From positions 2,728,072 through 2,792,071 of the forward strand of contig NC_134034.1 of NCBI RefSeq assembly GCF_964204645.1: a DNA stretch of 64,000 nt. Direction: 5' to 3'. The position numbers and the translations under genes were made by a program. This DNA comes from Tubulanus polymorphus (taxonomy: Eukaryota; Animalia; Nemertea). The notes under the pieces were generated by a model. The model had not been told where the DNA came from. It did no database searches and worked only from the letters and a program-made list of their open reading frames with translations. This document shows positions 1 to 64,000 of the stretch, piece by piece (positions within the stretch are counted from its first letter, which is position 1; the number at the start of each line of letters is the position of its first letter).

Positions 1-1267
1 GAGCCCAGAAAGAACTGGAAAGCTTGAAATTTTATTGACGTTCATTATTAGCAAATAATTCTCAATACTGTCATCAGTGAATAACATAATTTCCTACGAC
101 CAATGAAATTGTTTCGAATTTGAATATATCGACAATTGAATTGAATCGACCGGTAACCGGTAACCGGTCGAGCCCAAATATCGATGACGTAGTACACGTT
201 CGCTCAAAAATTCGTTTCCAAAAATGCGTGAAAATCTATTGAATAGAAAATATGAAAACTATTTAATTACGAAATCAAATTTTCACCGCGTTAATCGTTA
301 TTTTGAAACACAAACATTGATGACGTAGTCCACATCGACTCGCAGAAGCCCTTAGAGATATTTTAAAGAAATTATTGAAAAACTTATTGTAACGGGTTTT
401 ACGACCCAAAAAAATAAACAATGTATGTATGAATGTATTTCAAAGCATATTGATTATCATACATTTAACGCGGATATTGATTACAGCACAATCCATTTTT
501 CTCTGATTGGTTAAAACAAATCTCAGTTACTCGGCCCTCTGATTGGTTGCTTACGAAAGTTAGGCAAACTATCAACAATTCAACGGATACTCTCTGATTT
601 CACGCGAAACGAATGTATAACGCCACGCGGCCTTAAATCGGCAGAGACTAAATAAAAACCATCATCATCATCGGCAGGATTTTTATCAAAACAAACAGCA
701 AAATATTGATAGATTTTATGAAATAGATAGAATAAAAGTCGTCACTCGCCGCCGAAACGTCGCATCGCGCAAACGGCTTTTGTGTGCTTAACGCTAAAAC
801 GCGGTAAATCTAATGATGCCGGATGGATTCGGTTTTGACGTTAATACCACTGCGGACACCGCCGCCTGCTTTCGTGCGGGTAATAACCGTCATAAAAATC
901 TGCCAGCAACAGATTTGTCATCATCGGTGTCGCCGTAAACCGATTTGAAATTGATGACTTCTGACGCCTGTAGTGTGGCGACTAAATCACATTCGCCATC
1001 GTCACATATCCGCCCCGTCTGCGACTAGCGCGCGTGTCATGTGATATCGATTTATGATGTTTTTTTTTTCGGTTTCGAAAATGATTTTTAATGGCGATAA
1101 AACAAAAATGAAATAGAAATGCTTTTAAGGCAGGAAACTATTGGAAAATAGGTCTATGATTTAAAAAACATTAAACTATTAGAGCCAGGGTAGGTGTGGT
1201 GGGGGTGGGCGGGAGTTGGTAGATTCAATGTGTTTCGATTTAAGGTGACAGTGAAATAACGCACACT

Positions 1268-1332
1268 TACCAGGGTTCGAACCCGGGTCGCGTGCATAGA
1301 AAGCTAGCACGCTTACCAGTATGGGCCAAAAG
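1268..1332 (-). mobile_element. tRNA-derived SINE head; a similar element lies at about 24845-24912 (+)
   Basis: A-box-like TGGCCCATACTGG and B-box GGTTCGAACCC at tRNA spacing, without a full cloverleaf. Confidence 0.5.
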
Positions 1333-2033
1333 AATTACTCTACTATTGACCAGTAATCAATAAAAAAGCTTATCCTTTATTACGTAACGCGTGCGTTTTA
1401 TCATTCAGTTTCTTAACTGGAATTTTCCAGTTTGTGTGTAAACTTTCGAAGTCCCGGTCTTCAATTTCTGAGACTTGAATGCTACTATGCAATTAAAGAT
1501 GCCTCCTTTGGGAAGTGAGGATCCACCAGGTTCGCTAGTAGTTAGACCATTTTCGGCGCTTCAGTTACTACTGTGGCAAGCGAGGATTCGTATCGCGCTC
1601 AAACGCTTTTTGGTGCCTCGATCCATTTCAAATTTTTCAATGAACCAAGAATTTAGACAGGTTCGAAATTAACGGAGGCAGAAGTGAAGCAAAACATTTG
1701 GCCCGAAGCCAACTAAGGGTTTTCGTTTGAAGTTCGAATGTTATACTTTCGATCGGAAATATTGGATTGACAAAAAAATGAAATCATGATTCATTTCCTT
1801 CACGTAACAGAGAACAAAATTAACGATTTTGTTTCTCTGCGATGATGCGAACTGCGACAAATACAACTCAGATTTTTAAAAAGACTAATTGTGACTCAGG
1901 GCACACAGGAAGACACACCCTAAATTATTTCCGGTGTTTATTGCCCATTATCCAATTGCGTCATACAAAATCATGCACAAAACATTCTCAAATTCTTATC
2001 GACCTGTTTTGTTTTTCAGATTGTTGTCTAAAA

Positions 2034-3109
2034 ATGAGGAGCCCTATTCGCTGTAGAGCGCTTTGTCTTTTATTACTGACCTTATATGCAACTACATTTG
2101 TTACGTGCGCGAGACACTATTTACGGGTAAGTTAGTTTGATGGGTTCGAATCCCGGAATCATCTTTTTTTATCTAACAAACACTGCAATATTGTTTTCCC
2201 CTATCGTTGCAGAATTTGAAACGATTCGATTCAGCCGAAGACTGGACCCGGGATAAACTGGCTAGATGGGCGAAACGGGCCTCGTACATTGACGATAAGA
2301 GGTCGAGATGGGCATCGAAAAGAGCATCTTTAATTGACGATAAAAGGGCCTCATTGATAGATGATAAAAGGGCTTCGTTGATAGATGATAAGAGGGCTTC
2401 GTTGATAGATGATAAGAGGGCCTCATTGATAGATGATAAGAGGGCTTCTTTGATAGATGATAAGCGGGCCTCATTGATAGACGATAAAAGGGCCTCGTTG
2501 ATAGATGACAAGCGGGCCTCATTGATAGATGATAAGAGGACTCCATTGAGAGATGATAAGCGTGCATCATTTATTGATGATAAGCGGGCATCGCTTATAG
2601 ATGATAAGAGAGCCTCGCTAATAGATGATAAGAGGGCATCATTCATTGATGATAAACGATCGCGATGGCCAGCTAAAAAGGCTTCATTTATAGATGATAA
2701 AAGGGCTTCGTTCATTGATGATAAGAGGTCCGATTGGTCTGATAAGAGGGCCTCGCTGATAGACGACAAGCGATGGTTTCCTGGTAAGAGAGCGTCATTC
2801 ATTGACGATAAGAGGGCCTCATTCATCGATGATAAAAGGGCACAACCAACTGATAATAAGAGGGCCTCGTTTATCGATGATAAAAGGGCCTCGCTGATAG
2901 ATGATAAGAGGGCTTCGTTCATTGATGATAAGAGGGCCTCGTTTATTGATGATAAGAGGGCTTCGCCGAGTCAGGATAAAAGGGCCTCGTTTATCGATGA
3001 TAAGAGGGCGTCGTTTATAGATGACAAGAGGGCCTCTCGACGGGAAAAGTTAGCTGACGCGATGGTGATGCACGAATTGAAAAGGGTAAGACACAAGTGT
3101 GGCGTTTGA
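2034..3109 (+). CDS. Secreted repetitive pro-peptide (neuropeptide-precursor-like), 329 aa; coding exons 2034-2126 and 2213-3109
   Basis: Exon 1 encodes a signal peptide (MRSPIRCRALCLLLLTLYATTFVTCA-RHYLR) and ends at a GTAAGT donor. An 86-nt phase-0 intron with a CTAAC branch point and TTGCAG acceptor joins it to ORF 2207-3109. The product has 13x ASLIDD, 11x ASFIDD and 1x ASYIDD, each flanked by KR/KK. An acceptor at 2019 implies an upstream non-coding exon. Confidence 0.88.
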
Positions 3110-4159
3110 CGAGCTGTCAAACGCTAATGATAATTCGTCGTTTCATATCGAACTCTTTTTTGAAATCTACATTTTTTATCCGGTCCTCACTTTGCCCTCG
3201 CAAACTATCTCAGCACACGCACTGTCTTTGATTCGGCGTCCTAGGTTGCTCGAGGTGGTTATAGTTAACCATCCGATGAATCGATAGTAAAGAAACGACG
3301 CCGCTTTTATTGGCACTAATTGTTAAGTTATTCAATGGTTAACTTTTACCAGTTTTTATTGTCACTGTCAGTTATCCGATGGCTAACTTTAACCAGTTCT
3401 AACTGTCCGCTGGTTAACTTTATCCACCTGTTGAGCTGCTCGAACCTACATTGCAATCTATCCCTCACATACGTAGGAATTGAAATGCAGATAATTGTTT
3501 ATTCGACTAGATAACACCCCCCCCCCCATCACCCTTCCTCTTACCATAGAAGTATGGACTAGATTATGCGTCCATGCCCTTTTTCTTTAGCTCTCCGATC
3601 CAAACTCTAGTATCGCTGTCAAGCTCACAGTTGCTGACCGCTCGTTGGCTAATTATCAAACATCCTCGCACTTTCGCTATGCTACATAGTCGCTGATTGG
3701 TTGGTTCATTGCTTCGCAATCGTCAATTGCTCGAATCTCGAAAAGCGAATTGAACGCCACCTAGCGGTCAGCAATTGTTAAACGATCGTGTATAACGCCA
3801 ACAGAGGGCGTTAAAGGGTGATTGGTTGTTGTACGAAACGAATTATTATACAATTTCTAGATGATGTTAAACCGTGGCGCACAGTCCAATGATGAAGACA
3901 AAGGGCCCGTGGTTCGTCGCTATTACCAATATTGATACTATCATTAGATACATGCATGGTATGTTGTCACCTACGTATGTGTATAAACGTACTCTACATG
4001 TTGTTAAGAACTACTCAACCCCCCCCCCCCCCAAGTGTTATAGATGTATTCTGAAACCACGGACCGATTCACCCAATGCCATTCCTTTACCGATGGCAGA
4101 TCACCATCTGTCGACGTTTAAAAGTGAAAGAGTGAATCTCACGATGCTAGGGTTCAAAG

Positions 4160-4881
4160 TCTCATGATGGTGTCATCGGGTTTAGATCTCTGCTGAGGGA
4201 GGATGTGTCTACTAGGGCAGGAGTTTGTACTGTGACTGTCTCATGATGTCATCAGGTTCAAATCCCTGCTGAGGGAGGATGTGTCTATTAGGGCAGGGGT
4301 TTGTACTGTGACAGAGTCTCATGATGTCATCAGGTTCAAATCCCTGCTGAGGGAGGATGTGTCTATTAGGGCAGGGGTTTGTACTGTGACAGAGTCTCGT
4401 GATGTCATCAGACTCAAATCCCTGCTGAGGGAGGATGCGTCTACTAGGGCAGGAGTTTGTACTTTGACTGTCTCATGATGTCATCAGGTTCAAATCCCTG
4501 CTGAGGGAGGATGTGTCTATTAGGGCAGGGGTTTGTACTGTGACAGTCTCATGATGTCATCAGGTTCAAATCCCTGCTGAGGGAGGATGTGTCTACTAGG
4601 GCAGGGGTTTGTACTGTGACAGAGTCTCGTGATGTCATCAGGTTCAAATCCCTGCTGAGGGAGGATGTGTCTATTAGGGCAGGGGTTTGTACTGTGACAG
4701 AGTCTCATGATGTCATCAGGTTCAAATCCCTGCTGAGGGAGGATGTGTCTATTAGGGCAAGGGTTTGTACTGAGGCAGAGTCTCGTGATGTCATCAGGTG
4801 CAAAAAAATCCCTACTAAGAGAGGATGTGTCTAGGGCAAGGGTTTATACTGAGGCTGGCTTTCTTGATCTCATCAGGTTCA
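4160..4881. repeat. Minisatellite, 76-78-bp unit, about 9 copies
   Basis: Unit TCATGATGTCATCAGGTTCAAATCCCTGCTGAGGGAGGATGTGTCTATTAGGGCAGGGGTTTGTACTGTGACAGAGTC. Confidence 0.95.
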
Positions 4882-6094
4882 CACACAATATTACTAAACA
4901 ACTACGTATGCATACCTAAAATATCCCCTAGATGATTGGGTTTGAGGCCTACGCAACCAAAAAGCTACAACATTGAGATTTCATATCTTATATACCTCTA
5001 TTCCGCTCAAATGGTCTTCAGTATTTTGCTTTTTTACGCATCATCAAAGACAAACTTATAACTCGAAGTCAATATATCGCTTAAATCTTTCTCCGGCACA
5101 CTTTTCAATTTTGATGCCATCTTTGTTCTTAGCTTGGCCCGTTGCATTCTTAAATGATTTACCTCTTTGCCTTTTTGATTCGTTTCGATAATCGATTTGA
5201 TCTTCTGCCGCGACGTCATCATCGATGACGTCATTAATCAACATCCAAATCGACAAACAGAACGCGTTGACACGGAGGCGTTTTATAGGTGATCGCGATC
5301 AGACATCGAGGGGAACGCCCAGCTCGCCGATTCGACTTGGGGAGGCTTTAAAGCACCTTTCCATTCATTCGGAACCCCATCTCCAACTCAATTTTTCTAA
5401 ACCAACCCTGATCGATTCGGCTATGCCTGGGCAAAAGTTCTATTTACGGAGTTTAAGCTCAGCTTAGATTAATCAATAAAAAACGATGCCTAGTCGAAGC
5501 TGATCTTTCGAAGCGGACGTAATGCTTTTTCGTTGCCCACAGAAAAACGAAAATGTCGGTGCACATAAAAAAATGCCTCGGAGTGACGCAAGATATCCGC
5601 CAGTAACCTATTCTTTATATCAACAAGGCAAAGTTTCTTTTCGGTAAAAAAGAACGAGATGATTAAATCTGGCGAGATCGATAAAGACGTCTTTGTTCGC
5701 ACACAGAAACTAAAGTAAATAGATTTAAATGGGAAAACAAACATTGATTCATCGAGCGGAGATCATTTTCAACACAAAATTTCGATAGTCGATATTAAAA
5801 ATCTATCAAAAAGGCGTTTCAAGCATTTGACCCGTGATTTTTAGCGCGATGCTGAATGTCGAAATAATATAACCTTCACAATCGGTAATTCATAATCGAA
5901 AAAAATGAGTATAAATTGTTGATTTATTTTTTTGTACTCCTGTACGCCACCGCCCGACTCGCCCAGTATCTGTAATTCGCAACTACAATACGCAATATAC
6001 CTCTCAGATACATAGACAGAAATGTGATCAAAGCGAGATTGCGCGCAGAAGCCTGCGAATACTATTGCAAACCTTATAATAAGGGATTTTGAAA

Positions 6095-6760
6095 ATTGTG
6101 GCAAGTAAGGATCCGCCGGGTGTTATCAATGGGCGGTCGGATACTCTTGCGATGGGGATTCCACTTGTGGCAAATTAGGATCCACCAGGGGTCGCTGTTG
6201 TACACTATTGGGAAAGTGAATGCAATAGCTCGCCGGTAAAGTTTGTCTATGAACATAGGCTTTACTGTGTAGCCATGGACATTCTACTTGTGGCAAGCGA
6301 CGGTCCAAAAGGTGTCGCCAGTGTGCAGTTGGACATACGCTATACAGCGGCAATAGGGATTCCCCTTGTGGCAAGTGAAGATCCACCAGGTGTCGCTAGT
6401 TTGCAGTAGGACATCAACTACTGAGGCAATAGGGGTTTCCCCTTGTGGCAAGTGAAGATCCACCAGATGTCGCTAGTGTGCACTAGGACATCAACTACTG
6501 AGGCAATAAAGGATTCCCCTTGTGGCAAGTGAAGATCCACCAGGTGTCGCTAGTGTGCACTAGGACATCAACTACTGAGGCAATAAAGGATTCCCCTTGT
6601 GGCAAGTGAAGATCCACCAGGTATCGCTAGTTGGCAGTAGGACATCAACTACTGAGGCAATAGGGGATTCCCCTTGTGGCAAGTGAAGATCCACCAGGTG
6701 TGCGATTAGACATCTGTTCAATCCACTAGTGCCAAACGATAATCCACCAGGTGGTGCCTG
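6095..6760. repeat. Minisatellite, 77-bp unit; monomers also dispersed at about 1500, 17915, 19095, 49735 and 52005 (reverse)
   Basis: CTTGTGGCAAGTGAAGATCCACCAG(G/A)TGTCGCTAGT at 6365, 6442, 6519, 6596 and 6673. Confidence 0.92.
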
Positions 6761-9700
6761 CAGTGTGTTATCAAATCTCTTTTTGAGACTTTGAATTAGA
6801 CATTCTATATCTATGATTAGTCTAGCTCCATGTGGTGGAATAAGCCGACATCTAGCTCCCCCTATTGGCTGGAAATATTACTAAAATCGAGCTTTTATCT
6901 TTCGTTTAAAGGAAAACACGGAATCGGCGCGAGAATGAAGCCGCGGATACCCGGATGAGAAAACAGCAACAATAACCACCCGCGCGGACGATGAACGCGC
7001 ACGCCCAATGAGAACATTGGATTCCACCGATAACACGTGATTCTGTCGTTTAAGGCGAAAATGTATCGTTAAAGTTTAAATGCAAATAAGTCACTAATGA
7101 AAATAATTCTGATAAAAAATTAATAAGATTACTAGTCACTAATGTTAATATCCGTATTTTCACTGTGTATGATATAACTATTGATATTTCACTATTGATT
7201 ACTATTGATTAATTGATTAATGTAAAAATCGATAACTATCATTGATTTTAATATCGAAAAGTCAGGACACCTGTCTTTGGTGATCTTTTTTTCCGGTGAT
7301 GTTTTGACATCGCACTTTTTATACTTAGCGCCCCTCCTCCCACAGAGCCGAGTCCGTTCAACTACGCGAGCTATTAACATATAATAGCTGCCCATCAAGA
7401 GTTGGATCCAGTTCCGTAGTTGCGTGGGTTTAATTCGATTCTGATCCAGTTTCGTAGCTGTGCGGGTTTAATTTGACTCAAATCCAGTTCCACAGTTGTA
7501 AAGGTTTAATTCGACTCTGAAACCAGTTTCCACAGTTGTGAAGGTTTAATTCGACTCTGGATCTTATAGTTCTACAGTTGCGCCTGCATCGATAAAACCT
7601 TTTTTCGTGTCCCTCGCGACCTTCCAGCTAGTCCTCATTCTGCCCTCCTTGCATCTTCTAAGATGGACAATTTTTGAAATCCCGTTACGCGCGTCAGGCA
7701 TTTTCTAGTTCTAGGCATTCGTTCGCTAATCGATGGGGAGCGGCAAAAAGAAGAACCATATTGCAATCACCTGAAAATTCTGCCGTCACCAGGATTCGAA
7801 CCCATACGATTCCTCTGATGTTGACAAACTCGAAAATCTGTAACACGACCTTGAACTTCATGTATTGTGTATAATGTGACGATTGTAAATTACATTATTA
7901 AACGTATTATATACCGTTTAGAAGTCGGAACTTTATCTGAAAATAAATATTCAAATGCCGTATGTTTCACAGCATAAACGAGTAGACGAAATTTTGTTTT
8001 TTTTTTCTTTAGATGTAAATCTCCCATCAGCCGATTGGGCAGGCGTGTAGCCAGGAATTTCTGTCGGGGGTTCGTCTTCGAGAAAGCGGAACTATCTTCT
8101 TTATGGAAACACAACGTGGCGTGTACCACGCCGAAGCGATGCTGGCTTAATGGGCGGCTATAGTTTCAATATGATTTGCAGAAAATCTACTAGACATTAA
8201 GGAAATTAGTTTTCAACACGGATAAGTGCCGCCCTACACTTGCCTCCTACTCGTTGTGAGCTATTAGATAGTCAGTCTTTGCTTTACCACCGAGAATGAA
8301 GCTTTCTCGATATGAGCCAACCATTCCAGGGCGGATTTAAGGGATGGACTCGGACCCCTGCTTTTTCATTAAGGTTGGCCTTTTCGTAACGACAGTAAAC
8401 AGCGTTAAAACCTACACACTTCACGCTCATTTTTTCGGAATTTACATCTTTTTGGTAATTTTTCTTCAAGAAAATATCCAACGTCGAGGGTGGAACTCAG
8501 CTAAAGCGACTATCCCATGACGCCCTGTTTTATCATGAAGGTATAGGCAGGTATAGGAGCCACAAGTTTGAGCAGCCACAAGCGACAACTATATGCGCAA
8601 TCATTAGAAATCGATGTGTTGTTATTGCACCGCGAGATGAATTACTAATTTTCTTCTATTTTGAATTTACGACCGCCCGAAAGAGAACAAAAAAAAACGC
8701 ACAAAAACATTAAATAATAGATGAAGAGACAAAACCCGCCGGGACTGGCGATTATGTAGAGGTCCACGCAGTATCGATATGATTGGATTCGAACTTTCGA
8801 TGTTAAGTAATTTGTGTATTCAATCGAAACCGACTTTTCATTAAACTCCGTCTCGAAGGACTCGACATATTTCCGCATTAACGTAGCTTAGACCTCAACT
8901 TCATGTACATATCAGTAATATATGTTTGTCGTGGCGAATCTAATTTTACAGTTGAAGTGTATAATACCCCCCCCCCCCCCCCGAAGTCACCCGTTCACGC
9001 AGTACTTTATGCATGGCCCATAATTTCACAAGTTCATTTACCATTTCATTTTTTTCCTTTCGTTTTTTCTTCTCGGTGCTTGCGACAGCGGCCTTAAGGC
9101 TTTGCTTGGCCCGCGCAGAAAACTACTGGTCTCTCTTTTTACAATTGTGATTGTTTAAAAATTGTAAATCTTATTGTTTGTTTCTCTCAAACTCTGTAAA
9201 TAGCCAGTCATGTTTTCCTCGAAATAAATTTGAACTTGAAAAAGTGATTTGTATCGTTAACAAAAACCAAGCTGGCTGCCACGCGACATCTCTAAATGCA
9301 CGATCGATTCGAGAATAGCGTTACAAAGAATGGTATCCGTCGACTTGGATTCGCGTCAGAAAAAAATGTCAACTTTCCAGGACTCGAACCCAAACAGAAG
9401 CGAGTCAAAATGACCTAAGCGGCTGTTACGTCACCATCATCAATATCATGGACGCCATTTTCACCGTAGACCACGAGTTCCGTCCAACCATGGAATCGAA
9501 TAAAACGAACCGTCTCAGGGTCCGAGGCCCAAATAACCACAGGCTAATGAATAACTAGTAAAAAATTCGTTACAAAATACCATATTTTATTGTCATAAAA
9601 CACAATAACTGACGTAAGCGCGTCAAAATTCCCAAGTATTTCATAGGCGATTTTTCAATTTTCCCAAATGGAAATGAACACATATCGTCATTCAACAGTC

Positions 9701-10287
9701 AATATTTTAGCGGTGACTGGTTGATAAAAGTGATTTTCAAGGAAATATGTGAAATGTAATGAATTTCCCAAGTATTTCCCTGATTTGAGGAAAATTTTTC
9801 AAATTCCCAAATATTTCCAAACCGGGAATTATTATTTCAAAAATTCCCAAGTTTTTTTCCCAATTTCCCTGTTCTGCGGGAACCATGGAAACTTGAAAGT
9901 GGAACGACTTTTAAGTGATGTAATGACTTAAACGGACTCTTTAGACTGTAGACATGGTTTCCTAGATGAACAAGACAAAATGTGGAAATAAAAATATTCT
10001 TTTTCATACATGATATTTTCTTTATCTCAACTTAACTCAGTTTTACAGAAGGGTTTTAACTTGAACCCCGCGAACCCAATACGAACCGCAGCCCGATTCT
10101 CCACAACTTCGTTATTACAAAGTACACGTATACACGTAATTTACATATAATTACGCATAAATTTAAATATGCAAATATTAAAATGTACAAAATCGTTTTT
10201 ATTTTTTTCCGAAAATGCTTCAACTGATATGGGCACGTTTATTCTTACGAAACATTCTCCCCGCCATCCGTCACTCTTCAAACTGTC

Positions 10288-24564
<14,277 letters not shown>

Positions 24565-25060
24565 CTGAAAATGAAACGAATCACTCAAATTAAGGACTGT
24601 CGTTAAGTCAGAATATCATCAGTAATTCAGTGCCGTGGTTTATTTTAGAAAGTGGTTATTTAGCCAGATGCGGTTACCGACTTATAAAAGATATTTTGCC
24701 GCATCCATATATTATGTAGCCTAACAATATAATCATTTTATTAGGGTTAGGGAGGGTGAGAAGGTTCCGTTTCACAACTAGGGATAGGATTAGGTTAAGG
24801 AGAGGTACTATATCTAGTTAAAACATTCGGTTGGTTTTCAGCGAGCTCAGCAGTGGTCTAGTGGGAAGACACTGCGCTAGTAATTTACCGGCCCGGGTTC
24901 GAGTCTCGCTCTATCTGCTCTATTTTCTCAAACTTTGTTCCCCACACTTCCTTTGAAGTCGCGCACCTCTCTGCATATGCAATCGTGAAACTAAACCACA
25001 GACAGACAGGTTACTGACTAGTCCGCAGTCGAAACGGTCCTCTCGTCATTTTATTTTCAA

Positions 25061-25204
25061 CACAGGGGCTTGTCAAAATTTGATTGAGGATGGATGATAC
25101 CGTACCAGAATTCCTTCTTTTTTATACAGAGGCCTGAGAGGGATACCGGTACTGGTATCATCCATCCCCTCCGGGGCTCCATCAAATTGTGACAAGCCCC
25201 TGTG
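25061..25204. mobile_element. Fold-back MITE
   Basis: CACAGGGGCTTGTCAAAATTTGAT and ATCAAATTGTGACAAGCCCCTGTG, plus an inner inverted repeat GGATGGATGATACC. Confidence 0.7.
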
Positions 25205-25819
25205 ATTTTCAATTTCGTGGAGGCCTCAAAAACGATCAAAGGAATTTCACATTATTAAAAATAAGAAATAATTCTAATTTACCCCTAAATAACAGCTAGA
25301 ACACAAATTTACAGTTGATTTCTTGTTTTCTTTTCGTGCGCGTCGTAGCCGGGATAATCGACCAGTGCACCATCTAGCGGTCTGTTTAAGCGTAAATACT
25401 CGCTACCCTGTGTATACTTAATTAGAGCACCGGTTAGCCCAATAGTCTGAATACCAGTCGTTGTTACGGGTTCGCTACAACGTCTGATGCCAAACTGACA
25501 TTTTAGAGGTTAACTGTTGTTTACTGCAATGCAACAACTGATTTTAGCGTCAAATCAAACCTTTGTACTCAATAATAATATTTTTGATGATTTAAATCGG
25601 GGGGAACAACGGCTAGGTACTAGACTACGGTTAGCCTTTACTGGGAATTGCATACTGACTTGTAATAGTACCGCTCATGTTTAGCTACTAGTAGGTTATC
25701 ATGATTGTACTTAGTGAAATATACATTTGAACAAATTAATGTGCCAATGACCTTTAGTGGCTTGGCTTTGTAGAGACCAGGTATAGTAGCCAACATTTTT
25801 CTAACGATTGTTTACCGAA

Positions 25820-26103
25820 ATGTCACCCTATGTCTCCATACGTATGTCACTGCCCCTAATGTCGCCCTATGTCACTGTGCCCAGCCCTATGTCACTGCCC
25901 CCAATGTCACTGCCCCCAATGTCACCCTATGTCACTGTCCCCGATGATGTCGTCCTACGTCACTGCCCCAATGTCGCCCTATGCCACTGCCCCCCAATGT
26001 CACCCTATGTCACTGCCCCCAATGTCGTCCTATGTCACTGCCCCCAATGTCGTCCTACGTCACTGCCCCCAATGTCGCCCTATGTCACTGCCCCCAACGT
26101 CAC
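25820..26103. repeat. C-rich minisatellite (ATGTCACTGCCCCCA / ATGTCGCCCT)
   Basis: Direct reading; it abuts the left end of the GPCR array. Confidence 0.9.
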
Positions 26104-26896
26104 CCATTGGTCCAATGAAGTAAATATCCTCATTATTGGTATTGTCAACTAATTTTAGTTTTGTCATCGTTAGCGTTCGAATCTCGCTCCAAAAAGAGTG
26201 CGGTTTTTAGCCCATTTTTGTATTTTGAATTACCCAATTCAATCAAGCTCCCGTCGTGGCAGGATCAGAATCCCTGGTTAAACTAATTCACGGTTGTGAA
26301 CCAGGCGTCGAAAAATAATCTGAAACTTCTAATTCGAATTAGCCAATCAACCCGAATTAGAGGCTTAATCCTCGTACCGGGTCCAGGAGTGCAATTTAGT
26401 CAATGTGCAAGTTGGGGATTGATTTTCAGTTAGGTTAGGAACCACCAGGTGATTGGGCGGGAATGATAATTAGGGTTTAGCTGAATGCTCATAAAACCCT
26501 AGATAACTTGCGAGCTGTTTCGAGATCCGGGCTTCACGCTGGTAATTCGGCAGTTTATGGAGGGCGCTCGAGAATCTGACTCGAGCGAACGGTCGTCGCA
26601 TTTCTCAACGATAGATTTTGTACAGAAATTTTGCTAGCTGAACACAACTTGAAAATGTTGGTTGAACATCTCGCTTTATTACTATATCACCCTCACTATA
26701 CAAATTCTACACTGAAAACATCGATTTCAAAAATTTATCTTTTCAGTGACGTATAGAACTAGAATATATATGAATATTTGATAGCACGAGACATTTTCTA
26801 GCAAGTTTTGTCACAGATATGATTATAGACCCGAGCCGCCAGTGAACAGCCGTCTGACATCAGACTCAGTGACGTCTGCGCTGCGCTGATCATAAC

Positions 26897-28150
26897 ATGA
26901 ATCAGTTGACTACAGTTACTTCACTTGAACCTGTGAACAATTTCACCTATACCGGCAGTTATACAACTACAACTCGTCGTCAGTATTCACTCACAGATGC
27001 GTTCTTTAGATTCATAACATATACCAGCAGTGGAAACCATTACACGAGAATATTGCTGGTGCATCCTATAGGAAATGTGTTCAATTTTCTAACTATATGT
27101 TTACTGATAAAATGTCGGAGAAGTCAGTCGATTCGTTACACGTTCCCCTATCTGATGACTATCGCGATCACTGATCAAACTGTTCTTATGTATCATTTGA
27201 TTCGTGATTACTCCCAAGTTATGATCGGATTCCTCTACAAAATCGGATTGAACAAATGTGTCATATTTTTCATGTCACTCAGTGACGTCAGAAAACGGTG
27301 TCCGTATATTTACTATTTCTATTACTATTTTCAGTATCTTCCCGAAAGGTTGGTTCCGGGGTGTTTCTGCGAAGCTCTGTTCTTTCATCGAGCAATTGCT
27401 GTATCAAACTACACAGTTCTAGTGATCGCTATCGAGAGATTTGTAGCGATTCGTTTTCCTTTCTTTCACATGAAACATTTCACCGTTCAAAGGCGTAAAA
27501 TGGCGGTTGTTGTCGTGTTGCTGTGGGCTTTTATTCTAGGAGTCTTCGACATTATTTCATTCAGTGATTTTCGCCTCGAAGAACGTAAAAGATTCAGACG
27601 CAATGAAACCATACTCGAATGGAAATGTAATTTTCCGAGTTTTCTGCTCGGATATGGACGGATTAGTAACTTTTTTTACTTTCTAGATCCTTTTATCAAA
27701 GATATGCTACCATGTTTTCAAATAGTTATATTGTCAGTAATAACTGCTGTATCACGTAATAAGATATCTGACCTGACAGCGATGAGGAGAACAGATCGTC
27801 ATCAATCTTCCGCTAGTAAAACTCTTCTTATTGTTGTTTTTTCGTTCATAGTGCTTGTTTTACCGAGTACCACATGCAGTTTATTATTTTACCTCAATAG
27901 ATTTATAGGTAGTATTTTCTCGGCTGCTGGTAAATGGTCCGCGTACCTAGTGACGCACAACAAGCTTAGTACCATGCATTACTTAGGGAGGTGGTTATTA
28001 ATATTCCGGCAATCAGTTTTCTGTGTAAACTTTTTCATATACGTAGGAACCATTCCGGTTTTCCGAAAACAATTCATTCACTTATTCATCTGTTCGAAAC
28101 GAGCAAATTCAATTGAGAAAAAAATGAAACAGAAAATGCATCAGGTGTGA
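26897..28150 (+). CDS. Intronless rhodopsin-class GPCR, tandem copy 1 (417 aa; resembles the FMRFamide/sex-peptide-receptor-related invertebrate expansions)
   Basis: Seven hydrophobic segments; GN in TM1, D in TM2, Cys 25 residues before IAIERFVAIRFP, ECL2 Cys, LP in TM6, NFFIY in TM7, N-terminal sequon. Confidence 0.92.
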   Translation: MNQLTTVTSLEPVNNFTYTGSYTTTTRRQYSLTDAFFRFITYTSSGNHYTRILLVHPIGNVFNFLTICLLIKCRRSQSIRYTFPYLMTIAITDQTVLMYHLIRDYSQVMIGFLYKIGLNKCVIFFMSLSDVRKRCPYIYYFYYYFQYLPERLVPGCFCEALFFHRAIAVSNYTVLVIAIERFVAIRFPFFHMKHFTVQRRKMAVVVVLLWAFILGVFDIISFSDFRLEERKRFRRNETILEWKCNFPSFLLGYGRISNFFYFLDPFIKDMLPCFQIVILSVITAVSRNKISDLTAMRRTDRHQSSASKTLLIVVFSFIVLVLPSTTCSLLFYLNRFIGSIFSAAGKWSAYLVTHNKLSTMHYLGRWLLIFRQSVFCVNFFIYVGTIPVFRKQFIHLFICSKRANSIEKKMKQKMHQV

Positions 28151-29581
28151 AGTTAGTTCGACGACGGGCGAATTGACGACCGACGAATTTCATTTGTCTA
28201 AAAGTCAAACGCAAAGCTAATATTCGAGCCACACTAATTATACCCGCGGTAAACTTATCGAGTGATTCATCAAATTTCCTACATCGGTTACAGCTGCTCA
28301 CGACCCCGGTCCAAAATTCAAAATCCGCGCGAAGTGAAGAACGGATATCATTTCTCGCGGTCTTGGGAGCCTAAAATGTATTTCATGCACACGCCCGCTG
28401 ATTGGGTGAGAAGACCTACTAATATTTAACTTTTTCGTTCGAGAACAATCTAAATAAAGTTATCTGCACCCAACCGTATGATAGATCATTAAATGAATTG
28501 AAAAAAAAACTAAATAAACTTATTTTGAAGCATCTTCACCTAAACCGACAACATGAATCCGAGTTGTATCGGGAATCCGACATCAAACCAACCTTCACAG
28601 CCGCCACACCGACTGATGGCTTCAAGCCCGAATCTATGATTCCAAACAGGAAAATACGGGTCAAACGTATAAGTCGGGCACCAGAATGCCAAAAAGAGGT
28701 GTCTAGAAATGCATAGCAGGTTCTTTCAACAAAAATACCATACTGACAAATTAGGTATTTTTTAACATTAGACCTAAAATTCATTGGTCCAATGAAATAA
28801 ATATCCTCATTATTGGTATTGTCAACTAATTTTAGTTTTGTCATCGTTAGCGTTTGAATCTCGCTCTAAAAACAGTGCAGTTTTTAGCCGATTTTCGTAT
28901 TTCGAATTACCTCATTCAATCAAGCTCTCGTCGTGGCAGGATCAGAATCCCTGGTTAAACTGATTCGCGGTTGTGAACCAGGCGTCGAAAAATTATCTGA
29001 AACTTCTAATTCAAATTGGCCAATTAACCCGAATTAGAGGCTTAATCCTCGTACCGGGTCCAGGAGTGCAATTTAGTCAGTCAATGTGCCAGTAGGGGAT
29101 TGATCTTCAGTTAGGTTAGGATCCACCAGGTGATTGTGAACGGGAATGATAATCGGGGTTTAGCTGAATGCTCATAAAACCCTAGATAACATCCGAGCTG
29201 TTTATCGAGATCCGGGCTTCACGCTGGTAATTCGGCAGTTTATGGAGGGCGCTCGAGAATCTGACTCGAGCGAACGGTTGTCGCATTTCTCAACGATAGA
29301 TTTTGTACAGAAATTTTGCTAGCTGAACACAACTTGAAAATGTTGGTTAAACATCTCACTTTATTACTATATCACCCTAACTATACAAATTCTACACTGA
29401 AAACATCGATTTCAAAAATTTATCTTTTCAGTGACGTATAGAACTAGAATATATATGAATATTTGATAGTACGAGACATTTTCTAGCAAGTTTTGTCACA
29501 GATATGATTATAGACCCGAGCCGCCAGTGAACAGCCGTCTGACGTCAGACTCAGTGACGTCTGCGCTGCGCTGATCATAAC

Positions 29582-30835
29582 ATGAATCAGTTGACTGCAG
29601 TTACTTCACTTGAACTTGTGAACAATTTCACCTCAACCGGCAGTTATACAACTACAACTCGTCGTCAGTATTCACTCAGAGATGCGTTCCTTAGATTCAT
29701 ATCATATACCAGCAGTGGAAACCATTACACGAGAATATTGCTGGTGCATCCTATAGGAAATGTGTTCAATTTTCTAACTATATGTTTACTGATAAAATGT
29801 CGGAGAAGTCAGTCGGTTCGTTTCACGTTCCCCTATCTGATGACTATCGCGATCACTGATCAAACTGTTCTTATGTATCATTTGATTCGTGATTACTCCC
29901 AAGTTATGATCGGATTCCTCTACAGAATTGGATTGAACAAATGTGTCATATTTTTCATGTCACTCAGTGACGTCAGAAAACGGTGTCCGTATATTTACTA
30001 TTTCTATTACTATTTTCAGTATCTTCCCGAAAGGTTGGTTCCGGGGTGTTTCTGCGAGGCCCTGTTCTACTTTCCAGCAATTGCTGTATCAAACTACACA
30101 GTTCTAGTGATCGCTATCGAGAGATTTGTAGCGATTCGTTTTCCTTTCTTTCACATGAAACATTTCACCGTTCAGACGCGTAAAATGGCAGTTGTTGCCG
30201 TGTTGCTGTGGGCTTATATTCAAGGAGTTTACGATATTATTTCGTCCAGTGATATTCACCTCGAAGAGCGTAAAAGATTCAGACTTAATGAAACCATACT
30301 CGAATGGAAATGTAATTATCCGAGTTTTCTGCTCGGATATGGACGGATAGGTTACGTTTTTTCATTTCTTGATCCTTTTTTCACAGATATGCTACCATGT
30401 TTTCTAATAGTTATTTTATCAGTAATAACTGCTGTATCACGTGATAAGATATCTGACCTGACAGCGATGAGGAGAACAGATCGTCATCAATCTTCAGCTA
30501 GTAAAACTCTTCTTATTGTTGTTTTTTCGTTTATAGTGCTTGTTTTACCGAGTGCCACATGCAGTTTATTATTTTACCTCAATAGATTTATAGCTAGTAT
30601 TTTCTCGGCTGCTGGTGAAAGCTCCGCGTACCTAGTGACGCACTACACGCTTGGTCCCATGCATGACTTAGAGAGGTGGTTATACATATTCCGGCAATCA
30701 GTTTTCTGTGTAAACTTTTTCATATACGTAGGAACCATTCCAGTTTTCAGAAAACAATTCATCCAATTATTCACCTGTTCGAAACGAGCAAATTCAATCG
30801 AGAAAAAAATGAAAAACAAAGTGCATCAGGTGTGA
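29582..30835 (+). CDS. Intronless rhodopsin-class GPCR, tandem copy 2 (417 aa)
   Basis: Co-linear paralog of copy 1 with the same motifs and an intact ORF. Confidence 0.92.
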   Translation: MNQLTAVTSLELVNNFTSTGSYTTTTRRQYSLRDAFLRFISYTSSGNHYTRILLVHPIGNVFNFLTICLLIKCRRSQSVRFTFPYLMTIAITDQTVLMYHLIRDYSQVMIGFLYRIGLNKCVIFFMSLSDVRKRCPYIYYFYYYFQYLPERLVPGCFCEALFYFPAIAVSNYTVLVIAIERFVAIRFPFFHMKHFTVQTRKMAVVAVLLWAYIQGVYDIISSSDIHLEERKRFRLNETILEWKCNYPSFLLGYGRIGYVFSFLDPFFTDMLPCFLIVILSVITAVSRDKISDLTAMRRTDRHQSSASKTLLIVVFSFIVLVLPSATCSLLFYLNRFIASIFSAAGESSAYLVTHYTLGPMHDLERWLYIFRQSVFCVNFFIYVGTIPVFRKQFIQLFTCSKRANSIEKKMKNKVHQV

Positions 30836-32230
30836 AAGTAAGTTCGACGACGGACGAATTGACGACCGACGAAGTTCATTTGTCTCAAAGTCAAACGCAA
30901 AGCTAATATTCGAGCCACACTAATTATACCCGCGGTAAACTTATCGAGTGATATATCAAATTTCCTATATCGGTTACAGCTACTCATGACCCCGGTCCAA
31001 AATTCAAAATTCCCGCGAAGTGAAGAACGGATATCAAACCGCTATGGAAATATCATTTCTCGCGGTCTTGGAGCCTAAAATGTATTTCATGCACACGCCC
31101 GCTCATTGGGTGAGAAGACCTACTTATATTTAACTTTTTCGTTCGAGAACACTCTAATAACGTTATTTTCACCCAACCGTATGATAGATCATTAAATGAA
31201 TTGAAAAAAAAACTAAATGAACTTATTTTGAAGCGTTTTCACCTGAACCGACAACATGAATCCGAGTTGTATCGGGAATCCGACATCAAACCAAACAGGA
31301 AAGTACTGGTCAAACGTATTAGTCGGGCACCAGAATGCCAAAAAGAGGTGTCTGTCTAGAAATGCATAGCAGGTTCTTTCAACAAAAATACCATACTGAC
31401 AAATTAGGTATTTTTTAACATTAGACCTAAAATTCATTGGTCCAATGAAATAAATATCCTCATTATTGGTATTGTCAACTAATTTTAGTTTTGCCATCGT
31501 TAGCGTTTGAATCTCGCTCTAAAAAGAGTGCAGTTTTTAGCCGATTTTCGTATTTCGAATTACCTCATTCAATCAAGCTCTCGTCGTGGCACGATTAGAT
31601 TCCCTGGTTAAACTGATTCGCGGTTGTGAACCAGGCGTCGAAAAATTATCTGAAACTTCTAATTCGAATTAGCCAATTAACCCGAATTAGAGGCTTAATC
31701 CTCGTACCGGATCCAGGAGTGCAATTTAGTCAGTCAATGTGCCAGTAGGGGATTGATCTTCATTTAGGTTAGGAACCACCAAGTGATTGGGCGGGAATGA
31801 TAATTAGGGTTTAGCTGAATGCTCATAAAACCCTAGATAACTTGCGAGCTGTTTCGAGATCCGGGCTTCACGCTGGTAATTCGGCAGTTTATGGAGGGCG
31901 CTCGAGAATCTGACTCGAGCGAACGGTCGTCGCATTTCTCAACGATAGATTTTGTACAGAAATTTTGCTAACTGAACACAACTTGAAAATGTTGGTTGAA
32001 CATCTCGCTTTATTACTATATCACCGCCACTATACAAATTCTACACTGAAAACATCGATTTCAAAAATTTATCTTTTCAGTGACGTATAGAACTAGAATA
32101 TATATGAATATTTGATAGCACGAGACATTTTCTAGCAAGTTTTGTCACAGATATGATTATAGACCCGAGCCGCCAGTGAACAGCCGTCTGACGTCAGACT
32201 CAGTGACGTCTGCGCTGCGCTGATCATAAC

Positions 32231-33484
32231 ATGAATCAGTCGACCGAAGTTTCCTCTCTGGAATTTGTGAGCAATCTCACTACAACCGGCAGTTATACAA
32301 CTACAACTCGTCGTCAGTATTCACTCACAGATGCGTTCTTTGCATTCCTTTCGTATACTAGCAATGGAAACCATTACACGAGAATATTGCTGGTGCATCC
32401 TATAGGAAATGTGTTCAATTTTCTAACTATATGTTTACTGATAAAATGTCGGAGAAGTCAGTCGATTCGTTACACGTTCCCCTGTCTGATGACTATCGCG
32501 TTTGCAGATCAAACTGTTCTTATGTATCATTTGATTCGTGATTACTCCCAAGTTATGATCGGATTCCTCTACAGAATTGGATTGAACAAATGTGTCATAT
32601 TTTTCATGTCATTCACTGACGTCAGAAAACGGTGTCCGTATATTTACTATTTCTACTACTATTTTGAGTATCTTCCCGAAAGGTTGGTTCCGGGGTGTTT
32701 CTGCGAGGCCCTGTTCTACCGCCCAGCAATTGCTGTATCAAACTACACAGTTCTAGTGATCGCTATCGAGAGATTTGTAGCGATTCGTTTTCCTTTCTTT
32801 CACATGAAACATTTCACCGTTCAGACGCGTAAAATGGCGGTTGTTGCCGTGTTGCTGTGGGCTTATATTCAAGGAGTTTACGATATTATTTCGTCCAGTA
32901 ATATTCGCCTCGAAGAACGTAAAAGATTCAGACGCAATGAAACCATACTCGAATGGAAATGTAATTATCCGAGTTTTCTGCACGGATATGGACGGAAAGG
33001 TTACGTTTTTTCATTTCTTGATCCTTTTTTCACAGATATGCTACCATGTTTTCTAATAGTTATATTGTCAGTAATAACTGCTGTATCACGTAATAAGATA
33101 TCTGACCTGACAGCGATGAGGAGAACAGATCGTCATCAATCTTCAGCTAGTAAAACTCTTCTTATTGTTGTTTTTTCGTTCATAGTGCTTGTTTTACCGA
33201 GTGCCACATGCAGTTTATTATTTTACCTCAATAGATTTATAGCTAGTATTTTCTCGGCTGCTGGTGAAAGCTCCGCGTACCTAGTGACGTACTACACGCT
33301 TGTTCCCATGCATCAATTAGAGAGGTGGTTATTAATATTCCGGCAATCAGTTTTCTGTGTAAACTTTTTCATATACGTAGGAACCATTCCAGTTTTCCGA
33401 AAACAATTCATTCACTTATTCACCTGTTCGAAACGAGCAAATTCAATCGAGAAAAAAATGAAACAGAAAATGCATCAGGTGTGA
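32231..33484 (+). CDS. Intronless rhodopsin-class GPCR, tandem copy 3 (417 aa)
   Basis: Co-linear paralog with an intact ORF. Confidence 0.92.
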   Translation: MNQSTEVSSLEFVSNLTTTGSYTTTTRRQYSLTDAFFAFLSYTSNGNHYTRILLVHPIGNVFNFLTICLLIKCRRSQSIRYTFPCLMTIAFADQTVLMYHLIRDYSQVMIGFLYRIGLNKCVIFFMSFTDVRKRCPYIYYFYYYFEYLPERLVPGCFCEALFYRPAIAVSNYTVLVIAIERFVAIRFPFFHMKHFTVQTRKMAVVAVLLWAYIQGVYDIISSSNIRLEERKRFRRNETILEWKCNYPSFLHGYGRKGYVFSFLDPFFTDMLPCFLIVILSVITAVSRNKISDLTAMRRTDRHQSSASKTLLIVVFSFIVLVLPSATCSLLFYLNRFIASIFSAAGESSAYLVTYYTLVPMHQLERWLLIFRQSVFCVNFFIYVGTIPVFRKQFIHLFTCSKRANSIEKKMKQKMHQV

Positions 33485-34875
33485 AGTTAGTTCGACGACG
33501 GGCGAATTGACGACCGACGAAGTTCATTTGTCTCAAAGTCAAACGCAAAGCTAATATTCGAGCCACACTAATTATACCCGCGGTAAACTTATCGAGTGAT
33601 ACATCAAATTTCCTATATCGGTTACAGCTGCTCACGACCCCGGTCCAAAATTCAAAATTCGCGCGAAGAAAAGAACGGATATCAAACCGCTATGGAAATA
33701 TCATTTCTCGCGGTCTTGGAGCCTAAAATGTATTTCATGCACACGCCCGCTGATTGGGTGAGAAGACCTACTTATATTTAACTTTTTCGTTCGAGAACAA
33801 TCTAAATAAAGTTATCTGCACCCAACCGTATGATAGATCATTAAATGAATTGAAAAAAAAACTAAATGAACTTATTTTGAAGCGTTTTCACCTGAACCGA
33901 CAACATGAATCCGAGTTGTATCGGGAATCCGAAATCAAACCAAACAGGAAAATACGGGTCAAACGTATTAGTCGGGCACCAGAATGCCAAAAAGAGGTGT
34001 CTGTCTAGAAATGCATAGCAGGTTCTTTCAACAAAAATACCATACTGACAAATTAGGTATTTTTTAACATTAGACCTAAAATTCATTGGTCCAATGAAAT
34101 AAATATCCTCATTATTGGTATTGTCAACTAATTTTAGTTTTGTCATCGTTAGCGTTTGAATCTCGCTCTAAAAAGAGTGCAGTTTTTAGCCGATTTTCGT
34201 ATTTCGAATTACTTCATTCAATCAAGCTCTCGTCGTGGCACGATTAGATTCCCTGGTTAAACTGATTCGCGGTTGTGAACCAGGCGTCGAAAAATTATCT
34301 GAAACTTCTAATTCGAATTAGCCAATAAACCCGAATTAGAGGCTTAATCCTCGTACCGGGTCCAGGAGTGCAATTTAGTCAATGTGCCAGTTGGGGATTG
34401 ATTTTCAGTTAGGTTAGGATCTACCAGGTGATTGGACGGGAATGATAATTGGGGTTTAGCTGAATGCTCATATAACCCTAGATAACTTGCGAGCTGTTTC
34501 GAGATCCGGGCTTCACGCTGGTAATTCGGCAGTTTATGGAGGGCGCTCGAGAATCTGACTCGAGCGAACGGTCGTCGCATTTCTCAACGATAGATTTTGT
34601 ACAGAAATTTTGCTAACTGAACACAACTTGAAAATGTTGGTTCAACATCTCGCTCTATTACTATATCACCGCCACTATACGAATTCTACACTGAAAACAT
34701 CGATTTAAAAAATTCATCTTTTCAGTGACGCATAGAACTAGAATATATATGAATATTTGATAGTACGAGACATTTTCTAGCAAGTTTTGTCACAGATATG
34801 ATTATAGACCCGAGCCGCCAGTGAACAGCCGTCTGACGTCAGACTCAGTGACGTCTGCGCTGCGCTGATCATAAC

Positions 34876-36129
34876 ATGAATCAGTTGAATGCAGTTACTT
34901 CACTTGAACTTGTGAACAATTTCACCTCAACCGGCAGTTATACAACTACAACTCGTCGTCAGTATTCACTCAGAGATGCGTTCTTTAGATTCATATCATA
35001 TACCAGCAGTGGAAACCATTACACGAGAATATTGCTGGTGCATCCTATAGGAAATGTGTTCAATTTTCTAACTATATGCTTACTGATAAAATGTCGGAGA
35101 AGTCAGTCGGTTCGTTTCACGTTCCCCTATCTGATGACTATCGCGATCACTGATCAAACTGTTCTTATGTATCATTTTATTCGTGATTACTCCCAAGTTA
35201 TGATCGGATTCCTCTACAGAATCGGATTGAACAAATGTGTCATATTTTTCATGTCACTCACTAACGTCAGAAAACGGTGTCCGTATATTTACTATTTCTA
35301 TTACTATTTTGAGTATCTTCCCGAAAGGTTGGTTCCGTGGTGTTTCTACGAGTCCTTGTTCTACTTTCCAGCAATTATTGTATCAAACTACACAGTTCTA
35401 GTGATCGCTATCGAGAGATTTGTAGCGATTCGTTTTCCTTTCTTTCACATGAAACATTTCACCGTTCAAAGGCGTAAAATGGCGCTAGTTGCCGTGTTGC
35501 TGTGGGCTTATATTATAGGAGTTTACAACATTATTTCATTCAGTAATATTCGCTTCGAAGATCGTAAAAGATACAGACGCAATGAAACCATTCACGAATG
35601 GAAATGTACTAATCCAAGTTTTCTGCTCGGATATGGACGGATTAGTCGCATTTTTTCATTTCTTGATCCTTTTTTCACAGATATGCTACCATGTTTTCTA
35701 ATAGTTATATTCTCAGTAATAACTGCTGTATCACGTGATAAGATATCTGACCTGACAGCGATGAGGAGAACAGATCGTCATCAATCTTCAGCTAGTAAAA
35801 CTCTTCTTATTGTTGTTTTTTCGTTTATAGTGCTTGTTTTACCGAGTGCCACATGCAGTTTATTATTTTACCTCAATAGATTTATAGCTAGTATTTTCTC
35901 GGCTGCTGGTGAAAGCTCCGCGTACCTAGTGACGTACTACACGCTTGGTCCCATGCATGACTTAGAGAGGTGGTTATACATATTCCGGCAATCAGTTTTC
36001 TGTGTAAACTTTTTCATATACGTAGGAACCATTCCAGTTTTCCGAAAACAATTCATCCAATTATTCACCTGTTCGAAACGAGCAAATTCAATCGAGAAAA
36101 AAATGAAAAACAAAGTGCATCAGGTGTGA
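34876..36129 (+). CDS. Intronless rhodopsin-class GPCR, tandem copy 4 (417 aa)
   Basis: Co-linear paralog with an intact ORF. Confidence 0.92.
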   Translation: MNQLNAVTSLELVNNFTSTGSYTTTTRRQYSLRDAFFRFISYTSSGNHYTRILLVHPIGNVFNFLTICLLIKCRRSQSVRFTFPYLMTIAITDQTVLMYHFIRDYSQVMIGFLYRIGLNKCVIFFMSLTNVRKRCPYIYYFYYYFEYLPERLVPWCFYESLFYFPAIIVSNYTVLVIAIERFVAIRFPFFHMKHFTVQRRKMALVAVLLWAYIIGVYNIISFSNIRFEDRKRYRRNETIHEWKCTNPSFLLGYGRISRIFSFLDPFFTDMLPCFLIVIFSVITAVSRDKISDLTAMRRTDRHQSSASKTLLIVVFSFIVLVLPSATCSLLFYLNRFIASIFSAAGESSAYLVTYYTLGPMHDLERWLYIFRQSVFCVNFFIYVGTIPVFRKQFIQLFTCSKRANSIEKKMKNKVHQV

Positions 36130-36379
36130 AAGTAAGTTCGACGACGGACGAATTGACGACCGACGAAGTTCATTTGTCTCAAAGTCAAACGCAAAGCTAA
36201 TATTCGAGCCACACTAATTATACCCGCGGTAAACTTATCGAGTGATATATCAATTTTCCTATATCGGTTACAGCTACTCATGACCCCGGTCCAAAATTCA
36301 AAATTCGCGCGAAGAAAAGAACGGATATCAAACCGCTATGGAAATATCATTTCTCGCGGTCTTGGAGCCTAAAATGTAT

Positions 36380-37087
<708 letters not shown>

Positions 37088-37324
37088 CATGGACACGCCC
37101 GCTGATTGGGTGATAAAATCTACTAATATTTAACTTTCTCGTTCGAAAACACTATAATAAAGTTATCTGCACCCAACCGTATGATAGATCATTAAATAAA
37201 TTGGAAAAAAAAACTAAATGAACTTATTTTGAAGCGTTTTCACCTGAACCGACAACATGAATCCGAGTTGTATCGGGAATCCGACACATCAAACCAACCT
37301 TCACAGCCGCCACACCGACTGATG

Positions 37325-38302
37325 AATGAATGAATGAATTTTATTTGCAAAATAAATTGTTACAAAAAATATCGACACGATATACATTATATTCAGAGTA
37401 ACAATATATAGTGCGAGGAGTAAGGAGAAGTCAAAAGTTGACTTATACGAGTCCTTACCCCTCGGTCAACAACTGATATAATTATCAATCTAAGTGTAGA
37501 GTTAACAAATAAAAGCCCACAGTAGATGTGTAGAAATGTTTATTTTCTGACAGTTCCGAGGTTACTTCTTAAGAAACCTCTTTTTTAGTTTCATCAGAGA
37601 AACCAAAAAAAAAACAATTAGAAAAAGTTTTTGTTTCCCGGATGATTGGGTTTAGAACTCACTCCGAAACTATGGAAAAAATAAACGTGTCTATATATCT
37701 ACTGTGGGGTTTTATTCGTGAAATATATTCATTTTGTCATCGACCGACTCAAAAACGAAGATGGTTTTAGAGTCCATGATTTTGTGGACTGGAAGAAATG
37801 GTCCAAAAACCACAATAGGAATTTAGTGCCAGTCCAGTCTTTAGAATTGGCGCGGCGTGGCTACGCGCTCGCCTAACCGGAAACCAAAACATGCCTTATA
37901 CGAGTCCTTACCCCTCGGTCAACAATCACACTCATATGCACTCATCACTTACACACACACGCACATTCGTTACAAGGATCACCCTTTACATATCTAAACA
38001 GATAAAATGGCGGCCACGTTGCGGGCATCAGTATCTTGCGACCAAATAATTGGTAAAGCATTTTTTTAAAGTAAGGACGTGATTTCGAAGATTTGAGTTT
38101 TCTGGGAAGGGAGTTCCAGGATCTTGCACGTTGGATTTTTAATGATTTCATTCTAAAGTTAGATTTCGCATATTCCACTTTTGAATTTAGTGGGCGACGA
38201 GAAGGTCGCCCTGTCATGGAGTTTCGAAAACGGTAAAATTCATTGAAAATTGATGGTAAGTTTTGATTAATTTGACTAAAGACAAAATTGTACAGCTGAA
38301 AT
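37325..38302 (-). mobile_element. 5'-truncated LINE (CR1/L2-type ORF2 C-terminus) with a (TTCA)n tail
   Basis: ORF 37945-38217 contains RSWNSLPRKLKSSKSRPYFKKML. The element is inserted in CCGACTGATG|GCTTCAA of unit 4 with TGATG at both ends and GAATGAATGAATGAA at the left end. It contains a nested degenerate fold-back at about 37508-37717. Confidence 0.72.
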
Positions 38303-38475
38303 TGATGGCTTCAAACCCGAATCTATGATTCCAAACAGGAAAATACGGGTCAAACGTATAAGTCGGGCACCAGAATGCCAAAAAAGGTGTCTAGAAATGC
38401 ATAGCAGGTTCTTTAAACAAAAATACCATACTGACAAATTAGGTATCGTAATTGTATAATGGTCACAATTGATGG

Positions 38476-39426
38476 TTACGAAGTGTTGCAGACGATTTTC
38501 GTACAGAAATAACGACGTATTTCTCGACCAAGTAAAAGATATATGTAAAAGTTTATCGAGTAATTACACAATAGTAATTGACTGAAAACGTCTAAAAGAT
38601 ATTCTTTCCGTTCTGTGGTGATCGGCAGGAAAGCGGTTATAGCGTTTGGAAGTGTACATATCGCAAAAGCGAGTGAAACCGTTACGAGCATTATCGTCGT
38701 CCGTTTCGATTTAGTAGTTTTCTGATCATCAGAAGACAACAACATTCTCGAACCCGTGAACAATTGAATTATTATAACCGAATTCGATGTCAGAATCAAA
38801 GATAAAGGCAGAACGTAAACGTGGACGACAAATGTGATGAAAATTCCAAATTGGTCCGATAACTCGTAGAAACATCCGAATAATTGGTCCGACATTTTCA
38901 TTATCAGCGTCGGATGAATGCCCACCCCAAATACGTTTATCGCGAAAATAATGAAAATGACGAATCTAGCGAATCTCGGTGTACATATCAAACGAGATGT
39001 GAACGGGAAGAGAACAACTGCCGCGCGTTCTAGAGATATCGCTACTATTAACCAGGAACTGCAGGCGCCCGTAGTCGCCATCACAGACTCGTAGATCTGA
39101 CAACTGATCATCGAATTCACCACGAATGTAGCGAGACCGACGCGCAGGAAAACGCACTGTAAAACGGGCATTAGTGCGAAATATATGCCGAACACGAAAT
39201 CACTGACCGACAAAACGATCAGATAGTTAGCGTAAGATAAACCGCGGAATCTGCGACTTATCATTATCAGGAATGTAGCCGAATTCCCGAAAGCTCCGAA
39301 CACAAAGAGCAGGACCAGAACGACCAATGAAAGAGTACGGTAGACGCCGGACTTGTTTGCCAAAGACATGAGGACGATGAAACTGCTATGAGGTCGACCG
39401 AACAACTGCGTTCGAGTTAAGTTCAT
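38476..39426 (-). CDS. Intronless rhodopsin-class GPCR, 316 aa, a different subfamily from the tandem array
   Basis: FGN (TM1), LSVSD (TM2), C...SSWLIVAISLERAAVVLFP (TM3), FAICTLP (TM6), NYSINFYIY (TM7). Confidence 0.9.
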   Translation of the reverse strand: MNLTRTQLFGRPHSSFIVLMSLANKSGVYRTLSLVVLVLLFVFGAFGNSATFLIMISRRFRGLSYANYLIVLSVSDFVFGIYFALMPVLQCVFLRVGLATFVVNSMISCQIYESVMATTGACSSWLIVAISLERAAVVLFPFTSRLICTPRFARFVIFIIFAINVFGVGIHPTLIMKMSDQLFGCFYELSDQFGIFITFVVHVYVLPLSLILTSNSVIIIQLFTGSRMLLSSDDQKTTKSKRTTIMLVTVSLAFAICTLPNAITAFLPITTERKEYLLDVFSQLLLCNYSINFYIYLLLGREIRRYFCTKIVCNTS

Positions 39427-40704
39427 GCTGTATGCAGCTTATATTGGAAAATTGATTTAGCGCGAAGAAGTCCGCGTGAATATTAATAAAGTCTTTCTTA
39501 TCGTAGCTTCCTTTCTTTTGTAAAGTTGGAATTACCTGAACGCTGGTCTATTCATAGTAGGCACCAGCGAGGAAACATTTCATCTCAACAAATTTGATTC
39601 AATTCATTTAAATGTTTATCGAGATGTACATATTGCGTAAGACGGTACATAATTGAATATTCAATGATATATTTAAATCTTTTCGCGTCGTAAACGATCG
39701 CTCAGACCTTACCACATTATCCATAGAAATGTGACCTGAAGAGGGACTGCATGAATTATCTATAGTAAACTCACCGGTCGCAGACAGTAGGTGCTGCCTG
39801 ACCCGTTTTTTAAGATACTAACGATGATTGATGATATTGTTGGTATTTCGGTCGAAGATTACACATTTTTTGAAGAAGAAAATTGATCACGTAATCATAG
39901 AACTCGAAATCAAATTGTTTTGCGTACTATGACTTAGGGCGAACTCTTTTATCAGATCGGAGAATCCGTTTGCCTCCAATCGTACTATCTTATTGGTCAT
40001 GTGACTTTTTGGAGTCTCCGAAACCTCCTTTCTGTCGGAGATTTCGGACGGAGACTTCGGAGGTCATAAAAGAGTACGCCCTTAATGAAGAGATTCGGCA
40101 ACGCAAAACGATATCTCAATATGGCCCGGGTGGTAGAGAAACTAAATTATGACCATTCGTTTTGGAACTCGCTTGCAACGAGTTCGTTTCAACGATTTCG
40201 ATCTGCCGAATTGAACGCGCTTTGCATTTTACCGAAGAAAAAAATCGACCGGAAATCATCTGATGCAGAAGGTAGATTTGTACATAGTTTAAGCCTGTAT
40301 TGAGACGAGCAGATACACAATATCCGCGTACGATAATAACGATATGATATATAATTTACTAATATATAATATAATACAATATAATATACTAGAATAACGA
40401 TATAATATATAATATACTAATATATAATATAATACATTTTAATATACTAGATATATGATATACTCTTCTATTCATGTTTCTCGTTTTGGCTGAATTTATT
40501 GTGGGATTTCTCTCGTTTTTAAGCCTGTAAGTTAACATCCTGGGCCCGGTTTCATAGACTGGTATCAAAGTAATCCCTAGGGGTAAATCCTCAATTTGGG
40601 TGACAACCACCATAGTTACAATGAGAAACCATGGTTATAACTGACGAAATTTAAAAATATTCCCAGGGACTATTTTTCTTCCACATCTATGAAACCCAGC
40701 CCAG

Positions 40705-41016
40705 GAGACGAAGAGTTTTACTGGTTGAAAATTGAAGATCCTGTTCGCCGATCAGATCTTTTATAACGTGATACAGCGGTTATTACTGATAATTTAACCA
40801 TAAGAAAACATGGCGAAACCTCTTCGATAAATGCATATAGAAATATAAATGCACCGTGTAAAGATGGATTAACGGATAACTAGGATATCCGCATATCCAC
40901 GTGTGAATGGTTTCATTTCGTCCGTATCTTTCACGACGTTCTACACAAAACGAATATCACTGAATGAAATAATGTCATAAGCTCCTGAAATATAACCCCA
41001 CACGACCGCGGCGGTA
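40705..41016 (-). pseudogene. Degenerate internal fragment (TM4 to TM6) of the 417/418-aa GPCR family
   Basis: Aligns by eye to 47050-47380 (GAAGAGTTTTACTGG, GATACAGCGGTTATTACTGATAAT, AGAAAACATGGC, ATAACCCCACACGAC) with indels and no long ORF; MITEs lie on both sides. Confidence 0.8.
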
Positions 41017-41065
41017 GATATACTTTTTTTTTATCGAGTCAGAATCTTCTCTACGTGTTGTTCAG

Positions 41066-41173
41066 GGCCCAGTTCCACAGTTGTGAGTTAGAGATAACTC
41101 TGAGTTAAAATTAGTTCATTTTCAATGAATTAACTCCGAGTCAAATCATAACTCAGAACTGTGGAACTGGGTC
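41066..41173. mobile_element. PIF/Harbinger-type MITE; relatives at 44037-44174, 40542-40702 and partially at about 22245-22330
   Basis: TIR GGCCCAGTTCCACAGTT with a CAG target duplication; the 44037 copy has a CTG duplication (CWG targets). Confidence 0.68.
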
Positions 41174-42183
41174 CAGGTATCCAACGGTGTCAAGTAGCCG
41201 AAACTTGGTGCTTGGTATATATAGACTATTTACATTAATCGGTAAAATGCGTTGAAGTCGGCAAAACCACTTAAAATCCTGTACGTACATTACAGTTAAA
41301 TAAACTGCTCCCAAATTGGCATTAATCATATATGAGTCAGCCTCGATGAAGGTAGAAATGAAAACTATTCTAACGTATTTTGTTGGCATAAGGAAATTCC
41401 AATAATGAACAACGGAATGGAATTTACCGCCTGCAACTAGAATAATTGAACGCATTTCGTCTGCTCACTGCGAGCACTAGCGTGCGTGTTCTATGGTGTT
41501 CCTTATAAAGATCTTTCCATAGATTTTTCCAGATTTCACCGCCGAAAGGTAAAACTGGGGCGACAGTGTTGTTTAACGTCGGCTCATATCGCGGGCATTG
41601 GAGACACAATTCACAGCGAAACCATTAACACCATGGACGTATCTAGTTTACACGTCCACGCTAACACCAACGATTTCCGATTTCCGATTTCAAAATCAAA
41701 CACCCTGTTTCGCTCCCGGCAGGTGTGGTGGGTCTGTGAGGGACACTCAATCGAAAAATCAAACGAAATTTACCAACCAAATAAATAAATAACGGGGACA
41801 ATCCCTATTTTAAGATTTAAAAAAAAAAACACCAATTGGAAACTGTCAAGTGTTTTAATTAGCGGTACACATATCCTGATGGCTGCGCCGACGACCGAAT
41901 TGGCCGTTGTGTCGGGCCACGGCAATCAATGCAGCAATACTATAGCTACGTATATAAGCGATCTAGCGATACTAGCGATATAAAAAAAGCGGAGAAATAT
42001 ATATATATATTTTCTCTCCAAAATGCCAGAACAATACAGGACAAAATGGCGGCTAGCGATTGTATAACGGTTTTTTTCCGTCGCTCCGGTCGACAGGTAT
42101 CATCGATTTATGATATCATGCCGAGCGTTTAGGTACATTTTTCATAAGTCGGCCGTTATATTTCAACCGGAGCTGGTACAGTA

Positions 42184-45059
42184 ATGACAGTTACAGCGAT
42201 GACGATGGAACCACTGAACTACCGTCGAGCAATAATGATATTCACTCTGCTGATGTCGGTTCGTTTCATTCAGTGCAATGGTAGGTTTCGTTGCTGGCTG
42301 TATGTTGGGCCGTGTTTATATAAAATGTTCATGTAAATTGGCTCATAGGATGAAAACCAACTATTTACAAATTAAAAGAATTCTAAAATCGAGAATTTAT
42401 TTATTGATACAATCTAAAATATAAGAACACGACGTTTCGATCTCACACTGGAGATCATCGTCAGGGTGAGATCGAAACGTTGTGTTCTTATATTTTAGAT
42501 TGTTTCAATAAATAAATTATCGATTTTAGAATTCTTTTAGTTTGTAAATAGTGGGTTTTTATCTTATCATCTGTTCACCACGTTTGAGTGTGGTTATCGT
42601 ACTAAATTGGCTGATGTTTCGTTGAATATGTAGCGTGTATAGAATATTCAATCGTTAAATTGACGGGAAACTGACGCAAATGAAACAAAACCTAGAGTAG
42701 TCTGACGTTTTTATTTTCGTCGCATTTCGAATTCCGGGGTGTACCGGTAGGCAGGTTTAGGATTTCAAAAGTTTTAGGCGTGAAAATATAAAACTGCGGG
42801 AGCCTTAGCCACCCCAGTATTTTTTTTTCGATTATGTCTTTTTTCATTGTCATATCGACTTCAACATTTTTCAGCACGTCCTACTTATGCATTGACCTGC
42901 ATTGATTAGCTGCAGCCCCTCAAATGCATGGCTTATGTCACTTTTACCTTAATTATCATTTATAAACACGATCTGTTTTTGACGCCGTAAAAACCGTTAG
43001 AATATGTTTATGTACATTGATAACTACTACCGGCACTGCGCTGGTGTGCACTACGTCATCAATATTGACGGTGATAATAGCAATTGCAATTATTTGACTT
43101 TCTGTCCAACCAATTAAAATGCGATTTAGATAATGAAATGTTTGAGTGGTTGTGCACTACGGCATCAATAAAGGGGCTTCACAAGGTAACCAGTGAGTTC
43201 AAATTCTATTCAATTGTCGATGTATTCAAATTCAAATTCAATCCATTTTTCAGCCTACGAATTTTCGACATTGCGTTTAGGACCTCTATGGAAAGGAAGT
43301 GACAATATGGGTTGTTACACGACGGTGTTTTATGAAGTGAAATTCCCGTCAAATGCTTTTATTACTGCAATCGTTTTCTACAGACTACTCGGTAATTTGC
43401 GACCCGATGAATTGGCCGTGTTCAGAAAATCTCCCGCTGGGCAGAACAGCTACACCTTGATTCATAGATTACTGATGCCTACCGGACCTACGGGGATTGT
43501 ACAAAGAAGATTCAATCAATCGCAATGGATGGCCGTTCGGAAGAATGACGTGTTTGGGTTTCAGTGCACCAATGGAAGGGATGAAGGGGCAATGAATATG
43601 TACAATAAATCGTCTCAATTCGTGCCACCTTATAGAAAATATGTTCAAATATACGCGAAGTCGTTCAATGTAGGAGAAACTGGTGATTTTAACATTATTT
43701 TTACCGGGATATTCGTTACAATGCCGTTCGAAATATTGTATATTCCTGTTAAGCACAGCTTCACGCGCAGCGATAACAGTCCCGCCACAAACCAGCAAGG
43801 TATGATTTTTGTTTTAGATTTTCCTGGCGATTTCTGTCTAGCGTATGAATTAACGTAATTCGATCCATTGCGACGTGAATTCATAACAGTATCAATTATG
43901 ATTGCCTAATCATAGATAACCTTTGGGTACGTTGTGAATAAGTACGTGTTTTCCATCTCTTAATGTTGCATCCAAATTCTTCTTTTTGCAGCGTTAGTTA
44001 AATCAACACTCTCCGATTCCAACTTCACGAGTTCTGGGTCCAGTTGCATAGTCGCGAGGCTTTTATTTAATACTAGTCTAAGACCAACTTATTTCTATAG
44101 CCAAACAACTTAGGACCAGTCTTAAGATATTTAGGACCACTTCTGGACTTAAGTCACGACTGTGCAACTGGGCGCTGAGCTTTGATACAACAAAAGCAAT
44201 AGAGACGAATAACCTTTTGGTTCTTATACGCGATAAGTGCATCAACTCTACAAGTATTCATCTCAATGATTGACCTAACCTACAGCACTAGTTGTAACAT
44301 AATAATATGAATATAGGGGGCCCAAACAGAACCTTGAGAGACCCCACTCACTATGAGTTCCAGTTTGGATACGCCCTCTCCCATCTTCATATACTGCATC
44401 CTTTCCATGAAATTGAGCTAATCCATTCGTTGAAAGGAACACCCCAGAGTCAGGCGAGTCTCTTACGAATATTATGAAAATAGTAGGGGCCCACAACTGA
44501 ACCCTGAAGGACACGAAATAACGGATACAAGATTGGATACTTTGCACACTGCCTCCCTTCCAGATAGAAAATAGCTTTTTTTCATTCGCCATTTTCGATA
44601 GGAAAACCTAAACCCCTTTTTTAAGATAGGGGTATTAAAGGGAGAACATTGTCAAACGTTTTTTTAAAGTCTGAGTATAAAACATGTACGGTTGGCCCAC
44701 TAACTAATTTCATTTCGTGGTTCATTCAAAATCATAATTTCGTAATACAGTCGTCTAGGTTTTATTTTATTTACCATCAGCGTTTCGGAAAATCGCATTT
44801 TCGTTTTTTATTTCCAGTCACGTACAAGGAGTATGCAAATATGGACGTGTTCGAATCGAACCAACAAATCGAGGAAATCAAGAACATGTCTAGCAGTGTT
44901 TATTGCGTCTTTCGATGCGCGATGCTCGGAACACAGTCTTGTTCAACGGTTGTATTCTCATTTGAGACTCGAACCTGTAGTCTGTACAACACATTGCCAT
45001 TACAAACGTTCAAAAGCTTCGATAAGATTCTATTTACAGTTCTCGTTGCCGATAATTGA
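42184..45059 (+). CDS. Secreted protein of about 294 aa: signal peptide, unrecognised domain of about 180 aa, C-terminal PAN/apple domain; exons 42184-42280, 43254-43799, 44818-45059
   Basis: Exon 1 reads MTVTAMTMEPLNYRRAIMIFTLLMSVRFIQCN then GTAGGT. Both introns are phase 1 with pyrimidine-rich CAG acceptors. The last exon has the PAN-type pattern CVFRC...CSTVVF...CSLY. The spliced length of 885 nt is in frame; which Met starts the protein is uncertain. Confidence 0.75.
42344..42602 (-). mobile_element. Fold-back Penelope-like fragment with a hammerhead core at 42431-42464 and a 10-bp target-site duplication
   Basis: Inverted arms of about 100 bp; minus-strand core CUGACGA-U-GAUCUC-CAGUGU-GAGAUC-GAA-ACGU-C; TAAATTGGCT duplicated at 42334-42343 and 42603-42612. 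Confidence 0.78.
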
Positions 45060-45444
45060 AGGAGATACTACTGAAATTCGACGGACGAAAACGATATATA
45101 CGCAACGTGGGATGATGAATGATAAAATTTCTAGATTAGGCCCGAGGCTAATTTACAAGGATGATTCAACTCAAAGCAAATTAATTTTCATCATCCATAT
45201 CTTGTTTAAAGCACGTACTCGTTCCATCCGCAACAAGCAGCGGTTCATATGAATCGCAACACGTTAACAAGGACGCCTTTCAAAATTACATACACAAACC
45301 ACTGCAATAACTAACACATTTTAGAATGTTCCCAATAGTTATTTTGTCACAAGTTCATTGAACGACCGCGAGAAATTTAGAATCTAAATGAACGAGTTTT
45401 GGTAAGTTTCCATATTATAAGATATGCAAATATTTTGACCATGG

Positions 45445-45603
45445 TACGATAACCACACTCAAACGTCGAGAACAGATGATATGACGACGATCTCTAGTGC
45501 GAGATCGAAACGTCGTGTTCTCATATTTTAGATTGTTTCAATTAATAAATTCTCGATTTTAGATTTCTTTTAATTTGTAAATAATGGGTTTTTATCTTAT
45601 CAG
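45445..45603 (+). mobile_element. Second copy of the 42.3-kb Penelope-like family, rearranged differently, hammerhead core broken at its first base
   Basis: (a)UGACGA-C-GAUCUC-UAGUGC-GAGAUC-GAAACGUC at 45481-45514; the tail segment is inverted relative to 42547-42602; flanked by TTTGACC(A/G)TGG. Confidence 0.72.
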
Positions 45604-46728
45604 TTTGACCGTGGCTTTGCGTCTGTGACAAACCGCTAGTCGGATAACCCGACGCAGTTTGAGCAAGCACAGCGGATGTACATCGCCGTACAAAACGTCC
45701 AATGATGATTGGCCTACTGGTAAAATTGAATTCGAATAATGCAGTATGTTAAATGAACCAATAGTTTGGAGCCTACTTGGTAGTGTGGTATAGGTAGATT
45801 CGGTTTTGCATTAGTGATATGTGTTATATTCAAGTTTTGTTCATATTGAAGAACAATTCAAAACATTGCACAACTGTTTAATAATGCATATTTTGTTGGC
45901 GCCACATTCGGGTCCGCAGAATCATAAGTATTTACTCTTGATGTTATCTCTAATATGCAAATTTATCTCTTGTAATTTGTTATATTTGTTTATCTCAATA
46001 TCTTTCATGATGTCGATGAATTCTATAATAAATCTATTATGTAAATTTGTCCTATAGTTTTTATCGGAATCGCCGAATAATGCTGATTTACCGCGTCTAT
46101 CCAAAGCATACGCGAATGCGTATCAATACTGCTCGAACTGAAACCGATCCGGCCGCGTCGCTGCCAGACCAGTTTTCGGAACCGGTTATGTAGTTGAAAG
46201 TTTCGAAATAACCCGCTCCATATCCCGAAGGTACGAAGGTTAAGCGCCTTTCCCGTACTGCCTAATGATAAGTCTATGCACTCTCAAAGGGAACCCGATA
46301 GGCGTGTACGTATGTGATGTCCTCAGCGCCATATTTGCATCATCCATTATTGTGTATATTATTTAAGTGCATAACCAATAGCACTGCTGTTGTGTATATT
46401 TGAGCTCGTAGGAATAGCACAATCGGCCATCAGTCGGGTTAGCGGCCGTGAAGGCACCTGGGCCAACTTCGGATATCGGAGTTAGTCGACTATAGTCGAA
46501 ATGAGCCGACCGTCAGTTAGTCTGAACTTTAGTCCGGAAATAGTTCGGAATTGAAATATAAGTGGATTCGGTAATCATTAGTTTCGACCACTAGTCGACC
46601 ATACGAAAACCGAATTCGGCCCGGGCTGTGAGGTTAGATTCCCAATATAGCTCCGATGTTGCCAGTTCGAATCTAGACATTAAGCTTCAAGCGCGTTTAT
46701 TTCGTGATTAGAATTCGATCTACCCGAT

Positions 46729-47985
46729 TTAATGCATTTTATGTTTCATTTTTTCTGTGTCGTATTTATTCGCTTGAAACCGGTTAAAACGGGTAAATAA
46801 ATGAATAAATCGTTTTCGGAAAGCTGGGATGGTGCCGACGTATATGAAAAAGTTGGTGCAGAAAACCGATTGCCGAAATATATATAACCACTTTTCTAGA
46901 TAATACACTTTCCGGAGCTCCCAGTCCGTCGCCCTGTACGCGGGCCATTTACCAATAGCTTGGAAAATAGTGCTTAAAAATGTATTGAAATAAAACAATA
47001 AATTACATATAACACTCGGTAAAACGAGCGCAATGAACATAATAACGACAATGAGAAGAGTTTTACTGGCTGAAGATTGATGACGATCTGTACTCCTCGT
47101 CGCTCTCACGCCAGATCTCTTATTACGCGATACAGCAGTTATTACTGATAATACCACAACTAGAAAACATGGCAAAATCTCTTTGACCAAAGGATCCAGA
47201 AAATGAAACGCACGATTTATAAATGGAATCGAAGATTGAAAAGGAACATAACCACATATCCACCTAAGGATGGTTTCGTTTTGTCCGTATCTCTCGATTT
47301 CCCGAAGACGAATATCCCTGTAAGAAACGATGTTATAAACTCCTAAAACATAACCCCACACGACAACAGCGGCCACCGCAATTCTACGTCTTTCAACGGT
47401 GAAATGCTTCATGTGAAAGAAAGGCAAACGAATCGAAACAAGTCTTTCGACGGCGATGACTAAAACTGTGTAGGTCGATACGGTAAGGGCCGGGCGGTAG
47501 AACAAGTATCCGTAGAAACACCACGGAACCAACCTTTCGGGTAGATACTCAAAATAGTAATATAGATTGTAAATGTACGGACATCGTTTCCGGACGTCAA
47601 CCAAAGACATGTAAAATACGTCACAATTACTCAATCCGATGTCGTAGAGGAAATTGACCATCAACTGGGAATAATCAGCAATCAGGTGATGTATGATCAC
47701 GGTTTGATCAGTGATCGCGATAGTCATCAGATAGGGGAACGTGTAACGAACCGACTGACTTCTCCGACATTTTATCAGCAAAACCACGGTCAGAATATTG
47801 AAGAAATTCCCCAGTGGAAGTAACAGCAAGATTCTCATGTAATTGTTTCCATTGTTAGTGTACAGGAGGAACCTGAAGAACGCACTTCCGAGCGAATGCT
47901 GACGACGAGTTGTGGTTCTGTAATTGACGGTTGTGGTGAAATTGTTCGCAGATTCCAGTGAGGAAACTGCACTAAACTGATTCAT
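46729..47985 (-). CDS. Intronless rhodopsin-class GPCR, diverged fifth paralog (418 aa), inverted relative to the array
   Basis: Shares LLIKCRRSQSVRYTFPYLMTIAITDQT, RKRCPYIY, DRHQSSASKTLLIVV and IFRQSVFCTNFFIYVGTIP with copies 1-4; the 5' leader is also homologous. Confidence 0.92.
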   Translation of the reverse strand: MNQFSAVSSLESANNFTTTVNYRTTTRRQHSLGSAFFRFLLYTNNGNNYMRILLLLPLGNFFNILTVVLLIKCRRSQSVRYTFPYLMTIAITDQTVIIHHLIADYSQLMVNFLYDIGLSNCDVFYMSLVDVRKRCPYIYNLYYYFEYLPERLVPWCFYGYLFYRPALTVSTYTVLVIAVERLVSIRLPFFHMKHFTVERRRIAVAAVVVWGYVLGVYNIVSYRDIRLREIERYGQNETILRWICGYVPFQSSIPFINRAFHFLDPLVKEILPCFLVVVLSVITAVSRNKRSGVRATRSTDRHQSSASKTLLIVVIMFIALVLPSVICNLLFYFNTFLSTIFQAIGKWPAYRATDWELRKVYYLEKWLYIFRQSVFCTNFFIYVGTIPAFRKRFIHLFTRFNRFQANKYDTEKMKHKMH

Positions 47986-49185
47986 GTTATTATCAGAGCG
48001 CAGGCGTCACTGAGTGTGTCGTCAGACGGTTACTGCAGCCGAAGTCTATCAATAAATCTATTCACATCACTGTGATAGAATTGGCGAACATTTGACGCGT
48101 TCAATGAAATATGAACTACCACGATCTATACTTTAAAGTAATTTATCAATATACCACGTTTTCGTTTATCAATCCACGATTCAACCGTTAATAGAGGATA
48201 AATCTTCTCAATTTCATTAACACGAATATAAGTTTTAACAAAATGTTAAATTCAGAAGGTGATACTTTTCAAAGTTTATCGGTTGTCGTCGTGTTGTCGA
48301 GTATCATTTTCCCGTTAACGATTCAAATGCGTTTCAACCGAAGAGTCGGCTCGACGTCTGCAGAACGCAGTCTGTAGAATAAGCAGTTGATTCAGGGTTT
48401 CATTCAAAATTCACCCCAAGGAGCCAAGACTATCAAAATATCCAAACTGATTCGATGCAGAATTGATAATTGATCTTCGAGAAATGCGATAACCTTTCTA
48501 TCGACACCTCTAACAGTAAGGGCTGGCCCCGTTCCCACATACTGCCGTGTGATCTCTGAACTAATATCTGGACGTAACGGTGCAGACTCTCCCCATAAAA
48601 TCATCACATTCGGGCAGAAAAAATGTGAAACATTTGTTCAAACCAAATTCTGCGAAGGATCCCAATCATAAGCTCGAGAGTAATGATACATAATAAATAA
48701 TATCGCAGAATTAGATTGAACAAATTCGAAATCAATTTCAAGTTAATTTCACGAAAAGCAAAATACAACTGCATAGACAGAGACTAAGAAATAAAGGAAA
48801 TAAAAACAAACCTTACAAATTTACAATTCTATCAAGAACAGATGAAATATATACACGTACAAAAGAGACATGACAGATTCGAGCAAAGCCTTCAAGCCGC
48901 TGACGCGAGCAACTTTTGCAAACATTTTGATTTTGTTATTCAGTAGCGGATCTACGGACTACTCTTAAAGGTCCTGTGAGATATATAATGGCATTTATCA
49001 TCAGTGAAAATGCATATTAGGAGGTATATCAGAAATTAGGCTTGGCTTTAAAATATGTTAGATGCATTTTATGGTATAACGTGTTTATTCATAAATGGGC
49101 ATATCTAAACATTTGAGGGTCTTGTTCAAGGCCTTCAGTGCCTCCTATAGGAGCGCATCTGTGATTACACTATCTATTTTTTGTT

Positions 49186-49227
49186 CCTCTGATGATGAGG
49201 TTTAGTTTGAATCTCGAAACTGTAAGG
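49186..49227 (+). ncRNA. Minimal type-I hammerhead ribozyme motif
   Basis: CCU-CUGAUGA-U-GAGGUUUA-GUU-UGAAUCUC-GAA-ACUGU-A-AGG: stem I CCU/AGG, 8-bp stem II with two G-U pairs, cleavage triplet GUA. Confidence 0.68.
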
Positions 49228-51162
49228 CAATAAACTGATTCTACAGAAGTAACTACTCTACACTGCGAGGTTTACATCAGTTCACTGCAGTCTTCGTTTA
49301 TGCGCCCGAGCAAAAACGAAAAGTTCGTTTTTGCGCGGTAGAAAAAACGAAGTTTTCGTTTCTGCTCTATAGGTTTCGTTTTGCGTTTTTCTATAATCGA
49401 GGTCGTGTAAAAATTAATGCATTTGGCCCCTATCAGCCACCATAAGTCAGTGAACGATCAATCATTTTAAATGGTAACTTATTGTGAATGTAACGAAAAA
49501 AGAGTTAATCATCTTTAGCGTAAACAAAAATAATGCCCTGTTTCTCCTAATCGGGCGGCTCATTTTGAAAAATGCAATGAAATTTGTAATCTGTTCATTT
49601 CTACAACAGCCGGGGATTGATCATGATTTGATAAAGATAATGTATAGGGTAGATAGGCGGCCGGGTCAACTCTTTTAAGCTAAGCAGAAGGGTTTCAATT
49701 TTTTTGGTCAATAGGAAAATGGGCTACCAGCAGTTCTACTGTGGCAATCGAGGATTCCACGTATGGCAGGCGAGGATCCGCCAGGTTCGCTAGTAGATAG
49801 TTGGTCGTAGATTTCTTCTACAGAAAGATCCCAAAGACTCATAACGCCCAATAAAATCAGAAAGATCCCAAAGACTCCCAATATAATCTGAAAGATCGCG
49901 CTCTGTGTCATATACCTCACTTTTACGGCATATAAGGACACAGTGTTACGATAAAGAATGAATTTTTCATTGCAACTAAAGTAACACCGATATTATATCG
50001 AAAATATTGGCAACGTTTTTAAATTTGTAGCCCATTGCTCGTAAATAACGGAGTTTTCCTTTCCTGGAAAACAACGAATTCCGTTTCACCGAAACAGATG
50101 ATCTATGCAAAAACTATTCGGTAAATGTAGTTACCGCTGTTATCGCTATAGAAAAAAGTGATGAATAGGATTTTCTATTTGCCTGGATGGTTCCGTTTGT
50201 AAAAATATTTTATTTTTCAACTGATGCTGGATAGAGTTAGCTGCTTTTTTGGCCACCTCATTGGCGGTTATACATTTCTTTTCTGTTGCGGCGCAAGGGG
50301 TGATTTCAGTTCGCGTTACCTTTCAAGAGCATACATAATAGCTGAGTGGACGTCTTGCGGACAACACCGAACAAACTGCGGGAGCATGAACTTTGCGACT
50401 GGACATTTTATTTGTATTCAATCAGCATTGTGTGACTGACTTGAATCAAAACCAGGCTCGCGCTTTCGTTTGAAACCTAGACACCGTAAAAGAAAGCGCG
50501 CATAAGCGGATCTTAGAATTCAAAGATCGTCGGTGCATTTACGGAATTATTTCAAAATCTAAATAGCAAGTTATAACTGATTTGACTTGAACTTTTGGTC
50601 GTCACCTTCTCTGGTTATTACAATTTCAAATGAGCCCCGACAAAAACGTCTTGACATGTCCGAACGGCCCATAGAAACCACGTATTGCGTTTGACCACCG
50701 ATTCAGGCTAGACCTCTTTTTAAAAATACTAGACAGACAGAACCAACCGCATTCGGTGAAATTCTCCCCGGAACGAAGAGACACACATTTCTCAAGTAAG
50801 ATCTTGTCGAAGTTTTTTTTCCTTGACGTTTTCTTATCAATATAGTATCAAAATGTTTAGTGCTTTATATATTCAAGTGTCCTTATAAATCGCCTGATTT
50901 TATTTTACACTTATTTTTCAAAATCATTTTCGATTTGTTATCTATTCAATGTTCATTCGATTCATCTATAAGAATATTTGCAATGCGTACACGCTCGCGG
51001 GCGGCCCAATGTCCAACGCAGACGGTGCAGGGGTGCACCGAAACAAGAAACAGAAACATGTTTCCGAGCGTTTCCCTGCGGCGTCTGCCTTAACTAGAAA
51101 CGAGAAACAATCTAAAATATTGATTCCGTGTTTTGATTCTTTCGTTTAACTATTTTCAGAAC

Positions 51163-51750
51163 ATGAATGTACTCGTGGTAAGTTGCTGTTTGTCGGTATT
51201 GGCGCTATCCGTCCAGCACGCGTACGGCGGCCCCGCTGACGAGCCGACATGCACGAAACTGCTTGAACCGTGCAGGTCGCACGCTGACTGCTGTAGCGAG
51301 GCCGGCCAATCGGTCGTCTGCAAGCTGTATCGTGGACAACCTATATGCCAAAAATCCTGCAGACGAAATCTTGAACAATGCGATACGCGTGAGAATCAAT
51401 GTTGTCCAGTAACCGTAGCCCAGGGTTCTCGAAAATTGACGTGTTTAGAATACAAGAACAACAACTTTTGCGGGTTCGAGCGTGTTCACCACCCGGTTCA
51501 CCAGTGCAAGAAAACCGATGAACCGTGCAGATTGGACGCCGACTGTTGCTATGGAGAAAGAAATGGCGAAGAAAACCTGACCTGTCAGATCCATCTAGGA
51601 CAGTACCTCTGTCGTCAGAAGCCCAAACCCACCTGCGCTGCCCATTATCAACTGTGTAGCGATGAGTTACCGTGCTGTGAAGGAGGCACTTCAAAACCGC
51701 TTAAATGCACGAAGCTGCACAATATTTCTTATTGCTCGACGAATTACTAA
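51163..51750 (+). CDS. Secreted cysteine-rich protein with four tandem ICK/knottin-like modules (195 aa), paralog A
   Basis: The ATG follows a TTTTCAG acceptor. Signal peptide MNVLVVSCCLSVLALSVQHAYG; 24 mature Cys arranged as 4x C-x6-C-x5/6-CC-x8-12-C-x8-C. An upstream non-coding exon ends at a GTAAG donor near 50796. Confidence 0.9.
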   Translation: MNVLVVSCCLSVLALSVQHAYGGPADEPTCTKLLEPCRSHADCCSEAGQSVVCKLYRGQPICQKSCRRNLEQCDTRENQCCPVTVAQGSRKLTCLEYKNNNFCGFERVHHPVHQCKKTDEPCRLDADCCYGERNGEENLTCQIHLGQYLCRQKPKPTCAAHYQLCSDELPCCEGGTSKPLKCTKLHNISYCSTNY

Positions 51751-53171
51751 ACACGACGACCAGCGAACAGAGAACATCGGTAAATAATTCTAACTCGTAT
51801 GTCGTACGTAGATAGCTTTGGCGATATTTTCTGGTAATAATTGATTATAGCAATAAATGTTAGGCTCACAAATCGGCGCATTATCGCAGGATCCAACGCA
51901 ATGATATACTTTTAATTGATTTTCCAACTCGGACATTGGTATAATTTTCATTATCATATTTTTAAGATGAATATTTCCATCGAAACGTACGGTAGACAGA
52001 GTATCTACTAGCGAACCTGGCGGATCCTCGCTTGCCGTCTGGCTACATCTTAGATTGCCTTAGTTATAGTCAAAAGTATTACATCATCACAAAAACTGAA
52101 TTACTATCTTACTACCTTTGACAGCCTAGTACTATCTAGACTGGTCGCCTGACCAATACTGCATCATCTGCATTCGCAGTCAGAACGTAGAGACCGGCAA
52201 CCAGTCTAAGCACTATCTAGATCTATTCCTCGATTTTTTGTAAGCGTTTGCAGTGTAATTTGTTTGTCTAAAACGTGTGAAAAATGAAATAAAGAAGTTT
52301 GAATCTAACGTTCATTCATATTCGTCTTTGCTTTGAATTGACGTTCTCGATTTCGGATTCGTTGAGGTAGTATTCTTATTGCAATCATCGGATGGAACCA
52401 CGGCTTGTAGCCCCTCGCGGCCAGAATTTCAATCCACGAGAAGAGATGTTGACGATGTTAGCGACCAGAGAAAGCACGCGTTGCTTAAGCAATGTTCTGA
52501 CCCCCGCCCGTTTGGATATGAGGAAGAATCGTTCTACTAGGCTGAAAGCACTGAATAAACCTCGGGAGCGTGAACTTTGTAATTAGCACGGCTTATTTGT
52601 ATCGGTACTGTGTGACTGACTTGAATCAAAGACCCGACTATTCGCTTTATTGAAATTGATGCTTCGTTGGACCGAGACATTGTTTAAGGGAAGCGTGCAC
52701 AAGCAGAACTAGAAATTCAAAAGATCTCCACTGTGGTTATGCAAAATATCTAAATCGCATACTGTTAAATGATCTGAATAGGACTCGTGGCCATGACAGT
52801 GCAGTGAGCTTCGCTAGATACTATATCAAATAACTCCTCGTAAAAGACGTCTTGACATGTCTGAACGAGCCATATAAACGACGTATTGTGTTTGACCACT
52901 ATCTCGGGCTAGACAAAAGCTACCTCTATTTAAAAATACTAGACAGACAGAACTAACCGCATTCGGTGAAATTCTCTCCGGAACGAAGAGACGCACAATT
53001 CTCAAGTAAGTTACCGAGTTGCGACTCGGTTTTTTCTTTTTGCATTTTTGATATTTTCATCTAATGTCTAATCATGTATTTAAGTGTCGTTATTCCGCCC
53101 GATGTCATTTTACACTTATTTTCGGAAATTCTTTTTTGATCCGAAATGGAGAAATAAATAAAGATTATTAT

Positions 53172-53678
53172 TAGGGTTTTCTGACTTTCGTCGAAAACCC
53201 TCTTGAAATTCTGTTGATTATTATTATTATCATATATTTTCCGCCGATTTCGTCAAATAAAATTCATCTTCATTCAGATTCGGCAACTGACAGCTTCGAA
53301 ACGAAATGTATAAATTGATACTGTAATAACGGTCTCTCTGAACCAACAGATTGTCTGAATGTACTTTCCATCCTATTTGAAACTTAAAATTACTTATGAG
53401 GTTACTGTAAATAAAGAATTGAATTGAATTGTTAGACAACAAGCACCGGCGAAATAACAGTTTGTGACGTCATTTAGTTAGTAAATAAAGGAGGGCTCCG
53501 ATAATTTCCAAATCACGGGGACTATACTGGGGTTAGACCATTCAACCAAAAAGAGGATTGCTCCGATAATATCCAAATCATCTCATTTTATTTTTTCCAT
53601 CGAATACCCGGTAATTAATTTTTCCTTTCTATCACATGCGTCCAGAAAACCTGTTATCGCTGCTTTGCAGCTATATTT
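53172..53678 (+). mobile_element. Helentron-associated (HINE/DINE-1-like) non-autonomous element in the knottin B1 intron; copy at about 58506-59012
   Basis: 5' hairpin AGGGTTTTC...GAAAACCCT; 3' sub-terminal inverted repeat CAGAAAACCT followed by stem-loop GCTGC-TTT-GCAGC and a T-rich end. It sits in an (ATT)n tract and is absent from paralog C at about 62281. Confidence 0.6.
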
Positions 53679-53730
53679 ATTTTTATTATTATCATTATTA
53701 TTATTATTGTTGTTATTGTCATTGTCATTT

Positions 53731-53776
<46 letters not shown>

Positions 53777-54207
53777 TATTATTATCATTGTGGCCGATTA
53801 TCACGAATGCCCAACGCAGACGACACAAGCGCAGACACGAGCGTGAAATTCCTGGTGTCGAGAAACGAGATATGTTTTCGGGAAACGATTATGCCGTGTT
53901 TCTCGTGTTTCTTTGTTTCACTGCATCGTGTGCGGTGTTTTTAAGAGAAGCGATGTTTCCTAGATAAAACTTTTTCGAATTAGTGTTTCTGCGTTTCTCT
54001 GCTGAATCGTGTGCGTTTACGAGAAACAATTCTTCCTAGATTCAACGTGTTCGATTCAGCCTTTCTCGTGTTTTTATGTTTCCCCTCGTCGTGTGCGTGA
54101 TAATCGAAGATACATTCCACATTTTTCAATATATCGTCGATTTAAAGATACGTTCTTATCTATATTCTAACCGTGTTCTTATATTTCTATCTATACCTTT
54201 ATAGAAC

Positions 54208-54798
54208 ATGAATGTATTTGCGGTAAGTTGCTGTCTGTTGGTGTTGGCAGTATCCAACGCTGCTGCCTCCCCTTACGAGCGAGGTATGTCTGCGGAGGCG
54301 CCGAAATGCAAGGAAATGAATGACCCGTGCGACTCTGACGACGAATGCTGCGAAGACGGCAAGAAGATGATCTGCAGGTCGCCTGGTGGCAGCCGACCTG
54401 TCTGCATGATACCCTGTGCGGGATATTACGAACCATGCGCTTCGGTTGAGGATTGCTGTCCAGTAATATCTCCTAAATTTGATGTGAAGTGCGTAGAAGC
54501 TCCAACTCTTGGCAACATGAAGATGAATGTCTGCGTGCCCAAAAAGCGTCCGCAGTGCAAGAAAATCGATGAACCGTGCCAATCGACCGCCGACTGTTGC
54601 AAGGAAGAAGGCGATGATGGAGAAAACCTGACCTGTCGGTTCCATCTAGGACAGTACCTCTGCCAGAAGCCCAAACCCGCCTGCGCCTCGTGGTTCCACA
54701 CATGTAGCCACAAGTTACCGTGCTGTAAGGGAGAGACTTTTAAACCGCTGAAGTGCTTAAAACTGGCTCGTTCTCACATGTGTTCGACGAATTACTAA
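54208..54798 (+). CDS. Secreted four-knottin-module protein (196 aa), paralog B1
   Basis: Signal peptide MNVFAVSCCLLVLAVSNAAA; 4x C-x6-C-x5-CC-x7-11-C-x8-13-C; ends CSTNY like paralog A; AATAAA near 55129. Confidence 0.9.
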   Translation: MNVFAVSCCLLVLAVSNAAASPYERGMSAEAPKCKEMNDPCDSDDECCEDGKKMICRSPGGSRPVCMIPCAGYYEPCASVEDCCPVISPKFDVKCVEAPTLGNMKMNVCVPKKRPQCKKIDEPCQSTADCCKEEGDDGENLTCRFHLGQYLCQKPKPACASWFHTCSHKLPCCKGETFKPLKCLKLARSHMCSTNY

Positions 54799-56412
54799 CA
54801 TGGCCCGCGAAGAGAATTCAATAGCTTTGATACATACATTTAACTCGAAAGCAGCACGTAGTTACATTTTAGCTTTGGCAATTTATTCTGGTAATAACTA
54901 ATTATATCACACTGAATTTTTGGCTCTCTAATCAGCGCATTATCACAGGACCCACTGCAATAGGATCAATTCGGGGAACTTAGCTACATATTAGATTGCC
55001 TCAGGCGATATTCCTGCCAAATTGGCAAATAATTCGTCATCACAAAAACCAAACAACTATCATTTTTTATTCCTCAATTTTTCGTTTGTGTTTGCAGTGT
55101 GAAGTTGTTGTCTGACGGCAGAAAATGAAATAAAAGATGTTTGAATTTAACGTTCTCTTTGCTTTGGATTTAAAATTTCTCGATACGGAATTTTGGATTC
55201 GTTGAAAAACAGCAGATTGTCTAAATTGGTGAAGGAGATAGACAGCAGAGGTGATGCAGGTTACAAACAGCAGATTGTCTGAGAGGGTACAGGGTATAGA
55301 CAGCAGATTGTCTGAGGGGGTACGGGGTATAAACAGCAGATTGTCTGAGAGTTGCAGGATACAGACAGTAGATTGTCTAAGGGGTCACACACGGTACAGA
55401 CAGCAGATTGTCTGAGAGAGTACAGGATGTAGACAGCAGATTGTCTGAGAGTTGCAGGATACAGACAGTAGATTGTCTAAGGGGTCACACGGTACAGACT
55501 GCAGTTTCTGTGGTACGCGAGGATGTCAATACAACGATAACCAGCCCAAGAGAAAGAAAACCGACAACAACACACTTTCAGAATTCCAGAATTTCAATCC
55601 ATGAGAAGAGATGGTTGACGGTGTTAGCGACCATAGACTGGTTGCCTGTCCCATTCTAATTGAAGATAGAGATAATTGAAGATAGAATGGTAACCAGTCT
55701 ATTAGCGACCAGAGAAAGCACGAGTTGCTTAAGCAATGTTCGGACCCCCGCCCGTTTGGTTATAATATCAAGATTCCAGTTTTCGGTCTTTCACTAAAGA
55801 CTATCGTCAGGAACGGTTTTTGTCTTTCCTGGCGATGATTTTTAGTAAGATTATTATAGTTATGACTTTTTAGTATTTCAAGTTTTTCGGCTTCGTGATT
55901 GCGAGACTGTTATGATAACTGTTCGATCCACAATCTAGACAGGGCGGACGCGCATATAAGCCCGTGCCGACAGGCGTTCGGGCCGGCAGCGAACGAATCG
56001 CCTCGAAATGTTAAAGTGCCCTTCAAGACTGGCTACAGTTTCAAAAGAAATATTCGGGTCAAGATTTTTCGCAATTTGGATGCAATTTTTCATGTAGAAT
56101 ATTTCATTCTCAGACGATATGATTTGTTCATCGTCAAAGCAAAAATCATCTTTAAGATCTGTTTTTGTCAATAGGAAATTGCCCCTTTTCAAGGCGAAAA
56201 AGTATCCTTTTTGAAATAGAACTGCCCCTCAAAAAAGCTCGTTACAGGCCAGCGGAACGTGTTACTAATGTGGTATCAAAGCTAATGTTAAAAGGTGAAG
56301 CGAACTATAGGGGGTAGGGCCTACATTACAAGCCTTTGGGTTGTTATTTTTCCAGATTGAAAGCACTGAATAAACCTCGGGAGCGTGAACTTTGCTTATT
56401 TGTATCGGTACT

Positions 56413-57981
<1,569 letters not shown>

Positions 57982-59064
57982 TGTGTGACTGACTTGAATC
58001 AAAGACCCGACTATTCGCTAAATTGAAATTGATGCTTCGTTGGACCGAGACATTGTTTAAGGGAGCGTGCACAGGCAGAACTAGAAATTCTAATACTGTT
58101 AAATGATCTGAATAGAACTCGTGGCCACGACAGTGCAGTGAGCTTCGCTAGATACTATATCAAATAACTCCTCGTAAAAGACGTCTTGACATGTCTGAAC
58201 GAGCCATATAAACGACGTATTGTGTTTGACCACTATCTCGGGCTAGACAAAAGCTACCTCTATTTAAAAATACTAGACAGACAGAACTAACCGCATTCGG
58301 TGAAATTCTCTCCGGAACGAAGAGACGCACAATTCTCAAGTAAGTTACCGAGTTGTTTCTCGGTTTTTTCTTTTTGCATTTTTGATATTTTCATCTAATG
58401 TCTAATCATGTATTTAAGTGTCGTTATTCCGCCCGATGTCATTTTACACTTATTTTCGGAAATTCTTTTTTGATCCGAAATGGAGAAATAAATAAAGATT
58501 ATTATTAGGGTTTTCTGACTTTCGTCGAAAACCCTCTTGAAATTCTGTTGATTATTATTATTATCATATATTTTCCGCCGATTTCGTCAAATAAAATTCA
58601 TCTTCATTCAGATTCGGCAACTGACAGCTTCGAAACGAAATGTATAAATTGATACTGTAATAACGGTCTCTCTGAACCAACAGATTGTCTGAATGTACTT
58701 TCCATCCTATTTGAAACTTAAAATTACTTATGAGGTTACTGTAAATAAAGAATTGAATTGAATTGTTAGACAACAAGCACCGGCGAAATAACAGTTTGTG
58801 ACGTCATTTAGTTAGTAAATAAAGGAGGGCTCCGATAATTTCCAAATCACGGGGACTATACTGGGGTTAGACCATTCAACCAAAAAGAGGATTGCTCCGA
58901 TAATATCCAAATCATCTCATTTTATTTTTTCCATCGAATACCCGGTAATTAATTTTTCCTTTCTATCACATGCGTCCAGAAAACCTGTTATCGCTGCTTT
59001 GCAGCTATATTTATTTTTATTATTATCATTATTATTATTATTGTTGTTATTGTCATTGTCATTT

Positions 59065-59110
<46 letters not shown>

Positions 59111-59541
59111 TATTATTATCATTGTGGCCGATTATCACGAATGCCCAACGCAGACGACACAAGCGCAGACACGAGCGTGAAATTCCTGGTGTCGAGAAAC
59201 GAGATATGTTTTCGGGAAACGATTATGCCGTGTTTCTCGTGTTTCTTTGTTTCACTGCATCGTGTGCGGTGTTTTTAAGAGAAGCGATGTTTCCTAGATA
59301 AAACTTTTTCGAATTAGTGTTTCTGCGTTTCTCTGCTGAATCGTGTGCGTTTACGAGACACAATTGTTCCTAGATTCAACGTGTTCGATTCAGCCTTTCT
59401 CGTGTTTTTATGTTTCCCCTCGTCGTGTGCGTGATAATCGAAGATACATTCCACATTTTTCAATATATCGTCGATTTAAAGATACGTTCTTATCTATATT
59501 CTAACCATGTTCTTATATTTCTATCTATACCTTTTTAGAAC

Positions 59542-60132
59542 ATGAATGTATTTGCGGTAAGTTGCTGTCTGTTGGTGTTGGCAGTATCCAACGCTGCTGC
59601 CTCCCCTTACGAGCGAGGTATGTCTGCGGAGGCGCCGAAATGCAAGGAAATGAATGACCCGTGCGACTCTGACGACGAATGCTGCGAAGACGGCAAGAAG
59701 ATGATCTGCAGGTCGCCTGGTGGCAGCCGACCTGTCTGCATGATACCCTGTGCGGGATATTACGAACCATGCGCTTCGGTTGAGGATTGCTGTCCAGTAA
59801 TATCTCCTAAATTTGATGTGAAGTGCGTAGAAGCTCCAACTCTTGGCAACATGAAGATGAATGTCTGCGTGCCCAAAAAGCGTCCGCAGTGCAAGAAAAT
59901 CGATGAACCGTGCCAATCGACCGCCGACTGTTGCAAGGAAGAAGGCGATGATGGAGAAAACCTGACCTGTCGGTTCCATCTAGGACAGTACCTCTGCCAG
60001 AAGCCCAAACCCGCCTGCGCCTCGTGGTTCCACACATGTAGCCACAAGTTACCGTGCTGTAAGGGAGAGACTTTTAAACCGCTGAAGTGCTTAAAACTGG
60101 CTCGTTCTCACATGTGTTCGACGAATTACTAA
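59542..60132 (+). CDS. Secreted four-knottin-module protein (196 aa), paralog B2, same protein sequence as B1
   Basis: Translation identical to 54208-54798; lies in a near-identical duplicated block offset by 5334 bp. Confidence 0.88.
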   Translation: MNVFAVSCCLLVLAVSNAAASPYERGMSAEAPKCKEMNDPCDSDDECCEDGKKMICRSPGGSRPVCMIPCAGYYEPCASVEDCCPVISPKFDVKCVEAPTLGNMKMNVCVPKKRPQCKKIDEPCQSTADCCKEEGDDGENLTCRFHLGQYLCQKPKPACASWFHTCSHKLPCCKGETFKPLKCLKLARSHMCSTNY

Positions 60133-62044
60133 CATGGCCCGCGAAGAGAATTCAATAGCTTTGATACATACATTTAACTCGAAAGCAGCACGTAGTTACA
60201 TTTTAGCTTTGGCAATTTATTCTGGTAATAACTAATTATATCACACTGAATTTTTGGCTCTCTAATCAGCGCATTATCACAGGACCCACTGCAATAGGAT
60301 CAATTCGGGGAACTTAGCTACATATTAGATTGCCTCAGGCGATATTCCTGCCAAATTGGCAAATAATTCGTCATCACAAAAACCAAACAACTATCATTTT
60401 TTATTCCTTAATTTTTCGTTTGTGTTTGCAGTGTGAAGTTGTTGTCTAACGGCAGAAAATGAAATAAAAGATGTTTGAATTTAACGTTCTCTTTGCTTTG
60501 GATTTAAAATTTCTCGATACGGAATTTTGGATTCGTTAAAAGACAGCAGATTGTCTAAATTGGTGAAGGAGATAGACAGCAGAGGTGATGCAGGTTACAA
60601 ACAGCAGATTGTCTGAGAGGGTACAGGGTATAGACAGCAGATTGTCTGAGGGGGTACGGGGTATAAACAGCAGATTGTCTGAGAGTTGCAGGATACAGAC
60701 AGTAGATTGTCTAAGGGGTCACACACGGTACAGACAGCAGATTGTCTGAGAGAGTACAGGATGTAGACAGCAGATTGTCTGAGAGTTGCAGGATACAGAC
60801 AGTAGATTGTCTAAGGGGTCACACGGTACAGACTGCAGTTTCTGTGGTACGCGAGGATGTCAATACAACGATAACCAGCCCAAGAGAAAGAAAACCGACA
60901 ACAACACACTTTCAGAATTCCAGAATTTCAATCCATGAGAAGAGATGGTTGACGGTGTTAGCGACCATAGACTGGTTGCCTGTCCCATTCTAATTGAAGA
61001 TAGAGATAATTGAAGATAGAATGGTAACCAGTCTATTAGCGACCAGAGAAAGCACGAGTTGCTTAAGCAATGTTCGGACCCCCGCCCGTTTGGTTATAAT
61101 ATCAAGATTCCAGTTTTCGGTCTTTCACTAAAGACTATCGTCAGGAACGGTTTTTGTCTTTCCTGGCGATGATTTTTAGTAAGATTATTATAGTTATGAC
61201 TTTTTAGTATTTCAAGTTTTTCGGCTTCGTGATTGCGAGACTGTTATGATAACTGTTCGATCCACAATCTAGACAGGGCGGACGCGCATATAAGCCCGTG
61301 CCGACAGGCGTTCGGGCCGGCAGCGAACGAATCGCCTCGAAATGTTAAAGTGCCCTTCAAGACTGGCTACAGTTTCAAAAGAAATATTCGGGTCAAGATT
61401 TTTCGCAATTTGGATGCAATTTTTCATGTAGAATATTTCATTCTCAGACGATATGATTTGTTCCCATCGTCAAAACAAAAATCGTCTTTAAGATCTGTTT
61501 TTGTCAATAGGAAAGTGCCCCTTTTCAAGGCGAAAAACTATCCTTTTTGAAATAGAACTGCCCCTCAAAAAAGCTCGTTACAGGCCAGCGGAACGTGTTA
61601 CTAATGTGGTATCAAAGCTAATGTTAAAAGGTGAAGCGAACTATAGGGGGTAGGGCCTACATTACAAGCCTTTGGCTGAATAAACCACGGGAGCGTGAAC
61701 TTTGCACGGCTTATTTGTATCGGTACTGTGTTACTGACTTGAATCAAAGACCCGACTGTTCGCTCAATTGAAATTGATGCTTCGTTGGACCGAGACATTG
61801 TTTAAGGAAGCGTGCACAGGCAGAACTAGAAATTCTAAAGATCTCCACTGTGGGTAATTACTGCAAAATATCTAAATCGCATACTGTTAAATGATCTGAA
61901 TAGGACTCGTGGCCATGACAGTTCAGTGAGCTTCCCTATATACTATATCAAATAACTCCTCGTAAAAGACGTCTTGACATGTCTGAACGAGCCATATAAA
62001 CGACGTATTGTGTTTGACCACTATCTCGGGCTAGACAAAAGCTA

Positions 62045-62130
62045 CCTATATAAAAATACTAGACAGACAGAACTAACCGCATTCGGTGAAATTCTCTCCG
62101 GAACGAAGAGACTCAATTCTCAAGTAAGTT
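62045..62130 (+). promoter_or_regulatory. TATA box and non-coding first exon of knottin paralog C (homologous at about 50717-50800, 52927-53010 and 58261-58345)
   Basis: CTATATAAAAATA is followed by a conserved block of about 65 nt ending in CTCAA|GTAAG in all four paralogs. The other copies carry TATTTAAAAATA or TTTTTAAAAATA. Confidence 0.65.
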
Positions 62131-62796
62131 ACCGAGTTGTGACTCGGTTTTTTCTTTTAAATTTTTTGAATTTTTATCTAATGTCTAGCCATGTATATAA
62201 GTGTCGTTATTCCGCCCGATGTCATTTTACACTTATTTTCGGAAATTCTTTTCTGATCCGAAATGGAGAAATAAATAAAGATTATTATTATTATTATCAT
62301 TATCATTATTATTATTATTGTTGTTATTGTCACTATCATTTTTATTATTATCATTATTACTATTATTATTATCATTATGGCCGATTATCACGAATGCCCA
62401 ACGCAGACGACACAAGCGCAGACACGAGCGTGAAATTCCTGGTGTCGAGAAACGAGATATGTTTTCGGGAAACGATTATGCCGTGTTTCTCGTGTTTCTT
62501 TGTTTCACTGCACCGTGTGCTGCGTTTTTAAGAGAAGCGATGTTTTCTAGATAAAACTTGTTCGAATTAGTTATCGTTTCTCGTGTTTCTCTGTTGAATC
62601 GTGTGCGTTTACGAGACACAATTGTTCCTAGATTCAACGTGTTCGATTCAGCCTTTCTCGTGTTTTTATGTTTCCCCTCGTCGTGTGCGTGATAATCGAA
62701 GATACATTCCACATTTTCAATATCGTCGATTTAAAGATACGTTCTTATCTATATTCTAACCATGTTCTTATATTTCTATCTATACCTTTTTAGAAC

Positions 62797-63147
62797 ATGA
62801 ATGTATTTGCGGTAAGTTGCTGTCTGTTGGTGTTGGCAGTATCCAACGCTGCTGCCTCCCCTTACGAGCGAGGTATGTCTGCGGAGGCGCCGAAATGCAA
62901 GGAAATGAATGACCCGTGCGACTCTGACGACGAATGCTGCAAAGACGGCAAGAAGATGATCTGCAGGTCGCCTCGTGGCGGTCGACTTGTCTGCATGATA
63001 CCCTGTGCGGGATATTACCAACCATGCGTTTCAGTTGAGGATTGCTGTCCAATAATATCTCCTAGATTTGAAATGAAGTGTGCAAAAGCTCCCAAAACTC
63101 TTGGCTACAAGTGGATGAATGTCTGCGTACCCAAAAAGCGTGCGTAG
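62797..63147 (+). CDS. Truncated paralog C: signal peptide plus two complete knottin modules (116 aa); functional two-module protein or young pseudogene
   Basis: CAG->TAG just after module 2 (VPKKRA*). All 12 mature Cys are kept. Downstream, the module-3 relic is decayed and module 4 is deleted up to the AATAAA region near 63281. Confidence 0.7.
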   Translation: MNVFAVSCCLLVLAVSNAAASPYERGMSAEAPKCKEMNDPCDSDDECCKDGKKMICRSPRGGRLVCMIPCAGYYQPCVSVEDCCPIISPRFEMKCAKAPKTLGYKWMNVCVPKKRA

Positions 63148-63371
63148 TGCAAGGAAATCGATGAACCGTGCCAATCGACCGCCGACTGTTGCAGGGAAGA
63201 AGGCGATGGAGAAAACCCAATCTGTCAGCTCCATCGAGGACGGAAAGTCTGCCAGATGCCCAAAACCGCCTGCGCCAGAAAATAAAATAAAAGATGTTTT
63301 ATTTAACGTTCTCTTTGCTTTGGATTTAAAATTTCTCGATGCGGATTGGATTCGTTAAAAGGTATTTTTAC

Positions 63372-63985
63372 TGAAGGGTACAGACAGCAGATTGTCTGAG
63401 AGGGTACAGGGTATAGACAGCAGATTGTCTAAATTGGTGTTTTAAGGGGACAGACAGCAGATTGTCTAAATTGGTGTTTTAAGGGGACAGACAGCAGATT
63501 GGGGGATACAGGGTATAGACAGCAGATTGTCTGAGGGGTACAGGGTACAGACAGCAGATTGTCTAAATTGGTGAAGGGTACAGACAGCAGATTGTCTGAG
63601 AGGGTAGAGAGTACAGACAGCAGATTGTCTAAGGGGTCACACGGTACAGACAGCAGATTGTCTGAGAGTTGCAGGATACAGACAGTAGATTGTCTGAGAG
63701 GGTAGAGAGTACAGACAGCAGATTGTCTAAATTGGTGAAGGGTACAGACAGCAGATTGTCTGAGAGGGTAGAGAGTACAGACAGCAGATTGTCTAAGGGG
63801 TCACACGGTACAGACAGCAGATTGTCTGAGAGTTGCAGGATACAGACAGTAGATTGTCTGAGAGGGTAGAGAGTACAGACAGCATATTGTCTAAGGGGTG
63901 CAGGGTACAGACAGCAGATTGTCTAAGGGGTCACACGGTACAGACAGCAGATTGTCTTGAGGGGATGCAGGGTACAGACAGCAGA
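63372..63985. repeat. About 32-bp minisatellite (GACAGCAGATTGTCT core); shorter arrays at about 55208-55500 and 60541-60835
   Basis: Direct reading; lies downstream of knottin paralogs B1, B2 and C. Confidence 0.92.
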
Positions 63986-64000
63986 ATTCTGTGGTACGCG

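Follow-up and report, generated by a model that had tools for sequence, protein, structure and literature searches.

A spliced ribbon-worm gene encoding 25 copies of AS[L/F/Y]IDD is probably a divergent Tubulanus ortholog of the AxxxDF (ASWLDF) neuropeptide precursors

Results

A three-exon gene for a predicted secreted precursor

The AS[L/F/Y]IDD-precursor locus is a genuine ribbon-worm gene, transcribed and spliced, which encodes a predicted secreted precursor. It lies near the beginning of the window, by which we mean the whole stretch of 64,000 nucleotides of Tubulanus polymorphus DNA that was analyzed, and it comprises the following parts.

2020..2033, + strand: 5' end of the first coding exon, untranslated (acceptor at 2019/2020, contig alignment)
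2034..2126, + strand: coding exon 1, 31 codons, MRSPIRCRALCLLLLTLYATTFVTCARHYLR (translation and spliced contig)
2127..2212, + strand: intron 1, 86 nt, GTAAGT...TTGCAG, phase 0 (joint in an X3 contig)
2213..3085, + strand: coding exon 2, 291 codons (translation and repeat finding, with 3085 as the exact last position of X3 record 18)
2774..2785, + strand: WFPG unit before KR, predicted to yield WFP-amide (translation)
3086..3860, + strand: intron 2, 775 nt, GTAAGA...TCTAG, phase 0 (one X3 contig joint)
3861..3935, + strand: coding exon 3, 24 codons (MMLNRGAQSNDEDKGPVV-RR-YYQY) and TGA stop (X3 record 19 on 3860-3959)

Summed exon by exon, the three coding exons give a precursor of 346 aa (31 + 291 + 24). 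Its transcription and both of its splices are directly demonstrated by contigs of four public runs from one study, coded and without tissue labels, which were aligned to positions 1-5800 of the window and among which run X3 behaves as RNA. A 685-letter X3 contig covers 2019-2125 and then 2212-2398, that is, 2126 is joined to 2213 and 86 bases bounded by GT..AG are skipped (joint 2125->2212, cut +1), with 107 letters on the shorter side of the joint. The sequence-only reading had proposed a signal-peptide exon missed by the open-reading-frame track and had named the splicing of intron 2127-2212, beforehand, as a point on which its proposal could be refuted; the X3 contig removes exactly these 86 bases, and the hydrophobic N-terminus is indeed on the spliced exon. 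This exon begins at the ATG at 2034 with a basic n-region, which is followed by the hydrophobic core ALCLLLLTLYATTFV, a likely cleavage site after VTCA and then RHYLR; the signal peptide was called by eye from the basic start, the hydrophobic core and the small residues at VTCA.

At the other end of the array, one X3 contig joins 3085 to 3861 (joint 3084->3860, cut +1) and skips 775 bases bounded by GT..AG, with 29 letters on the shorter side. Since one contig ends at 3085 and another joins 3085 to 3861, the stop at 3107-3109 is intronic. The gene end first placed at 3109, with a tail VRHKCGV, was thus wrong: a third exon had been missed, and VRHKCGV lies outside the protein. The last 24 codons read MMLNRGAQSNDEDKGPVVRRYYQY, the stop is at 3933-3935 in the third coding exon, and the 3' untranslated region extends to at least 3959 (X3 record 19). 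Upstream, X3 record 17 aligns to 2019-2125 from its letter 392 on, and the 391 further letters of upstream exon in the X3 contig are absent from positions 1-5800 of the window, which places at least one untranslated exon upstream and outside that interval. The gene stands at a single genomic locus, and the spliced form is therefore no retrocopy.

A contig of run X2 (record 9, 2022-2491) starts at the exon-1 acceptor, beginning at 2022 after 9 non-fitting letters, leaves intron 1 unspliced and differs at 9 letters. This contig stems from the other allele, as an RNA that retains the intron or as a precursor RNA, and incompletely spliced RNA is therefore also present; read through intron 1, this RNA would stop after ...HYLRVS.

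Three further features of the window lie outside the precursor gene.

26897-36129 (+ strand), 38476-39426 (- strand) and 46729-47985 (- strand): six intronless open frames of rhodopsin-family G protein-coupled receptors (GPCRs) (Pfam)
4167-4881: 78-bp satellite, 9 copies, 90% identity, tRNA T-arm-like GGTTCAAATCC (repeat finding and run depth)
56681-57490, + strand: reverse-transcriptase open frame, a retroelement fragment (Pfam domain RVT_1, 81 bits)

The GPCR cluster, about 23-45 kb downstream of the precursor gene, consists of four tandem 417-aa copies with 86-89% identity, one 418-aa copy on the other strand (65%) and one 316-aa copy (21%). These frames score 35-70 bits with Pfam 7tm_1 and have an ERF motif instead of DRY, and a word search with a 417-aa copy returned no match at E <= 1e-5. 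The run depth of the 78-bp satellite reaches up to 700 times that of its flanks, which shows that this genome contains it in very high abundance.

The units are held constant peptide by peptide

Exon 2 opens with NL-KR-FDSAEDWTRDKLARWA-KR and closes with AS-RR-EKLADAMVMHEL-KR. The array at 2279-3031 translates into 25 AS[L/F/Y]IDD units and 7 variant units. Translation reproduced exactly the counts proposed from the sequence (13 ASLIDD, 11 ASFIDD and 1 ASYIDD) and recovered all of the proposed single units, namely SRWAS, SRWPA, SDWSD, WFPG, TPLRDD, AQPTDN and ASPSQD. KR follows each of the 25 units and also precedes them, apart from one unit that is preceded by KK. Every hexapeptide unit ends in DD-KR with no Gly before the dibasic site, and the predicted peptides are hence non-amidated.

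Between the 25 units, mean pairwise pS is 0.75 versus a pN of 0.033. All replacement differences are at residue 3, pN being 0 at Ala1, Ser2, Ile4, Asp5, Asp6, Lys and Arg. At the DNA level, 22 of the 25 units are distinct. All eight letters of the coding sequence that vary across the runs are synonymous, a message that stays the same even though some of the eight may be repeat units aligned one register off. These values directly demonstrate purifying selection on the units and on their KR sites, and they bear out the idea that free codons and fixed residues reflect selection on the peptide: the array is old, each of its peptides has been conserved together with its cleavage sites, and it is not the product of recent slippage. 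Translation, splicing and the pS/pN contrast likewise support the broader prediction of a secreted, dibasic-delimited, multi-copy and non-amidated precursor whose peptides are under selection.

The same data decide on the most skeptical reading, namely that the open frame spans a 24-nt minisatellite and has no function. Tandem Repeats Finder gives a 24-nt period over 2318-3036 with only 71% matches; the genome contains many satellites of 24-nt period with open frames, and the antisense of the array is open as well (249 aa, window 2173-2922, - strand, with repeats of ...LLSSINEA...). We regard the antisense frame as a by-product of the repeat, because the splice signals and the contigs place the transcript on the + strand. 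Against a minisatellite stand the + strand splicing with a signal-peptide exon, the extreme pS/pN contrast, allelic changes that are synonymous only, and units that are 71% alike in DNA and identical in protein; the splicing and selection data already refute this reading, to which we give practically no weight.

Similarity to a Lineus precursor

Scanned against Pfam, exons 1 and 2 yielded sub-threshold noise only (Iron_traffic, Gp5_trimer_C), and a word-index protein search with exon 2 returned no match at E <= 0.01. The gene product is probably missing from the word-index protein collection, and its relative in Lineus shares too few 5-mers with exon 2 for detection by word index. An exhaustive phmmer (HMMER) search of 1.84 billion representatives returned 376 matches, most of which are repeat-driven. 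One of them, with an E-value of 2e-8, is P0105, the Lineus longissimus protein XP_064647831.1, which is annotated as 'uncharacterized' and equals the published ASWLDF precursor apart from a few residues. Among the 150 matches listed, a repeated dibasic-AxxxDx-dibasic pattern in precursor-like proteins was found only in P0105, in P0151, a second heteronemertean copy that carries ASWLDT, and in P0059 and P0044. We rejected P0030 (KK-APEADD) and P0074 (RR-PSYNDD), whose AxxxDD-like or DD-ending units belong to low-complexity tracts of unrelated proteins, as well as P0040, whose KR-ASLVP units form an unrelated repeat tract.

Pairwise BLASTP against P0105 gives an E-value of 6e-19 and 40-48% identity in the register KRASx[IL]Dx. 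Such E-values are inflated by repeat periodicity, and unrelated 8-residue repeats outscored Lineus in phmmer. We permuted the order of residues within the units, a procedure that removes the effects of periodicity and composition: the true order ranked 4th of 720 against P0105 (z 3.6, p about 0.006), whereas against P0033, an unrelated precursor with KR-flanked hexapeptides, the same permutation placed it 30th of 720. The similarity to the Lineus protein is a direct observation, and these ranks suggest, with moderate confidence, that it goes beyond KR periodicity and composition.

The plan of the two genes is also shared. In Lineus (gene L015) the coding exons measure 29, 212 and 27 aa, and in Tubulanus 31, 291 and 24 aa. 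All introns are in phase 0, and both genes have one intron closely following the signal peptide and the other some 25 codons ahead of the stop. P0151 begins at the start of Lineus exon 2 and departs right after VIRE, which is the end of Lineus exon 2. A three-exon, phase-0 plan is widespread in genes of peptide precursors, and for this reason we take the shared plan as supportive only. Comparison of exons 1 and 3 with the Lineus exons gave no BLAST similarity, and by eye the exon junction offers only VMHE../MML in Tubulanus versus VIRE/MLL in Lineus (slash, exon boundary).

Comparison with the published AxxxDF family

The AxxxDF proneuropeptides, labeled ASWLDF in the supplement, were described by Thiel et al. 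(2021, Mol Biol Evol, PMC8557429), who report them from nemerteans and brachiopods only. As given there, heteronemerteans have KR-ASWLDF-KR and in some cases ASWLDM (Cerebratulus, Notospermus), Baseodiscus has ATW[HL]DF, the palaeonemertean Cephalothrix hongkongiensis has KR-ASWIDT-KR in a sequence that is a partial transcript, and brachiopods have KR-AK[FV][NVF]DF-KR, including AKFNDF. All these members are hexapeptides that lack amidation and lie between dibasic sites. Ala1 and Asp5 are the sole positions invariant across all members listed, and each nemertean precursor has one Trp spacer, which is PWLEN, AWLEG, AWLDN or PWFGD (PMC8557429). In the species table of the paper, AxxxDF is not recorded for Tubulanus polymorphus.

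We compared the supplement sequences with the Tubulanus precursor by eye. In both, a predicted signal peptide is followed by many KR-bounded, non-amidated hexapeptides, and Ala1 and Asp5 are present in 25/25 Tubulanus units without any replacement change. The nemertean members further have in common with it Ser2, Ile/Leu4, an aromatic or hydrophobic residue 3 and one Trp-[LF] spacer each; from this correspondence, drawn by eye, the single WFPG may be the counterpart of their single Trp spacer. Cephalothrix ASWIDT and AS[L/F/Y]IDD share four of six residues (Ala1, Ser2, Ile4 and Asp5), equal length, KR flanks and the lack of amidation. The differences lie in residue 6, which is Asp in 25/25 Tubulanus units versus Phe, Met or Thr in the family; in residue 3, which is Leu, Phe or Tyr versus Trp in the nemertean members; and in the 25 copies almost without spacers, versus about 10-12. 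The heteronemertean tail ...ETIKVIREMLLKDK...TPSMR, which is helix-like, is not recognizable in the Tubulanus gene. Phe6 is typical of the family and not universal, as illustrated by ASWIDT in Cephalothrix, ASWLDM in Cerebratulus and Notospermus, and ASWLDT in P0151.

The initial proposal of a lineage-restricted or undescribed family, which by its own terms a match to a published family would refute, fails in view of the AxxxDF match (PMC8557429), and given this match the suggested likeness to pedal peptide/orcokinin precursors needed no comparison. A full-text search of the literature gave no match for ASFIDD and spurious matches only for ASLIDD; ASWLDF and AxxxDF were found in Thiel et al. 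and its preprint only.

For the Lineus AxxxDF precursor, mass spectrometry identified GNTGDLKPWLEN, ALGSWIEAKQT and GNDNPMDPETIKVI, which start or end at dibasic sites; as reported in the relevant part of the paper, spacers were detected and the family hexapeptide was not among the detected peptides (PMC8557429). These dibasic-bounded peptides indicate that the family precursor is processed in vivo.

Such processing bears on whether the Tubulanus gene makes instead a secreted non-neuronal product, be it of gland, mucus or proboscis and serving as a defense, a pheromone or an antimicrobial pro-region, or an acidic/basic repeat protein that stays uncut. Nemerteans secrete many peptides in mucus, the contigs come from runs without tissue labels, and acidic hexapeptides with free C-termini would be unusual transmitters. 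We nevertheless hold a product of this kind to be quite unlikely: KR shows no replacement change across 25 copies, which points to selection on the cleavage sites, the architecture is that of a multi-copy proneuropeptide, and the Lineus relative, which was catalogued among neuropeptides, undergoes cleavage at dibasic sites (PMC8557429).

A single candidate ortholog in the genome

No match to KRASWxD exists anywhere in the 268-Mb genome, and the control pattern KRASx-I-D has 23 matches that all cluster at the precursor locus, along with 10 scattered singles at background level. It follows that the locus is the only candidate ortholog in this genome. A protein search of the genome likewise found one such locus and 126 further weak matches; the candidate paralogs that were translated (L003, L005, L006 and L008) were rejected as satellites of 24-nt period. 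Loci for P-domain convertases and for 7B2 are present in the genome. Microsynteny was not recovered for the one neighbor checked, an OLF/PAN gene that stands beside the Lineus gene and is on another contig here.

The genome and the published transcriptome appear to represent different animals. The distinctive junction YSYKRPSFMRIG found in the published 'T. polymorphus' FxRIamide transcript does not occur in this genome, whose own FxRIamide precursor (L021, G000:C11:9186200-9187700, - strand) is a single exon with >15 copies of [AGPS]SFMRIG; it is clearly related to the published transcript, but differs from it throughout its length. These differences indicate that genome and published transcriptome come from related tubulanids that are different taxa or populations, a caveat that applies to the absence of AxxxDF for T. 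polymorphus in PMC8557429. One older run under the same species label contains next to none of the words of the stretch.

The gene could also be a lineage-specific tubulanid precursor of independent origin, its likeness to ASWLDF and ASWIDT being a convergence of short KR-framed peptides. Phe6 and Trp3 are indeed missing, no similarity was detected outside the repeats, the one neighbor checked is not shared, and the unrelated P0033, with its APTVTD units, also scores well (E 2e-15, permutation rank 30/720). We consider independent origin unlikely, though, as four of six residues are identical to those of palaeonemertean ASWIDT and two of these, Ala1 and Asp5, are the family invariants. The permutation rank of 4/720, the common exon and phase plan and the single Trp-[LF] spacer common to all nemertean members argue against it as well, as do the lack of any other candidate ortholog in the genome and the occurrence of the family in both other sampled nemertean lineages.

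Other peptide precursors

Two proteins of Macrostomum lignano, P0059 (UniRef A0A1I8G648, 'conserved secreted protein') and P0044 (A0A1I8IA06, a fused gene model), fit AxxxDF. They combine a signal peptide with KR-flanked, non-amidated AALADF, AALSDF, ASLSDF and ASLADF, and thus have Ala1, Asp5 and, like ASLIDD, Leu3; they differ from the Tubulanus precursor in belonging to a flatworm, in the Phe6 terminus, in His-rich flanking regions and in their 7-10 copies. No description of these AALADF proteins was found in the literature searched, and their motif makes it likely that they are related to the AxxxDF family.

Achatin-type precursors (GFAD/GFGD), which occur in molluscs, annelids and nemerteans, are also short, multi-copy, non-amidated and KR-flanked, and their peptides combine an aromatic residue with Asp. 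These are tetrapeptides starting with Gly, unlike the units described here, and no sequence match to the AS[L/F/Y]IDD precursor was found. Thiel et al. treat achatin as a family apart, for which they list a partial sequence from Tubulanus (PMC8557429).

The ENA metagenome assemblies contain precursor-like proteins with KR-flanked APTVTD/FTVTD or LTIVTD units (P0033, at loci L016 and L017, and P0141). Their source is a eukaryote, and they represent a further non-amidated multi-copy peptide with an Asp end.

Discussion

We propose, with a probability of about three in four, that this single-copy, three-exon gene is a divergent ortholog of the AxxxDF (ASWLDF) precursors and not the founder of a new family. 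The argument is one of sequence and gene structure: the invariant Ala1 and Asp5, the further identity of Ser2 and Ile4 with palaeonemertean ASWIDT, the permutation result against Lineus and the standing of the locus as sole candidate in its genome. The published survey probably missed this tubulanid ortholog, which is divergent in the change of Trp3 to Leu/Phe, in its C-terminal Asp and in its 25 copies (PMC8557429).

From the predicted architecture and from the processing of the Lineus relative, we infer the following course for the Tubulanus product. The N-terminal signal peptide would direct the precursor into the secretory pathway and be cleaved off, prohormone convertases would cut after each KR, and also after KK and RR, and a carboxypeptidase would trim the basic residues. 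The products would be 13 ASLIDD, 11 ASFIDD and 1 ASYIDD with free acidic C-termini, co-released with FDSAEDWTRDKLARWA, EKLADAMVMHEL, the tail peptides and a few single peptides, of which WFPG might be converted to WFP-amide. Secreted, presumably from neurons, the hexapeptides would act as intercellular signals on a receptor.

Relative to its relatives, the Tubulanus peptide would have exchanged Trp3 for Leu, Phe or Tyr, a path that is short at the codon level, TGG to TTG being one base change and TTG to TTY one more. In the present array, TTG encodes 8 of the 13 Leu residues; it is a single step away from the Trp codon TGG, and the Phe codons TTY are one step further. The last residue would have become Asp, and the copies would have risen to 25, almost without spacers.

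A wider reading, which we put forward as speculation and think improbable, is that AxxxDx is an old spiralian signaling system of flatworms, nemerteans and brachiopods in which Ala1 and Asp5 alone are fixed, and that in tubulanids an acidic C-terminus replaced the hydrophobic Trp3/Phe6 pharmacophore. Were this true, a receptor that co-evolved or was switched would be expected, and one of the six clustered orphan rhodopsin-type GPCR genes would be a candidate. The flatworm members, if confirmed, would extend the age of the AxxxDF family.

The general picture of spiralian peptide signaling is unchanged by this gene. As a putative AxxxDF ortholog, the locus supplies what was missing from the published catalogue of nemertean neuropeptides, where Tubulanus has no AxxxDF entry, and it is one that a motif search keyed on W..DF would overlook. 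It suggests that a short multi-copy peptide can drift far within one phylum under intense copy-by-copy selection, and the survival of Ala1 and Asp5 only would narrow the requirements for receptor recognition in the orphan AxxxDF family.
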